Shown here one piece after another: positions 1 to 64,000 of a stretch of 64,000 nucleotides of DNA. The position numbers and the translations under genes were made by a program. Position 1 is the first letter of the stretch; each line of letters begins with the position of its first letter. This DNA is from Alkalispirochaeta sp. GTDB taxonomy: Bacteria > Spirochaetota > Spirochaetia > DSM-27196 > Alkalispirochaetaceae. The notes beneath the pieces were generated by a model that did no database searches, was not told the DNA's origin, and was given only the letters and a program-made list of their open reading frames with translations. Where the stretch lies: positions 3,232,001 through 3,296,000 of the forward strand of contig OZ271854.1 in assembly GCA_965601925.1 (NCBI GenBank), written 5' to 3'.

Positions 1-2
1 CT

Positions 3-236
3 CAGGCCGGCGCGCCGTTTGTCGGCGGGTTTCACATCGCGTTCGAAGTGGACGACATCGAAGCGGTTCACAAGAGGCTCAAGGAGCGAGGCGTCGAGAC
101 GGTCGCGCCGCCCCACCGCTTCGACGTGGACGATGAGTCGCCCGCCATGATTGGGGCGCAGTTTGCGTACTTCTCCGATCCCGACGGCATTGGGCTTGAG
201 ATTTTCCAGAAGCGTTCGCGCTTCAACGACTACTAA
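3..236 (+). CDS. VOC/glyoxalase family protein (5' truncated by window edge)
   Basis: Frame is open from the window start and reads ...GFHIAFEVDDIEAVHKRLKERGV...FAYFSDPDGIGLEIFQ; HIAFEVDD and DPDG..LE are VOC motifs. Confidence 0.85.
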   Translation, partial: QAGAPFVGGFHIAFEVDDIEAVHKRLKERGVETVAPPHRFDVDDESPAMIGAQFAYFSDPDGIGLEIFQKRSRFNDY

Positions 237-259
237 TGTGATATGCAAGGAGCAAAGCA

Positions 260-799
260 ATGAGCAATGAACTAAAGGGACGTAACGTGGCCATCCTGTC
301 TGCCATCGGTGTCGAGCGGGTAGAGTTGGAACGGCCGAAGGATTCGTTAAAGGATGCGGGAGCAAACGTGACGGTCATCTCCCTGGACGGCAGTCCCATC
401 CGCATGTTCGATTTTCCCGAATGGTCGGGCGAAACGGCGGCCGACGCCGCTTTGGAGGACGTCACGCCGGCGGAGTTCGACGCGCTCTACATTCCCGGCG
501 GTATTGTCAATCCCGACATCCTGCGCGCCAACCTCGACGCCGTCGCCTTTGTCCGGTCGTTCTTCGACGCCGGCAAGCCGGTGGCCTCAATGTGTCACGG
601 CCCATCGGTGCTGGTGACCGCCGGGGTCGTGAACGGTCGGCGCGTCGCTTCATGGCCGTCGATCAAAGCCGATCTCGTTGCCGCCGGTGCGATCTGGACC
701 GACGAACCGGTGGTCGTAGACGGTCAACTCGCGACGGCGCGCAACCCCGGCGATATCCCGAAGCTCAACGAACGCCTCAAGACCCACTTTGCCGCTTGA
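260..799 (+). CDS. PfpI/DJ-1 family (class I glutamine amidotransferase-like) intracellular protease/deglycase
   Basis: GVERVE, DALYIPGG..NPD.LR and SMCHGP nucleophile motifs; SD AGGAG upstream. Confidence 0.92.
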   Translation: MSNELKGRNVAILSAIGVERVELERPKDSLKDAGANVTVISLDGSPIRMFDFPEWSGETAADAALEDVTPAEFDALYIPGGIVNPDILRANLDAVAFVRSFFDAGKPVASMCHGPSVLVTAGVVNGRRVASWPSIKADLVAAGAIWTDEPVVVDGQLATARNPGDIPKLNERLKTHFAA

Positions 800-1133
800 C
801 GTCGGTGGAGACCGTGGGAGTACGAGGCGTAGCCGCGGCCCGTTTCGGGTCGCGGTGCTCTTGTGGAGCGATGGTTCACCGCGAGCGCACGTGCCCGGGC
901 GGCAACTCGGGCGCGAGCGCCCAACGCTGCGTCGGTGGACGGCGACGATCCAGCGGGCCTTTCCGCCACACAAGTGTGAAACCGGGTGTAAGGAGCTCCG
1001 CGACACCGGTGACATTGAGTGGGGGTTCGCCGGCTCGGTGTAGTTGATCGTACGGATCCCAGAGCTTCGTAGTATACTCATTGCGCGCGTCGGAGGCGGC
1101 GCGCGTATCGAACTCGACTCGTAGGGGGCGTCA

Positions 1134-1484
1134 ATGACACAACATCGAATATTCTCGATGCCGTTCGCTACGGTCTATCCGATGTATGTTCAGAAAGCGG
1201 AGCGCAAGAACCGCACGAAAGAGGAGGTCGACCGGATCATTTGCTGGCTAACGGGCTATGATCGGACCGGGCTGAAACAGCAGATCGAGCGGCGTAATGA
1301 TTTTGAGACGTTCTTCGCCGAAGCCCCGGCACTTCATCCAAACAGCTCACTGATCACGGGCGTCGTGTGCGGTGTGCGGGTCGAAGATGTAGAAGAGCCT
1401 CTTTTGCGAAAGATACGCTATCTGGACAAGCTCATTGACGAGCTCGCGAAGGGAAAGGCGATGGAAAAGATCCTGCGAACGTAG
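1134..1484 (+). CDS. DUF2200 family protein
   Basis: [39 protein letters not shown] and [15 protein letters not shown] are characteristic of DUF2200. Confidence 0.9.
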
Positions 1485-1717
1485 TCGCAAAAGGAAAACG
1501 ACCCCGGTAAGGCAACGTCGAGGGAGTCTCCGGCGCGAGCCGGGCTTGTCGACGAGCACACGTTGTTCCTTCAGCCGTTTGTAACGGGAGCCGGCAGGCC
1601 GCTTTTTGTGCGGGGACGAAAATACCCTGGAGCGGGCCGAGGTCAAGGAGCCGGATCGGGCGTGCTGCTGCTCCACATCGGGTTGAGGCATGACGCTTCG
1701 GCGATTGCCTTCAACTG

Positions 1718-2323
1718 CTATATCGACTTCGCCATCCTGAACAGGACTTTGGGAACCGCCGACAATCGCGGCCATCCGGAGACGACGCTGAACCCGAAGC
1801 GTTCGTACACGCCGATGGCGTTCTTGTTCTTGGCGGCGACATCGAGGGCAAATCGGTTTGATCCGCTTGCCCGTGCCCGATCTTCCATGGCGGTAAGTAA
1901 CGCAGAGCCGATCCCGCAGCCTCGATACTCCTTATCGACCCCGATGTAGTGCAGGTAGAAATCTCCCGCATCGTGGGTCCTGAGCGTCCGAAACAGAGCA
2001 GCAAAGAGAAATAGCGAGGCCGCCGTGCGGAGCGCTCTCCGACCGGCCGCCCGCTTCAGCGCCCGATCGGAGAAGCGGTGATACGCCTCCGCGGTGTATC
2101 CCGAGGCGATCCCGACGACGACGCCGTCAAGTTCCGCAACGATGGTATTGCGGTGGGAGAGGTCGTTGTCCGGTTGCAGGTAGGTGGCGGCGATAATCTC
2201 TTCGGGCCGTCGGCCGAGCATGTAGCGGAAGAGGCCTTCCGTGATTTCCATGACGAAGCGGGCGAACAGCCGCCCCTCTTCAATCTTCGGTTCTGCGGCG
2301 CGAATGACCAACCCTTGTTTCAT
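1718..2323 (-). CDS. GNAT family N-acetyltransferase
   Basis: Acetyl-CoA motif V..EYRGCGIGSALL and N..AI..YERFGF; start moved to ATG 2323 behind SD GGAGGG. Confidence 0.88.
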   Translation of the reverse strand: MKQGLVIRAAEPKIEEGRLFARFVMEITEGLFRYMLGRRPEEIIAATYLQPDNDLSHRNTIVAELDGVVVGIASGYTAEAYHRFSDRALKRAAGRRALRTAASLFLFAALFRTLRTHDAGDFYLHYIGVDKEYRGCGIGSALLTAMEDRARASGSNRFALDVAAKNKNAIGVYERFGFSVVSGWPRLSAVPKVLFRMAKSI

Positions 2324-2418
2324 GACACCCTCCGTCGACTTCGTCGGCACCACGAAATGATCGGGCCCGATCGTCTCATCCCGGAAGATCGCCGACGGAC
2401 CGACCCGCAGCGACGATT

Positions 2419-3003
2419 CTACGTCAACGATCGGCGCATCATCGGTTTGCCGGGGGCGCGGCGTTGCACTTCCACGAAACCGAGGCGTCTGAACGTCGAT
2501 GCAATTCCCGTGTACACGACCGACGGCGACTTGCGTTCTTCCGTGTCGGTGGGATACACCTCCAACGTCTCGGCCCCGTTCTCACGGGCGAACTCCATAG
2601 CCGCTTTTGTCAAAACCGCCGTGAGGCCCCGCCCTCGATATTTCGTTCGGACGACAAAGCACGACAATGACCATACTCCGGCCGTGTCCAACTCCGTCTT
2701 GAAATGGCGCGAGTTTGCCAGGCCCGGCAGCCTCGATCGAACGGTGACGCGACACCAGCCGATCGGCGAGCCGGCGTCATAGACCAATAGCCCCGGTGGC
2801 GGACCGCCTCGGACGATATTCATGAAGAGAGCTTTGTTTTGCGCTGCACGCCCTCCGGCGCATCCGTCGCCCCACGCTTTGCTGGATGGATGAATCCAGT
2901 ACGTGCACCAACAGCCGCCGATTCCGCTCGCGCCCAAAACGGTCTCAAAATCGCCCCAACGATCCGTCGTCAGAGGCTGGACGTCGAATCCATCGATACG
3001 CAC
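2419..3003 (-). CDS. GNAT family N-acetyltransferase (CWC-motif type)
   Basis: GCWCTYW, WSLSCFVV..YRGRGLT, LEVYP and F.RLGF motifs; start placed at GTG 3003 behind GGGAGAG because a TGnTATAAT promoter lies at about 3080-3088. Confidence 0.85.
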   Translation of the reverse strand: MRIDGFDVQPLTTDRWGDFETVLGASGIGGCWCTYWIHPSSKAWGDGCAGGRAAQNKALFMNIVRGGPPPGLLVYDAGSPIGWCRVTVRSRLPGLANSRHFKTELDTAGVWSLSCFVVRTKYRGRGLTAVLTKAAMEFARENGAETLEVYPTDTEERKSPSVVYTGIASTFRRLGFVEVQRRAPGKPMMRRSLT

Positions 3004-3197
3004 GATGCACTCTCCCGGCGCCACCGCGGTACATTCGCTCCGTGAAACGGTCGCTGATAATCGTGCGGTGAGTCGGCCCATTATACCACGTTCCCCGACG
3101 CGGCTCACCATAATCCGGCATGTGCTGCGAGTCGTGGTTGACCCGGTGCCGGACGGCGTCGCGTGATCGAGTTGCGGTTTTCTGATAGGCTGACCGG

Positions 3198-3965
3198 ATG
3201 ATCATTCCGCGCTGGCGTGTCCGCCGCCTCGGTTCGATTGCGGGGGTCCTGCTGCTTCTATCCGGAGTGTCCGGCAACGGTTATGGGAACGACACCTATT
3301 TCTATCTTGCCGGCGGAACGCTCCACCCCTCGGTCGATCGGTCGGTGCCGGTGGAAATGCGATCCGAGTCTATTCACCTCACCCTCTATGAGGATTTCTA
3401 CGACGTTACCGTAGATTTCGAGTTTTTCAATCGAAGTGATCGCAGCCATCGGCTCCTTGTCGGCTTCCCCATCATGACCGCCGGCACCCATGGACAGGGG
3501 GAGATATCACGGTTTCAAGCGTGGACCAACGGCGTTCAGGTCGATGCGGAGCGGACCCCCGTCGCCCGCCGGTGGGGCTTAGAGAACAACATATCAAGTG
3601 CGTGGACACGATCCGTCGAATTTGGGGAATCGACTGTAACCACCACGAGCGTTGTGTACCGATCGACGTACGGGAGAGCCGCACCGTCTGACTTCGTGGC
3701 CGTCTATCTGTTCGGTACCGGCTCGGTGTGGGCCGACTCGATCGGTCACATGGAGCTGCGAGTCACGAATTACAGCGATCGATGGCTGTACGACGTCCGG
3801 TGGGGACGAGAAGGGGCCTTTCTCGAACCGGTCGAGTGGGTCGATGAGACGACCTTTCGCATCGTTCTCGACGATCATGAGCCCCATTTCACGGACACGT
3901 TTCGCTTTCATTTCGGCCCCGCTCTCTTCGATCGCATTATAGCGGAGGAGCACCGTCGGCGTTAG
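3198..3965 (+). CDS. Secreted DUF4424-like protein
   Basis: Signal peptide followed by EMRSESI.L, V.V.FEF.N, LLVGFP and YLFGTGSVW..SIG patterns resembling DUF4424. Confidence 0.6.
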   Translation: MIIPRWRVRRLGSIAGVLLLLSGVSGNGYGNDTYFYLAGGTLHPSVDRSVPVEMRSESIHLTLYEDFYDVTVDFEFFNRSDRSHRLLVGFPIMTAGTHGQGEISRFQAWTNGVQVDAERTPVARRWGLENNISSAWTRSVEFGESTVTTTSVVYRSTYGRAAPSDFVAVYLFGTGSVWADSIGHMELRVTNYSDRWLYDVRWGREGAFLEPVEWVDETTFRIVLDDHEPHFTDTFRFHFGPALFDRIIAEEHRRR

Positions 3966-4196
3966 GTGAATATCGATTCGCGCGGACGCGTGTTCCGGCC
4001 TGGTGCACGTGGGGATCGCGGGTCGAAGGGCCACCGCCCGTTCCGTTTTTTCGTTCTCTCTCCACAGGGACATCCCGAGCTTGGATGGCCGGGGTTGGAA
4101 AAGATGGTATCGAATCTCGCTGAACGATACCCCGTTGATCCATCGAGGATCTATGCGGCCGGGATCAGTTTCTGCGCAAGTGCGTATGGGACATGA
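3966..4196 (+). pseudogene. Fragment of an alpha/beta-hydrolase (esterase/peptidase type)
   Basis: FFVLSPQ...RYPVDPSRIYAAGIS matches the stretch leading into the G-x-S-x-G elbow, but it continues SFC and stops soon after. Confidence 0.5.
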
Positions 4197-4472
4197 TCGG
4201 AATGTCCGGGAATGACGCGCCGGTGGCGGCGGCACTTCGATCGCCGGATATCTACCGGACGAGCGCTTTGAGCGTTATGTCGATGAGTGGGGACACGGAT
4301 TCGGCGCCGTCCCCTTCCGGGCGTTCCACGGATCTCCACACAAGAACGGAGCCCGACTTCACTCCGTTGCGGGAGTCGATTTATCACCGGATGCTGCAGT
4401 ACCGCCGGGTACCGTCCGACCCTCGGTGGAACGGGTATCGACGTCGGTTCTGCATTACGCTCGCGCCGTTCC

Positions 4473-4530
4473 TTGGTCAATCCGCGAATTGTTTGCTACC
4501 ATACGACCAATAGGCAAGGGGGTCGTATGG
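4473..4530 (+). promoter_or_regulatory. Sigma70-like promoter overlapped by a 10-bp inverted repeat
   Basis: TTGGTC(4473)-N18-TACCAT(4497) with an extended TG; CCATACGACC(4499-4508)-N12-GGTCGTATGG(4521-4530). Confidence 0.5.
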
Positions 4531-5285
4531 CTGCGCACTACGACGCTATCGGCACTACGTATTCGATAACGCGTGGTACCGACCCATACATAGCGAGCCG
4601 TCTCTACGCCGAACTACGCGGGGCGACCCGGATCGTCAACATAGGCGCCGGAACCGGATCATATGAACCGGATAACGTGGAGTTAGTGGCGGTAGAACCG
4701 TCTTCGAGAATGATCGCGCAAAGGAAACGCGATTCTCACAAAGTCGTGCAAGCGTCTGCGGAGGCGCTACCGTTCGAGGCGGGTACTTTTTCCCACGCCA
4801 TGACGGTGCTTTCCATCCATCACTGGGAGGACAGACCGCTGGCGTTTCGTGAAATACGTCGCGTGACCACGGAAAAGTTCGTCGCTGTTACGTGGGATCC
4901 TCAATCCGATCCGTTTTGGCTCACCAGGGACTACTTTCCGGAAATCCACGAAACGGACAAGCTGATATTCCCCACATTGGAGGAGTTTAAGCGCCATTTT
5001 GACGACGTCATCGTGCACCGATTGCCAATACCGAGCGATTGCAAAGACGGGTTTCTCGCCGCCTTTTGGAAGAGGCCGGAGGCGTATCTGAGTAGTACGG
5101 TACGGCAGTCGATGTCTCCATTTTCCTCCGTCGAGAAGCTGTCGGTCGGCCTGCAAAAGCTGAGAGAAGATCTCGCGAGCGGCGTCTGGGCACAAACAAA
5201 TCGCGCCATCCTGGGCGTACCGTCCTTGGACGTCGGGTACCGAATAATCTCCGCCACGGTGAGAAGGGGTAGCGACGCGCGGTGA
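4527..5285 (+). CDS. Class I SAM-dependent methyltransferase
   Basis: IVNIGAGTGSY, AVEPS..M, AEALPF and LSIHHW.D motifs; start at ATG 4527 (MAAHYDAIG). Confidence 0.9.
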   Translation: MAAHYDAIGTTYSITRGTDPYIASRLYAELRGATRIVNIGAGTGSYEPDNVELVAVEPSSRMIAQRKRDSHKVVQASAEALPFEAGTFSHAMTVLSIHHWEDRPLAFREIRRVTTEKFVAVTWDPQSDPFWLTRDYFPEIHETDKLIFPTLEEFKRHFDDVIVHRLPIPSDCKDGFLAAFWKRPEAYLSSTVRQSMSPFSSVEKLSVGLQKLREDLASGVWAQTNRAILGVPSLDVGYRIISATVRRGSDAR

Positions 5286-5299
5286 TCGATTTCCGACGA

Positions 5300-5547
5300 T
5301 TGACTACCTTGGACGGTTCCAATACCATACGATAACTACACGCATAGACAGGGAGTTGCCGATCCGGAGTAGCCGCGTTATGAACGGCGAGGCCGGAACC
5401 GATGAGAATCGCATTCAAACCTACTCGTTCGTTACTACGGAAGGTAGGCGTTGTATACGTGGTTCTTTTCGGCATGCTCAATCTCTGATCGTCTTATTTC
5501 ACGTCGACAACGCCGCCTCTTCTCTTTGATTTCTACAGGAGGCACAT
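5300..5547 (+). promoter_or_regulatory. Promoter plus long structured 5' leader (candidate translational attenuator)
   Basis: TTGACT-N17-TACCAT (5300-5328); small ORF 5402-5488; mutually exclusive stems, one pairing GCCTCTT (5515-5521) with the SD AGGAGGC (5537-5543). Confidence 0.5.
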
Positions 5548-6345
5548 ATGGTGATCACCGATGATCACAAGGCGTCCCTCGATTCATTGTTTCATCTCAT
5601 ACGGGTGCGTAATATCAATCCGGGGTCGGGGGGACGAGAAAAGGTCGAACAGATAACTGCGTATCTCGGCATAATCAACAGCTTCGTGCGAAAGCTATCG
5701 ACGAAGCGCACGCTTTTCTTTGTCGACAGCGCCGCCGGGAACTGCTACTTGAGTTTTCTGGCCTATCACTACTTCCGCAATCTCCAGGGGCGCACAGTCG
5801 CGATTCACTGCATCGACTCAAACGGTCGGCTCATGGCGAGAAACGCAGATCTTGCGGAGCGACTCGGCTTCACCGACATGACGTTTCAAACCGGCGACAT
5901 ATTGGAGTACTCACCGGCCGGGGAGGTCGACGTTTCCTACTCGCTCCACGCGTGTGATACCGCCACGGACAAGGCGCTGTGGCTCGGAGTGCGTTCGAAT
6001 GCAAAATGCATCCTCTCCGTATCGTGTTGTCAGCACTCAGTGAACCGGCGATTTCGAAATAGAGCGGTGAAGGGCGTGACGCGGTACCGAGCGCTGAAGG
6101 ATCGACTCTTGTACCTGGTCGCCGATGCCATGCGGGCACACTTGGTGGAGATGCAGGGATACACGACCGATATTTTCGAGTTTACGTCCTCGCGGAATAC
6201 GGACAAGAACGTCATGATCCGCGCCGTCAGGACCGGAAATGCGGCGGCGCCGAGGCGTCTGGAGATCGAGTATGATGAGCTGCGCAGAGGATTCAATATT
6301 GAACCGGCGCTGTCGAACTTGCTTCACACGTACGGGCGCCGATGA
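5548..6345 (+). CDS. SAM-dependent methyltransferase (Methyltransf_32-like)
   Basis: VDSAAGNCYLSF, SLHACDTATD.AL, SVSCCQH and T.KNVMIRA motifs; SD AGGAGG. Confidence 0.85.
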   Translation: MVITDDHKASLDSLFHLIRVRNINPGSGGREKVEQITAYLGIINSFVRKLSTKRTLFFVDSAAGNCYLSFLAYHYFRNLQGRTVAIHCIDSNGRLMARNADLAERLGFTDMTFQTGDILEYSPAGEVDVSYSLHACDTATDKALWLGVRSNAKCILSVSCCQHSVNRRFRNRAVKGVTRYRALKDRLLYLVADAMRAHLVEMQGYTTDIFEFTSSRNTDKNVMIRAVRTGNAAAPRRLEIEYDELRRGFNIEPALSNLLHTYGRR

Positions 6346-6474
6346 CGAGCGGAGTCGGCGTTAATGGTCCCGGCTGTACCGACGCGCGAGTACCCCGCCT
6401 CCGGAGAGTCGGCAATCTCTCCGATGACACGTGGAGACGCGATCGGGTATATATATCGTAGGAAGGAGACGACG

Positions 6475-6903
6475 ATGCGACCAGCGACAGCGGTTATCCG
6501 GGTAGTGGTATTCTCAGCGATCGCTCTATGCGCGGTCTCGTACGTCGGTGCACAGACCGACACAGCGGCCGAATCCCACGGTCCGCGCACCGACGGTATC
6601 TACTTCTTCCCCGCCCCCGGCGTAGGCGGCGACTACCTGCGTTTTTTTCAAGACGGTTCGGTCATTGCCGCGACTATCTTCGAACCGCCGGACGCCGTTG
6701 CGACCAACTTCGGGCCGGATGCGGCCGAGTTGGTCGGCGCGTATGTGATAACGTCGCCGTCGACGGTCGAGTTCGTGACCGCGTCGGAGGAGTTCACCGT
6801 GGAGTCGGAGGCCGAAGTGCTCGCCGACGGGCTCGTCGTACGTAGCCACAGCCTCACCAACGGCTTTCGTGCCGAGCGTGAGTACACCTTCGTACCTTTT
6901 TAG
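6475..6903 (+). CDS. Hypothetical secreted protein
   Basis: SD AAGGAG before ATG 6475; signal peptide ending VGA-Q; beta-rich domain with DGIY and YLRFF.DGSV. Confidence 0.7.
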   Translation: MRPATAVIRVVVFSAIALCAVSYVGAQTDTAAESHGPRTDGIYFFPAPGVGGDYLRFFQDGSVIAATIFEPPDAVATNFGPDAAELVGAYVITSPSTVEFVTASEEFTVESEAEVLADGLVVRSHSLTNGFRAEREYTFVPF

Positions 6904-6950
6904 GGGAGCGAAGGTGTGAGCGATCTCGACGAGCCTGCCGATAACCGACC

Positions 6951-7907
6951 GTGAGGATTGACCGGCTCTTTTCCCTGGTAGTGCTCCTGCTCGATAAGAG
7001 TATCGTGAGTTCTCGGGAACTGGCACGCCGATTTGAGATTTCATCCCGCACCATTCAGCGGGACATGGATTCTCTCAGTCGCGCCGGTATCCCCATCTAT
7101 TCGCTTCCCGGCCCGGCCGGCGGCTACGGCATCATGGACAGCTTCAAACTCGATCACAGACTCATGACGCAAGCAGACTTTCTCACGATCCTCACGGCGC
7201 TCAAGGGCGTTGAAAGCTCCTTCGGCGACCGGCGATTTCAAGGCACGTTCGAAAAGATCCAAAGCGTCATACCGACTTCCTCGAAGGCTCTGTTTGCCCA
7301 ACGCGAAGAGAAGATGGTGCTCGATTTCAGTCTAATAGGTGGAAATGAAGAGGCGCGGAAAAAGCTTCGTACGATCGAAGAGTGCATCGACTCCACCCGA
7401 AAGGTCCGCTTTTTCTATACAAACCATACATACGAGTCGGTGTACCGGACGGTCGAACCGATGACGCTCGTGTTCCAATGGCGCTCTTGGTACCTCTTCG
7501 GGTTCTGCTGTCTCAAACTGGATTATCGACTGTTCAGACTTGGGCGTATGCGCGATATCGAGTCTACGGACGAACACTTTGCGCGGAGGAGCAAGAGCTT
7601 TCGCGCCTTCTCTTTGGAGAATCCTACGTTTAACCATCCAAACCTCGTCGAGGTGACGCTCCGTTTTCACCCCTCCGTCAAACCGATGCTTGAGGAGTTC
7701 TACGCTCCCCACGAACGGCAGGAAGATGCGGAGGGCTACACGACCGTCCGTTTTACGCAGCCGGAAGAGCAGCGACTATACGGATACATTCTGAGCTTCG
7801 GTGAACACGTAGAGGTTCTGTCACCGCACCGTCTGCGTGAGATCATACGACTAAGGGCACAAAAAATCGCCGGAATTTATACCGCATCGCATAATGACGA
7901 CACATAG
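6951..7907 (+). CDS. YafY family HTH-WYL-WCX transcriptional regulator
   Basis: ELARRFEISSRTIQRDM HTH, G..GGY, R.VEP..L, WYL..FC and RLFRL.R motifs; C-terminal ILSFGEHVEVLSP..LRE. Confidence 0.95.
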   Translation: MRIDRLFSLVVLLLDKSIVSSRELARRFEISSRTIQRDMDSLSRAGIPIYSLPGPAGGYGIMDSFKLDHRLMTQADFLTILTALKGVESSFGDRRFQGTFEKIQSVIPTSSKALFAQREEKMVLDFSLIGGNEEARKKLRTIEECIDSTRKVRFFYTNHTYESVYRTVEPMTLVFQWRSWYLFGFCCLKLDYRLFRLGRMRDIESTDEHFARRSKSFRAFSLENPTFNHPNLVEVTLRFHPSVKPMLEEFYAPHERQEDAEGYTTVRFTQPEEQRLYGYILSFGEHVEVLSPHRLREIIRLRAQKIAGIYTASHNDDT

Positions 7908-7917
7908 CTGTCGTCAT
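7894..7917. promoter_or_regulatory. Perfect palindrome, putative WYL-regulator binding site
   Basis: ATGACGACA-CATAGC-TGTCGTCAT, ending 8 nt upstream of a TACCAT -10 (7926-7931) in front of the hydrolase. Confidence 0.65.
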
Positions 7918-7962
7918 CGTCGTTGTACCATCGAGCCATATGCAACTCCAGGAGGATGTAAT

Positions 7963-8736
7963 ATGAGCGGACGCGGACATCATCTGCGCGTCGATGGTGC
8001 GGATATCTATTACGAAGTGTCGGGTAACCTCACGGGTAAGCCGCTCGTGATGCTGCACGGCGGGTTGGGGTGTATGTACGACTTGGACGGCATGCTCGAG
8101 TACATTCCGCCACACTACATGATCGTATCCGTCGACTTTCGCGGCCACGGCAAATCGGCGCTCGGTACCGAGCCTCTGAGTTACGCCCGATACCAAGAAG
8201 ACATCGAACACCTGTTGGCGCATCTAAATATCGATGCCTACTCGCTCTTCGGCTTCAGCGACGGAGGCATCGTGGCGTACCGGATTGCGGCGGCCGACGC
8301 AGGACCGGTGGAGCGACTCATTACCGTAGGGGCTCAATGGCGCTTGGAACCGGGCGATCCTTCCTTCGACGTGTTACGGAGCGTGACGGCCGATTTTTGG
8401 GCGGAGCAATTTCCGGACGACGTCTCGCGGTACAACGAATCAAACCCGCATCCGGACTTCTCCCTGCTGGTGGAGAGGGTCAAAGACGTTTGGCTGGATA
8501 CGTCAGCCTCCGGGTATCCGAACACATCGGTCGAAGCCATTGCGTGTCCGACGTTGGTCATACGCGGCGACAACGACTTTTTACTCTCCCGTCGCGAGGC
8601 CGGACGGCTGGTTGAGAGACTCGCCGATTCGAGCTTCATGAATGTTCCGTTTACGGAACACGAGGCCCACAAGGAGTACCCCGAGGTCGTCGGTGCGGTC
8701 GTGAACAGATTCCTGTCCGCCGGCACACGCGGATGA
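7963..8736 (+). CDS. Alpha/beta fold hydrolase
   Basis: LHGGLG, DFRGHGKS, GFSDGG nucleophile elbow, PTLVIRGDND and a late His; SD AGGAGG before ATG 7963. Confidence 0.93.
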   Translation: MSGRGHHLRVDGADIYYEVSGNLTGKPLVMLHGGLGCMYDLDGMLEYIPPHYMIVSVDFRGHGKSALGTEPLSYARYQEDIEHLLAHLNIDAYSLFGFSDGGIVAYRIAAADAGPVERLITVGAQWRLEPGDPSFDVLRSVTADFWAEQFPDDVSRYNESNPHPDFSLLVERVKDVWLDTSASGYPNTSVEAIACPTLVIRGDNDFLLSRREAGRLVERLADSSFMNVPFTEHEAHKEYPEVVGAVVNRFLSAGTRG

Positions 8737-8870
8737 ACCGTCGTGACCCGCTCCGGTAAAGCGAGCGCGTCGAACGGGAGCGTCGCAATGAGACGGTCGG
8801 GAGGACGAGGGAAGGGGTATGCTTCTCATGCAGGACCTCATATGATGGTCGCGATGAAAGGAGCGCGCTG

Positions 8871-9533
8871 ATGTTCAAATCGAGAAATCGTGACGTCGTG
8901 ACGCCCCAATCGGAGCATAGCCGCCTGACGGGAATGCTGGCGTACCATTGGGGCAACGAGGAGTTCGACAAGCCTCCCCACTTTGATTCGTTCGTCTTAG
9001 GTGTGACGCTGCACGATCGGGGCTACGGTGAATATGACGACGATCCCATCGGCGGCGTCCCCATTGAACGGTGGATAGCGCTTCAAAAACGAGGGGTGGA
9101 GAGGTCGTATTCCGATCCCGTAGCAGACATTGTGGCCGTCCGACACATCAGACGCTTATTGGGCTACGACGGTACGCCGGAACGCCGCGCTCTGATGACC
9201 ACAGCCGATCGGCGAATAGAGTCTCGACTGCGGGAAACCGATATAACGCGCGACGACGTTGAGTGGATGGATCGAATCACGAATCTGCTCGACAGTATCA
9301 CGTTTGATTTCGGGTTTGAGACCCCCGCGCAATCCACCCGGCCGATTTGCCCGCGCTACGGCTCCGACGAAACGATATCGGTGAGCTACGCACTTGAGAC
9401 CGGCGGGATCGTTACCGTCGATCCTTGGCCGTTTCGTGTCGATCGCATTGAGGGCTATGTCCTCGGGTACGAGGCGCGGGGCTATCCACAACGCCTTGCA
9501 CCTATACTGATTGAGTTTCTCGTAAGGAAGTGA
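8871..9533 (+). CDS. DUF3891 family protein
   Basis: Q.EHSRL.G.LA.HWGN..F, HDRG and VDPWPF motifs; SD AAGGAG. Confidence 0.8.
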   Translation: MFKSRNRDVVTPQSEHSRLTGMLAYHWGNEEFDKPPHFDSFVLGVTLHDRGYGEYDDDPIGGVPIERWIALQKRGVERSYSDPVADIVAVRHIRRLLGYDGTPERRALMTTADRRIESRLRETDITRDDVEWMDRITNLLDSITFDFGFETPAQSTRPICPRYGSDETISVSYALETGGIVTVDPWPFRVDRIEGYVLGYEARGYPQRLAPILIEFLVRK

Positions 9534-9685
9534 CGGATACGTTCGACGCGGTGCGATCTCACGGTAGCGTCTGTACGACGGAGCCCGACGCGGTCCAAAA
9601 AAGGATCTCGGGACGCACGCCGCTTGCCGTCGCCGGACGCCCGGTACGGGTCGCCCGGGCACGTATCGGCAATGGAGAGCGGTGT

Positions 9686-11515
9686 TCAGTGCGTAATGGC
9701 TCTCACCGCCCTCCGGGCCGCACGGGCGGCGTCGTGGACGTTGCCCCAATCGTTACCGGACGTATAGGCGTCCCCCGCAAAATATATCCTGTTCGCGACC
9801 GGCTCGGATAACGTCCGCACCCGTTTCCAGTCCTCATAATCGTTGAGATACGCGCCTTGTATGTACGGCTCGTCCGACCAGTTCTGAACGATATGGTTTA
9901 GGTAGCTCGGCGTCGCTTTGTTTGAAAAAATCGAGTCCAACTCTCGCAAGATGTATCGCTTCAGATCTCCGTCGGATAGCGACATATAGCGTTGCGCCGC
10001 GTTCCCGACGGCGAACAATCCCAATATGTTTCTATCGGTCTGTTGACCGTATGCCGCATCAAAATAGGTTACGTGACCGGATCGCTTGGGAGTGACGCTC
10101 AAGTCAGTATATGCGGGGTAAAACTTTTCGGAGAACTCCAGGAATACTTTCATGCCGTCCCATACAACGGCCCTCTTTACGGCCTGTAGTTTGTGTCTCG
10201 GCAGCGGTGGAACGAACTCGATGAGGCCGGTCCGGATCACCGGGAGCGGTGCGGTCACGATAACCGCGTCGGCGGTGTACTCAGCGTCCTGTGTTCGTAC
10301 GATCACGGTGTCGTCCGTGTAGTCGATGGTGCGTACCGCGGCGTTATAGACGATATGGCGCGCTACCGACGGAACGACATACCGTTCAAAGAAATCGAAC
10401 CACGTCCCGTGGACGAACTTTCTGTCACGAAAGGAATCTAACGCGTGCATTGATAAGGTATTGTTCTTCCAAAGACCGATACGCTCGGCCTCCGTGTATC
10501 CCGTCGTACGGACGGCAACGGCGACCGAGTCGTCATTGACGATGGTGTCGAAGATGTCGGCGTCGGCGGTAAGCCACTCGGCCCCTAAGGGAATGGGGAA
10601 GTCGGCGAAGGAGTCGGTCTTCTTCATACGTCCCCCGTAGCGCGAGGTCGCCTCGAGAACTTGAAACGATACCTGCTGTTGACTCAAAAAATGCCCGGCC
10701 GTCAGCCCCGCGGCCCCGGCGCCGACGATAAGCACGTTCCCGGAAAAGCCCGAGACGGCTCCCCTCCCATGACGAGACGTGTTGGGAGTCCGTGGGTGCG
10801 CATCGTTGTCGGCGGCGCGGAGCTCCAAGAGATCCCAGAGGTCGCTCTCTTCGTCCTCTTCCTCCGGGAGGTAGTGCGTTATCGCCCGGCGGATTAACAC
10901 AATCGCGATCGCCAGTCCGAGAAACCCCGGTATGCTGAGGGCGATTCGGGTGACGGCATTGACCTGGGCCACCTGCTGATTGAACAGCGTCGTCCCGAAA
11001 TCGGCCGTTACGATCCGCAGATTGAGGAGGAAGTTCGCGATCACCGCCGCCACATTGATACCGAGTATGAGTATCGTCCCATTGCGTATGGCGCGAGATA
11101 CCGTGGGCTCTTCGAATAACCCCTTGAGCAGCGCCACCTGTCTCGGCGAGGTCGCATACAACGCCTGCGCAAAGAAATAGTGCATCATCGGTCTACCGAC
11201 GATGAGTGAGCCGCCGAACACCATAACCGTAAGGATGGAACCGAAGCTGTCCTTTACGGCAAACCGAATACCATCGACGAACCAGAACGTCAGGAGGCCG
11301 CTCATGATCGCGGACGCTCCGATGTAGCTCGTGATGAAGTTGAATCGCTTCGTGATGAAGAATAGATCGATGAGGACCCACGCCGCCGGCACGAGGGCGG
11401 CGGCGACGTAGGCGCCTACCGTTCCGAGGTGTTCATTCAGGTTATTTAGGATAAGAATGGGAACGACCGTTCCCATGACGATGTCAAGAACGAGTTTCAC
11501 TCTGGTCGTATTCAC
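9686..11515 (-). CDS. Fusion of a VC0807-like multi-TM membrane domain and a flavin-dependent amine oxidase family domain
   Basis: About 215 hydrophobic N-terminal residues (DIV...VVPILIL), then LIVGAGAAGL, LEA..RYGGR, LGAEW, W..EPYI.GAY and IYFAGDA. Confidence 0.8.
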   Translation of the reverse strand: MNTTRVKLVLDIVMGTVVPILILNNLNEHLGTVGAYVAAALVPAAWVLIDLFFITKRFNFITSYIGASAIMSGLLTFWFVDGIRFAVKDSFGSILTVMVFGGSLIVGRPMMHYFFAQALYATSPRQVALLKGLFEEPTVSRAIRNGTILILGINVAAVIANFLLNLRIVTADFGTTLFNQQVAQVNAVTRIALSIPGFLGLAIAIVLIRRAITHYLPEEEDEESDLWDLLELRAADNDAHPRTPNTSRHGRGAVSGFSGNVLIVGAGAAGLTAGHFLSQQQVSFQVLEATSRYGGRMKKTDSFADFPIPLGAEWLTADADIFDTIVNDDSVAVAVRTTGYTEAERIGLWKNNTLSMHALDSFRDRKFVHGTWFDFFERYVVPSVARHIVYNAAVRTIDYTDDTVIVRTQDAEYTADAVIVTAPLPVIRTGLIEFVPPLPRHKLQAVKRAVVWDGMKVFLEFSEKFYPAYTDLSVTPKRSGHVTYFDAAYGQQTDRNILGLFAVGNAAQRYMSLSDGDLKRYILRELDSIFSNKATPSYLNHIVQNWSDEPYIQGAYLNDYEDWKRVRTLSEPVANRIYFAGDAYTSGNDWGNVHDAARAARRAVRAITH

Positions 11516-11563
11516 GCTTCATGCTCCTTACTCGCCGGCCGTCCCGCCGGGACGATACACCTG

Positions 11564-11608
11564 TTTATTATACGTTGTACAATATATTATTATACGGCGT
11601 ATAATAAT
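11564..11608. promoter_or_regulatory. Tandem AT-rich operator-like palindromes
   Basis: Perfect ATTATTATACG-G-CGTATAATAAT (11586-11608) preceded by an imperfect copy TTTATTATACG-T-TGTACAATATA (11564-11586). Confidence 0.65.
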
Positions 11609-11700
11609 TCAAGGGCGATGCACGACACCCGTAGCGTCGCCGAACCCAAAAACAAAACGTTTCATTGATTCCCGGCTCCTCGATGCGTAGAATCGTCGCC

Positions 11701-12126
11701 ATGAAGCGACCGACCATATGTTTAATCATCACCCTCCTCGTGCCCCCCTTGCTGACCGGTTCGGAGGCTGGGTACGTCGTGGCCGGAGAGATCACGTTTC
11801 CCGAGGGCGGATTCGTCTACGTCGAACTGGTTACCGAGGAGACCTTCGGCCGTAACGGCGTGTCTCCCTACCGTACCGTTCTCGAACCTGAGGAGGGTGT
11901 GCATACGCTTCCGTTTCGCTTCGATGCCATTCCGCCGGGCCGGTACGTGCTGCGCGCTTTCCAAGACGAGAACGGTGACGGGAGACTCAACCTGGGGCCG
12001 TTCGGGCCGCGAGAGCCGGTGGGCATGTACCGTTGGCCGGAACGTATGCGTATACCACCGCGGTTCGAGGCGAGCGCGTTTGCCGTCGACGACGACATGA
12101 TCGACATCAACATCGAGCTGGACTGA
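11701..12126 (+). CDS. DUF2141 domain secreted protein
   Basis: Signal peptide; F..IPPG.Y...AFQDENGDG.L..G.FGP.EP.G and P.F..AF motifs. Confidence 0.85.
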   Translation: MKRPTICLIITLLVPPLLTGSEAGYVVAGEITFPEGGFVYVELVTEETFGRNGVSPYRTVLEPEEGVHTLPFRFDAIPPGRYVLRAFQDENGDGRLNLGPFGPREPVGMYRWPERMRIPPRFEASAFAVDDDMIDINIELD

Positions 12127-12462
12127 TCCCCGCACGGCGAAGGCGATCATCGGCGGCGCGTCTCGCAGCATTGGTGTGCGGAGCGCCGTCTCTCCTATCG
12201 TGTCCCCCATCTCCCTACCGCATCGCAAAAAGCACAGGGCACCTCCTTCCATCATGCCGCAAAGGTGGGGTGGGCTACCGGTCGCGCCTCGCCGTTGTGC
12301 GTATGTCGGACACGCTTGCGACATCGTAGCCGCTCTGCGGACGCATTCCGGGGCGAATGCGACACCGGAGAGGCGGGCCTCGCCTATCCTCGCGGAGACG
12401 GCCGCGTATTTCGTGGAGGCGTGCCTCGATGTGAACGACGCCTCGAAGCGACGATTATTTTG

Positions 12463-12515
12463 TTGACCCCCGGCAAAAGGGGTGCTACGATCAACGCGAG
12501 CGGTTTGCGTTAACG
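12463..12515 (+). promoter_or_regulatory. Sigma70 promoter of the sugar ABC operon with a downstream palindrome
   Basis: TTGACC-N17-TACGAT with extended TG; CGTTAACG palindrome at 12508-12515 is a possible repressor site. Confidence 0.55.
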
Positions 12516-12568
12516 TACACGCACCCGATTAAACGCGGTCCGTTCAATCTCAAAGAAGGAGGACTCAC

Positions 12569-13648
12569 ATGCGAAGGTGGAGTCTCATACCCGTTGTGTT
12601 CCTAACGAGCCTGGTGATCGTCGCATCGTTGTTTGCCGCGGGAGGGCAAGAGAGCGACGCGCCGTTGGTCGGCATTGCGATGCCGACGCAGTCTTCGCAG
12701 CGATGGATTGAAGACGGCGGCAACATGCGCACGATTCTCGAGGAGCGAGGATACCGCGTGGATCTACAGTACGCCGAGGACAGCATCGACGCCCAAGTCA
12801 ATCAGATCGAGAATATGATCACCAAGGGTGCCGATGTGTTGGTTATTGCGTCCATCGACGGCGAGTCGCTGACCAACGTGTTGGAGGTCGCCGCGGAGAA
12901 CGACATCCCCGTCATCGCCTACGATCGGTTGATTCGAAACACCCCGCACGTGAGTTACTACGCGACGTTCGACAACTACTTAGTCGGCGTGCAACAGGGG
13001 AACTACATCGTCGAAGCACTTGAGCTTGCCTCGGGTTCCGGGCCGTTTAATGTGGAGATCTTCGCCGGGAGTCCCGACGATAACAACGCGTATTTCTTCT
13101 TTAACGGCGCGATGGACCAGCTGCAACCCTATATCGACGGCGGGCAACTCGTGGTTCGAAGCGGCCAGACCGACTTTGACGAGGTGGCAACCCTACGGTG
13201 GGACGGCGCGACGGCGCAGCAACGGATGGATAACGTCATCACGGCCCATTATACCGATGCGCGTATCGACGCGGTACTCTCGCCGTATGACGGTATCTCG
13301 ATCGGCGTTCTCTCCTCGCTCAAGAGCGCCGGATATGGACAGAGCGACCTCGTCCTACCGATCGTTACCGGACAAGACGCCGAGCTCCCATCGGTGAAAT
13401 CGATACTCGCCGGCGAGCAGACCCAGACGGTCTTCAAAGATACGCGAGTATTGGCCGAGCGCGCCGTGAGCATGGTCGAGGCGGTGCTCGAGGGTGGCGC
13501 GGCGGAGGTGAACGACACGACGACCTACGACAACGGCGTCGTTGTGGTGCCGTCGTTCTTGGAGCAACCCGTGTCGGTCGACATCACCAACTGGGAAGAG
13601 GTGCTTGTCGGTTCCGGATACTACACGCGCGAGCAAGTGACGGAGTGA
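12569..13648 (+). CDS. chvE: Multiple monosaccharide ABC transporter substrate-binding protein
   Basis: [35 protein letters not shown] and [23 protein letters not shown] motifs. Confidence 0.93.
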
Positions 13649-13669
13649 TACCTATTCGCGCCGTACCGA

Positions 13670-13699
13670 CGGGATCGAACGCCGATGCGTTTGATCCCG
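13670..13699 (+). promoter_or_regulatory. Intergenic stem-loop (mRNA stabiliser or partial terminator) after chvE
   Basis: CGGGATCGAACGC-CGAT-GCGTTTGATCCCG forms a 13-bp stem with no U tract. Confidence 0.6.
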
Positions 13700-13737
13700 C
13701 TTCCACCCTCGCGATAGCGGGCTGAAAGGATCGCATC

Positions 13738-15291
13738 GTGGCGGACTATCTCCTGGAGATGCGAAACATCACCAAGGCGTTCGGAAGCGTGAACGCCTTG
13801 ACCGGGGTCGATCTTGAACTTCCCGGCGATGAGATTCGCGCACTGGTCGGTGAAAACGGCGCCGGCAAATCGACGCTGATGAACGTCCTGAGCGGAGTCT
13901 ATCCTCACGGAACCTACACCGGCGATATCATCTTTCGGGGGACGCCGTGCAGATTTCGAGATATTCGCGACAGCGAACGGCTCGGTATTGCGATTATCCA
14001 CCAGGAGTTGGCCCTGATCCCCGAACTCTCGATTGCGGAGAACGTCTTTCTCGGCAACGAGCGTCAGCGACGCGGGGTGATCGATTGGAATCTTACGTTC
14101 GCCCAAAGTAAGAAGCTTCTGAATAAGGTGGGTCTCGATGAGAGTCCCGGTACCTTGGTGGGAGATATCGGCGTGGGCAAGCAACAGCTCGTCGAGATCG
14201 CCAAGGCGCTGGCCAAGGAGGTGCGTCTCCTGATCCTCGACGAGCCGACCGCCGCTCTCAACGACGCCGAGAGTCGCAAGCTCCTACAACTCTTACGGGA
14301 TCTCAAGGCGCACGGTGTCACCTCGATATTGATCTCTCACAAACTGAACGAGGTCTCCGAGATAGCCGACGCGGTAACGATTCTCCGCGACGGTGAGGTG
14401 ATCGAGACACTTACGCGCGCCTCCGACGGGTTCGACGAGGATCGAATCATCAAGAGTATGGTCGGACGCGCGCTGGTCGATCGTTTCCCACGGCGCGAGG
14501 CGGTCGTCGGCGACGAGATATTCCGCGTGCGGAACTGGACCGTGTACCATCCCGAGCACGAGGATCGACGAGTAGTGCGCGACGTCACCTTCGGCCTTCG
14601 CCGCGGCGAGGTGGTGGGACTCGCCGGGTTGATGGGCGCGGGGCGGACGGAGCTCGCCATGAGTCTCTTCGGTCGTTCTTACGGCATAAAACACTCCGGT
14701 ACGGTCTTCGTTCACGGACGGGAGGTCGCGTTGCGTACCGTCGAGGATGCGATCGACAACCGGATCGCCTACGTCACCGAGGATCGCAAGAATCTCGGGT
14801 TGGTGTTGATCGACGACATAAAGCGCAATATCTCGTTGCCCAACCTCTCCGCAATCAGTCGGCGGGGTGTCATCGACGAGAACCAAGAGATCGCACGAGC
14901 CGATGGATATCGAACGCAGCTGTCGATCCGCAGTTCCGGCATCGACCAGACGGTAGAGAGCCTCTCGGGCGGTAACCAGCAGAAGGTGGTGCTCGGGAAG
15001 TGGCTCATGTCCGATCCGGAGATTCTGTTCCTCGACGAGCCGACGAGGGGCATCGACGTGGGTGCCAAGTACGAGATCTACACGATCATCAATGAGTTGG
15101 CGGCTCAGGGAAAGTGTTTGTTAATGATCTCCTCGGAGCTTCCCGAGCTTCTCGGCATGTGCGACCGCATCTATGTCGTGAACGCCGGCGAAATCGCCGG
15201 AGAGCTCGCCCGCGGCGAGGCGACGCAAGAATCGATCATGAAGATCATCATGACTCACCAGAGGAGCGTCAAGGAGAGGCATAATCGATGA
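13738..15291 (+). CDS. mmsA: Multiple monosaccharide ABC transporter ATP-binding protein (MmsA/GguA)
   Basis: Tandem ABC domains: [44 protein letters not shown]. Confidence 0.93.
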
Positions 15292-16460
15292 GCTCACTCA
15301 TTCAATTCTTCAGAAGTAACATTCGGCAGAACGGCATGGTCATGGCTCTGGTCTTCATCATGGTGCTGTTTCAGATACTGACCCGAGGAATTCTCTTCCG
15401 TCCGATGAACATTACCAACCTCGTGCTCCAGAACAGCTACATCTTGATTCTTGCAATCGGCATGCTTCTGTGTATTCTCACCGGTAACATCGACCTTTCG
15501 GTCGGATCGGTCGTCGCCTTCGTCGGCGCGGTCGCGGCGGTGATGATGGTCAACATGGATATCGGTGTCGCTCCGACGATAGTCGTATCACTTGCGATCG
15601 GCATCGTCGTCGGGATGTTTCACGGCGCGTTTATCGCGTTTGCCCGCATTCCGGCCTTCATCGTCACGCTTGCGGGAATGTTGATTTTTCGCGGCCTCAC
15701 CCTCGTGATTCTCAAGGGCCAAACGATCGGTCCCTTTGAGCGATCCTTCCAAAGCATCGCCGCCGGCTACCTTCCGGGGCGCGAGATCGAGATCGCGGGA
15801 TACAACGTAGTAGCTCTCGTCGTCGGAGTTGTGCTGTCGGTGTATTTCGTCATTGCGCTCCTCATGAGTCGCGCCGGTAAGGCGCGCTACGGATTCGATG
15901 TTCCGCCGGTCGGTATCGAGATCGCCCGTATCGTCTTCATCGTCGCTGCGATAAACGTGTTGACGCTGAGTTTGGCGGCGCATAACGGCATTCCGATCAT
16001 CTTGGTCCTGCTCTCGGCACTCATTCTGCTCTATACCTTCATCACCCGTAAGACTGTGTTCGGGCGTCATATCTATGCGTTGGGTGGAAATGAGAAGGCG
16101 GCGCGGCTCTCGGGCGTCAAAACGCAGAGGGTCATGTTTCTGGTCTACACCAATATGGGACTCTTGGCCGCGTTGGCGGGATTAGTCGTCGCGGGACGAC
16201 TCAACGCAGCCACGCCCAAGGCGGGCACGATGTTCGAGCTCGACGCGATCGCCGCCGCGTTCATCGGTGGTGCGTCCGCCTCGGGCGGTATCGGAACGGT
16301 CGTCGGCGCCGTCGTCGGCGGCCTGGTCATGGGTGTGCTCAACAACGGGATGTCCATCATGGGCGTAAGCGTCGATTGGCAGCAGGCGATAAAAGGGCTC
16401 GTACTCCTTGCCGCCGTCAGCTTCGATGTCTACACGAAAAACAAGGCCCACACCTCCTAA
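15288..16460 (+). CDS. mmsB: Multiple monosaccharide ABC transporter permease (MmsB/GguB)
   Basis: [44 protein letters not shown] and ELDAIAA motifs. Confidence 0.93.
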
Positions 16461-16527
16461 CCGACGACGTAGGCGTTCGACCGGAAATCGGTGGTCCTTC
16501 GAGCACCGAATGTAGTACCCTTGTCGC

Positions 16528-16704
16528 ATGAAGACGAATATGCTCGATACGAGCCGGCGTCGTACGGATCGGCGGCCGGTGCCCATCGGCGTGCGCACAG
16601 TTCAAGCCGCGTCGCGCATTCCCGATGGTCGTCAAACCCGTGCACGTACCCTTTCCCGTATCCTTCCCGTCTCCTCTCCCTGTCTTTGCCTCTGCTGTTG
16701 TTGA
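16528..16704 (+). CDS. Candidate cysteine-rich leader peptide (58 aa) of cysE-cysK
   Basis: Hand translation: MKTNMLDTSRRRTDRRPVPIGVRTVQAASRIPDGRQTRARTLSRILPVSSPCLCLCCC-stop. Five Cys codons fall in the last seven and none elsewhere; it ends 90 nt before cysE. Confidence 0.75.
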   Translation: MKTNMLDTSRRRTDRRPVPIGVRTVQAASRIPDGRQTRARTLSRILPVSSPCLCLCCC

Positions 16705-16794
16705 ACCTGCTCGCCAACTCCTAATTGTGGGCCTCGAAAACGGTACGCATCGTTCTCGGGGCAACGAGTCTCATAGTACGAAGGATGTACCGTC

Positions 16795-17640
16795 ATGAAG
16801 AACATCACAACACTTATCGACGATTTGCAGGAGAGTCATCGCAATCCGAGCCGCGGCCTCCCGTCTCGACGGGGCACTGCACAGTTTTTGGACGAATTGT
16901 TGGCGCTCCTCTTTCCACATTTCGCCTACGACGAACGCTACGGCTCATCCGAGGAGATTGCCGCCGCATTCATTCGTATCGAGCGACGCCTGCACCACCT
17001 CCTCGCTCCGCTGGAGGACCGCATGGAGCTGACATCGGAGGAGGGCGCGAGGGCGTTTTTGGACCATCTGCCGGCGGTGTATACGCTCCTGCAGGAAGAT
17101 GCGGCGGCGATCTACAACGGTGATCCCGCCGCCGAGTCGGTCGACGAGGTCGTTGCCGCCTATCCCGGCTTTTTCGCTATTGCGGCGTACCGCGTCGCGC
17201 ACTGCTTTTATCGCTCCGGCGTACCGGTCTTTCCGCGCATCATCACCGAGTACGCGCATCTGCGTACCGGGGTCGACATTCATCCCGGCGCCGAAATCGG
17301 GCGCGCCTTTTTCATCGACCACGCCACGGGCATCGTCATCGGCGAGACGACCAGGATCGGCAACCACGTGAAGATCTACCAAGGCGTCACGCTGGGGGCG
17401 TTGAGTGTCTCCAAAGAGATGCACAGCACCAAGCGCCACCCCACCATTGAGGATCGCGTTATCGTCTACTCGAACGCGACGATTCTCGGCGGCGACACGG
17501 TCGTGGGGCACGACAGTGTCATCGGCGGCAACTCGTGGGTCACCTCCAGCATCGAGCCGTACTCGGTTGTGTACAACCGCGCGGAGGTGCGTGTGCGCAA
17601 TACGCGCTCCTCGGACCATGAAATAATGTTTCACATCTAA
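16795..17640 (+). CDS. cysE: Serine O-acetyltransferase (CysE/EpsC type)
   Basis: [38 protein letters not shown] and KRHPT motifs. Confidence 0.95.
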
Positions 17641-17663
17641 GGGGAAGGCAAAAGGAGAACATC

Positions 17664-18578
17664 ATGAAGATCGATACCATGTTAGAGGCGATCGGAAATA
17701 CGCCGCACCTCAGACTTAATCACCTCTACGACGAGCGGCACGAGGTATGGATGAAACTCGAACGTTCCAACCCCGGTGGGAGTATCAAGGATCGTATCGC
17801 CCTCTCGATGGTCGAGGCGGCCGAGCGCGACGGGCTCCTCTCGCCGGGTGGAACGATTATAGAGCCCACCTCGGGCAATACCGGCGTCGGCCTCGCGCTC
17901 GTTGGAGCGGTAAAGGGGTATCGGGTAATCCTGGTAATGCCCGAGTCGATGTCGATGGAGCGTCGACGGCTCATGGCGGTCTACGGCGCCGATTTCGAAC
18001 TCACACCCCGGGGCGAGGGCATGAAAGGGGCGATTCGTCGAGCCGAGGAGCTGACCGTCGAGCTCGACGGAGCGTGGATGCCCATGCAGTTCGCCAACCC
18101 CGCCAATCCCGCGATACACGAGGAGCGTACCGCCGCCGAAATCGCGGAGGATTTTCCCGACGGGCTGGACTACCTCATAACCGGCGTCGGAACCGGCGGG
18201 CACATCACCGGCGTCGCACGGCGGTTGAAAACGCTCTGGCCCGATGTGCGCGTTATCGCCGTGGAGCCGGCCGACTCGCCGGTGCTCAGCGGCGGTGAGC
18301 CGGCGAGCCACGCCATTCAGGGTATCGGCGCCGGCTTCATCCCCGAGGTCATGGATCAATCGCTTCTCGACGGAGTGGCGACGGTTACCAAAGCTGAGGC
18401 GTTCGAGTACGCCCGTCGCGCCGCCCGCGAAGAGGGAGCGCTCGTCGGCATTAGTTCCGGTGCGTCCCTGGCCGCAGTCGCCAAGAGGCTGGCGAACGAG
18501 ACCGAGCCGCGGCGCGTGCTGACCTTTTGCTACGATACCGGAGAGCGTTATCTCTCGATGGAAGACTTTTACATGTAG
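17664..18578 (+). CDS. cysK: Cysteine synthase A
   Basis: NPGGSIKDR (PLP lysine), [22 protein letters not shown] and DTGERYLS motifs. Confidence 0.96.
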
Positions 18579-18598
18579 CGCGCGTCCTCGTTGCGTTA

Positions 18599-18636
18599 CC
18601 GCCCGCGCCCGGCGTCGACGTCGGGCGCGCGGGCGG
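18599..18636. terminator. GC-rich hairpin between convergent cysK and kinase genes
   Basis: CCGCCCGCGC (18599-18608) is the reverse complement of GCGCGGGCGG (18627-18636), with further pairing inside; no clear U tract. Confidence 0.5.
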
Positions 18637-18638
18637 CG

Positions 18639-20447
18639 TCAAAAGGTAAGCGTGACGCGCGTTCCGTTGTCGTTTTCGATTTCCAAGGTACCGGCGAGTT
18701 GCTCCGTCTCCGCCCGGACGAGGCGTAATCCGAATCCGGCCGTGTCGTCGCGTATCGCGCGTGCGGGAATCCCGATACCGTCGTCCTCGACTCGTACGCG
18801 TACGCGACCGTCGTCGGTCTCCGCGACCGATACGCGTATCTTGCCGCGCTCGTCGTCGGGAAAGGCGTACTTCAACGCGTTGGTCACCAGCTCGTTTACG
18901 ATAATACCGACGACCGTGGCGCGCTCGGGAGTGAGGATGATTGCGCTCGACGCGGTATCTACGACGAGATCGACCGGATCGCTCTCGTACGTATCTGCGA
19001 GGGCGTCGACCAACTCCGGAAGAAGCGCGTTCAGATTCACCGAGCCGTAGTCGCCGGATTGAAACAGTTGGCGATACATATGCTCGATTCCCGCGATACG
19101 GTTGCGCGCATCCAGCAGCGCTGCGGCGACCTCCTCCTGGTGAGTGGAGCCCGCTTGCAACATCAAAAGGCCGGTAATCATCGCGAGGTTGTTCTTTATG
19201 CGGTGGTGAACCTCCTTGAGTAGTCGATTCTTCTGTTCCACCAACGCCTCTATTTCCCGTTTGGCGCGACGATGTTCCGAGATATCCTGCGTAATACCCA
19301 CCAGACGTTTGACGCCCGAGCCCGGTGTCTCGTACACCACCGCGCCCACGTCGCGAAACCAACGATACATTCCGTGCGCGTTACGCATGCGAAACTCAAT
19401 CTCATACCGCTCCGATCGGTGTTCGATGTAGTCGGCGAGCGCCTGCCTTACGGAGTCTCGATCGTCGGGATGAACCAGTTCCGCAAAATCCTCATAGCGC
19501 GGAAACCGATCGGGGTCGAAGCCGAGCATCGTCGCCTTTGCGGGGCTGAACGACACGGTACCGTCCGGGAGCGTCATCTCCCACCACGCCAGCTCGCCGC
19601 CTTCAAGGGCGATGTTGAGGCGGCGGGTCTGTGCCTCCAGCATCTCATTCGCCACCCGGCACGGCGTAACGTCGAGAAAAACCGTCGCAAAGAGCTTCGG
19701 CCCCGGCGAGAAGACCGAGATATGGAAGTGCTTATTTAGTCGTCCGTAGTACGTTTCGAACGTATGCGGCTCCCCGGTCTCCGCCACCCGCGCGTACACC
19801 GAGAGGTAGGGCGGCTCGTCGTCGCGGTATACATCGGTTGCCAGCTTACCGACGACTTCGTCCCGGGAAAGACCGATAATCGCTTCAAACTGCGGATTCA
19901 CGTCGAGGAGGCGATAGTTGATCGCCGTACCCTCCGCGTCATAGACCACCTCGTGGAGCGCCCCTCCCTCGTTCATCATGCGAAAGAGGTCTTGAAAGCG
20001 CTCGTCGGCCACGTGGACCTCCTTGCGCGCCGCCTCCCGTTCGTCCGACACGCGCCGTTGGTGGGCGTCAAAGAGGTGGAAGGCCATCTCGATGGAGGAG
20101 AACAACACGAAGTCGTCGGCGCTTTTAAGTACGTATCCGTATCCGGTCAGATCCTGCACTTCATCGAGCTTATCCCCCTCTTCGTAGGAGGCGACGAATA
20201 TGATCGGTAGATCGCGTATGGCAAGAATGCGTTGCGCCGCCTCTCCACCGTCGATCCCGGGGCCAAGGTCGATATCCATCAACACGAGATCGATGTCGGC
20301 GTCGTTCCCGACGGCGACTATCGCGTCCTCTCCTGTGTCGACGACCGTCACCCGATAGCCGTGACGGACGAGGCGCATCGTCTGCTCCGCGGCGATACCC
20401 GGCTGGTCCTCGACATAGAGAAGCTTTTTTCGTATCACCTGCGACAT
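18639..20447 (-). CDS. Hybrid REC-PAS-PAS-HisKA_2 histidine kinase
   Basis: N-terminal receiver (YVED, LVLMDIDL), two PAS domains (VHPDD, WFRD.G), EVHHRIKNNL H-box, NELVTNALKYAF and DDGIG; start 20447 behind GGGGGA. Confidence 0.9.
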   Translation of the reverse strand: MSQVIRKKLLYVEDQPGIAAEQTMRLVRHGYRVTVVDTGEDAIVAVGNDADIDLVLMDIDLGPGIDGGEAAQRILAIRDLPIIFVASYEEGDKLDEVQDLTGYGYVLKSADDFVLFSSIEMAFHLFDAHQRRVSDEREAARKEVHVADERFQDLFRMMNEGGALHEVVYDAEGTAINYRLLDVNPQFEAIIGLSRDEVVGKLATDVYRDDEPPYLSVYARVAETGEPHTFETYYGRLNKHFHISVFSPGPKLFATVFLDVTPCRVANEMLEAQTRRLNIALEGGELAWWEMTLPDGTVSFSPAKATMLGFDPDRFPRYEDFAELVHPDDRDSVRQALADYIEHRSERYEIEFRMRNAHGMYRWFRDVGAVVYETPGSGVKRLVGITQDISEHRRAKREIEALVEQKNRLLKEVHHRIKNNLAMITGLLMLQAGSTHQEEVAAALLDARNRIAGIEHMYRQLFQSGDYGSVNLNALLPELVDALADTYESDPVDLVVDTASSAIILTPERATVVGIIVNELVTNALKYAFPDDERGKIRVSVAETDDGRVRVRVEDDGIGIPARAIRDDTAGFGLRLVRAETEQLAGTLEIENDNGTRVTLTF

Positions 20448-20547
20448 GCGCAGTCCCCCAATATCGATGCTCAAGCGATCGTTGCACGCTACATATAGCG
20501 TAGCATATACGGCGGAACCACGCTACCAATGTGGGGTGCGGAGCCGC

Positions 20548-21639
20548 TCAGTTCGACGTCTTCCGCTCGTCCGGGTACGGAAATGTAATGCGGGCGATAG
20601 TACCCCCATCCTCCGATATTTCGATAGTTCCGCCGATGTGGGCCGTTAATCTCCTGAGCAGACGCATGCCGAATCCGCCGCGCCGGCCTTCGTCGACGAT
20701 GTCCCGCGTGCCGACGCCGTCGTCTCGTACGATCAGTTCGCAGCACCGACGCGGCGAGTTCACCGAGAGCGTGACGAACAACGCCCCTCCTGTACGCCCT
20801 ACGAAGGCGTGTTTCATCGCATTGGTCACGAGCTCGTTGATGATCATCCCCAATGACGATAGGAGTTCGGCCGGCAGTACGCTGTCGTCGACCTCGGTCA
20901 CGACCGTTACCGGGGGCTGATGCGGGAAGACTTTGACCAGCTCGGCGACCAACGGCACTAAATACGTGGCGGCGGAGGCGGAGTGCGTCTCACGCGAAGT
21001 GTACAGCGTGTTGTAGAGCACTTGCATGCTCTTGAGGCGCGTGTGGGCGTCGCGGAGCGCGGTCGCCGCGTCGGCGTTCGGGGCGTTCGAGGCCTGCACC
21101 GAGAGGAGACTTGCCACGGTATTCATATTGTTTTTGATCCGGTGGTGCGCCTCCTCAAGGAGAAGCTGCGTCTCCTCCAGACGGAGCCGGTCGTGTGCCC
21201 TTTCACGCTCGCGTCGGGTGATGTCGGTGCACAGGAGCGCTATGTGGCTGCGATCGGTCGGAAACGCCCACCCGAAGAAGTGGCGGTCGTCTTCCTCATC
21301 GAGGTGTTCGACGGAGGCCGCGCGCCCGGATTCGATGACTTGTCGGTACAACGCCAGCCACGGGGTGCAAAACGTCGGTAGTGCTTCGCGGAACGTGCGC
21401 CCTACGAGCGCACGAGACGGTGCATCGACCAGACGCTCAAAGGCGCGATTGACCGACACGAAGCGATAGGCGATAGGCCGCTTTGCGGCGTCATAGACGA
21501 TTCGGTGCACGGCAAACGGTGCCGCCATATCGTCAAAGAGGCGTCGGTAGTACCGTTCGCCGTTGCAAGGCGCGCTCCCGTCGTCCATCGACGGCCCCTC
21601 GGCGATCCGCTTTCTCCATCGCTCGGCTAAAGGCGTCAT
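20548..21639 (-). CDS. PAS-domain HisKA_2 histidine kinase
   Basis: PAS (YRFVSVNRAFE), EAHHRIKNN, NELVTNAMKHAF, DDGVG and GFGM motifs; SD GAGGAG. Confidence 0.88.
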   Translation of the reverse strand: MTPLAERWRKRIAEGPSMDDGSAPCNGERYYRRLFDDMAAPFAVHRIVYDAAKRPIAYRFVSVNRAFERLVDAPSRALVGRTFREALPTFCTPWLALYRQVIESGRAASVEHLDEEDDRHFFGWAFPTDRSHIALLCTDITRRERERAHDRLRLEETQLLLEEAHHRIKNNMNTVASLLSVQASNAPNADAATALRDAHTRLKSMQVLYNTLYTSRETHSASAATYLVPLVAELVKVFPHQPPVTVVTEVDDSVLPAELLSSLGMIINELVTNAMKHAFVGRTGGALFVTLSVNSPRRCCELIVRDDGVGTRDIVDEGRRGGFGMRLLRRLTAHIGGTIEISEDGGTIARITFPYPDERKTSN

Positions 21640-21882
21640 CTACACTCCTCACACACCGTTCATGACGCGCACTCGTTCGCGCCGTTCCGCGTTTCGAGAT
21701 GACATTCTCTTATAGTTTCTAATCTTGGTTTCCAATAATTCAAATTGAAACGGAGTATGCCGAAACATACCTCACTACGCGCGCCGATTCGGGTCATTTT
21801 ACCACGCATATTCGCCTTGGGCAACGGCGGATATTCCTTGTGGGCATGTTGTCAATCCTTTCCCCAGAGCGAAGGATTACTT

Positions 21883-22233
21883 GTGCCAACGGAGAAGCGC
21901 AGACCAGAGATTCAGTACACCCTCTCGCGCAACATCAAGGCTGCCCGTGAAAAACTCGGCTATAGTCAACAAGCGTTGGCCGAGCGCGCCGATCTCTCCG
22001 CCGGACACATGAACGACCTCGAACAGGGCCGAAAATGGGTCTCGGCGGACACGCTCGAGCGACTCGCCGGCGCGCTCCTGATGGAGCCGTGGATGCTGCT
22101 TATCCCCGAGAATACGCCGGGTCGACCGGCGGATTACGATTTGCTCACGCACTTCGCCTCCCGGATGAGAGATCAGCTGAACACCGCCGTTGCAGAGACG
22201 CTGCAGGAACTACTCAAGAGTTCCGACCGGTAG
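21883..22233 (+). CDS. XRE family HTH transcriptional regulator
   Basis: NIKAAREKLGYSQQALAERADLS...NDLEQG...TLERLAGAL; probable GTG start at 21883 behind GAAGGA. Confidence 0.88.
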   Translation: MPTEKRRPEIQYTLSRNIKAAREKLGYSQQALAERADLSAGHMNDLEQGRKWVSADTLERLAGALLMEPWMLLIPENTPGRPADYDLLTHFASRMRDQLNTAVAETLQELLKSSDR

Positions 22234-23283
22234 AGAGGGTTTTTTTGAGCGCCCGAGCGCGCTGTGAGACGCCTTGTATATCCCAAAATCGAATTTTTCG
22301 ATATTTGTGACAATCGGAATCATAAGATGCATCTCTTGGCGCGTCATGACCGGAAGGTTCAGGAGGTCATTGCGATACTCGAGCGCTCGGCCGTTGTGGG
22401 CGGCTGCGAAGGTTTCATGGTCGTTGATCCGCTGAATTTGGCGCCGGTTGAGATCCCCAATCGGAGACGCGATCGTCCCTTCGATAACCGGAAGGAGCTT
22501 CCGTTCGATCTCCACGCCGTGCGAGTTACGCCCCGCGGCGAGTGCCGCCGCACTTGTCGTGCCCGTTCCGAGAAAGGGGTCCAGGACGAAATCCTCCTGC
22601 ATGCTGTACATGTTGATAAGGCGAAAAACGACCTCGAACGGAAACGCCGCGCTTCTGTGTCGGGAGCCGTTCCGCCGCAGAGCTTGGCGCGTTCCTTTGA
22701 GATCCCACACATCGGAGAACCACGCGTTGCGCTCTTCCCAGAAAAAGGCGCTGCGTTGCCTGCGCTCTTTCTCGTGGTCGGAGAAGACGCGCCTGCCGCC
22801 TTTGCGAAATATCAAGATGTGCTCGTGCTCCAACGTGACGTACGCTCCCGACGGGAGCATCCCCGATCCCATGAACTTGTTCGGTGCGTTGGTCTGCTTG
22901 CGCCACAGCACCGTGGGAAGCGACTCGAATCCCAAGGATTCGAAGGCCACCGTGATGCGGGCGTGGTTGGTGTAGAGGCGAAAGCCGTCGCCGACGGTGC
23001 GCGTCGCGTCGCCGATGTTGATGCAGGCAAATCCCCCGGGACGAAGCACGCGATAGCACTCCCGCCATACCGCGTCGAGAAGACGGTGCATCAGCTCGTG
23101 GGCCTCGACGCCGTTTCCCGCCTCCAGAGCCTTGGTGACAGCAGGATTTTGCGCCCCAAATGCGGAGTCCCAGATACCGATCATAGGATAAGGTGGAGAG
23201 GTCACCACGAGGTCGATCGAATCGGATGCAAGATATGAGATGTCGGCGGCGGACTGAAACCTGACGGTATGATGCGTTTCCAT
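22210..23283 (-). CDS. Orphan N4/N6 DNA methyltransferase, beta class (probably m4C)
   Basis: Catalytic DLVVTSPPY precedes the SAM motif VLDPFLGTGTT; start placed at ATG 23283 (METHH). Confidence 0.92.
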   Translation of the reverse strand: METHHTVRFQSAADISYLASDSIDLVVTSPPYPMIGIWDSAFGAQNPAVTKALEAGNGVEAHELMHRLLDAVWRECYRVLRPGGFACINIGDATRTVGDGFRLYTNHARITVAFESLGFESLPTVLWRKQTNAPNKFMGSGMLPSGAYVTLEHEHILIFRKGGRRVFSDHEKERRQRSAFFWEERNAWFSDVWDLKGTRQALRRNGSRHRSAAFPFEVVFRLINMYSMQEDFVLDPFLGTGTTSAAALAAGRNSHGVEIERKLLPVIEGTIASPIGDLNRRQIQRINDHETFAAAHNGRALEYRNDLLNLPVMTRQEMHLMIPIVTNIEKFDFGIYKASHSALGRSKKPSLPVGTLE

Positions 23284-23430
23284 CGCCTGTACCATATCAG
23301 TGAATCGATAGAGGGTGTACAAGTCGTGTTGCTTGCGTCGACCGACGCCGTTGAGTATCTTGGGCACCGGTACTACGTTGGAGAGATACAACGCACCGCT
23401 TTCGTTCAATCGATACATCCGGAGTAGCGT

Positions 23431-24429
23431 ATGAGCGCCATCGAAGTGCACAACCTGAGTCGAACCTATTTCTCAACCGTCGGCATCGTTCGTCGGCGTC
23501 GAAAAGAGATCGAAGCGGTGAAGCCGCTCTCATTTTCGGTGGAGGAGGGAGAACTCTTCGGGCTTCTCGGTCCCAACGGCGCCGGTAAAACTACCACCGT
23601 GAAAATGCTCACGACGCTGCTCATCCCCACCGGCGGAAGTGCTCGGGTGGCGGGATTCGATGTAGAGGGCGAGGCGCGGGAGGTCCAGCGGCGTATCGGC
23701 TTCATATTCGGCGGCGAGCGGGGGCTGTACTGGCGACTCTCGGGCGAAGACAACCTGAAGTATTTTGCGACGCTTTACCACGTCGATCCCGAGGTGACCT
23801 CGCGACGCATTCCCTATCTGTTGGAACTGGTCGGATTGAAGGGGCGGGGAAATGAGAAGGTAGAAGGGTACTCTCGTGGGATGAAGCAACGCCTCCACGT
23901 CGCGCGTACGCTTCTCCACGATCCACCCATTCTCTTTTTGGACGAGCCCACCATCGGTCTCGATCCGGTGGGGGCGCGTGATTTTCGCCGGGTAATCGGC
24001 GATTTACGCGACGAGGGAAAGACGATACTCCTCACGACTCACTACATGTACGAGGCGGATTTGTTGTGCAAACGAATCGCGGTAATCGATCGCGGAACGA
24101 TCGTGGCCCTCGATTCCCCGGGTAACCTCAAGCGGGTCGTGGACGATCTGTCGGTGATCGAGGTGGAGCTCTTCGGTGCGCCGGATGCGGTAACCGACTC
24201 CGTCGCGTCCATCCCCGGCGTGGAGGCGGTCTCGCTCGAGGAGCGCGAACAGCGTCAGGCACTTATGATTCAAACCCCACGCGGCGCGGAAATCGTCTCG
24301 ACGGTCATGGAGCGGCTTCAGGCCCATCGCGTGGGGCGAGTGACGGTACGGGAGCCGACGTTGGAGGACGCCTATGTTCGCCTGGTCGACGGAACGACGG
24401 GACGGGACACGGGGAACGATCGCGCATGA
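23431..24429 (+). CDS. ABC exporter ATP-binding protein (DrrA-like)
   Basis: GPNGAGKTT, YSRGMKQR, LDEPTIGLD, TTHYM and C-terminal EPTLEDAY. Confidence 0.92.
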   Translation: MSAIEVHNLSRTYFSTVGIVRRRRKEIEAVKPLSFSVEEGELFGLLGPNGAGKTTTVKMLTTLLIPTGGSARVAGFDVEGEAREVQRRIGFIFGGERGLYWRLSGEDNLKYFATLYHVDPEVTSRRIPYLLELVGLKGRGNEKVEGYSRGMKQRLHVARTLLHDPPILFLDEPTIGLDPVGARDFRRVIGDLRDEGKTILLTTHYMYEADLLCKRIAVIDRGTIVALDSPGNLKRVVDDLSVIEVELFGAPDAVTDSVASIPGVEAVSLEEREQRQALMIQTPRGAEIVSTVMERLQAHRVGRVTVREPTLEDAYVRLVDGTTGRDTGNDRA

Positions 24430-25217
24430 GGAGGCTTCGATCGAATCTCCGTGTCGTCGGTACGACGATGCTCATGACCTACAAACACACTATGGTCGAC
24501 GGGTTCGTCATTTTCACGGTTTTGATTCAGCCGCTTTTGGTGGCGCTCCTGAGCCTATGGATGCTCCGGGGGCGCGGTGAGGAGTACGCGATCTACGTTG
24601 TGGTGGGCAGCGGCATGACCGGACTGTGGTCGAGTCTGCTTTTTGTCAGCGGCAACGCGGTCAATGTAGAGCGCTGGTTCGGAACACTGGAGACTCTGAC
24701 CGGCGTCCCGTCGCGTCTGGAGGTGATTATCCTCGGCAAGACGTTGGCAAACGTGATCCAATCGGTACTCTCCATGGTCGGCACCTATCTTGTGGTCTCC
24801 TCAGTCCTTGGATACCCTCTGACCGTCGCCATGCCGGGTGCGTTTTCACTCTCGGTGGCGTTCGTGCTCGTAGCGTTCATCTCCTTCGGATTGATCATTT
24901 CGCCCCTGTTCATCCTCAATCCGCAGATCCAGCAGTTTCAAAACGGAATCGAGTTTCCCGTGTACGTTCTGAGCGGCTTCCTCTTTCCCATTCTCATGCT
25001 TCCGCAGTGGACCCGACCCATAAGCTACGCCCTTCCGACCTACTGGGCGGCGAAGGCGCTTCACGCCACTTCTCGCGCAACCGAAAGCGCGGCGGAGATT
25101 CGCTTTTCGTGGTTCATGCTGATCGCGCTCTCGGGCGGCTTTTTTCTCGTAGCATCGTTTCTGTTTCGCGCGACCGTGAGACGGGCAAAGACCAACGGCA
25201 CCTTGGATGCACGGTAG
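24426..25217 (+). CDS. ABC-2 type permease
   Basis: About six TM segments; ERW.GTLE and LSGFLFPI..LP.W..ALP motifs; ATGA overlap with the ATPase. Confidence 0.88.
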   Translation: MRRLRSNLRVVGTTMLMTYKHTMVDGFVIFTVLIQPLLVALLSLWMLRGRGEEYAIYVVVGSGMTGLWSSLLFVSGNAVNVERWFGTLETLTGVPSRLEVIILGKTLANVIQSVLSMVGTYLVVSSVLGYPLTVAMPGAFSLSVAFVLVAFISFGLIISPLFILNPQIQQFQNGIEFPVYVLSGFLFPILMLPQWTRPISYALPTYWAAKALHATSRATESAAEIRFSWFMLIALSGGFFLVASFLFRATVRRAKTNGTLDAR

Positions 25218-25225
25218 GAGGACGC

Positions 25226-26020
25226 ATGATACGCCGGCGTGATCTGCAAGTGTTCTGGGAGGGGGCGGTACTCTCCTACAAGGCACTCTTTCGGTGGTTT
25301 CGCCCTGCGACCTATCTCGCCTCAAAGATCGTCATGCCCGTGGCGCAGATGGTCTTCTTTACGCTGATCGGAACGTTCGGAGGCGGCGACCCGCTCTTTT
25401 TCGTCGTCGGGAACGCCATGCAGATTGCCGCGGTAAGCGGTATTTACGGTATCACGATGAGTATCGGCGGCGACCGCTGGGACGGTACGCTCGCGTACCT
25501 CTTCGGCAGTCCGGCCGACCGGCTCATGCTCTTTTTCGGACGGTCGGCGATTCACATCGTGGATGGAGTCATAGGGGTCGCCGTCGCCTTTCTGTGGGGT
25601 GGTCTGTTGTTCGGCTTACGCCCATCGGCGGCCGAGGTCCTACCGCTTGCAGCGGCCGTTTCGGCGGCCGTTATCGGCACGTCGGGAATGGGACTGCTTA
25701 TGGGATGCATCGGGCTCATATCTCGGAACGTCATGTTCGTGAACAATACGGTATACTTTTTGCTGTTATTCCTCTCCGGCGCCAACATTCCCGTCGCGTC
25801 GTTGCCGTCGTGGCTTCGGGCGATATCCTCCTGGGTGCCCCTCACACACGCCATTGCAGCGGCGCGCGAAATCATAGCCGGCGCCGGCATCACACGACCG
25901 GTCGCCGTGCTTTTGGTCCGCGAGGTAGGAATCGGTTGCTTGTATCTCGGGGTGGGATATGCACTCTTTCGCATCTTCGAACGGCGGGCCAAGACCACCG
26001 GTTCGCTCGAGACGATGTGA
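25226..26020 (+). CDS. ABC-2 type permease
   Basis: Start at ATG 25226 behind AGGAGG; DRWDGTL and SGANIPV..LP.W...PLTH motifs. Confidence 0.88.
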   Translation: MIRRRDLQVFWEGAVLSYKALFRWFRPATYLASKIVMPVAQMVFFTLIGTFGGGDPLFFVVGNAMQIAAVSGIYGITMSIGGDRWDGTLAYLFGSPADRLMLFFGRSAIHIVDGVIGVAVAFLWGGLLFGLRPSAAEVLPLAAAVSAAVIGTSGMGLLMGCIGLISRNVMFVNNTVYFLLLFLSGANIPVASLPSWLRAISSWVPLTHAIAAAREIIAGAGITRPVAVLLVREVGIGCLYLGVGYALFRIFERRAKTTGSLETM

Positions 26021-26083
26021 ACGGTTTCTCGAGGCCGGTGAGCCCCGGAACCGCCCCTTTTGTGCAACGGCCGTCGGTTGACC

Positions 26084-26105
26084 GATGTGGTCGTAGTACC
26101 ACATC
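26084..26105. promoter_or_regulatory. 8-6-8 palindrome upstream of the fliG-like gene
   Basis: GATGTGGT-CGTAGT-ACCACATC immediately after TTGACC (26078-26083). Confidence 0.45.
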
Positions 26106-26113
26106 ATTATCGC

Positions 26114-27229
26114 GTGCACAGTTCCCGTGACGCCGCCGGAGCGTACAAAAAAGTGCAAGGGCTCCTCAAAAGCGTCGATCTCGGCGAGAAGGCCGATGCC
26201 GCCTCTCCCGGTGTAGCGAACGCCGAGACTCGGTCGTCCCCAAGTTCGGTGGTGGTACGGGTCGCCCAACTCCTCGCACTGATCGGCCGTCGTGAAGCGG
26301 CCTCGATTCTCAAGCGTATGCCCAAAGAGCAGGCGGACCGCGTTCTCGATGCGATGGCGCACCTCGGACCCATTCCCGTCGAGGAGGCGCGGCGCGTACT
26401 CGGCGAGTTCGGCGCCGCGGGTAGAGAGGCCGTTCGTGCGTCGGTCGCGGGACCTGAGACGGCGCGGGAGATTTTGGTACGCGCCTTTGGGCAGGAGGAC
26501 GGAGACCGTCGCTTTTATCAGATACTGCCCGAGGAACGACCCCGACGATTTGCCTTTCTGGAGGACGCCGACGGACGTCAGTTGGCGGTGCTTCTCCGCG
26601 ACGAGTCGGCGGCGACCCTTACGATCGTCTGCGCGCATATGCCCGAGGCGGCGGCGGCGCGCCTGTTGGACGCCCTTCCGCGAGAGCTCAAATCCGATAT
26701 CGTGCGACGCATGGCGCGCTTGGATGAGGTGGACGGCGCCGTGCTCGATGCGGTGGCGCAGACGCTACGGCGTCGTATGGAGGATATCGAGCGCCCGGAC
26801 GGCGAAGAGATTGACGGGCGGGGGCGCCTTGCCGAGATTCTACGTCATATGGATCTCACCAGTAGCGAACACATCATCGGCGGGTTGGAGCGGGACGATC
26901 ACGACTTGGCGGAGCATATTCGGCGTCAGTTGACCGGTCCCGACGACATATGTTACATCGACGATCGCGATCTGCAGCGTGTTCTCCAAAAAGTTGACGA
27001 TGTGGATATCGCCGTATTTCTCAAGGGAAAATCGGACGATGTGACCCGAAAAATCGGCCGAAATTTGAGCGATCGGAGGCGCCAGCTCATCGACATGCAC
27101 CGCGAATCACTGGGACCCATGCATCGACGCGACGTCGACCGCGTGACGGGAGATTTCATGGAGTTGCTGCGGACGATGGCGCGCGACGGCGAGATCGTGC
27201 TTCGTCTCCCCGGCGAGGAGTATATATAA
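26114..27229 (+). CDS. Flagellar motor switch FliG-like protein (paralogue)
   Basis: RVAQLLALIG..AA.IL, F.FL...QL..LL.DE, LQRVL.KVD..DIAV.LKG and RNLS.R resemble FliG N/M/C domains; start uncertain. Confidence 0.8.
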   Translation: MHSSRDAAGAYKKVQGLLKSVDLGEKADAASPGVANAETRSSPSSVVVRVAQLLALIGRREAASILKRMPKEQADRVLDAMAHLGPIPVEEARRVLGEFGAAGREAVRASVAGPETAREILVRAFGQEDGDRRFYQILPEERPRRFAFLEDADGRQLAVLLRDESAATLTIVCAHMPEAAAARLLDALPRELKSDIVRRMARLDEVDGAVLDAVAQTLRRRMEDIERPDGEEIDGRGRLAEILRHMDLTSSEHIIGGLERDDHDLAEHIRRQLTGPDDICYIDDRDLQRVLQKVDDVDIAVFLKGKSDDVTRKIGRNLSDRRRQLIDMHRESLGPMHRRDVDRVTGDFMELLRTMARDGEIVLRLPGEEYI

Positions 27230-27753
27230 TGGCCGAGCCGAATCTACGCCTTGCCTATCTCTTTTGGATCCCATCGTTCTTCGGATGCGCGGGACTCCAC
27301 CGATTTTACCTCGGTAAGCCCGTTTCGGGACTCTTCTTTTTTTTCACGTTCGGCTTCTTCGGGCTGGGTACGTTGTACGACGGCCTCACCATGCCCCACC
27401 ACGTTCGTCAGGCGCGACTCTCGCGGCGCCTCGATCGCATCCTGGAAAATCAGACCGCCGGCGGAGCCGAACGCGTCGTCTCGCCGGATCCGGCGGCGCG
27501 GCCCAAACGCCGGCGACCCGAGTCGGTCGATCACGTCATTTTGAAGCTGGCCAACGAGCGCCACGGCGTCGTTACCCCCTCGCGCGTCGCCCTTGCGGCC
27601 CGGATCTCGCCCGAAAAGGCGCGCGATCAACTCGATACGCTGGTCGGGCGCGGGTTCGCCGATCTCCAGGTCACCCGCGACGGGCTGATCGTGTACGTGT
27701 TCCCCGAGTTTCTCGACGATGAGGGTAGAGGCGAACTGGAACGCTTGAGTTGA
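27229..27753 (+). CDS. TM2/NINE domain membrane protein with C-terminal winged-helix-like region
   Basis: AYL.W...FG.AGLHRFYLGK..SG....FT.G.FG.G..YD. Confidence 0.85.
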   Translation: MAEPNLRLAYLFWIPSFFGCAGLHRFYLGKPVSGLFFFFTFGFFGLGTLYDGLTMPHHVRQARLSRRLDRILENQTAGGAERVVSPDPAARPKRRRPESVDHVILKLANERHGVVTPSRVALAARISPEKARDQLDTLVGRGFADLQVTRDGLIVYVFPEFLDDEGRGELERLS

Positions 27754-27827
27754 CCGTATAGTGCTCGGACCGGAGCGCGTCCTCCTTCGTTGACCCGTAA
27801 GGCCCGTTTTTCTATCATAGACGGTCT

Positions 27828-29618
27828 ATGACAGCTAAAGAACTACGCCGGAAGTACATCGATTTTTTTTCGCAGCACGGCCACGCGGAGATTTCGGGGA
27901 AATCGCTGATCCCCGAGAACGATCCGACCGTCCTGTTTACGACCGCCGGCATGCATCCCCTCGTTCCCTTCATTCTGGGAGAACCCCATCCCGCCGGAGC
28001 GCGCCTTACCGACGTGCAAAAGTGTATTCGAACCGGTGATATCGATGAGGTGGGCGACGAGAGCCACCTGACCTTCTTCGAGATGCTCGGAAACTGGTCG
28101 CTGGGCGACTACTTCAAGGAAGAGGCGATTCGCATGAGCTGGGAGTTTCTCACAAGCTCCCGGTGGTTGGGCATCGACCCGAATCTCATTTCGGTGACCG
28201 TCTTTGCCGGAGACGACGACGCGCCGCGGGACGAGGAGAGCGCCCGCGTGTGGGAGGAGGTCGGCGTTCCGAGGGAGCGGATCTACTTTCTCGGCAAAAA
28301 GGACAACTGGTGGGGACCTGCGGGGCAGACCGGACCGTGCGGCCCCGATACCGAGATGTTCATCGACACCGGTATTCCCGGAACGAGCGAGAGTCGGCCC
28401 GGCGTATCGGACGGAAAGTATCTCGAGATCTGGAACGACGTGTTCATGCAATACAACAAAAACGCCGACGGGACCTTTGCGCCGATGGAGCGCAGGTGCG
28501 TGGACACCGGTATGGGTGTGGAGCGCACCATCGCCGTTCTCCAGGGAAAGCGATCGGTGTACGATACCGAGGTCTTCCGACCCATTATCGCCGAGATCGA
28601 GGCGTTGACGGGTCGGACGTACGGACGGGATACCGACGACGATCGGTCGATTCGGATTATAGCCGACCACGTACGCACCGCGACGTTCATTTTGGGTGAC
28701 GAGAATCCCACCGTACCGTCCAACATGGCGCAGGGATACGTCCTGCGCCGCCTCATTCGCCGCGCCATGCGTCACGGGCGAAAGCTCGGTCTGGAAGGCG
28801 AGTTCCTCGTAAAACCGGCGCGGGTCGTTATCGAGACGTATCGCGACCCCTATACGCTCCTCAAGCGACAGGCCGAGACGATCATCGCCGAGATCGCCGC
28901 CGAGGAGGAGCGGTTCCTCAAGACGCTCCAGAACGGCGAACGAGAGTTCGAGAAGATGCTCCCCAACCTTCGGAAGGGAAATCGGGGCGAAATACCGGGA
29001 CGGTTGGCCTTCAAGCTCTATGATACCTACGGATTTCCCGTCGAGATCACCGAGGAACTTGCCGCTGAACACGGACTCACGGTCGACCACGACGGGTTTG
29101 AGAAGGCCTTTGAGAAGCACCGCGAAAAGTCGAAGCTCGACGCGAACCAGACCTTCAAGGGCGGACTCGCCGACCATTCGGAGAAGACGACGGCCCTCCA
29201 CACCGCCACGCATCTCATGCACCAAGCGCTTCGCGATGTGTTGGGCGACCACGTATCGCAAAAGGGGAGTAACATCACCGTCGAGCGCCTACGCTTCGAT
29301 TTTTCGCACCCCGAGAAGATGTCGTCGGAGGAGATCGAGCGCGTCGAGGCGATTGTCAACGACAAGATCAAAGACGACCTCTCCGTCACGATGAAGACCG
29401 AGACTCTCGAGGAGGCCAAGGCCGAAGGAGCACTCGCCTTTTTTGGAGATCGCTACGACGAAGTGGTGAAGGTGTACTCCATCGGTGACTATTCCAAGGA
29501 GGTATGCGGCGGCCCGCACGTGGAACACACCGGTGTATTGGGGCGATTCCGAATCCTCAAAGAGCAGTCGTCCTCTCAAGGAGTGCGCCGGATCAAGGCG
29601 GTACTCGAGGACGCGTAG
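27828..29618 (+). CDS. alaS: Alanine--tRNA ligase (short form, no C-Ala domain)
   Basis: LFTTAGM.P, HLTFFEMLGNWS.GDYFK, GPCGP, DTGMG.ER, HTATHL and CGGPH motifs; ends at GVRRIKA. Confidence 0.97.
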   Translation: MTAKELRRKYIDFFSQHGHAEISGKSLIPENDPTVLFTTAGMHPLVPFILGEPHPAGARLTDVQKCIRTGDIDEVGDESHLTFFEMLGNWSLGDYFKEEAIRMSWEFLTSSRWLGIDPNLISVTVFAGDDDAPRDEESARVWEEVGVPRERIYFLGKKDNWWGPAGQTGPCGPDTEMFIDTGIPGTSESRPGVSDGKYLEIWNDVFMQYNKNADGTFAPMERRCVDTGMGVERTIAVLQGKRSVYDTEVFRPIIAEIEALTGRTYGRDTDDDRSIRIIADHVRTATFILGDENPTVPSNMAQGYVLRRLIRRAMRHGRKLGLEGEFLVKPARVVIETYRDPYTLLKRQAETIIAEIAAEEERFLKTLQNGEREFEKMLPNLRKGNRGEIPGRLAFKLYDTYGFPVEITEELAAEHGLTVDHDGFEKAFEKHREKSKLDANQTFKGGLADHSEKTTALHTATHLMHQALRDVLGDHVSQKGSNITVERLRFDFSHPEKMSSEEIERVEAIVNDKIKDDLSVTMKTETLEEAKAEGALAFFGDRYDEVVKVYSIGDYSKEVCGGPHVEHTGVLGRFRILKEQSSSQGVRRIKAVLEDA

Positions 29619-29621
29619 CGT

Positions 29622-30035
29622 CTAATCGTCCGACGGAGCGCGGCGTTGTTGTTTGCGCTGAGCGCGCGCGCGCTTCTGTCGGAGGCGACGCTCGTGAGCC
29701 GCCTTTCCCGCTCGGGTGGGGCGGCGTTTCCGTATCGGGCGTCGAGCGCTCTCGATGAGTGTCACGGCTCGCTCCACGGCGCGTTCGCGGTTGCGATGCT
29801 GGCTCCGCGTTTCGGTGGCGCGCACCACCAGCTCGCCCTCACGATTAATCCGCCCCGCCAGCCGCGTGCGAACGCGCTCGGTCTCCTCCTCCGACAGACG
29901 CAGGTCGCGGATGAGAACGTGGAGCGTCACTCCGGTGTTCACTTTATTGACGTTCTGTCCCCCCGGCCCCGCCGAGCGAGAGAAGCGTTCGGTCGCAATG
30001 ATGCGAATCGTGCGGGCGAGTTCTGCGCTGGTCAT
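29622..30035 (-). CDS. arfB: Alternative ribosome rescue peptidyl-tRNA hydrolase
   Basis: RSAGPGGQNVNKV, RSQ.RNR and a basic tail with RRPTR. Confidence 0.92.
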   Translation of the reverse strand: MTSAELARTIRIIATERFSRSAGPGGQNVNKVNTGVTLHVLIRDLRLSEEETERVRTRLAGRINREGELVVRATETRSQHRNRERAVERAVTLIESARRPIRKRRPTRAGKAAHERRLRQKRARAQRKQQRRAPSDD

Positions 30036-30170
30036 GTCGTAAGGTTATCACGTTGTTCCCGCGTCTCGGGACGGGCGCTACTTTCGGCCCAAAAGGGCCT
30101 GCCGAGCGGGGATGCGTGGACGTCCGGTCCCTCCATTGATAGCACGCACAGGGGAGACGCGCCCGAAGTG

Positions 30171-31265
30171 CTACAACAGCTCTCTGAGTTCCGCGATTTT
30201 GCGTTGGACGATCCGCCCGGGGGTGCGCGCGCCCTGCACGTATCGCGAGAGGACCGCAAGCGCCTCGGGGATACGTTTTTGATCCTCGTAACAGCTCGCC
30301 AACTCGATAAAGACGCGCGTGTTCTCGGGGTCGGACTGCGCAAGATCCTCCAACGCCGCGATCGCTTCGTCGTAACGGCCTTGGAGGCGGTGAATGATCG
30401 CAAGGCCCAGAATCGCGTACAGATCGTATTGCAGATTGAGCGCTTCGCGATAGTGCGTTTCCGCCTCGTCGAAGCACTGCATTGCACGATACGCATCGCC
30501 GATGCGCGTCAGAATCACCTTGTTCTTGGGATCGAGCTCGAGAATCTGCTTCCAATAGACGAGCGACTCTTCGGGACGCTGGAGGCCGCGATAGCAATCG
30601 GCGAGGCCGAAGAGAGCGTAGAAGTTGCGCGGTTCTCGTTTGAGGGCCGACTCGAAGTAAGGGATACCCTTATCGAACGATTTCAGTTTGCGGCAGCAGT
30701 TCCCGAGGGAGGTCAGTACTCTGATGTCTACCTTGTCCCCCGAGATTTCGTGCATGCGCTCCCAGTAGTAGCGTGCCGAGTGGTAGTCTTTGAAGTCGTA
30801 GTGCAGGTGGCCGAGCCCGATCAACGCGTATGCGTTGTCCGATTCGATCTCCAGAACGTGATGGTACAGACTGCGAGAGCGCTCAAAGTTACGCGCCTTG
30901 CGGTACACGTCGGCGACGCGGGTGAGAACCGTCACGTTTTGATCGTCGTGTTTGAGATATTGCTCCCATACTTCGATCGCGCGATTGTATCTTCTCAAGG
31001 CTCGATAGCTCTCCGCTAAGCCGAACAGGGCGTAGTTATTGTCGGGATGGTGCTCGAGACAGTGCTCGTAGTACACGACCGCCTTCTCGAAGTTGTGCTC
31101 CTTGCGTTCCAAGTCACCCAAGCCGACCAGGGCGTAGTTGTTGTTCGGGTCTTCCTGGAGGATCTCCTGAAACTTATCACGCGCCGCTTTTATCATATTC
31201 TCTCTCAGCAGCTGGTAGCCTTGCTGCGAAAGCAAGGAAAGCCGCTCTTTCTGTTGTTCCGTCAT
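30171..31265 (-). CDS. Tetratricopeptide repeat protein
   Basis: Repeated P.N.YAL.GL TPR units throughout; start at MTEQ is approximate. Confidence 0.9.
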   Translation of the reverse strand: MTEQQKERLSLLSQQGYQLLRENMIKAARDKFQEILQEDPNNNYALVGLGDLERKEHNFEKAVVYYEHCLEHHPDNNYALFGLAESYRALRRYNRAIEVWEQYLKHDDQNVTVLTRVADVYRKARNFERSRSLYHHVLEIESDNAYALIGLGHLHYDFKDYHSARYYWERMHEISGDKVDIRVLTSLGNCCRKLKSFDKGIPYFESALKREPRNFYALFGLADCYRGLQRPEESLVYWKQILELDPKNKVILTRIGDAYRAMQCFDEAETHYREALNLQYDLYAILGLAIIHRLQGRYDEAIAALEDLAQSDPENTRVFIELASCYEDQKRIPEALAVLSRYVQGARTPGRIVQRKIAELRELL

Positions 31266-31282
31266 AGCTTTGCCGATTGCCG

Positions 31283-31615
31283 TCACCGGTCTTCTTGAAG
31301 CCATCGACGAATGACTCCGGCCATCTTCTCGGCCATTTGGGCAACTCTCCGCGAGTCGCCGGCGACCCAGAACATTCTAAAGGCCTCCAACGGTTCGCCC
31401 GCGCCCAAATAGTGGTCTCCGAGCCGAATGAGTCCGTCGGAGTACCGGACGGTCAGAAATATTCGTTTGGCATTGACTAGATCCCGGCTGTTGAAAAACT
31501 CGTTTCCTTTCCTGATCAGCGCCGCCCGCTGAGGCTTGGTGATGTTATTGCCGTCGGCTGTGCTTACTTTGAGAAAACCGGTGGAGGATGTTCCGACGTC
31601 GTGAGTCTTAGCCAC
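31283..31615 (-). CDS. Conserved hypothetical protein (TPR-like helices)
   Basis: SD GGGAGAG before GTG; RAALIRKGN.FFN..AKRIFLT..YSDGL.R.GD; co-oriented within the operon. Confidence 0.75.
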   Translation of the reverse strand: MAKTHDVGTSSTGFLKVSTADGNNITKPQRAALIRKGNEFFNSRDLVNAKRIFLTVRYSDGLIRLGDHYLGAGEPLEAFRMFWVAGDSRRVAQMAEKMAGVIRRWLQEDR

Positions 31616-31632
31616 CGAATCTCTCCCGTCTG

Positions 31633-32250
31633 CTACAATACCGACGCCAACCGGTGAACGAACGCATCAACTATCTGGTAATGATACTTGTAGAATGCGG
31701 GATTGGCAACGAGACGTACCTCCGTTTCTCCCAGCGTCTCTTTGACTTCCAAGTTGTGGGCGCGGAGTGTGCTCCCGGTCTCCACTAAGTCCACAATATA
31801 CGGTGCGAGGCCCAACACCGGCGCCAGCTCCACCGAACCGTCCAGACGGATTACCTCGACGGGAATGCCTCGCGTATGGAAGTAGTCGCGAGAGAATCGC
31901 GTGAACTTACTGGCAACCGTCAGCGAGGTGGCCTCGCGGTGATCCGCCTCATCGTCCTTGCGCCCGGCCAGGCAGATGCGCGTCTTACCGAACGGAAGCT
32001 TCAAGAGCTCGAAGAACTCATAGCCGCTCTCGTATATCACGTCGCTTCCGCAGATCCCCAGCCCTGCGATACCGTGGTGCACGTACGTCGGTAAGTCGGA
32101 GTTCTTCACGAGAATCGCTCTAAGCGCGCCGCTCGCCTCCTCGGCTACCAGATGGCGCTCTCCCAGGGAGAGCTCGTATCCGCACTGCGCGAGGAGATCG
32201 CTCGTCTTCTCAAAGAGTCGTCCCTTGGGAAGGGCTATGGTGACCGTCAC
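31633..32250 (-). CDS. hisG: ATP phosphoribosyltransferase, short form
   Basis: IALPKGRL, D.PTYV..G.A.LGI.G.D, GSVELAP and IVDLVETG.TL motifs; 205 aa. Confidence 0.95.
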   Translation of the reverse strand: MTVTIALPKGRLFEKTSDLLAQCGYELSLGERHLVAEEASGALRAILVKNSDLPTYVHHGIAGLGICGSDVIYESGYEFFELLKLPFGKTRICLAGRKDDEADHREATSLTVASKFTRFSRDYFHTRGIPVEVIRLDGSVELAPVLGLAPYIVDLVETGSTLRAHNLEVKETLGETEVRLVANPAFYKYHYQIVDAFVHRLASVL

Positions 32251-33323
32251 AGGCGCGCCCTCCGTCCCGCTTCGTGGTGCCGCTGCGCCACAGCGATGCG
32301 GGCGGTGAAACTCGATCCCGATACGGCCTCAACGTGGCGGTACGCCTCGGCAAGGGTCGAGGCGGGGAGTTTGCGCGTATACATCGAAAAGCCTACCGAC
32401 GGAGCATCGAATCCGAACGCCTTTAGAAGGCGGTCGTAGCGTCCGCCGCGAATAACCGCCGCGTTACTGTCGGACAGATATGCACCGAAGGAGATACCGG
32501 TGTAGTAGGTGTAGGCGCCGATTTCGCTCGTGTCTATGCGCAAGCACTCGCGCCGCGCCGGCGATACGACGCTCCCGACCGCGCGCACGACCGCGGCCAA
32601 GGAGTCCGCGGCACGCCGCAGTGGAGGATAGGCGTCGAGGGTGGACAGATGTGCCTCGAAGGCCGGCAGCGGGCCGATGAAGGCGAGTAGTGCACGCACT
32701 TCGTCGGGAAACGGCGCGAACAGGGGATTGGTCGCGATCTCGCGACGTCGAACCGCCTCGCGCAACGCGTCGCCTTCGGCGGGGGCGAACAACTGCGCCG
32801 CGGCGCGAATAATCTCGTGCGATCCGATATGGAGCGCGCCTCCGTCGAGTGACAGACGGTCGAGCGCCGTCGCGGCCAGAAGCAGTACCTCCGCATCGCC
32901 GTCTAGACCCGGGACGCCGACGAGCTCGATTCCCGCCTGTTGGTATTCGTTGTTGGATATGTCGTCGCGCTCCTCGGCGCGAACGATCTGGGCGTCGTAA
33001 AAGACTCGTACCGGGAGCTCTTCAGCGCTCAGGTGCGTACCGAGTTGCTTCGCCAAAAAAAGTGTAACGTCTGACCGAAGCGCCAGGATTTCTCCCTGCC
33101 GATCCACGGCGCGATACATGTGTCGACTACCTTGATCGGCGAGGAACCGGCGATACACATCGAAGTAATCGACCAGCGGTATCTCCACCGGATCGTATCC
33201 CCATGCGAGGAACAGATCCTCCAGGGCGCGGGATATCCGTCGATGCCGTGCCGCCTCACGCAGCTGAAGTGTCTCGGTTCCCGTCGGAAGGCTCAGTTGC
33301 CGGTGACTCTGCGGTTCAACCAT
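32247..33323 (-). CDS. hisZ: ATP phosphoribosyltransferase regulatory subunit
   Basis: HisRS-like motifs LRSDVT, EYQQAGIEL.G, YYTG and GGRYD.L..FG..PSVGFS; overlaps short hisG. Confidence 0.9.
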   Translation of the reverse strand: MVEPQSHRQLSLPTGTETLQLREAARHRRISRALEDLFLAWGYDPVEIPLVDYFDVYRRFLADQGSRHMYRAVDRQGEILALRSDVTLFLAKQLGTHLSAEELPVRVFYDAQIVRAEERDDISNNEYQQAGIELVGVPGLDGDAEVLLLAATALDRLSLDGGALHIGSHEIIRAAAQLFAPAEGDALREAVRRREIATNPLFAPFPDEVRALLAFIGPLPAFEAHLSTLDAYPPLRRAADSLAAVVRAVGSVVSPARRECLRIDTSEIGAYTYYTGISFGAYLSDSNAAVIRGGRYDRLLKAFGFDAPSVGFSMYTRKLPASTLAEAYRHVEAVSGSSFTARIAVAQRHHEAGRRARL

Positions 33324-33358
33324 GACTGAACCAATCTATCACCTTCTGCACGATTCTG

Positions 33359-33919
33359 TCAGTCGGTGCCCGCTTTTCCCTCGACGGGTCGATCCGCCGG
33401 TTCGAAAAAGGTCAGCACGGACCCGCCGTACTCCCGCCGGTCGGTCTGAATGAGGTGCGCCGTCGATGAAAACACCTCAGCACGGGGGGCGTGCATGACG
33501 ATTCGCGTTCCGGCGTGAATCGAGCGCGAGCGTCCCAGGCGTTGAAGGAGGTCTCGTTTGTGCGGATAGGCGAACGGCGGGTCCAGATAGACGATGTCGA
33601 AGGCGCGGGCGTTACGCGCAATGAACCGCTCCACCGGCTCGATACGGACGATCGGTTTGGGCGAAAGATCCGTGAGGTTCCGCAGGATCACCGAGCGCTT
33701 GATCCGTTCCCGTTCCACGAGTACGACCGGCCGCGCCCCGCGCGACCACGCCTCGATCGCCACCAAGCCCGATCCGGAGAAAAGATCGAGAAAACTTTGC
33801 TCCCCCAAGCTCCCCAGAATCGAGAACAGTGAGACGCGCATACGGTCCATCGCCGGACGTGTGACTCCCGGAGGCATATGCACGACGCGACCGCGCAGCT
33901 CTCCGCCGGTCACCCTCAT
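33359..33919 (-). CDS. rsmD: 16S rRNA m2G966 methyltransferase RsmD family
   Basis: MRVTGG..RGR, TRP, LDLFSGSG...IEA.SRGA and DPPF motifs; ATGA overlap with recG. Confidence 0.9.
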   Translation of the reverse strand: MRVTGGELRGRVVHMPPGVTRPAMDRMRVSLFSILGSLGEQSFLDLFSGSGLVAIEAWSRGARPVVLVERERIKRSVILRNLTDLSPKPIVRIEPVERFIARNARAFDIVYLDPPFAYPHKRDLLQRLGRSRSIHAGTRIVMHAPRAEVFSSTAHLIQTDRREYGGSVLTFFEPADRPVEGKAGTD

Positions 33920-35955
33920 ACGGCGGCTACCACGGCGCGTCGCAGGCTCTCGTGGGCTGCGTCCTGCAGGTCGGGATCTCGGCGCAGGATCTCGGCGATG
34001 TGCGCGCGCGCCGCGATCATCGTATCCATGTCTCGACGGATATCGGCGAAACGAAACTGCAGGAAGCCGGACTGCCGGCTCCCCTTGAGCTCTCCGGGAC
34101 CTCGTATCCGGAGATCTTCCTCGGCGATGAAAAAGCCGTCGGTGCTTTGATACATCACTTTGAGCCGTTCTCGTCCGTCCTCGGACAGCGGCTCCTGATA
34201 GACCAAAATGCAATACGACTGTGCGCTTCCGCGACCGACGCGACCGCGAAGTTGGTGCAGAGCGGCCAGTCCGAACGCCTCAGCGTGCTCGATCACCATA
34301 CACGTCGCGTTGGGCACGTCGACGCCGACCTCCACGACGCTCGTTGCGACGAGGGCGTGGACCTCGCCGCCGGCGAAGCGCTCCATCGTCGTCGTGCGTT
34401 CCGCCTCATCGAGTCGCGAATGGGCGAGACCCACGACGTACGGCGTGAGGTACTCGCTGAGTCGTTGGTACATCTCCTCGACGCTGCGATAGCCGCGCTC
34501 GCCCGACTCGTCGATGGCCGGGTAGACCAAGTACGCCTGGTGCCCCGCCTCAACTTCGCGTCGGACGAACTCGTACACGCGCCGTTCGTTGCCCATTCGC
34601 GCCAGATGGGTATGAACCGGCTTGCGACCCGGCGGAAGGGTTCGGATCGTACTCACGTCGCTGTCGCCGAAGGCCGTGAGCGCAAGGGAGCGCGGAATGG
34701 GCGTCGCGCTCATCATCAACACGTCGGGGGCCCGACCGCGAGAGACGATCGCCTCCCGCTGCGCCACCCCGAAGCGATGTTGTTCGTCGATGATCACCAG
34801 GCCGAGATTGGCGTACTCCAACCCCTCGGAGAAGAGGGCGTGCGTGCCGATGACCAGATCGACGGCGCCGGTCATGAGCGCTGCGGCGATCTCGCGCTTT
34901 GCGCGTGCGCCGACGTTGCCGACCATGAGCGCGGGATGAGCGTCCGTGTTCGCCAGCAGGGCGCCGATCGAGCGGGCGTGCTGGCGGGCCAGCAGTTCCG
35001 TGGGTACCAACAGTGCGACCTGTTGTCCTCGCTCGATCGCATACGCCGCGCAGAGTAGCGCCACCAGCGTCTTTCCCGAACCGACATCGCCCTGCAGGAG
35101 TCGCGACATGGGCCACGGCCGCTTCATGTCTTCGATGATCTCCTCCAGCACAGCGCGTTGATCGTCGGTTAGCTCGAAGGGCAGCGACGCTCGGATGGTC
35201 GACACGATGCGGCGAGTCGCCTCGGGGCGCGGGCGTCTTCGGCTCCGGCGCCTGCGTATCGCCTCTATCGCCGTGCGAAACTGAAAGACGAACAGCTCTC
35301 CGTAGACTAAGCGACGCAACCCTTCGGCGGGTTCGTCGGCGCTCCGGGGCCGGTGGATCGCCGTAAGCGCGGCCGGGAGCGTGAGCAGTTGTTCCGAAGA
35401 GCGCACCGACTCGGGGACTTCGTCGTCGATCGTATCCAGGTAGCGGTCGAGGGCGCGCCCTATGGCGACGCGAATGTCGCGCTGACCGAGCCCCTCGGTC
35501 GCAGGATAGACCGGCAGGAACGCGGGGGACGTCGGCGTCCGGTCGCCGTCGACGCGTTCGGCCTCGAAGCTACTCGTCTGGATCTCTCCGTATCGCAGCG
35601 CGAACTGGCCGTAGGCGATGAGCGATACGCCGACGGGAAAACTCTTGGCGAGAACGTTGCGTCCGAAACATACCAGCGCTCCCAAACCGCTCTCGTCTCG
35701 GATAACGATCTTGAGAACCTTACGGCGGCCGCGATTGAAGTAGTCGTGGCCTACGACCTCGCCGCGCACCAAGCCTTCGCCCGCCGCCGCCGCCTCTACC
35801 AGCGTGACGATGCGTGATCGATCCTCGTAGCGTCGGGGGATGAGCGTCAATAGATCGGCTACCGTTTCGATATGCATGCGGCGAAACTGTTCGGTTCGCC
35901 GGGCTCCCACGCCGTGGAGTTCACCCACGGCGTCGCGCACGTCTCGCAGAAGCAC
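33916..35955 (-). CDS. recG: ATP-dependent DNA helicase RecG
   Basis: RLLQGDVGSGKT, DEQHRFG, MSATPIPR, LHQLRGRVGRG and DL.IRGPGE motifs. Confidence 0.96.
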   Translation of the reverse strand: MLLRDVRDAVGELHGVGARRTEQFRRMHIETVADLLTLIPRRYEDRSRIVTLVEAAAAGEGLVRGEVVGHDYFNRGRRKVLKIVIRDESGLGALVCFGRNVLAKSFPVGVSLIAYGQFALRYGEIQTSSFEAERVDGDRTPTSPAFLPVYPATEGLGQRDIRVAIGRALDRYLDTIDDEVPESVRSSEQLLTLPAALTAIHRPRSADEPAEGLRRLVYGELFVFQFRTAIEAIRRRRSRRRPRPEATRRIVSTIRASLPFELTDDQRAVLEEIIEDMKRPWPMSRLLQGDVGSGKTLVALLCAAYAIERGQQVALLVPTELLARQHARSIGALLANTDAHPALMVGNVGARAKREIAAALMTGAVDLVIGTHALFSEGLEYANLGLVIIDEQHRFGVAQREAIVSRGRAPDVLMMSATPIPRSLALTAFGDSDVSTIRTLPPGRKPVHTHLARMGNERRVYEFVRREVEAGHQAYLVYPAIDESGERGYRSVEEMYQRLSEYLTPYVVGLAHSRLDEAERTTTMERFAGGEVHALVATSVVEVGVDVPNATCMVIEHAEAFGLAALHQLRGRVGRGSAQSYCILVYQEPLSEDGRERLKVMYQSTDGFFIAEEDLRIRGPGELKGSRQSGFLQFRFADIRRDMDTMIAARAHIAEILRRDPDLQDAAHESLRRAVVAAV

Positions 35956-35964
35956 GAAGAGCGG

Positions 35965-36551
35965 TTACACGGGGATGAGCATGACCAGCTGCACCAGTAT
36001 GTTGGCAACTATCCGCCCCGCGATCAGCGCGCCGACCAGTACCGCCGCAAAGATCAACAGCGAGTCGCGATAGATGGTGAAGCGACCCCGCAAAAAGGGC
36101 CGAATCGTCCATTGCAGCGCCGGATTGATGATGTATTCGAGCCTCGTCCAGACGCCGCCCGCGCTATCTAAACCGGCAAGGATTCCGATAAGGCGCACGC
36201 CGGTTAAGATGAGAAAGAGTACGAGCACGAATGAGATAATCGACCACAACGAAGAGACGATGAGCGCCAACACGAAGCTGAACGAGATGGCGTTGCCGCG
36301 GGCGATTCCGTCGACGATGCGATGCAGTACGAACAATACTACGACACCGACCGCCGCAGACAGGTCGAGTGCGCCGATGCGCATCCCGACGTTACGACGA
36401 AACCAGTTGAGATACGGATCGGTAATCGCCGCCAGAACTTCTTGCCCGCGGCCCAGATTGATTCCTCGAAACCACGTCAGCAGTATGCGTATTACAATGA
36501 CCGCTATGTAGAGCGCCAGAAGCGCTCGTACGAATTGGAATACTTGTTGTA

Positions 36552-36564
<13 letters not shown>
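35965..36564 (-). CDS. YggT family membrane protein
   Basis: IRILLTW, ITDPYL..FR and G.LDLS motifs; two YGGT-like halves. Confidence 0.85.
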
Positions 36565-39968
<3,404 letters not shown>

Positions 39969-40006
39969 GATCCAATACTACCGGGGAGCCCGCGTCTCTG
40001 CAACGG

Positions 40007-40873
40007 TCAATCGAAGCGATGGAGGAAGAGTCTGAGTCCGTTTGCGGCCCGCCACCGTCCCAAGTCGTCGAGCTCGCTTCCGAAGAGCGGATTGTGTTCC
40101 AGTGCGGAGATAATCGCGCGCCGATCGCGCTCGGTAAGGGGCACCGACCGGCCCACGAGATCGGTCTCGGCGTCGCGCAGTCGTATTTGAACGCGGCTGT
40201 CGACGAGGAGGGCGAATCGAAACTCGCTGATACCGGTCTTCTCCAGCGTGGCGGCGGCAACCATCGTGAGCGAGCCTCTCTCCGCCGGAAAGGGGTTGCC
40301 CCAGGTGTGGATCATCCAATGCGTCCAGTGGTGGGCCGGAATGCGCAGGCGAGCGATAATTTCACCCTGTTCAAAACGAGGTAGGCCCGACGCGTCGCGC
40401 AGTTGGGCGAGCGGGATCCAGCGGCTGTTACCCTGCCGTCTCAGTTCCACACGGGTGTCCAAGAGCTGGAGCGTGGAGGTGACCGGGAGCAACGTTCCCG
40501 GAATCGATACGGCGCCGCCGAGGGTCGCGAGGTTTCGAATCGGGGGCGGTCCGATCTGGCTGATCGCATCGACCACCGGGGCGGGCAAAAACCGCACGCC
40601 CACGCTCTGGAGGCGTGCGATCGGTACCGCCGAGCCGATCTCGACTTGATTGACGCTTCGGACGACTCGCCGCAGCTCCCGGACCTCGTGAAGCGAAAGG
40701 ATGCTCCGATCCTCCTCGGCGCGCGGTTGCGCCCCCGACATCCACCACGTTCCACCGGCCCATACGTCCATCGTCGTGTTATGGCGCAACACCTGCAGCG
40801 CCTCTCCGAGCGAGGTGGGCGCGACCACCTCGGAGTCGATTCGTCGCTTGAGTCTATCGCCTCTGTTGCTCAC
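40007..40873 (-). CDS. FAD-binding subunit, xanthine/CO dehydrogenase family (CoxM-like)
   Basis: P.SL.EAL, AGGT and IRNLATLGG motifs. Confidence 0.8.
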   Translation of the reverse strand: MSNRGDRLKRRIDSEVVAPTSLGEALQVLRHNTTMDVWAGGTWWMSGAQPRAEEDRSILSLHEVRELRRVVRSVNQVEIGSAVPIARLQSVGVRFLPAPVVDAISQIGPPPIRNLATLGGAVSIPGTLLPVTSTLQLLDTRVELRRQGNSRWIPLAQLRDASGLPRFEQGEIIARLRIPAHHWTHWMIHTWGNPFPAERGSLTMVAAATLEKTGISEFRFALLVDSRVQIRLRDAETDLVGRSVPLTERDRRAIISALEHNPLFGSELDDLGRWRAANGLRLFLHRFD

Positions 40874-41333
40874 GGCGTTTTCGCTCCTGGACGCGGCTCG
40901 CCAGACGGACGGCTCGTTCGAACTCGTCCCGGCTCAGACAACGGCCGGCGAGATGGCGGCTGTGGTCCTGAATGCGCTCTTCGGTGGGAGTCTCCGTCTC
41001 CGAGAGAAGTTGGTACGCCGCGAGTACGACGCCCGGCAACACCTCCGTGCAACGCGTGATCCCGATCTTATCCATAGCGCGCATGATATCCTGGTAGAGC
41101 GGATCGTCGGCGAGGCCGTCGAGGTCTCGTACGTCAGCTCCCTGCAAGCGGAAGATCGGTACGGTGCACGCCGGCACGACGCGACCGGCAAGCACTATCG
41201 AGCAGCGCATACAACTCCCGTCGCCGCACCGACCGTATCGAGCGCGTTCATCGCTGAGATAGACGTGCGCGGAGGAGGTGGCCGGAGCCTCGATGGTGCG
41301 CGGTTTTCCGTTGAATACGAACGAAATGGTAAT
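40854..41333 (-). CDS. 2Fe-2S subunit (CoxS-like), apparently ATT-initiated
   Basis: The frame extends 41 codons above the tracked ATG (41210): ITISFVFNGK...RCGDGSCMRCSIVLAGRVVPAC, giving C-x4-C-x2-C-x11-C; SD GGAGGAG sits 7 nt before ATT 41333. Confidence 0.8.
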   Translation of the reverse strand: MTISFVFNGKPRTIEAPATSSAHVYLSDERARYGRCGDGSCMRCSIVLAGRVVPACTVPIFRLQGADVRDLDGLADDPLYQDIMRAMDKIGITRCTEVLPGVVLAAYQLLSETETPTEERIQDHSRHLAGRCLSRDEFERAVRLASRVQERKRREQQRR

Positions 41334-41337
41334 GACG

Positions 41338-43344
41338 CTACTCCTCCTGCAACATTCGTAGAATTTGCGCCGGCCGTATCGGAAGACGGTCGAGGTACAG
41401 TCCGCTGGCCTGCGACAGTGCGCTAACCAGAGCGGCCGGTACCGTCAGGAACGGGAGCTCTCCGATGCCGGTCGGCCCGTCCTTTCGCATCGGATTTCCG
41501 AAGATTATTTTTATGCGCGGAGGTCGACCTCGAAACGATGTGTCGTATCCCTCTGCAGCGGACGGCCGTTCATCACCGCGGGCTTCCCACGCATCGTGGA
41601 GCGTCCAGGAAAGTGCCTGGTAAATACCGCGGCGCAACTCCGCCTCGGCGCTGCCGCGATCCAGGATACGTCCGGCGTACACCGCGAGCGTAACCGACCG
41701 AATTTCGATCTCCATGCTGGAAGGAACGAGGAGCGTCTCGATCGCCGCCGCTCCTACCGAGTGGAGCGCATCGGCGGGGGAGCGCATCGCGCGACTCGTT
41801 CGAATAGTTCGCCTGACCTGAATCGGTAGCGGATCGCGAAAGCGCTGCTTCTGGATCGCCTGGCACGCCGACTGGATCGCTCGGGGGATTACCGAGACAC
41901 CGCGGGAGAACAGGCGCGGTCCGCTGTCCTGTTGTTCGGTCTCATAGCGGTTGTCGAGGACGACGGCGTCCAAGTCGATACCCAGTTCCTGGGCGACAAT
42001 CGTCCGCCACGCGGCGACCAACTTGGGCGTCGGAGTCGGAAGCGAACAGAACAGACGCGCCGTTCCGTCCTGCTCGAGACGGACCGATACGGCTCCCGAC
42101 TCCTTGTCGCCGGTCATACCCGAGATCTGGTCGGCCATCGCAAACCCGATACCCTTCAATGCACCGGAGTTGCGCGGGAGTTGAAGGCGCCGTTTGCGCA
42201 CGATCTCGTTCGCGCTGTGACGTCGGTGGAAGTCCGACTCGTCGGCGAGCCCGCTACAGAGCTCTTGGAGCACCGGCCAGTCGAGTCGTAAATGACGCTG
42301 CCGCCAGATCACCGGATCCTCCTCGGCAAGCTCGGCGAGTCTACTGTAGTGAACCTCCCGAGCAAACGATACCTGCGCCGTCCCGACCCCCTCCATGGGT
42401 CCTGCGGGAAGCGTCGGGGTCGTCTCGACTCGGGATGAGAGCTGGAGGTCCGCGAATCGATACACGGAGCGCGCCGCGGCGCGGATTCGTCGCGACGTCT
42501 CGTCGGTGAGCACCGAGTATGCACCGTCGGAGATGCGAACCGCAACGCCGTTTCCGATAAGACGCCCCTCGGCGTCGAGGCGTGATACCCACCGGACGGT
42601 GCTTGCGCCGCGCCCCCCCGTGAGATGGATCTGATCGGAGCGCATCGCCAGGGTAACCGTCGAGTCGAGCAGACGACCGGTCAGTGCCGCGATCACCGCC
42701 AGCTCGGCGGCATAATGCAACGCTGCGTCTCTCACGCCTCCGGGAGCCTCGCTCACGACGGTAACCGATCGGGCGCGAAGCGTAAGAGCCGCGGCGACGG
42801 AACTGCGAACGTGTGACGGCCATTGACACGGAAGACGAACCGTCGCGGTCCGATCGTCCGCGGTCGCCTCGGCCCACAACGGAGCGTCGGCTGCGTGGAG
42901 TTGCCTCGCCGTCTCATAACGCCCCTCGACGATCTGGTGCGCCGTCTGTGCGAACGGCGGCGTTGAGGCCGGCTCGTTAGGGAGTGGTGCTTCGTCCGGG
43001 ACGGTGGGCAACGCCGCGTTATCGCCTGCGTGCTCGTCTTGTTCCGTGCGGGACGTTTCACTCTCCGGCGCGGCAAGGGACTGCGGGATGAAGACGCTCA
43101 GGCGATCGAGATCGTGCCATCGCGCGCCGCACAGAACCGCGATAATTTGCCCTGCATACGCCGCGCGATCCGGTAGAATCGCCACCGACTCGAAGGGAGG
43201 GGCGAGCGACACGTCTCGCGGGAGGTTGCGAGGGAGCACAAGCGTGCACCCACCGGGAAGAGCGCGCGCCGCCGCCGCGTCCTCATCGACCGCGGCACCT
43301 GGGCCGGATGCGATAATCGGTCGCGCAAGGAGCCGTTCATCCAC
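41338..43344 (-). CDS. Molybdopterin-binding subunit-like protein, xanthine dehydrogenase family (divergent)
   Basis: YAGQ.IA, EG.YET..Q.H, LAE...DPV.WR and C-terminal GIGELP..PAA...A.SQA; several Moco motifs are altered. Confidence 0.75.
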   Translation of the reverse strand: MDERLLARPIIASGPGAAVDEDAAAARALPGGCTLVLPRNLPRDVSLAPPFESVAILPDRAAYAGQIIAVLCGARWHDLDRLSVFIPQSLAAPESETSRTEQDEHAGDNAALPTVPDEAPLPNEPASTPPFAQTAHQIVEGRYETARQLHAADAPLWAEATADDRTATVRLPCQWPSHVRSSVAAALTLRARSVTVVSEAPGGVRDAALHYAAELAVIAALTGRLLDSTVTLAMRSDQIHLTGGRGASTVRWVSRLDAEGRLIGNGVAVRISDGAYSVLTDETSRRIRAAARSVYRFADLQLSSRVETTPTLPAGPMEGVGTAQVSFAREVHYSRLAELAEEDPVIWRQRHLRLDWPVLQELCSGLADESDFHRRHSANEIVRKRRLQLPRNSGALKGIGFAMADQISGMTGDKESGAVSVRLEQDGTARLFCSLPTPTPKLVAAWRTIVAQELGIDLDAVVLDNRYETEQQDSGPRLFSRGVSVIPRAIQSACQAIQKQRFRDPLPIQVRRTIRTSRAMRSPADALHSVGAAAIETLLVPSSMEIEIRSVTLAVYAGRILDRGSAEAELRRGIYQALSWTLHDAWEARGDERPSAAEGYDTSFRGRPPRIKIIFGNPMRKDGPTGIGELPFLTVPAALVSALSQASGLYLDRLPIRPAQILRMLQEE

Positions 43345-44563
43345 GGTAGCGCTCCAGAAGTTCCGAGAGCGTTGCGATAACGTACTCCTGGTCGGACGAC
43401 GGGAGAGACGGATAGATCGGCAGGCTTATGATCTCGCCAAATCGTGCGTCGGTGTGGGGGAGGTTCGTGCCTTGCGCCGGATAGCGCTCGCGCCAGTACG
43501 GCATGCGGTGGAGCGGAATGTAGTGTACCGATGTGCCGACGCCCCGCTCTTGGAGCAGCTCGACCATCCGATCGCGACCGATCGTGAGCTTCTCCGTCGA
43601 AAGACGAATGACGAACAGATGCCAGGCGTGCCCCGGCACCTCTCGGGGCAGGCGCGTGAGTCCGGCGGCCTCGAAGGGGCCCAATGCGTCGCGATATCGA
43701 TGAGCGATGCGCCGCCGCGCCTCCAGCAGGTCCCGAGCGCGAGCCAACTGGACGCGTCCGATCGCCGCGGCGATATCGGTAAGATTGTACTTGAAGCCCG
43801 GCGCAACCACCTCGTAGTACCAATGGGGCGGCTCGCCGGCGGTCGCGCGGCCGGTGACGGTGAAGCGATTCCACGCATCCCGATCGATACCGTGGAGACG
43901 CATCGTACGTATGCGGTCCGCCCATTCGTCGCGGTCGGTCGTGACCATGCCCCCCTCGCCGGTGGTAATGGTCTTGTTGGCGTAAAAGGAAAAGACGCCT
44001 GCATCGCCCAGCGCCCCGGCGTACCCGGCCGGCGTATCGCTCGGAAACGCGTGCGCCGCATCCTCCACCACGACCGCTCCGTGTGCGACGGCGATCTCTC
44101 GGATCCGATCGATGCGGCACGGTTCCCCGCCGAGGTGGACCGGTATGATCGCCGCAAGTCGTTCGCCTCGGGTTCGAATATCGGCGGCGCGACGGGCGAC
44201 CGACTCCGGATCGATGAGGAGCCCCTCGGCCTCGATATCGGCGAACTCCACCTCGCCGCCGAGATAACGCACGACCTCGGCGGTAGCGGTGAAGGTCAAG
44301 CTCGGCACGATCACGCGATCTCCCGGACCGACGCCGGCAGCCTCCAGGGCGAGGTGAAGCCCGGCGGTCGCGCTGTTCACCGCCAGGGCGTGACGGACGC
44401 CGATCGTGCGGGCAAACTCGCGCTCGAAGGCCAACGCCTCCTCACCGGTCGTGAGCCACCCGCTTTTTAGGACCTCGGCGACCGCCTCGACCTCTTCATC
44501 GCCGATCGTGGGACGGGAGAAGGGAATGCGGCGCGCCGCAATGCGTTCAGTATTGCGGTTCAT
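43337..44563 (-). CDS. DegT/DnrJ/EryC1/StrS nucleotide-sugar aminotransferase
   Basis: SGWLTTG, NSATAGLH, EDAAHA, FSFYANKTITTGEGG and GFKYNLTD motifs. Confidence 0.95.
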   Translation of the reverse strand: MNRNTERIAARRIPFSRPTIGDEEVEAVAEVLKSGWLTTGEEALAFEREFARTIGVRHALAVNSATAGLHLALEAAGVGPGDRVIVPSLTFTATAEVVRYLGGEVEFADIEAEGLLIDPESVARRAADIRTRGERLAAIIPVHLGGEPCRIDRIREIAVAHGAVVVEDAAHAFPSDTPAGYAGALGDAGVFSFYANKTITTGEGGMVTTDRDEWADRIRTMRLHGIDRDAWNRFTVTGRATAGEPPHWYYEVVAPGFKYNLTDIAAAIGRVQLARARDLLEARRRIAHRYRDALGPFEAAGLTRLPREVPGHAWHLFVIRLSTEKLTIGRDRMVELLQERGVGTSVHYIPLHRMPYWRERYPAQGTNLPHTDARFGEIISLPIYPSLPSSDQEYVIATLSELLERYRG

Positions 44564-46043
44564 CGGGGTGCTCCAATAGATTCGGATAGATTCGACGGAG
44601 GATCGCTCTCAAGGCCCAACGATTACGGTACTCCGTCGGGCGATCGGAATCAAAGAAACAGATCGGACGCAGTGCGTCGAGTATCGCATCGAGGTCGAAC
44701 GCGTCGGAGGAGTCGTCGCACGGGTCGGTGCGGCCGACGCAGTGAATCCTCGGGGCCGGTTGAGACTCACTCGTCTCACCTCGGCCGAAGAGGCGCTCCT
44801 TTAGTTTCTCGCCCGGACGCATTCCGATCTCCTTGAGCGGTATCTCCGTACCCGGCTCGTACCCGTAGAATCGTATCATCTGCTCGGCGAGGGTACGGAT
44901 ATTGATCGGCTCTCCCATATCGAGGATGTACAATCGGCCCGCGTCGCCGACACCGCCGGTCTGTAACACGAGAGAGACCGCCTCGGGAATCGTCATAAAA
45001 AAACGCGTCGCCTCGGAGTCGGTGATGGTAACCGGTCCGCCCTTTTCGATCTGTCTGCGAAAAAGGGGTAAAATGCTTCCTCGCGATCCGAGAACATTTC
45101 CGAATCGCACGACCATCCCGGCCGTCGCGGAGCGCTGCGCCGCGTCCCCGTGCGACAATACGATACGCTCGGCGAGATTCTTGCTCGCGCCGTATACACT
45201 CGTCGGTTCGACCGCCTTGTCCGTGGAAATCAGCACCAGCCGACCGACTCCCGCACGTCGCGCCGCACGGATCAGATTGAGTGTGCCGAAAACGTTGTTT
45301 TGAATCGTCGCGACCGGGTTGGCCTCCATCATCGGCACGTGCTTGTACGCCGCGGTGTGAAAAATAACGTCGGCCTTGAGCCGCTTCAGGAGAAAGGCTA
45401 CATACTCCGCGTCGGTCAGCTCCCCGATGATGGGGACGATCGTCGCGGAATCGCCGACGCCCTCCTCCTGAAGGAGGCGCAACTCGGCGTCGATCTGGTA
45501 AATACTGTTCTCTCCGTGGCCGAGCAGGTACAGACGTTCGGCTCCGCCGGAGAGAAGCTGGCGTGCAAGCTCACTCCCGATGCTCCCGCCCGCGCCGGTA
45601 ATAACGACGCGGCGACCCCGAAGATAGGAGAGGGCCTCGCGCAGGTTTATGTTGACCGGCGTGCGGCCCAACAGATCCTGGGGGTCGATCTGGCGGGTTT
45701 GAATGAAGTGCGCCTCGTCGCCGACGATCTGTGAGATCGTCGGGAGAATGCGAATCCTGTTGAAGTCGGCACCTCGAAGGGTCGCATACAGACGTCTGAG
45801 GGACTCGCGCGTGGCGCTGGGAATCGCGATAATCGCTTCGTTGTCCGGCGTCTTGTCGACGATGGAAACCACTTGATCGATGGGGCCGAGGACCGGTATC
45901 CCGTCAATTCGTGACCCGATCTTCTTCGGATCGTCGTCCAAAAAAGCGACGACTCGTCCGACGACGCCCTTTTCGAGTACCTCGCGGGCGATCGCCTGCC
46001 CGGCGAATCCGGCGCCGATGACGTATATCCGCGTGCGACTCAT
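44547..46043 (-). CDS. CapD/PglF-like UDP-GlcNAc 4,6-dehydratase (soluble, no N-terminal TM domain)
   Basis: TGAGGSIGSEL, HTAAYKHVP, STDKAV, VRFGNVLGSRGS and G.RPGEKL.E motifs. Confidence 0.93.
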   Translation of the reverse strand: MSRTRIYVIGAGFAGQAIAREVLEKGVVGRVVAFLDDDPKKIGSRIDGIPVLGPIDQVVSIVDKTPDNEAIIAIPSATRESLRRLYATLRGADFNRIRILPTISQIVGDEAHFIQTRQIDPQDLLGRTPVNINLREALSYLRGRRVVITGAGGSIGSELARQLLSGGAERLYLLGHGENSIYQIDAELRLLQEEGVGDSATIVPIIGELTDAEYVAFLLKRLKADVIFHTAAYKHVPMMEANPVATIQNNVFGTLNLIRAARRAGVGRLVLISTDKAVEPTSVYGASKNLAERIVLSHGDAAQRSATAGMVVRFGNVLGSRGSILPLFRRQIEKGGPVTITDSEATRFFMTIPEAVSLVLQTGGVGDAGRLYILDMGEPINIRTLAEQMIRFYGYEPGTEIPLKEIGMRPGEKLKERLFGRGETSESQPAPRIHCVGRTDPCDDSSDAFDLDAILDALRPICFFDSDRPTEYRNRWALRAILRRIYPNLLEHPDEPQY

Positions 46044-46597
46044 GAGGCGGCGCCCGTCTCGTTTCGTCGCGGCTCCATGATTTCGAACCCCAGGTCGATG
46101 AAAAAAGAGCTCTCATACATATCGAGCCGCACCTTCGCCCGCCGTTTGCGCTTGTCTACCTTTACGATTTTTCCTTCGAGTCCTTTGAGCGGGCCCTCGC
46201 GCACGACGATGCGATTCTCAATATCGAACTCGACTCGCGACGGCTGGACGATCTCACCGAAGGAGAGAAAATGGCGTATGAGCTCCAAGTCGCCGTCCAA
46301 CAGCGGGCGAATGTCGCGGTTATCCAGCAGAAACCGCACGAATCCGCGACACCCGCGCAGCGCGCGGAACACCGCGTCGGTGATATCCTCAGCCTCCAGA
46401 AAGACGTATCCCGGAAAGAGCGGAGCCAAGGAGGAGAGGCGACGACCGCGCCTGCGGATGAGGAGCTTCCTTCGCGGCCACCATAAGCGAATCTCGGACG
46501 AACCGGTGTCCAGGCGCGTGAGCGTTTGCCGCGCAAGATCGATAAAACGAGCTTCCTCGCCGGTCATGACCTGCAATACAAAAAAACGCGATACCAT
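46040..46597 (-). CDS. loaP: NusG-paralogue antiterminator, LoaP-like
   Basis: NGN domain (VLQV.TG.E, PLFPGYVF) with an Arg-rich hairpin RRKLLIRRRGRR; KOW with GPLKGLEG.I.KVDKRKRRAKV. Confidence 0.8.
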   Translation of the reverse strand: MVSRFFVLQVMTGEEARFIDLARQTLTRLDTGSSEIRLWWPRRKLLIRRRGRRLSSLAPLFPGYVFLEAEDITDAVFRALRGCRGFVRFLLDNRDIRPLLDGDLELIRHFLSFGEIVQPSRVEFDIENRIVVREGPLKGLEGKIVKVDKRKRRAKVRLDMYESSFFIDLGFEIMEPRRNETGAAS

Positions 46598-46751
46598 GTC
46601 GTGAGCGAATACCATAGCACACGGCGGAAATGCCTCGCAATCACGGTCTACCGTCGCCGATGCGATGGATGCGCGATCACTCCGGTATTGCGTCGAAGCG
46701 CTAAGGAGAGCCGTCCATTATGCCGAAGAGTACACCAGAGGTGACGTTGAA

Positions 46752-48821
46752 ATGAGAATGCGGCAGAGTTCTCTGCTCTTAATGAGCGTGTGTGTACTCT
46801 TTGTTTCCATGCAGTCCGTTGCGCAAACCAACTGGGAAGGTACGGCCGTCGTCGGGCGGTACGGTGAGTTTCCTCCCGGAGGGCTCTACGTGGCCTCCAA
46901 CACCTTTCCCCTCAACTCGATGATCGACGTCACCAATCTGCGCACAGGCGATACCGCACGCCTCATCGTCGCCAAGGATCTTACCGATCCCGGCGTGTTT
47001 CTCCTCCTCTCCGAGGCGGCGGCCGACGAGCTCGGGATTCGCAGCGGTTCATCGGCGGTAGTACGGGCGCGTCCGGTCCAGTTGCCGGGGCTGACCGCGG
47101 TAGATCCCAATCAGGACTTGCCGTTTCATCCCGATCCCGATGTGAATCCCGCCGCGACCCTGGGAGACCCCAACGAGTCGATCATCACGCCCGACGTGCT
47201 GGAGACCACAGAGCCCGTCCACACCGCTCGTACCGATTCCACCGTCGGGACCGTCGCACAGACACCGCCGGTGACACCGAGTCCGAGCATCGAAGCGGAT
47301 GAGCCGCCCATGGTAGCGGACGAGCGACCCCTTATCGTCGACGAGTCCCGCGATCCGCCCGGGACGGCAGATAGAGCGGTCGAGCCCGCTCTCGTTCCCG
47401 ATGGTACGACCGCCGTGGAGCCCGACATGGACCGGACCCCCGCGGAGGTCGTCGCCGATCCGTCACTCGCGATGGACCCCGCGCCGCGTGTAGGGCCCTC
47501 CGTCGATGGGGCGATCTCCGGCGTCGATCCGGTAGATGAACGGGATATGGCGGAGTCGGACGAGATTATCGGCGTCGATCCGCCGATCGCCGCAACGGTC
47601 GAGGCGGAGGTCGTTGAACCTCCGACGGCGAGCACCGTACCGGACGAAGCGACACCCGAGGTTTCGATGCCGCGTACCAATCCGCAAACGCTTCCGCCCA
47701 TGGCGGTACCGCTGAGTTTGCCGACCGACCCGGTCGCCGAGACTCCTTCCGACGTCCGGGATCCCGCCGCCGCGGTAGCCGTCGTCGAACCGCCGACTGT
47801 GGACGAGATGGAGCCGGTCGAGGATTCGGCGCCCGGAGTGGTCGTTCGCGATCCCTTGGACGAGCGCCTGTCGACGATCGATCGTCAACTTGCAATGGAG
47901 CGCGTCTCCGCCGATCCGATTCAGGTGGCGCCGACCGACGACGACCTCGACGCTCCCGAGCCGATTCGTATCGCCGAAGACGACCGGCGTCTCCCGCCGG
48001 TCGACGTGAATGCCGCGCTTGATTCGGAAGTAACCGACCCATTTCCCGTCGCACCGGAGGACAACGGGACGATCGCCGAACTGCCCGCCGTGGAGGATCG
48101 CTCCATCCCGGACGTCGTATCGCCAACTCCGCCGCCTCCCGGCGTAGCTACGGCTGAGGTTGACCTTCCACTCGCGTCCGTTGCGGCCGACGAGCCGCCG
48201 GCAGTCGCCGTTGCTACCGACGAAGAGGCGGCGACTGCGGAGGCCGATGTACTCCGGCCGGCGCTGATTCCCGAGGACGCGATCGTCACCCTGGAACCGG
48301 CGGAGCACCGCAGCCCCGAGCCGCCGTCTCCGACGGCCGACGAGCTCACGCCCGACTCCGCTGCACCCTCCGCCGACGAGGTCGATGTGGCGATCGCGGC
48401 GCCCGACGTCCCGAGCGAGGATATCGTCGAGACCGCGGAACCGGTAGAGCCTCCACCGGCGGTCGTCTTGGAACCGGCGCCGGCGACAGAGCCCGTTGCG
48501 GCGGCGACCGATACCGTACGACCCGATGACACCGGAACGGCGGATCTGGCGTGGGCGCGGGCAAACCTTCCGCTCGTCGCCGATCTCGACCGGGGCGCCG
48601 CGTACGTCCAGGTCGCCGCCTTCACCAATGCGCGGAGCGTTCAACGCACCGTCGACAGCCTCGGTGAAGGGTTCCCCGTCGCCGTCGTCTCGCAAAGCGT
48701 CAACGGCGGGCCGGTTTACCGTATCTTCCTCGGGCCGCTCTCCGAAGACGAGAAGGGAACGGCGCTGTTCACGGTGCGGAATCGCGGATTTCGCGACGCC
48801 TTCATCCGACAGGAATCGTGA
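46752..48821 (+). CDS. Periplasmic SPOR-domain protein with N-terminal DPBB/RlpA-like domain and long acidic Pro-rich linker
   Basis: Signal peptide; ASN.FP.N....VTN..TG and LS..AA..LG; C-terminal YVQVAAF...YRIFLGPL...GFRDAF. Confidence 0.85.
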   Translation: MRMRQSSLLLMSVCVLFVSMQSVAQTNWEGTAVVGRYGEFPPGGLYVASNTFPLNSMIDVTNLRTGDTARLIVAKDLTDPGVFLLLSEAAADELGIRSGSSAVVRARPVQLPGLTAVDPNQDLPFHPDPDVNPAATLGDPNESIITPDVLETTEPVHTARTDSTVGTVAQTPPVTPSPSIEADEPPMVADERPLIVDESRDPPGTADRAVEPALVPDGTTAVEPDMDRTPAEVVADPSLAMDPAPRVGPSVDGAISGVDPVDERDMAESDEIIGVDPPIAATVEAEVVEPPTASTVPDEATPEVSMPRTNPQTLPPMAVPLSLPTDPVAETPSDVRDPAAAVAVVEPPTVDEMEPVEDSAPGVVVRDPLDERLSTIDRQLAMERVSADPIQVAPTDDDLDAPEPIRIAEDDRRLPPVDVNAALDSEVTDPFPVAPEDNGTIAELPAVEDRSIPDVVSPTPPPPGVATAEVDLPLASVAADEPPAVAVATDEEAATAEADVLRPALIPEDAIVTLEPAEHRSPEPPSPTADELTPDSAAPSADEVDVAIAAPDVPSEDIVETAEPVEPPPAVVLEPAPATEPVAAATDTVRPDDTGTADLAWARANLPLVADLDRGAAYVQVAAFTNARSVQRTVDSLGEGFPVAVVSQSVNGGPVYRIFLGPLSEDEKGTALFTVRNRGFRDAFIRQES

Positions 48822-48883
48822 GGGAGACTCATCTCCCTCACCGGCTTCACTTATAACGCGCGGGGCTGCCGCCGTCTGACCGG

Positions 48884-50785
48884 TTACGCGAACAACTTGG
48901 CGATCTCGCGATGATACTTCTCATACACCACCGCGCGTTTAATCTTGAGCGTCTGCGTTAACTCGTCTCCGACTTCGAAGGGTTTCGGTAGAAGGCGGAA
49001 TCGAAAGACCTGCTCAAAGCTCTTGAACCCCGTTTTGGCACCGACACGCTCTTGGATCTCACGATTGACCTGAGCGAGAAACTGCTCGTTCTCCAAGAGC
49101 TCTTCCTGCTCGACCGATTCGATCTCGCGCTCCTCCGCAAATGTCGCCATACGATCTGTATTGGGGTAAATAAGCGCGGCCAGAAACTTCTGATCCTGTC
49201 CGACTACCATCACCTGCTCGATGTATTCCGATTGGAGGATCGCATCCTCGATCGGCTGCGGCTCGATATTCTCGCCGCCGAGCAGTACGATCGTCTCCTT
49301 CGAGCGGCCGACGATGCGTAGTTCGTTGTCGTGGGTGTACATGACAAGGTCGCCGGTATTGAGCCATCCGTCCGAGAGCACCGCGGCGGTCTCGTCCGGC
49401 TTCTTGTAGTACCCTTCCATGACCTGTTCGCTCTTGACGTGTAGTTCACCCTTTTCCCCCGGGCCGACCTCGCGTCCGTCGTCGACGACCCGAAACGCTA
49501 CGTCGGGGAGGATCGGGCCGACGGTGCCCGGTACCGGAGCCTTTTGTTTACGCACCGCCAGCACGGGACCCGTCTCGGTCAAGCCGTACCCCTCCAGCAC
49601 CTTGATACCTACGGCCTGAAAGAACTTGTCCACGTAGGGCGGCAACGCGCCTCCTCCGGAGACTCCGGCGACGAAACGGCCGCCCAGCCTGGCCTGTAGT
49701 TTTTTGAATACGAGGACGTTTCCCAGTACGCGTAACGGCGTCAACAGCGCCAGAGGAACCGCCGCCACAACCGCGTCCAGTATCCGGTAGCGCCGCTGGA
49801 ACTGAGGAAGCCTCCCCATGAAGGTCGTATACAAATCGGCGTGAATCTCGCCGACGCCGAGGAAAAAGTGAAACAGCGCCTGCTTCACCGCGCTTTGCTT
49901 GGCAACGTTGCGCAAAACCGCCGCTCTGATGCCCTCCCAGATTCTCGGAACGGAAGTCATCCATGTCGGGCGTATTTGTGCCATATCGTCGAGCATTACC
50001 GTGCCGATCGGTTTGGAGTAGGCCAAGCTCGCTCCGTAGTTGAGGCAGATATACTCCACGGCCCGTTCGAAGGAGTGCCAGACCGGCAGCACCGTGATGA
50101 ATATGTCGCGAGGGGTAAGAAAGAGAATGTGTTCGATGCGGTCCATTTGAAAGAGAAACGACCGGTGGCGAAGCATGACTCCCTTCGGTTCGCCGGTCGT
50201 ACCCGACGTGTACAGGAGCGTTGCAAGGTCGTCGGTATCGCCCTCGTCTACCTCCTGGTCGAACCGCGATAGTCCCGCTTCACCCGACGCCCGTCCGGCG
50301 TCCAACAGTTCCAGGTAACTGGAGATCGCAATTCCCTTGGCCGCCGGGCGCTGGCCGCGGTCGGTGTAATCGTCGAATAGGACGATCCGCTCCAACGACG
50401 GGATCGACGCGCGCATGGAGAGGATTTTATCGCACTGCTGGGGATCCTCGGCAAAGACGGCGCGACAGTCGGCGTGTGCGAGGATATAGGCCATCTCTTC
50501 GGGCGTGGAGTCGGCGCCGCGCGGGACGTCGGCGGCCCCCATCCCGAGGATCGCCAAATCGCAGAAGATCCACTCCCGCCGATTGTGGCTCATCAGACCG
50601 ACGTGATCGCCGCGTCGGACCCCCAGCGAGGCGAGACCGGCTCCGATCAGGCGCACGGTATCCCACATCTCCGCGAACGAAGTCGGACGAAAAACGTTTT
50701 CCGCGTCCTTGGTCCAGCTGAAGGGTCGATCGGCGTGCTGCCTCGATCGCAACCGAATGCGCTTCGGCACGGTTTCGCGATTCAT
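48884..50785 (-). CDS. Long-chain fatty acid--CoA ligase (AMP-forming)
   Basis: YTSGTTGEPKGV, EGYGLTET, GWLNTGDL and GR.KE.IVL.GGENIEP motifs; TGATG overlap with fabZ. Confidence 0.93.
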   Translation of the reverse strand: MNRETVPKRIRLRSRQHADRPFSWTKDAENVFRPTSFAEMWDTVRLIGAGLASLGVRRGDHVGLMSHNRREWIFCDLAILGMGAADVPRGADSTPEEMAYILAHADCRAVFAEDPQQCDKILSMRASIPSLERIVLFDDYTDRGQRPAAKGIAISSYLELLDAGRASGEAGLSRFDQEVDEGDTDDLATLLYTSGTTGEPKGVMLRHRSFLFQMDRIEHILFLTPRDIFITVLPVWHSFERAVEYICLNYGASLAYSKPIGTVMLDDMAQIRPTWMTSVPRIWEGIRAAVLRNVAKQSAVKQALFHFFLGVGEIHADLYTTFMGRLPQFQRRYRILDAVVAAVPLALLTPLRVLGNVLVFKKLQARLGGRFVAGVSGGGALPPYVDKFFQAVGIKVLEGYGLTETGPVLAVRKQKAPVPGTVGPILPDVAFRVVDDGREVGPGEKGELHVKSEQVMEGYYKKPDETAAVLSDGWLNTGDLVMYTHDNELRIVGRSKETIVLLGGENIEPQPIEDAILQSEYIEQVMVVGQDQKFLAALIYPNTDRMATFAEEREIESVEQEELLENEQFLAQVNREIQERVGAKTGFKSFEQVFRFRLLPKPFEVGDELTQTLKIKRAVVYEKYHREIAKLFA

Positions 50786-51204
50786 CACTGCGGCGCGCTC
50801 CCCACCAGACACAGCCACTCAGCTTCGCACGCCAACTCATCACCGACGTAGGCACGTCCCCGTTGTTTAATCATCTTGGGCGTGACGCGCAAGTTGTCGA
50901 CCTCCATGCGAACCGTCTCGTCGGGACGGACCTGGCGGCGGAACTTGACGTTGTTCACCGAAGCGAGGAAAAACAAGGCGTCATCCATAATGCCGAGCTG
51001 CTTAATACCCGCTCCGCCGCATTGTGCCATGCTCTCGATCAGGATCACTCCGGGAACGACGGGATATTCGGGAAAGTGTCCGGCGAAGAAGAACTCATCC
51101 GTAGAGAAACGCCGCGTGCCGACGATCCGTTCATTCGAGGCCTCGAGAATCTCATCGACAAACAGAAACGGTTCGCGATGAGGAAGAAGCATTTTCATGT
51201 TCAT
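50785..51204 (-). CDS. fabZ: 3-hydroxyacyl-ACP dehydratase
   Basis: LLPHR.PFLFVD and FF.GHFP..PVVPGV..IE.MAQ motifs; start placed at ATG 51204. Confidence 0.93.
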   Translation of the reverse strand: MNMKMLLPHREPFLFVDEILEASNERIVGTRRFSTDEFFFAGHFPEYPVVPGVILIESMAQCGGAGIKQLGIMDDALFFLASVNNVKFRRQVRPDETVRMEVDNLRVTPKMIKQRGRAYVGDELACEAEWLCLVGSAPQ

Positions 51205-51322
51205 GGGGTTATCATAAAATGAGATGTGCCGATCATACAAGTTTTTCGGTCGGCGACCGTTTAATTGACTTTCGACTCCGGCGCGTGATAGCTTCGCTCA
51301 AGTGTAATGGGGAGAGGTTTAT

Positions 51323-51829
51323 ATGGATTTGGAAAACATACTGCTGCTCATCGAAAAATTTAACGAAAGCACACTTACGGAACTCGCTCTGAACCAAGAC
51401 GGAACGGAGTTGGTTTTAAAGCGCGTATCGGAGAGTAATCCGGTTTACACGCAGCCGATCATGGTGCATCCCCAGACGTTGCCCGTCGTGGCGTCCGGAG
51501 AGGTGGCCTCCCACGCGGCGAATCCCGATGCGTCTGCTCCTGTCGCCGGTGAAGCCGGTGCGCCCGCCGCCTCCGAGGAGCAATCGGGCGTCGAGATCAT
51601 CACCTCGCCGATCGTCGGCACCTTTTATCGCTCCCCGTCCCCCGATTCGCCGCCCTTTTGTCACGAGGGCGATGTGGTGGAGAAGGGTAAGCCCCTGTGC
51701 ATCCTCGAGGCCATGAAGGTAATGAACGAACTTGAGTCGGAGTTCTCGATGGAAATCGTCGCGTTTCGCGCCCACAACGGCGATATGGTCGAGTACGGCA
51801 CGCCGCTCATCGAGGTGCGTCGAGTATGA
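51323..51829 (+). CDS. accB: Acetyl-CoA carboxylase biotin carboxyl carrier protein
   Basis: [12 protein letters not shown] and the EAMKVMNE biotinylation motif; upstream TTGACT-N18-TAGCTT promoter. Confidence 0.96.
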
Positions 51830-53151
51830 TCTCCTCCATCCTCGTCGCCAATCGGGGGGAGATCGCCGTACGGATCGTCCGTGCCTGTCGCGAGATGGGC
51901 ATTCGTAGTGTCGTCGCCTTCAGCGAGGCCGATCGTCACTCCCTTGCCGTACGCATGGCCGACAGCGCGGTGTGCATCGGACCGGCCGCCGCGACCGACA
52001 GCTACCTGAACATTCGTAACGTCGTCTCGGCGGCGGTACTATCCCACTGCGACGCCGTGCACCCGGGCGTCGGTTTCCTGAGCGAAAGTGCGCGCTTTGC
52101 TCGTGAGGTCGCCGAGGCGGGGCTGGTCTTCATCGGCCCTCCGGCCGAGACGATCGCGCTTTTGGGCGACAAGGTGCAGGCAAAACAGACCGCCGTGAAG
52201 CACGGTGTGCCGGTTATTCCCGGAAGCGCCGGCAGTATCGACGACGTCGACGCCGCATCCCGCGCGGCATCCGAGATCGGTTTCCCCGTCATCATCAAAG
52301 CGGCCGCCGGCGGCGGGGGCAAGGGCATGCGCATTTGTCACAAAGAAGAAGATCTCGCCGGGATTCTCCGCATCGCGTCGGCGGAGGCACAGAAATCGTT
52401 CTCCGACGGCACGGTCTATCTGGAAAAATATCTCACCAGTCCGCGCCACGTCGAACTTCAGGTGCTGGCCGATTCTCACGGCAACGTCGTTCACCTGGGT
52501 GAACGGGACTGTTCGGTTCAGGAGAACCACCAGAAGCTCGTCGAGGAGAGCCCGTCAACGGCGGTCGACGACGCATTACGTACGAAGATGGGTGACGACG
52601 CCATTCGCCTCTTCTCGGCGCTCGATTACGTCGGCGCCGGTACGATCGAGTTTCTCGTCGATGACGGAAAGTTCTACTTCATGGAGGTGAACGCTCGCGT
52701 CCAGGTGGAACATCCGGTTACCGAGATGGTGACCGGCGTGGATATCATCGCCGAGCAGATTCTCGCGGCCGCCGGGTCGCCGTTACGCACCCTGCAGGAC
52801 AATATCGACCTTAAGGGATACGCTATCGAGTGTCGCATCAATGCGAAGGCGCCGGGCACCGTCACGCACTACCATCCTCCGGGCGGGTATGGCGTGCGGG
52901 TCGATAGTTTTCTCCATGCCGGGACGACCGTTTCGCCGTTCTACGATTCGCTGGTCGCCAAGTTGATCGTACACGGGCGCGACCGCAGCGACGGGTTGGC
53001 GAGGATGGATCGCGCGCTATCGGAGTTCGAAATCGAGGGTATACCGACCAACATTCCGCGCCAGCGAGACATTATCAATAGCCGTGTATTTCACAGCGGA
53101 CGGTTCGGTACCGATGCGTTGGCATACATCGTGAAGGAGTTGGACCAATGA
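51826..53151 (+). CDS. accC: Biotin carboxylase
   Basis: [31 protein letters not shown] and [15 protein letters not shown] motifs. Confidence 0.96.
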
Positions 53152-54029
53152 GTCCGAGACCGATTTTCCGGAGGATCATTCGATCGATTCTACCCAACCG
53201 GATGAACAATCCTCGGCGTGCCATGCGAACCGACGATCGGGGGTACGTGGTTGCCAAGCATAGTTGTCCCTCCTGTAGCAAACCGACCGAAGAGCGTCAG
53301 CTCGCACTCAACTTGTTCGTGTGTACTCACTGCGGATATCACTATCGGATTAGCGCTGTGGAGCGCATCAAGACGCTGCTCGACGGCGGCGAGCTCGGCG
53401 AGTTTTCATCCGATATACTGCCGACCAATCCGATCGATTTTCCCGACTACGGTCAGAAGGTGCGCGAGGCACAGGACAAGACGGGACTCGACGAGGCGGT
53501 CACGACCGGCGTCGGGCGGATCGAAGGGCGTCAGGCGGCCTTTGCGTTCATGTCCTTCAAGTTTATGGGAGGCAGTATGGGGTCGGTCGTCGGCGAGCGG
53601 ATCGCGCGCACGATCATGTATGCCGCCGATCGCGGGATGCCGTGCATCATCTTCACCGCCAGCGGCGGTGCGCGGATGCAGGAGGGCATTTTCAGCCTGA
53701 TGCAGATGGCGAAGACGAGCCACGCCGCCGCGATGCTCGCCGAGGCGGGGTGTCCGCTCTTCGTCGTGCTTACCGATCCCACTACCGGGGGCGTGACCGC
53801 GTCGTTCTCGATGCTCGGGGACGTAACACTCGCCGAGCCGGGTGCGTTGATCGGCTTTGCCGGACCGCGAGTGATCGAGGGCACTATTCGACAGAAATTG
53901 CCGGCGGGATTCCAGCGCGCCGAGTTCCAGCAGGACAAGGGTTTTGTGGACGTCGTCGTGCCGCGTAGCGAGCTTCGCAGCACCTTGGTCTACCTGATCG
54001 ACACCCACGCCGGAGGGACTACAGCATGA
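53148..54029 (+). CDS. accD: Acetyl-CoA carboxylase carboxyltransferase beta
   Basis: CxxC...CxxC zinc finger, FMGGSMGSVVGE, SGGARMQEG and IGFAGPRVI motifs. Confidence 0.96.
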   Translation: MSPRPIFRRIIRSILPNRMNNPRRAMRTDDRGYVVAKHSCPSCSKPTEERQLALNLFVCTHCGYHYRISAVERIKTLLDGGELGEFSSDILPTNPIDFPDYGQKVREAQDKTGLDEAVTTGVGRIEGRQAAFAFMSFKFMGGSMGSVVGERIARTIMYAADRGMPCIIFTASGGARMQEGIFSLMQMAKTSHAAAMLAEAGCPLFVVLTDPTTGGVTASFSMLGDVTLAEPGALIGFAGPRVIEGTIRQKLPAGFQRAEFQQDKGFVDVVVPRSELRSTLVYLIDTHAGGTTA

Positions 54030-54997
54030 AGTCCGACGAACTACGGAACAAACTTCAGGAGCTCCAGGAGTTGGCGCTCCGTGAGAATATCGATATTAAC
54101 GCCGACATAGACCGTTTGGCGGAGAAGCTCACCGGTGAAGACGATACGGCATGGCGGCGCGTCGAGTTGGCGCGTCACCAGGATCGACCGACGACGCTCA
54201 AGTATCTCCGTCTTATGAGCGAACGGTTTGTCGAGTTGCACGGAGACCGCGCATTCGGTGACGATCCCGCGCTCGTAGGGGGGATCGCGACGATCGGCGG
54301 TGTACATTTCACCGTGTTGGGGCACCAAAAGGGCCACAACATGAAGGAGAATCTTCGCCGTAACTACGGCATGGCCCACCCCGAGGGCTATCGCAAAGCG
54401 TTGCGGTTGGCTCAGCAGGCGGAGCGCTTTCGCCGACCGATCCTCACCCTCATCGACACGCCGGGAGCCTTTCCCGGACTCGCCTCCGAGGAGCGGGGAA
54501 TCGGTGAGGCGATCGCACGCAATCTCAGGGAGTTTTCCGTGCTGAGAACGCCCATTATCTGCGTGATCATCGGCGAGGGAGGCTCCGGCGGCGCGCTGGG
54601 AATCGGTGTAGGCGACCGCGTATACATGCTCGAGAACGCGGTATACTCGGTTATCTCTCCCGAGGGGTTCGCCTCAATCCTCCTTCGCGACGCGAAGTTA
54701 GCGCAGCAGGCGGCGGGGCTGATGAAGATGACCGCGCCCGATCTCAAACGGTTCGATGTGGTCGACGACATCATTACCGAACCGACCGGCGGCGCTCACC
54801 AGGACCACGAACACATAGCGGGTCGTGTTCGCCAGACCGTGCTCACCACCTATCAGCAGCTGGCGCGGAAGAAGCCCGAACAACTGCTCAAGGAGCGTAG
54901 CGAACGCATACTCTCCCTCGGGCGCTTCGTGGATCAGTCTCAACACACCTCCCAACGACTGTTGGCGCGCCTCTTTTCGCCCAAATCGTCGCGATAG
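54026..54997 (+). CDS. accA: Acetyl-CoA carboxylase carboxyltransferase alpha
   Basis: ELHGDR.F.DD, PEGYRKA.R, GEGGSGGAL and YSVISPEG motifs. Confidence 0.96.
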   Translation: MKSDELRNKLQELQELALRENIDINADIDRLAEKLTGEDDTAWRRVELARHQDRPTTLKYLRLMSERFVELHGDRAFGDDPALVGGIATIGGVHFTVLGHQKGHNMKENLRRNYGMAHPEGYRKALRLAQQAERFRRPILTLIDTPGAFPGLASEERGIGEAIARNLREFSVLRTPIICVIIGEGGSGGALGIGVGDRVYMLENAVYSVISPEGFASILLRDAKLAQQAAGLMKMTAPDLKRFDVVDDIITEPTGGAHQDHEHIAGRVRQTVLTTYQQLARKKPEQLLKERSERILSLGRFVDQSQHTSQRLLARLFSPKSSR

Positions 54998-55025
54998 TTG
55001 CGACGACTTGCGGTACGCTCCGGTA

Positions 55026-55970
55026 TCAGATTCCCTGAAACCGGAGCCATCCCGCCACGAGTGTGGCGATATCGATCGTGCCGGCAAACCCGGCGACACC
55101 GATGATGAGAAAGGCGACGCAAAAAATCGCCCCCGCCGGACCGACGATCGGTCGCTTGCGGCGTAAGAGTCCGACCGTCGGCGGAAGAATCGCCCATACG
55201 ACGCTTATGCTTCCGAATACGATGCGTGAGCGTGCGGGATTGGCCGTCGCCCAGCGCTCGAGCCGAAACCCGCCGGCGAGGAGTGCGCCGTTTATCTGCT
55301 GAAATCGTCCGACCATGATAAGAATCCCGACGCCGACAAGAAAGAGACCGCTCACCGTTTTGACGACGCGCATATGCGGCCGAAGTTTCCCGAGCAGTCG
55401 CGAGGCGCGGGAAAACGCGACGCCGGTCACGATGAAGGGGAGGCCGAGTCCCAACGAGTACACCGCCAAGAGGAGCGCCGCCCGGGAAATCTGACCCTGT
55501 GTTCCGGCGAGAAACAGGATCGACGCCAAAATCGGCCCGATGCAAGGACTCCAACCGGCACCGAAGGCCATTCCGACGGCTGTCGCACCCAGCCCGTCGA
55601 CGGGGCGCGAGGAGAGGTGAATTCGTCGCTCTACGTTGAGTACGGCTACCAGATCGAACATGACGTTGATCCCCAACAAGATGACCGCGAGCCCCGCGCC
55701 GAAGTTGATCCACCGCACGGCGCCGCCGAACAGAACCATGGGACCGGAGAAGATAATGCCCAGGAGGACGAAGACGATCGTGAATCCGAGCACGAAAAAG
55801 AGAGTGCGAGAGAGAATGCGACGTCGGGACGCTGCGGCGTTGTGGAGTTCGTCAAAGCTTGCGCCGCTCACGAAGGAGAGGTAACTCGGAATCAGGGGTA
55901 CGACGCACGGTGACAGGAACGACAGTAATCCCGCGACGAAAGCGATGAAGATGTTCAGGTTTGCGCCCAT
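55026..55970 (-). CDS. ccdA: Cytochrome c biogenesis CcdA family disulfide transporter with extra C-terminal TM segments
   Basis: AGLLSFLSPCVVPLIP, WSPCIGPIL and YSLGLGLPF motifs. Confidence 0.9.
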   Translation of the reverse strand: MGANLNIFIAFVAGLLSFLSPCVVPLIPSYLSFVSGASFDELHNAAASRRRILSRTLFFVLGFTIVFVLLGIIFSGPMVLFGGAVRWINFGAGLAVILLGINVMFDLVAVLNVERRIHLSSRPVDGLGATAVGMAFGAGWSPCIGPILASILFLAGTQGQISRAALLLAVYSLGLGLPFIVTGVAFSRASRLLGKLRPHMRVVKTVSGLFLVGVGILIMVGRFQQINGALLAGGFRLERWATANPARSRIVFGSISVVWAILPPTVGLLRRKRPIVGPAGAIFCVAFLIIGVAGFAGTIDIATLVAGWLRFQGI

Positions 55971-55979
55971 ACCGGTACC

Positions 55980-56600
55980 TCAGTATGCGCGTGCGGTCAC
56001 CGATGCGATTTGGCGCATCGCCTCTACCAGATCCGGCTCGTCCCAGTGGCGTATCCCGACCAAAATGCCGAGTACCGTGCCCGATGGAGAGATGAAGTAG
56101 GAGGTCGGAAGGCCGCGCACGCCGTAGTTCGTCGCGACGCGTCCCGACGAGTCGAGGAGCACGGGAAATCGAAAATCGTTCTCCTCGATGAACTGTCGCA
56201 CGACGCTTGAGTTCTCCTGGAGGTTGACCGCGATTATGCGAAACGGTTCGTCGGCAAGCTCCGAACGAAGATACTCCATCGACGGCATCTCTTCGCGACA
56301 CGGCGGACACCACGTAGCCCAGAAGTTGAGAAAGACGAACTCGCCGCGATAATCGCTCAGGCGCCGCGTCTCACCATCGAGTGCCGGCGCCGAAAAGTCC
56401 ACCGCCGCGATGTTCCCTTCGAAAGTACGGATTCCGATTCCGTCCAGAAGCTCCTTCAACTGCGCATCGATGTCGTTCGACGTCGGACGTATGACGTCGG
56501 TCGTGGCCGACTGTGTCTCTCGACTTCCCACCGCCGGGAGTACCGCCACCCGGACCAACGCGATGAATATGGTAAACAGAAGCGCGCCCGTCTTCCTCAT
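55980..56600 (-). CDS. TlpA/ResA family thiol-disulfide oxidoreductase
   Basis: LNFWATWCPPCREEMP and GLPTS motifs; signal peptide from ATG 56600. Confidence 0.93.
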   Translation of the reverse strand: MRKTGALLFTIFIALVRVAVLPAVGSRETQSATTDVIRPTSNDIDAQLKELLDGIGIRTFEGNIAAVDFSAPALDGETRRLSDYRGEFVFLNFWATWCPPCREEMPSMEYLRSELADEPFRIIAVNLQENSSVVRQFIEENDFRFPVLLDSSGRVATNYGVRGLPTSYFISPSGTVLGILVGIRHWDEPDLVEAMRQIASVTARAY

Positions 56601-56620
56601 GGTATGTTCCCCTCGCGGCC

Positions 56621-57328
56621 TCACGCCGCCGATATCACCAGCGCGGTTATATTGTACAGCGTGTGGCCGACGGCAAAGGCGTGGAGGTGGGGTCTGCGAT
56701 ACCACATCAACCCCAAGATCAAGCCCGCGACGAAGGCAAAGAACAACGCAACCACTCCCTGGTATCCGTGTCCCGCGCTGAATAGAAGCGCCGAAAGTAC
56801 CACCGTCTTCGATTCGGCAAGGCCCAGTTGCCGAAACCGAAAGATCAGGTATGTTCTAAAGAATAATTCCTCAACGTACCCGACGGTCAAGAGTGTAACT
56901 ACAAGAATCGGTATCCACAGCACATAAGGGTAGCGATTATCGAGGATATGGAGTATTGTTCCCACCTCTTCGCGACTCGCGCCGTCTACAACACCGACGC
57001 GCTCTGCGATAAACGCAACGATAAGTGATATCATCAAGAGTGTCGTCCACACAACGACCGCGGTTCCGACCGTACCGACAGGTGTTTTCGGTCGACACGC
57101 TCCGTGCATTGCAAACGTGCGTTCCTCTTCTATGTCCAAAAGGTACTGGACGAGGAGAAAAAACGCGCCGTTTCGCAGCGCGAGAGCCAACAGGGGGCGA
57201 AGATGGCCGGCAAACTCGACCAGTGAGGCCGGCGCGGTTGCTCCGGGAATGACGAAGAGGGCGAAAAGAACGGCTATCTCCCGCATTTTGCGGGAATGGA
57301 AGGCCGCGCGGGGTGTGAAGAACCGCAT
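56621..57328 (-). CDS. CPBP (Abi/CAAX-like) intramembrane glutamic endopeptidase
   Basis: EELFFR, F.AGH.YQG and H.LYN motifs. Confidence 0.9.
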   Translation of the reverse strand: MRFFTPRAAFHSRKMREIAVLFALFVIPGATAPASLVEFAGHLRPLLALALRNGAFFLLVQYLLDIEEERTFAMHGACRPKTPVGTVGTAVVVWTTLLMISLIVAFIAERVGVVDGASREEVGTILHILDNRYPYVLWIPILVVTLLTVGYVEELFFRTYLIFRFRQLGLAESKTVVLSALLFSAGHGYQGVVALFFAFVAGLILGLMWYRRPHLHAFAVGHTLYNITALVISAA

Positions 57329-57426
57329 GAGCGCGATAGTGCCACGGCGCTTCCGTGGCTGTCCATGCAATTCTTTGCCGACCCCGACGAATTTAGTCGA
57401 TATTAATAGAGTAGGAGAAAAAAGTT

Positions 57427-58560
57427 TTGGCAATCACTATTCTTGTCGTAGCGTTTCTACTGGTTGTAACTACGTTTTTTTTCGTCCAACGCGCCGGCGG
57501 CCTCCGCTTTCCGTGGATTCAGTTCTATATTCGCGGAAAAGAGTCCGGTTTCCGTTTCGGAGAGGTCAACCTTCTCCGGAGAGCCGCCGTCGATAACAAT
57601 CTCAAGAATCCAACGTCGCTTTTTTGGAGTGTGAAGGCGCTCGATCGGTGCATTCGATCGGCGATCGTCAGGTTCCGCGCCGCCGGAAGCGAGAACGAGC
57701 CCCGACATATGGAGTTTCTCAACAAGCTCTTCGACTTTCGCCGCCGCGTCGAATTCGATCAGCCGAAGTATCGACTCGGGCTCACCTCTACGCGCGGCGC
57801 CGATCCGGGGCAAACCTTCAAGCTCACCCTGGCGGGCGGCGGCGTGTATATATCCAAATTGATCGAGAACAACCGGCGCTATATGGCGATTACGTATCCC
57901 CGCGGTAATCCGCTGCCGGCCGGTTTCTCGTGGAGAAATCAGGATATCAAGGCGTATTTTTGGCGGCCCGAGGACGCGGGATACTACTTCGAGAGCAAAG
58001 TCGTGGGAGACTATCTCGATCGCAAGGTTCCGATTCTGCATATCGCCCACGCCGACGGGTTGGTGCGCGCTCAGAAACGGCGCTCGGTACGCCGTGAGGT
58101 CGGCTCACCGGCGCATCTGTTTCCCTTACGGGCCTTGGCGGACGCGAACGAATCGATCGAGACGCGTGGCGGATATCGGTGCAAACTCGTCGATATCTCC
58201 GAAGACGGCGCGGCGCTGGTGGTAGGCGGACGCGCGAAGGCGGGGCTGCCGATCAAGATTCAGGCCGAGGTCGAAGATGAGACGGTCGTGCTGTGCGGCA
58301 TCATCAAGTCCGCCAACTTCAAACAGAAAAATCGTGCCAGCGTGCTACACATCCAGGCCGAGCGCCCTTCCCAGGCGATGCGGGTGAGGATTCTTTCGTA
58401 TGTGTACCAACTCTTCGACGCCGGAGAGACGCGCACCGAGCTCACAGGAGCGCGGAAAGGACCTCCCGCTCCAAACGCGAAGTCCAATTCGCAACAAGCT
58501 TCTACTCCAAGGCAGCGGGCCGCCGCCGCCGCGAGCGCCCAAGAGCGGAAACAGGATTGA
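57427..58560 (+). CDS. Membrane-anchored PilZ-domain (c-di-GMP-binding, flagellar-brake-like) protein
   Basis: N-terminal TM helix; QKRRSVR (RxxxR) and DISEDG (DxSxxG) motifs; TTG start behind AGGAG. Confidence 0.85.
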   Translation: MAITILVVAFLLVVTTFFFVQRAGGLRFPWIQFYIRGKESGFRFGEVNLLRRAAVDNNLKNPTSLFWSVKALDRCIRSAIVRFRAAGSENEPRHMEFLNKLFDFRRRVEFDQPKYRLGLTSTRGADPGQTFKLTLAGGGVYISKLIENNRRYMAITYPRGNPLPAGFSWRNQDIKAYFWRPEDAGYYFESKVVGDYLDRKVPILHIAHADGLVRAQKRRSVRREVGSPAHLFPLRALADANESIETRGGYRCKLVDISEDGAALVVGGRAKAGLPIKIQAEVEDETVVLCGIIKSANFKQKNRASVLHIQAERPSQAMRVRILSYVYQLFDAGETRTELTGARKGPPAPNAKSNSQQASTPRQRAAAAASAQERKQD

Positions 58561-58599
58561 TTCGTTGATACCTCCCGTACTTTCGGCTACTATAGTGGC

Positions 58600-59781
58600 A
58601 TGCGACGGCTCACGACAGTCTTTTTGGTTATCAGCGCTATTGTCGCCCCTCTGGCGGCGCAGCAGGATCGGCTCGAGACATTTCAGGCGAGTTTCGCCTC
58701 GTCCAACCTTCAGACCAAGCTCGAGATTCTGCGAGCCGCCGACGACGACGATCCGGCAACGTTCGGTCCCCTGTACGGGCAGGCGCTCAGCTTTGCGGTA
58801 AGCAACGCGGATAGCCTATCCTCGGAACCTCTCTTGCGCGAAATCGCACTCGTTGCGGTCAATCGTATCGCCGCGGGACGATACGAGTCGGCGGTCAACG
58901 ATCTTTGGCGGCTGTTCCGTTCTTACGAGGAGACGACGGGACGCATTCAAATACTGAACGTTCTCGGCGACCTCGCAAGCGCCAACGAACAGACGATCGA
59001 TTTCATGAATGCGTGGGTCGATACGCAAAACAATCTCACCATTGCCGGTACGCGCGTGGATTTTCAAGTCCTTACCGCGGCGGTGGAGTCACTCGGGCGG
59101 ATCGGTTCGGCAAGCTCCTTCGAAGCGGTTCTGGATGTGATTCTCGTCCAATATCCCGATTTCGTCACCGAGACTGCTCTTACCAGTCTGGGCAGTCTCG
59201 ACGGCGAGCCGTTGGAACTCGCCACAGACGTGATTATCAGTAAGAGCGTATCGGAAAAGCGAGCACCGTTTCTCTTTCTTATGGAGAGCGACTTTCTTCA
59301 GGACGCCGACAAGCTTGAGCTCGCCCGCAGAACGCTGGCCAACGCGCTCCTGCTCAGACCGCAAGAGTTGGTAGAGCAGGAGGAGGCGCGTCAGGTGCGC
59401 TTTGCAGCCGCGGATGTCCTCCGTGCCGGCGAATATGCGGAGGCGGCCGGCGAGGTCATTCGCCACTTCAACGAGACCGTGCTCGAGTATGATCGCGATC
59501 GAATCCCGAAGAGTCGATTGCTGGAAGCGATCGCGACGCTCGGCGCCATGGGTACACCCGAGGCGGCGACGCGCCTCACCGACTACCTGGAGCTGCTCAA
59601 CACGTTTACGGAGATCGATCGCCCCTACGACACGCAAGTCTTGCTGGCGGTGATTACGAATCTCGCCATTCTCGATTCGCCCGGTTCGTACAACGCGCTC
59701 TTTTTCACGACGCTCTTGGAAAACTATCCGCGACGAGTCCGCGACGCCGCTCGCGAAGCGATGGAGTCGGTGTCGCAGTAA
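58600..59781 (+). CDS. Exported HEAT-repeat-like protein
   Basis: Signal peptide ending PLA-A; helical repeats such as AAVESLGRIG and EAIATLGAMG. Confidence 0.75.
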   Translation: MRRLTTVFLVISAIVAPLAAQQDRLETFQASFASSNLQTKLEILRAADDDDPATFGPLYGQALSFAVSNADSLSSEPLLREIALVAVNRIAAGRYESAVNDLWRLFRSYEETTGRIQILNVLGDLASANEQTIDFMNAWVDTQNNLTIAGTRVDFQVLTAAVESLGRIGSASSFEAVLDVILVQYPDFVTETALTSLGSLDGEPLELATDVIISKSVSEKRAPFLFLMESDFLQDADKLELARRTLANALLLRPQELVEQEEARQVRFAAADVLRAGEYAEAAGEVIRHFNETVLEYDRDRIPKSRLLEAIATLGAMGTPEAATRLTDYLELLNTFTEIDRPYDTQVLLAVITNLAILDSPGSYNALFFTTLLENYPRRVRDAAREAMESVSQ

Positions 59782-59790
59782 TAGCGGTAT

Positions 59791-61302
59791 GTGAACGCAT
59801 CATCGCGTAATGCCCTACTGACCTCGCCCTCTTTCGTTGCGGCGGCGGTGCTTGTCGTGGCAACGCTGGAAGGTTTCGATATTCCGGCGCCGGTAACGTG
59901 GTTCTTGGGAGTCGCAACGCTCGCCGCGGTGCCGTGGGTACGCACCGCGGCGCAACGTCGCCTCGCCGCCGGCGTCGCTTTGGGTCTTATTCTGACCGTG
60001 TCCGTTGAGATACGTACCGCGGATGGGGAGCGCGAACCGCTCGGAGCGCTCCCATGGCGCGACGTTGCATCCGTTCGCGGGCGGGTGGTCGCCGATTTGC
60101 GTCCGAGCGGCGATACCCATCGCCGTCTCGATATTACGCTCGATTCGGTGGAAAACTCCGTCGGGTGGCAGGGGAGTGCCGAAGGAGTCGTTACGCTCCT
60201 GTGGAGCGGCGAAGAGCACGTCGCGCTGCAGGACTCATCCTCGAGCGTCGTCCCGGTGCGGGGAGATACCATTATCGCTTATGACGTGCGTTCCTCCGGA
60301 GGGCGCATGATACGGGTCGACCCTCGGCAGTTGCGTTGCGTTCGCGCCGGCGGCGCGGCCGAGATACGACGTGAGGCGCGAGGGGAGGTGCGGCGACGCC
60401 TTGCACGGTTGGAGCCTACCGCACGAGCGCTGGTGACGGCGCTCCTTTTGGGCACCCGGGCGGACATGACGACGGACCTCGTCGATGCGGTACGACGGGC
60501 CGGAGCGTCACACGTCATCGCATTGAGCGGGATGCATTTAGGCGTGTTGGCCCTTCTCGTTTCCCGCGTCTTCCGACTCCTCGGTAATCGTTATGCGTCG
60601 ATGATGTTAGTTACCGTGACGCTCGGCGCCTATGTGTGGATTGCCGGCTGGATACCGTCTCTCGTTCGAGCACTTATTCTCGCGCTTGTCGCCGTGTTCG
60701 CACGCGTTCGCGATCGCGAGGTTCCGCCGCTGGTGCTTCTCGCCCGATGCGTACTCTGTGTATCGATCGTCGCCCCGTCGATGGTCACCGACTTGGGATT
60801 TCGTCTCTCGATATGCGCGCTTGTGGGTCTTTTGACGGCGTCCGGTCGTATTTCGGACGGGCTGACCGAGATCCTGCCGCGCCGCGTCGCCGTGTACCTC
60901 GGCACGACGATTTCGGCTATGTTATGTACCGCGCCGCTCACGCTCGCCGTATTCGGCACCGTGTATCCAGTCGGCATCGTTTCGGCCGGTATTCTGTCGC
61001 TGGTCGTCGTGGTCACCATGTGGCTCGGGATCGCGTTTCTGCTGGCGGCGCAGCTTCCGATCGCGGGGTCGGCGGTGGCGCTCGTTGTCGAAGCCAACAC
61101 GGCGCTCTTTCTGCGTCTGGTGCACCTCGCCGCGCTTGCGCCCGCGGTAGATACGGCGCACGTTGGAGGACGGCGAAGCGTGGTGATTCTTTGCGGGACG
61201 GTGATTCTGACTATCGTCGTCATTCGAGTGAAGCGGGCGCGGCGGCTGGCATATTTCGGTAACACGTACGGAGGAGAGAGTGAACCACAACTCGGTTTCT
61301 GA
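59791..61302 (+). CDS. comEC: ComEC/Rec2 family competence membrane protein (no beta-lactamase-like domain)
   Basis: ALLLG, G.SHVIALSGMH, PS.VRA and D.GF.LS motifs. Confidence 0.85.
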   Translation: MNASSRNALLTSPSFVAAAVLVVATLEGFDIPAPVTWFLGVATLAAVPWVRTAAQRRLAAGVALGLILTVSVEIRTADGEREPLGALPWRDVASVRGRVVADLRPSGDTHRRLDITLDSVENSVGWQGSAEGVVTLLWSGEEHVALQDSSSSVVPVRGDTIIAYDVRSSGGRMIRVDPRQLRCVRAGGAAEIRREARGEVRRRLARLEPTARALVTALLLGTRADMTTDLVDAVRRAGASHVIALSGMHLGVLALLVSRVFRLLGNRYASMMLVTVTLGAYVWIAGWIPSLVRALILALVAVFARVRDREVPPLVLLARCVLCVSIVAPSMVTDLGFRLSICALVGLLTASGRISDGLTEILPRRVAVYLGTTISAMLCTAPLTLAVFGTVYPVGIVSAGILSLVVVVTMWLGIAFLLAAQLPIAGSAVALVVEANTALFLRLVHLAALAPAVDTAHVGGRRSVVILCGTVILTIVVIRVKRARRLAYFGNTYGGESEPQLGF

Positions 61303-62194
61303 GATTCGAGATCTTCTCAGCCGGCGCGGTATCGCACTCAAGAAACGATTCGGACAGAACTTTCTCATCGACGAGTCGTTTCGGTCCCGCATCGCCGCGG
61401 CGATCGCGGACGCCGCAGACGGCGTACCAGCCGCATCGCGACGTGAGTTGTGGGAGATCGGTCCCGGTTTGGGATCGCTCACCGAACGGCTGATGACGCT
61501 TCCGTTTTCCTTGCGATTATTTGAGATCGATCGAGGCATCATCGATATCCTGCGGTCGCGATTCGGCGATGCAGTTCCGATCGAGGAGGGCGATTTTCTG
61601 GATTCCTTGGAGCGATGGGTTTCCGTAAACGTGCAAGCTTCCAAAGACGGAACGGCTGTGGGCGGGGAGGCGGCGCGATCGTTCCGCGAAGACGCCGTTC
61701 CCGTTGCGATCGTCGGAAATCTTCCCTATCACAGCGCGAGCGCCATGATCGCCCGTATCGTGGAGGCGGCCGTACCCGTACCGGCGATGGTCTTTTTGGT
61801 ACAGACCGAACTCGCCCAACGCCTCGGCGCCGAGGTGGGACGAAAAGACTATAGTGCGCTCTCCGTGCTCGTGCAGAATCACTTCCGTATTCGACGTGTT
61901 ATGGACGTGCCGCCCACGGCGTTTTGGCCTCGACCCCACGTCGGTTCCACGGTGATACTGCTGTCGGAGCGTACGGACCGCCCTAACGCCGCCGACACGG
62001 TGATCCTGTCGCGGATCGCGCGGCGCGCCTTCGCCCAACGGCGAAAGACGCTCCGTAACACCCTGCAGCCCTTGGTGCCGCTGTTGGATCGTCTCGGTAT
62101 CGACCCGGGGTTGCGCGCCGAACGCCTCTCCCCCGAACAGTACCTCGCGCTCGCCCGGGAGCCCGACGAGTCGTCGCCCGTCACCGGCGACTGA
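61280..62194 (+). CDS. rsmA: 16S rRNA adenine dimethyltransferase RsmA/KsgA
   Basis: KKRFGQNFL, EIGPG.GSLT, GNLPY, F.P.P.V.S and F.QRRKTL.N motifs. Confidence 0.95.
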   Translation: MNHNSVSEIRDLLSRRGIALKKRFGQNFLIDESFRSRIAAAIADAADGVPAASRRELWEIGPGLGSLTERLMTLPFSLRLFEIDRGIIDILRSRFGDAVPIEEGDFLDSLERWVSVNVQASKDGTAVGGEAARSFREDAVPVAIVGNLPYHSASAMIARIVEAAVPVPAMVFLVQTELAQRLGAEVGRKDYSALSVLVQNHFRIRRVMDVPPTAFWPRPHVGSTVILLSERTDRPNAADTVILSRIARRAFAQRRKTLRNTLQPLVPLLDRLGIDPGLRAERLSPEQYLALAREPDESSPVTGD

Positions 62195-62219
62195 TAACGG
62201 ACCCGTGTGAAGCCTCCTC

Positions 62220-63098
62220 TCAGGCGATATCGTAGCGCGAGAGGAGTGCGTCGACGACCGCCCTGTTTTCGTCTGAAAGGGGCGTCATGGGCAGGCGATA
62301 CACCTCTTCGCAGTACCCCGCACGGTGTAACATGTACTTAATCGGCACCGGATTCGTGTCAAGAGACAGAATGGCTCGAAAGAGCGGCAGTAGCTCGAAA
62401 TGCACGGTACGGGCAAGCGCAAGTTCGCCTTTCAACACACCGTCGACGACCGATACCATCTTGGCGGGTACGAGGTTGCTTGCTACGGAAATGACGCCGC
62501 GCCCGCCCAGCGCGGTAAGCGAGAACGCCAAGTTATCGTCCCCCGACAGCACATCGAACGATTCGGGAAGCTCCGTGAGGACCTCCATCATTTGCGGAAT
62601 GTTGCCGCTGGCCTCCTTGACGGCAACGATGTTGGTGTGCATCGCCATCCGCTTGAGCGTCGCCGTTTCGATGTTTCTGCCCGTTCGCCCCGGAATGTTG
62701 TAAACCACCATCGGCAGATCGACCGCCTCGGCGATGGTCGTGTAATGCCGATACAAACCCTCCTGCGACGGCTTATTATAGTATGGGGCGACCTGTAGAC
62801 TCGCCGATGCGCCGAGCACCTTAGCCTTGCGTGTCATGTCGACCGCCTCGGCCGTGGAGTTGGACCCGGTTCCGGCGATCACAGGAACGCGTCCGGCCGT
62901 CTCGTCGACAACTATTTCAATAACCCGCAGATTCTCCTCGTGGGTAACCGTGGGACTCTCGCCCGTCGTGCCCATCGGCACTAAGCCGGCAACGCCGGCC
63001 TCAATCTGCGCGCGCACTAAGCGGCGCAGCGCCTCCTCGTCGATCGTCTCGTCGCGACGAAAGGGCGTTATCAGCGCCGTATACACTCCTTGAAACAT
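62220..63098 (-). CDS. dapA: 4-hydroxy-tetrahydrodipicolinate synthase
   Basis: GTTGESPT, PYYNKPSQEG, YNIPGRTG, KEASG and SGDD motifs. Confidence 0.97.
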   Translation of the reverse strand: MFQGVYTALITPFRRDETIDEEALRRLVRAQIEAGVAGLVPMGTTGESPTVTHEENLRVIEIVVDETAGRVPVIAGTGSNSTAEAVDMTRKAKVLGASASLQVAPYYNKPSQEGLYRHYTTIAEAVDLPMVVYNIPGRTGRNIETATLKRMAMHTNIVAVKEASGNIPQMMEVLTELPESFDVLSGDDNLAFSLTALGGRGVISVASNLVPAKMVSVVDGVLKGELALARTVHFELLPLFRAILSLDTNPVPIKYMLHRAGYCEEVYRLPMTPLSDENRAVVDALLSRYDIA

Positions 63099-63117
63099 CT
63101 CTTCGCTCCTTCATCCG

Positions 63118-63873
63118 TTACCGAAATAGATCGTCGAAGAACTCGCCGACCGTGTGAACGCCACCCACTCGATCGATCCACTCCGCGGCTTGCACCGCAC
63201 CGCGCGCGAACCCACCTCGGTTACGCGCGCGGTGAGTGATCTCAAGCGTGTCCGCCGGGCCGTCGTAGTATACCGTATGCGTCCCCGGCATAGAGCCGAC
63301 GCGTGCGGCCACCACGTGTAGCTCCTCCGCCTGCGGTGCCCGATGGAGCGTCTCGACGTGAACGGTCGTCTTGGCTCCCCGTGAGAGGACCTCTTCGGCG
63401 ACGGCGAGGGCCGTGCCGCTGGGGCTGTCGCGTTTGTTACGATGGTGGAGTTCGACAACCGCAAGGTCGTAGTCGCCGGCGCGGCGGGCCAAGTCCGTCG
63501 CGTAGCCCGCGATGCGCTTCAGCATCTCGGCGCCGACCGAAAAATTGGCGCCCCATACGAGCCCGATACCGGCCGCCTTTGCCGCGGCCAGTACCGTCGG
63601 TCGCTCGGCGTCCCAGCCCGTGGTGCCGATAACCACCGAACTGCCCACCTCATTGTACACCGCCACATTCTGCGGCGGCCCGGAGGGAAGTGAAAACTCG
63701 ATCGCGATGGTGTCGCCGTCGATGGCACTCGCCTCGGCGGCTGCTCGCACGGTTGGGTAATCGGCCTTAGGAGCCGTCGGATCGATACGGCAGCTTACCG
63801 TGTGCCCCCGTTCCCGTGCGATCGCTTCTATCTCTCGTCCCATGCGGCCATATCCGACGACGGCAATATTCAT
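63118..63873 (-). CDS. dapB: 4-hydroxy-tetrahydrodipicolinate reductase
   Basis: G.GRMG, VIGTTG, ANFSVG, ELHH..K.D.PSGTA and FA.GA motifs. Confidence 0.96.
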   Translation of the reverse strand: MNIAVVGYGRMGREIEAIARERGHTVSCRIDPTAPKADYPTVRAAAEASAIDGDTIAIEFSLPSGPPQNVAVYNEVGSSVVIGTTGWDAERPTVLAAAKAAGIGLVWGANFSVGAEMLKRIAGYATDLARRAGDYDLAVVELHHRNKRDSPSGTALAVAEEVLSRGAKTTVHVETLHRAPQAEELHVVAARVGSMPGTHTVYYDGPADTLEITHRARNRGGFARGAVQAAEWIDRVGGVHTVGEFFDDLFR

Positions 63874-64000
63874 CGCTCACCTCCGTTCATGACGCCGAGC
63901 CCCGTAGCGTCGGAGTACGTGTCAGTCCCCCTGACAGAGCGTGACTGCGGCGGTCGTGACAATATCGTCAACCGAGCACCCCCGGGACAAGTCACTCACC

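Follow-up and report, generated by a model that had tools for sequence, protein, structure and literature searches.

The closest described counterparts of the leader reported here are the polycysteine leaderless small open reading frames (sORFs) of mycobacteria, for which attenuation was shown in M. smegmatis (Ms5788A) by Canestrari et al. (10.1101/834739), who also name Rv2334A, located before cysK1-cysE; this system is cited in PMC13236596. According to the same report, pairing between the Cys tract and the Shine-Dalgarno (SD) sequence was shown for Ms5788A only and need not hold at all loci, and its main text mentions neither spirochaetes nor Bacteroidota. Previously, Seliverstov et al. (2005, PMC1262725) had predicted cys leaders without terminators in Actinobacteria, proposing that they depend on Rho through polypyrimidine motifs. 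Additionally, the uORFC-8-2 motif, found before cysS in Rhodobacterales, has been proposed to be a Cys-tRNA sensor (Brewer et al. 2021, PMC8632094). Regarding Rho, a review (PMC12360218) describes attenuators gated by an upstream open reading frame (uORF), such as tnaC, speFL and cruR, with the rut site of Bordetella cruR lying inside the uORF, and stem-loops that lack a U tract have been reported at Rho-dependent 3′ ends (10.1101/2023.10.02.560326).

The initial annotation of the locus knew of no description of such a leader in Spirochaetota, and the literature searched, with subscription papers and supplements outside its scope, yielded no publication on one in spirochaetes, nor any describing poly-Cys leaders in Bacteroidota. 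A 2010 survey of bacterial attenuators, reportedly by Lopatovskaya and colleagues, may bear on priority.

The locus lies in a window of 64,000 nt, the whole stretch of DNA analysed, from the 5.05-Mb genome of the host Alkalispirochaeta (G000). Its features, all on the plus strand, are the following:

16512..16521, plus strand: putative promoter motif GTAGTACCCT, with the −10-like hexamer TACCCT at 16516-16521, shared with six congeners
16528..16704, plus strand: uORF of 58 codons, probably leaderless, read from the sequence, with a second Met at 16540
16639..16666, plus strand: segment able, in predicted duplexes, to pair with the SD and AUG of cysE (as a candidate anti-SD) or else with the hairpin below, on its 5′ arm
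16647..16691, plus strand: C/U-rich tract inside the uORF (39 of 45 are pyrimidines), candidate Rho loading site
16681..16704, plus strand: putative sensor codons, C-L-C-L-C-C-C-stop, rank 1 of 220,396 stops, read by a single tRNA-Cys(GCA) gene
16731..16762, plus strand: stable predicted hairpin without a U tract, 26 nt after the uORF stop, candidate pause or 3′-end stem-loop
16780..16785, plus strand: SD-like GAAGGA of cysE
16795..17640, plus strand: cysE/epsC, serine O-acetyltransferase, 281 aa (NF041874 over cut-off; the only tblastn match in the genome)
17664..18578, plus strand: cysK, cysteine synthase A, 304 aa (TIGR01139 over cut-off)

The uORF opens with the ATG at 16528, closes with the TGA at 16702-16704 and leaves a gap of 90 nt to cysE. 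Its Cys codons (16681 TGT, 16687 TGC, 16693 TGC, 16696 TGT and 16699 TGT; there is no other Cys in it) fill five of the last seven positions, three of them consecutive, just as the initial annotation had described, and the profile matches agree with its assignment of the next two genes to cysteine biosynthesis. When all 220,396 six-frame stops of the genome are considered, this is the only one with at least five Cys in the last seven codons; four are found at 7 stops and three at 182. Given this rarity and the six plus-strand stops of the intergenic stretch, the chance of such a cluster is about 3e-5, a value qualified by the fact that the five-in-seven criterion was picked after the ORF had been seen. 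At least four Cys within 10 codons are found in 7 of the 7,842 intergenic ATG-led short ORFs, the uORF among them, and five Cys in two, while none of 100 composition-matched simulations reached at least four Cys. The unannotated uORF with its terminal Cys cluster is confirmed as a real feature. The second Met at 16540, the C/U tract and the hairpin listed above are absent from the initial annotation. The genome has 51 tRNA genes, with that for tRNA-Cys(GCA) in a single copy, and genome-wide scans of stops and short ORFs found one poly-Cys locus only, that is, no multi-locus ribulon. As for the peptide, it matches no Pfam or NCBIfam family, and its exact sequence is absent from the protein collection searched.

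The geometry of the start agrees with the earlier description as well. The hexamer TACCCT precedes the ATG by 6 nt, the ATG has no SD, GGTCCT occupies the −35 position without being a match to a −35 box, and a promoter scan returned no promoter-like site. The leaderless character that had been read into this arrangement is supported by the genome as a whole, where, of 2,063 starts predicted roughly, 114 have TAnnnT 6 nt before the ATG (the other spacings give 13-61), as do only 11 of 2,277 internal ATGs used as a control. This peak suggests that leaderless starts are common in this genome, or at least look so. Additionally, T is enriched at −35/−34 of the predicted starts, and an AGGAG peak is observed genome-wide 5-6 nt before the ATG.

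Further support comes from the sequence GTAGTACYCT-N6-ATG, which occurs once in the genome, at the uORF, and which directly starts cysE in six congeners chosen for showing it (G004, G016, G014, G006, G005 and G011). TAGCCG, at 17 nt, is present in five of these six and absent from G000. Consequently, the uORF occupies the position where relatives begin cysE, and the cysE of G000, downstream of it, has its own SD. The uORF is thus probably leaderless, with its start codon at the 5′ end of the transcript. The hexamer TACCCT occurs once more at 16647, as a competing −10 candidate. This copy belongs to one of two pairs of 8-nt direct repeats, in which the −10 region appears again inside the uORF (16515-16522 and 16646-16653) and the uORF start appears again at the start of cysE (16527-16534 and 16794-16801), which hints at an origin or relocation of the leader through a duplication at its start codon.

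Directly upstream is a chvE-gguA-gguB monosaccharide ABC operon (12569-16460; chvE and gguB by profile match), with gguB ending at 16460. The stretch 16461-16509 after it contains weak hairpins and no terminator, so read-through into the leader is possible. Elsewhere in the window, a 609-aa ORF at 9686-11515 on the minus strand apparently combines, by eye, a membrane domain with a flavin amine-oxidase-like domain, and an HTH-type gene lies convergent with a DNA methyltransferase-like gene bearing an SPPY motif (21745-23451, by eye). Three FlaA genes over cut-off, from a family present in none of 14 control genomes, agree with a spirochaete host.

We consider it likely that the uORF is a leaderless Cys-tRNA sensor that raises cysE-cysK expression when cysteine is short, as had been proposed. 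This reading, made from sequence comparison, draws on the first rank of the Cys cluster among the stops of the genome, the modal 6-nt spacing, the promoter of the congeners and a second poly-Cys leader before cysE-cysK in the congener G002. By contrast, only two spirochaete examples are found, the uORF is long for a leader, Leu codons interrupt two of its Cys, and a −35 box is absent. Other ways of reading the region found no place. Selenocysteine read-through of the UGA was rejected, as there is no selB over cut-off and none of the 51 tRNA genes has a UCA anticodon, and so was read-through or in-frame fusion to cysE, which an in-frame TAG at 16774 would block. Likewise, the leader has no Rfam match that would indicate a T-box or S-box riboswitch, only two sub-threshold lncRNA matches with E above 1.

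In the proposed mechanism, transcription would start at or near A16528 and a ribosome would initiate on the 5′ AUG of the uORF. When Cys-tRNA is low, this ribosome would stall at codons 52-58. With plentiful cysteine, it would finish and leave, the C/U tract would be left bare, and Rho would load and catch up with the polymerase, either close to the U-less hairpin or within the first part of cysE. When cysteine is short, the stalled ribosome would cover the 3′ part of the tract and separate the rest of it from the polymerase, so that transcription would continue into cysE-cysK.

Such a Rho-dependent attenuation is the output that we slightly and tentatively favour, because of the rare C/U tract, the U-less hairpin and the presence of a rho gene. 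There are only six such C/U clusters in the genome, and the C-G excess of +20 in the 70 nt at 16612-16681 falls in the top 0.09% of genome windows. In folds without ribosomes, 51-62% of the tract is unpaired. An 11-nt tandem duplication is part of the tract, which could owe its origin to slippage. As for the hairpin, the stretch 16725-16770, which was chosen around it, folds with −19.6 kcal/mol (z −3.58; 1 of 200 shuffles as good), while the leader taken as a whole shows no folding advantage over shuffles (z +0.93). No intrinsic terminator was found by a scan between the uORF and cysE, and the longest T run in 16705-16794 is 2. The latter is the firmer point, since the scanner, which can miss long-looped terminators, missed one in the Bacteroidota locus L081. 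In G002 only a weak C excess is observed in the leader and, consequently, Rho would not be a shared output.

A close rival to Rho retains the same sensor and differs in its output, which would be translational: the segment 16639-16666 would mask the SD and AUG of cysE, and a queue of ribosomes would free the SD. We regard this output as possible, though not probable. For this segment, duplexes of −13.0 kcal/mol, with the SD and AUG, and of −12.4 kcal/mol are predicted; when the fold stops 25 nt inside cysE, the pair probabilities reach about 0.6, and when it stops at 60 nt they are lost. The Cys codons lie ahead of the segment by roughly the length of one ribosome, and a queue of two ribosomes is predicted to free the SD more than one: in folds ending at 16800-16810, the cost of opening the SD is 3.8-4.6 kcal/mol without ribosomes, 2.1-2.9 with one at codons 52-57 and 0.5-1.4 with two at codons 52-58. 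Unmasking of this type has a tested precedent in Ms5788A (10.1101/834739), and the predicted switch is clear in G002, where the Cys tract pairs with the SD region in the fold and the cost falls from 6.8-7.2 kcal/mol to 2.2-3.5 with a ribosome at Cys codons 18-22. However, one ribosome at codon 58 of the G000 uORF gives little or no relief (3.6-4.2 kcal/mol), ribosomes at the non-Cys codons 42-50 relieve equally, and the Cys codons themselves hardly pair with the SD (−5.7 kcal/mol). Moreover, the effect vanishes in folds ending at 16835 or beyond, in which the cost is about 1 kcal/mol in every ribosome state. Even in G002, placing a ribosome on the final two Cys codons (24 and 25) raises the cost, to about 9.7 kcal/mol, and the queue model depends on the fold boundary. 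Altogether, the ribosome-masking fold simulations found no robust SD switch in G000. The Rho and SD-unmasking outputs may also act jointly through polarity, and other outputs of the same sensor are unlikely.

The Cys-tRNA sensor had been expected to show a Cys cluster conserved across Spirochaetota, which is not what the relatives display. A CysE match was found in 40 of 41 genomes; 30 loci were fetched, and 28 remained after two with less than 200 nt upstream were dropped. ATG-led leaders with at least four Cys precede cysE in 2 of these 28 loci, those of G000 and G002. Linkage to cysK is observed in three of the 28 (G000, G002 and G019), all from one family; the leader is present in two of the three and absent before cysE at the linked locus of G019, and it is absent from all 25 unlinked loci, two of which end too soon after cysE to judge linkage. 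In the G019 locus (L013), the cysE frame continues into the start of cysK, through either a real overlap or an assembly frameshift. The leader of G002 has 43 codons, with seven Cys within nine codons in mixed TGC and TGT; it overlaps the start of cysE out of frame and is preceded by TATTTT-N6-ATG, that is, by the TAnnnT geometry. The two leaders align solely over their Cys codons (18 nt; 2 of 2,000 shuffles as good).

Searches beyond these loci gave no further examples. Close CysK matches were found in 3 of 99 in the order, that of G002 being cut by the contig end. No leader was seen at 30 stand-alone cysK loci (29 from 82 non-self matching genomes plus one), one of which shows four Cys far upstream with no Met in the stretch seen. 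The same is true of 37 cysD and sbp loci (30 of 46 matching cysD loci and 7 of 7 sbp loci), where the one ATG-led cluster lies inside an upstream gene: at L202 (G093), an ORF with a CCCPC cluster stands 165 nt before cysD, out of frame in the end of that gene, probably by chance. A multi-locus Cys ribulon in the order was accordingly rejected for the cysD, sbp and stand-alone cysK loci examined. None of 442 metagenome candidates was confirmed; of 29 metagenome pattern matches, one was a true cysE-cysK junction, without upstream DNA. A search for the leader DNA in five relatives returned short matches only (best E 0.013). Consequently, the leader is narrowly distributed, in two genomes, and is not phylum-wide.

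This distribution bears on the possibility that the uORF is a decaying relic of an ancestral leader, no longer regulating, in a group where most relatives lost the leader and start cysE at this promoter. The CysE proteins of 13 members of family f1 group in a single clade (SH-aLRT 99) that excludes 17 other CysE of spirochaetes, and the leader is found at 2 of these 13 loci; a fourteenth, G001, lacks it. The lack of a terminator and of a robust structural switch would also fit a relic. Nevertheless, in the absence of selection, a frame running from a promoter-set ATG through five intact Cys codons would decay, as would a new SD for cysE, and the loci of the genus that lack the leader also lack the link to cysK, so that we find a relic quite unlikely.

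Regarding the origin of the genes, the CysE type of G000 (the f1 type) is found only in family f1 among 401 genomes of the class. One quick tree unites the CysE of G000 and G002, with weak support (83), and the other tree does not resolve them. An AU test on 40 of 110 sequences, with a quick tree and no outside root, does not reject a grouping of all spirochaete CysE on a single side of one branch (p 0.81). Gene order and similarity suggest that cysE-cysK could have been transferred from Bacteroidota. Within genus g1, some species have the CysE type common among spirochaetes and others the f1 type, with one match per genome and some of each behind a similar upstream context; a possible explanation of this pattern is gene replacement.

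Additionally, 79 non-spirochaete cysE loci (80 fetched, one dropped), nearly all from Bacteroidota or Balneolota by title, were searched for ATG-led leaders with at least four Cys, which are present in five, against 0.25 expected and none on the reverse strand. By partner, they are found at 3 of 24 loci before cysK, at 0 of 46 before cysM-like genes and at 2 of 9 with no partner seen, although many of the leader-less loci may have other operon genes upstream. In Bacteroidota, leaders with 3-7 Cys lie about 200 nt before cysE (L064, L067, L069, L074, L081, L084 and L087), and all seven of these chosen leaders fold into a hairpin followed by a U run after the Cys leader, with a CCCTTTC...GAAAGGG stem common to five. 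The terminator scanner confirmed one of the two tested, finding that of L067. From these folds, the Bacteroidota leaders look like classical cysteine transcription attenuators. By eye, 10-11 nt of the 5′ arms of the L081 and L084 terminator stems recur at 16648-16658, in the opening part of the C/U tract, perhaps by chance; in G000 they precede the Cys codons, and a 3′ arm to match is lacking. Some of the titles are discordant among near-identical CysE (L068 and L111, Planktophila and Chryseobacterium; L064 and L067, Rikenella and Salinivirgaceae), and L114 has a Thalassovita title among CysE of Cyclobacteriaceae; these are probably mislabelled or contaminated bins.

The comparison of the leaders also weighs on the idea that the peptide itself acts, either as a small Cys-tailed protein that binds metals or thiols or as an arrest peptide that senses a ligand, like CruR (with its CXXC) or TnaC. 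Terminal Cys clusters can bind metals, and 58 aa is long for a leader in which only the codons matter. The absence of any family match stands against it, as do length, tail and N-terminus, none of which is conserved with the leaders of G002 or Bacteroidota; the sole shared trait is the Cys codons before cysteine-synthesis genes. A function of the peptide is distinctly improbable.

Finally, we hold it highly improbable that the cluster is a chance product of a pyrimidine- and TG-rich intergenic stretch, with a DNA-binding protein, Rrf2/CymR-like for instance, regulating the operon. Although the genome has three Rrf2 genes over cut-off, one of them near cysM with CymR as its best, sub-threshold model, the probability of about 3e-5, the 100 simulations without at least four Cys and the independent recurrence in G002 argue against chance, and a 17-nt piece of the cysM divergent promoter has no match in the window at three mismatches (the true operator sequence may differ). 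The Rrf2 gene in question belongs to a second sulfur locus (L245:2245-6465; about 3984700-3988950 of G000:C1), which comprises cysM with leaderless geometry and ABC-transporter genes and, on the divergent side, an OsmC-like and a trans-sulfuration-like gene (both by eye) together with this Rrf2 gene. By eye, the AT-rich divergent promoter of cysM looks similar to those of sbp in L236 and L237.

Returning to the Cys-tRNA sensor, a broader and rather doubtful extension of it would be a portable Cys-codon sensor attached to cysE-cysK and provided with three outputs. In Bacteroidota the output would be an intrinsic terminator; in G002, a hairpin that sequesters the SD; in G000, a Rho site within the uORF or else an anti-SD set back from the Cys codons by the length of one ribosome, for which a queue of two ribosomes would be needed. 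Gain or loss of such a sensor would take place precisely at the leaderless start codon of a common promoter. The genus offers a natural comparison, in which one promoter is found both with a leader and without one, alongside two leaders whose predicted outputs differ. If the sensor is real, ribosome-read cysteine sensing, tested so far in mycobacteria among the papers found, would extend to spirochaetes, and the old question of whether terminator-less cys leaders act through Rho, as proposed in 2005, or through SD masking would become testable. An amino-acid attenuator driven by tRNA charging and gated by Rho or by a queue would, if true, be new in a spirochaete. The impact is limited, as the class is already known and the element is confined here to two genomes.

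When compared with known systems, the leader of G000 is very probably a cysteine-sensing leader of an already known class, narrowly distributed. A classical attenuator of the trpL/hisL type needs an intrinsic terminator between the leader and the first gene, which is absent here. The Bacteroidota leaders share with G000 the gene pair and its order and a Cys cluster in a short upstream ORF, and their CysK are 59-68% identical to that of the window, but their Cys cluster lies in the middle of the peptide and is followed by a hairpin and a U run, whereas G000 and G002 have no U-tract terminator. The uORFC-8-2 motif (PMC8632094) is also a uORF with tandem Cys codons; unlike G000, it has only two Cys, an intrinsic terminator with a U run and cysS as its target.

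The likeness is greater with the mycobacterial attenuators described by Canestrari et al., with which G000 shares a probably leaderless geometry, a C-terminal run of no fewer than three Cys codons in succession, the lack of an intrinsic terminator, downstream genes for cysteine synthesis and a gap of about 90 nt (97 nt for Ms5788A). The analogy that had been drawn with them holds for this poly-Cys geometry and fails for the pairing of the Cys tract with the SD, since in G000 another segment of the uORF pairs instead. The uORF of G000 is also longer, with 58 codons and 177 nt against 30 codons and an sORF limit of less than 150 nt in the mycobacterial paper; its gene order is cysE-cysK, and it stands at one locus, with no multi-locus ribulon, in a different phylum. 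The likeness is one of functional class, and sequence homology is not expected. Similarly, the leaders predicted in Actinobacteria (PMC1262725) have a Cys run near the stop, no terminator hairpin and polypyrimidine, although those motifs, called a weak prediction by their authors, lie between leader and gene and the tract of G000 is internal to the uORF and precedes the Cys codons. As in tnaC, speFL and cruR (PMC12360218), the stalled ribosome proposed for G000 would shield a rut site, which in cruR is also inside the uORF; however, those systems sense a free ligand through the nascent peptide, whereas the signal proposed for G000 would be uncharged tRNA at its cognate codons.

Follow-up and report, generated by a model that had tools for sequence, protein, structure and literature searches.

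The cysE-cysK genes of the spirochaete genome studied here are preceded by a short open reading frame (ORF) that ends in a run of cysteine codons. This leader likely senses cysteine and belongs to a known kind; the phylum is new for it and its layout unusual. The reading that we tentatively prefer is that ribosomes stalled on these codons hide a pyrimidine-rich tract that is otherwise predicted to fold over the cysE start. In its joint form, put forward with the same reserve, start-site pairing would act first and Rho would likely complete the shut-off. Start-site pairing is given precedence because the homologous leader of a second genome of the same genus (G002), as judged from its predicted folding, and a proven mycobacterial case work in this way. 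That stalled ribosomes mask the tract is likely, and is common to this reading and to the other leading one, in which Rho acts first.

The leader ORF and its genomic context

The genome (G000), a single contig of 5.05 Mb with a completeness of 96.7%, is that of a spirochaete according to three FlaA matches above cut-off. In the window, i.e. the whole stretch of 64,000 nucleotides analysed, whose first letter is position 1, the leader region sits between gguB, which ends at 16460 and is part of a sugar ABC operon (chvE-gguA-gguB), and cysE-cysK. Its coding and start features are as follows:

16512-16521 (hexamer 16516-16521), + strand: likely -10 element GTAG-TACCCT, 6 nt upstream of the leader ATG
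16528-16704, + strand: leader ORF of 58 amino acids, unannotated, ending in P-C-L-C-L-C-C-C-stop, with five Cys among the last seven codons
16678-16701, + strand: Cys codons C52, C54 and C56-C58, likely sites of ribosome stalling, the first two preceded by CCC and CUU
16625-16798, + strand: +1 frame, without a stop from the Cys codons up to a UGA overlapping the cysE AUG (AUGA)
16776-16797, + strand: cysE Shine-Dalgarno sequence (SD, GAAGGA) and start codon, read in the sequence
16795-17640, + strand: cysE, serine O-acetyltransferase of the Bacteroidota-like long type (NF041874 above cut-off; TIGR01172 E 9e-50, below cut-off)
17664-18578, + strand: cysK, cysteine synthase A (TIGR01139 above cut-off)

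The cysE start is supported by homologues that align with the protein from residue 1. The leader ORF gave no family match; three of its Cys codons are consecutive (C56-C57-C58), giving at least two adjacent ones, in addition to C52 and C54. Transcription of the sugar operon could possibly read through into the leader. A hairpin without a U tract (16488-16509) lies 3' of gguB, directly upstream of the -10 box.

The spacing of this box would fit a leaderless promoter. The arrangement GTAGTACYCT-N6-ATG is found directly 5' of cysE in six of the 12 closest cysE homologues (L002-L007), all of them devoid of a leader. Genome-wide, TANNNT at the 6-nt spacing precedes 155 of 4392 5'-proximal ATGs and 22 of 5759 internal ones, a roughly ninefold enrichment by counts that rest on crude ORF calls, and it lies 5-7 nt before an early ATG in 343 of 3405 crude long ORFs; by these sequence patterns, leaderless genes look common in G000. 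Among its 27 Cys-dense short ORFs (ATG start, at least four Cys within eight residues), the leader ORF alone has a -10 element at leaderless spacing, and no full sigma70 site was found at the leader. The leader mRNA is probably itself leaderless, its transcription starting at the leader ATG.

Two short sequences recur in the region: CATGAAGA at 16527-16534 (leader start) and again at 16794-16801 (cysE start), and GTACCCTT at 16515-16522 (-10 box) and again at 16646-16653 (tract start). A deletion between the copies of CATGAAGA would yield the leaderless-cysE layout of L002-L007. Elsewhere in the genome (G000:C1:4835085), a six-codon ORF, MSCVCP, shows leaderless spacing 88 nt before a gene resembling hisS; it may be due to chance.

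G000 also carries a probable leaderless trp attenuator (G000:C1:2536396-2536560, locus L253), in which a leader of 23 codons with a GTG start, the ending FQWWWAV and the same promoter type is followed by long hairpins, a textbook intrinsic terminator and a trpE-like gene. Leader peptides are thus in use in this genome, and the absence of a terminator from the cysE leader is a real difference.

The Cys codons would also allow a quite different mechanism, making the leader a starvation-triggered frameshift coupler and not a folding switch. A +1 shift at a hungry codon, at CCC-UGU or CUU-UGC, would bring ribosomes to the UGA overlapping the cysE AUG and let them restart on cysE; in G002, the same slip would enter the cysE frame directly. 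CUU-U is the shift site of prfB. CCC-UGU occurs in both leaders, whose open +1 frames end at the cysE start or enter it, and CCC before a slow codon is described as shift-prone (PMC3082878). However, the +1 frame is open in 31% of spacer shuffles for G000, hence not significant alone, and in 52% for G002, each Cys codon begins with U and a pyrimidine-rich context promotes CCC and CUU, no stimulator was seen, and pheL shifts at 15% with no regulatory role (PMC3082878). We regard frameshifting as very unlikely. Past its UGA, the leader frame itself (16702-16777) reads TCSPTPNC..., with two further Cys codons and a UAG just 5' of the cysE SD. Decoding of the UGA as selenocysteine was discarded, the genome giving no selA match, a selB match below cut-off and no tRNA-Sec among 51 tRNAs.

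The pyrimidine-rich tract and the predicted folds

Between the -10 box and cysE, the RNA has three further features, which include elements of the original prediction: a helix (a) between the tract and the cysE SD, a spacer hairpin (b), an alternative pairing (c) of the inner part of that hairpin with the SD-to-start interval, and a C-rich tract resembling a Rho utilisation site. All four are present where they had been placed.

16639-16661, + strand: predicted anti-start block, pairing with 16776-16797 (SD and AUG) in the nascent rod and containing the start of helix (a)
16650-16727 (core 16650-16695), + strand: C/U-rich, G-poor, weakly structured stretch straddling the Cys codons, similar to a Rho loading site
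16725-16767, + strand: hairpin (b), lacking a U tract, z -4.43, predicted ON-state fold and possible pause hairpin

The strong bias claimed for 16650-16695 holds (40 of 46 pyrimidines, 22 C against 5 G): six tracts as pyrimidine-rich exist on both strands of the 5.05-Mb genome, and the leader tract provides the highest 40-nt pyrimidine window among 202 candidate leaderless short-ORF regions. An 11-nt tandem repeat lies inside the core (16653-16674). The longer stretch 16650-16727 (31 C, 11 G) belongs to the top 0.05% of 78-nt windows by C/G and ranks 19th among 2111 upstream regions, and its minimum free energy (MFE) is -4.1 kcal/mol against -22.7 +/- 6.1 in random windows, one of 1500 being equally weak. 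With its excess of C over G and its weak structure across the stall site, it has the form of the ~80-nt stretch that is a trait of Rho attenuators controlled by upstream ORFs (uORFs). The original prediction was also right that no hairpin plus U-tract terminator exists here, as none was detected in 16300-16900 nor by a second scan.

These properties feed the other leading reading, in which the tract (here 16630-16727) would be a Rho loading site in and just past the leader ORF. A ribosome stalled in the middle of the site would block Rho; once it is gone, transcription would terminate around hairpin (b), with the cysE start not yet transcribed, and SD pairing would be incidental. The extreme composition and weak structure over ~80-100 nt, longer and more C-rich than an anti-SD requires, argue for it, as do the two ranks given above, the presence of rho in G000 (TIGR00767, 707 bits, above cut-off) and in 21 of 22 family genomes, and the lack of an intrinsic terminator although the trp leader of G000 has one. 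There are precedents in cruR (PMC9426467) and in tnaC and speFL (PMC12360218), and Rho has been proposed for actinobacterial cys leaders (PMC1262725). On the other hand, the G002 leader is not Rho-site-like (C/G 1.4, MFE -16), the stretch is just 0.5-0.6 unpaired in nascent RNA without ribosomes, the same composition would result from Cys, Pro, Ser and Leu codons together with an anti-SD block, and the rules for Rho sites derive from other phyla. Rho acting first is a possibility to be taken seriously, if an unlikely one.

In the start-site pairing that we prefer, the tract would act by folding. Ribosome-free RNA with its 3' end at 16800-16822 is predicted to form a single rod (16639-16797), in which 16639-16653 pair with SD and AUG, CCCTG with CGGGG, and the last three Cys codons with AACGGTA, at probabilities of 0.42-0.84; for the anti-start block, these values apply to RNAs ending at 16800-16815 and are lost at 16830 or beyond. 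Masking ribosome footprints, the check proposed for the original prediction, gave a divided answer: the SD opens in RNAs ending at 16800-16822, but there is no switch, or a reversed one, at 16830-16900. For the shorter RNAs, opening the SD costs 2.1-4.6 kcal/mol without ribosomes, 1.2-2.9 with a ribosome at C52, 0.8-1.4 with queued ribosomes and 2.2-4.2 with a ribosome at C58 or the stop, the masked stretch being modelled as a free loop, which probably understates the cost of pairing across the ribosome. For the longer ones it costs 0.9-1.0 kcal/mol without ribosomes; a single ribosome on C54-C58 raises this to as much as 2.9, since helix (a) forms behind it.

Over 16630-16808, a queue lowers the opening cost of the ribosome-binding site from 12.1 to 5.2, and an equal drop occurs in six of 460 SD-led genes (out of 803) compared under the same mask; a single ribosome at C52 has an ordinary effect, matched by 55 of the 460. 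The queue effect is equalled in 13% of 208 tract shuffles and 6.5% of tract-plus-spacer shuffles and is hence mostly a matter of composition, and the stability of the rod does not exceed that of shuffles, 24% and 23% of which fold as well. In a context of 120+36 nt, the cysE start is more open than that of 71% of 150 sampled SD-led genes. The folding switch modelled for G000 is thus fragile, confined to short nascent RNAs.

Helix (a) is exact in sequence, ATCCTTC (16660-16666) being the reverse complement of GAAGGAT (16780-16786), but its occurrence is near chance and it plays a minor part in the fold. Of 1000 shuffled leaders, 19.5% contain a complement of at least 7 nt to 16776-16797, the figure being 5.4% if only the tract is shuffled; two such sites, as (a) and (c) provide, arise in 1.3%. 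In ribosome-free RNA, (a) has a probability of 0.00-0.34 that varies with the 3' end, and it forms more often (0.5-0.8) with a single ribosome at C54-C58, the opposite of what a starvation switch needs. In these models, it is a minor register of the longer anti-start block (16639-16661 with 16776-16797).

Hairpin (b), drawn at 16731-16762, is real and extends to about 16725-16767, with -19.6 kcal/mol (z -4.4) and a stability reached by 0 of 200 and 1 of 1000 shuffles. Its predicted probability is 0.87-0.99 with one ribosome on the Cys codons and 0.2-0.3 in ribosome-free RNA ending at 16800-16815, making it the fold expected with a ribosome on the Cys codons, i.e. in the ON state. Helix (c) survives in part: ACGGTAC and GTACCGT pair exactly, whereas the pairing of CATCGTTC with GAAGGATG contains a G-G mismatch and uses G16787, which is also part of the first helix. 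In the form drawn, (c) has -12.6 kcal/mol against -17.7 for (b), a difference of ~5 kcal/mol in favour of the hairpin. In ribosome-free RNA, the ACGGTAC helix has a probability of at most 0.19 at 37 C and of 0.49 at 50 C, and with two ribosomes masked at C52 it has 0.36; for the CATCGTTC helix the probability is 0.00. Folding 16725-16810 in isolation is the one setting in which the MFE structure is of the (c) type (-25.1 kcal/mol), and in the models (c) is a minor state unconnected with the ribosome footprint.

The local switch first proposed, with (b) and (c) alternating in the spacer and (c) shutting the start site, can draw on that isolated fold, on the value at 50 C and on the rarity of two complementary sites among shuffles. 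It is opposed by the low probability of (c) at 37 C in ribosome-free RNA, by its rise (to 0.36) in one starved state, by the reach of a ribosome at the stop, which extends to ~16716-16719, short of both folds, by the completion of (b) before the SD is transcribed, and by the G002 leader, in which no counterpart of (b) or (c) was found; we give it hardly any weight. The broader claim that the output is SD sequestration and/or Rho-dependent termination and not classical attenuation stands, given the missing intrinsic terminator, and composition favours its Rho half well, but the helices chosen for it, (a) and (c), were mostly the wrong ones. Two further candidate structures were discarded: a long 5' hairpin (16555-16648) with a stability no better than shuffles (z -0.02), and a helix between 16645-16654 and 16738-16747 that reaches 0.4-0.6 only if the RNA ends at 16748 and has disappeared at 16764.

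Under the preferred reading, events at the locus would run as follows. Transcription would begin at the leader ATG. With ample Cys-tRNA, the ribosome would complete the leader and depart and, as the cysE start emerges, the 16639-16797 rod would form, laying the tract over SD and AUG and pairing the Cys codons with the arms of hairpin (b), so that cysE would stay untranslated; the shut-off would probably be completed by Rho, for which this C-rich RNA would also be the loading site. With scarce Cys-tRNA, a ribosome would stall at C52-C56 with a second one queued behind it, an assumption of the model, and ~16633-16711 would be covered; hairpin (b) would then replace the rod, the start site would open and cysE-cysK would be expressed.

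Leaders at other cysE loci

Among the spirochaete cysE loci L001-L030, two were left out as short; of the 28 with 300 nt or more of upstream sequence, two have Cys leaders, those of G000 and G002; G019 has cysE-cysK but no leader. The G002 leader (L012 1175-1306, minus strand) has 43 codons, stands before cysE-cysK and overruns the cysE SD and start out of frame. It shares the general plan (TATTTT-N6-ATG, a pyrimidine stretch, CCCCPCQCC), no terminator was found at it, and the gene upstream is divergent. For each of the six 3' ends tried, SD opening costs 5.2-7.5 in ribosome-free RNA versus 2.5-5.1 once C18-C20 carry a ribosome, and the start site is more closed than in 93% of 150 sampled G000 genes. 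The translational switch predicted for G002 is robust, and cleaner than that of G000.

The two leaders cannot be aligned base by base, and their peptides, as far as two sequences can tell, have little in common beyond Cys, with no conserved arrest peptide. G000 reads TGC TGT TGT TGA ACC TGC where G002 reads TGC TGT TGT TGT CCC TGT, i.e. UGA at the fourth Cys codon of G002; a 12-nt match between the two leaders is in part what Cys codons would give anyway and argues only weakly for a common origin. The UGA also invites another view, that the G000 leader is degenerate or weakly regulatory, a Cys codon having turned into UGA and the tract having grown by repeat, with near-constitutive expression; the tract might then instead end read-through from chvE-gguA-gguB. 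Besides the UGA, this view is favoured by the 26 of 28 spirochaete cysE loci that lack a leader, including the cysE-cysK of G019, by the hairpin after gguB without a U tract and by the fragility of the folding switch. However, the frame is intact, with five Cys codons and a leaderless spacing unique among the 27 Cys-dense short ORFs, and G002 has kept its leader beside a divergent upstream gene, where read-through explains nothing. We judge a degenerate or weakly regulatory leader improbable.

Further searches returned no other spirochaete leader. A DNA search with the leader in 99 genomes of the order gave, besides itself, four matches of 22-51 nt and no homologue, hence no covariation analysis; cysE and cysK searches (401 class and 401 phylum genomes, respectively) gave no new leader-bearing locus, and no leader was seen in 29 cysK loci examined nor in L138. 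An Rfam search returned a lone low-complexity lncRNA match (E 4.5). Sequenced DNA contigs identical to the leader come from one sample, maybe the source of G000 itself, and are hence not independent. In the cysE tree (41 chosen rows), the clade of this family lies among Bacteroidota-like CysE, and the branches of G000, G002 and the leaderless clade do not separate, so that gain and loss of the leader cannot be told apart. The gene preceding cysE in most relatives encodes a leucyl/phenylalanyl-tRNA protein transferase (PF03588; L008 895-1455), and cysE does not lead cysK there, an order judged by eye in L003-L007, L009 and L010. Titles and abstracts found by a literature search, with subscription journals outside its coverage, describe no Cys leader in spirochaetes; comparative attenuation surveys by Lyubetsky's group may include such cases.

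Outside the spirochaete search, 155 further cysE loci (160 fetched minus five too short) gave Cys leaders in five of 43 with a cysK-type neighbour, in none of 91 with a cysM-type one and in three of 21 with no neighbour in view; an antisense control gave none in the 155. These eight leader loci represent about four lineages, two lying on one contig and several being close kin, and the named ones are Bacteroidota. L061, L064, L066, L071 (same contig as L147), L078, L081 and L146 carry, in the 230 nt upstream of cysE, leaders of 24-29 codons with 3-7 Cys codons. A hairpin plus T run follows the leader in all eight, and by this sequence signature the Bacteroidota cysE(-cysK) leaders with hairpin plus U tract are classical Cys attenuators. 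One cysE family shows three layouts: Bacteroidota have an intrinsic terminator, start-site pairing is predicted for G002, and the long tract of G000 could serve pairing and Rho alike. The G000/G002 pair offers a compact test of whether an anti-SD tract can become a Rho loading site.

Comparison with known systems

The closest parallel is the mycobacterial polycysteine leaderless small ORFs, Ms5788A, for which the mechanism is proven, and Rv2334A, which precedes cysK1-cysE (bioRxiv 10.1101/834739). As in the Ms5788A type, the G000 leader is probably a leaderless first ORF with a C-terminal Cys run, upstream of cysteine-synthesis genes and devoid of an intrinsic terminator, and its Cys codons are predicted to lie in the fold that closes the start of the next gene. 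Unlike that type, it belongs to a spirochaete, the gene order is cysE-cysK, the leader has 58 codons with Leu between the Cys, and the block pairing with the start is 20-40 nt 5' of the first Cys codon, where one ribosome would cover it poorly.

With Bordetella cruR (PMC9426467) and with tnaC and speFL of E. coli (PMC12360218; PMC6386406), the G000 leader shares a stretch of C>G composition and weak structure that overlaps the stall site and lies within the ORF as in cruR, a downstream hairpin and the lack of an intrinsic terminator. Those systems use an arrest peptide and a ligand, whereas in G000 the signal would be a shortage of Cys-tRNA and the role of Rho is a predicted one; the spacer of G000, at just 90 nt, also sets it apart from these uORF-controlled attenuators. 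Actinobacterial cys/cbs leaders predicted to use Rho similarly combine Cys codons near the stop, no terminator and poly-pyrimidine motifs (PMC1262725), but there the motifs lie between the leader and the first gene, whereas the G000 core is inside the ORF, 5' of the Cys codons. The Rho version of a cysteine leader has been a prediction since 2005 (PMC1262725). Classical attenuators, such as the cysS uORF of Rhodobacterales (PMC8632094) and the Bacteroidota cysE-cysK leaders, resemble G000 in having successive cognate codons within a short ORF 5' of the genes; a hairpin plus U tract closes them, and neither spirochaete leader has one. The locus carries ribosome-based cysteine sensing, experimentally shown in mycobacteria, to the spirochaetes, where it is likely at work in an unusual layout.
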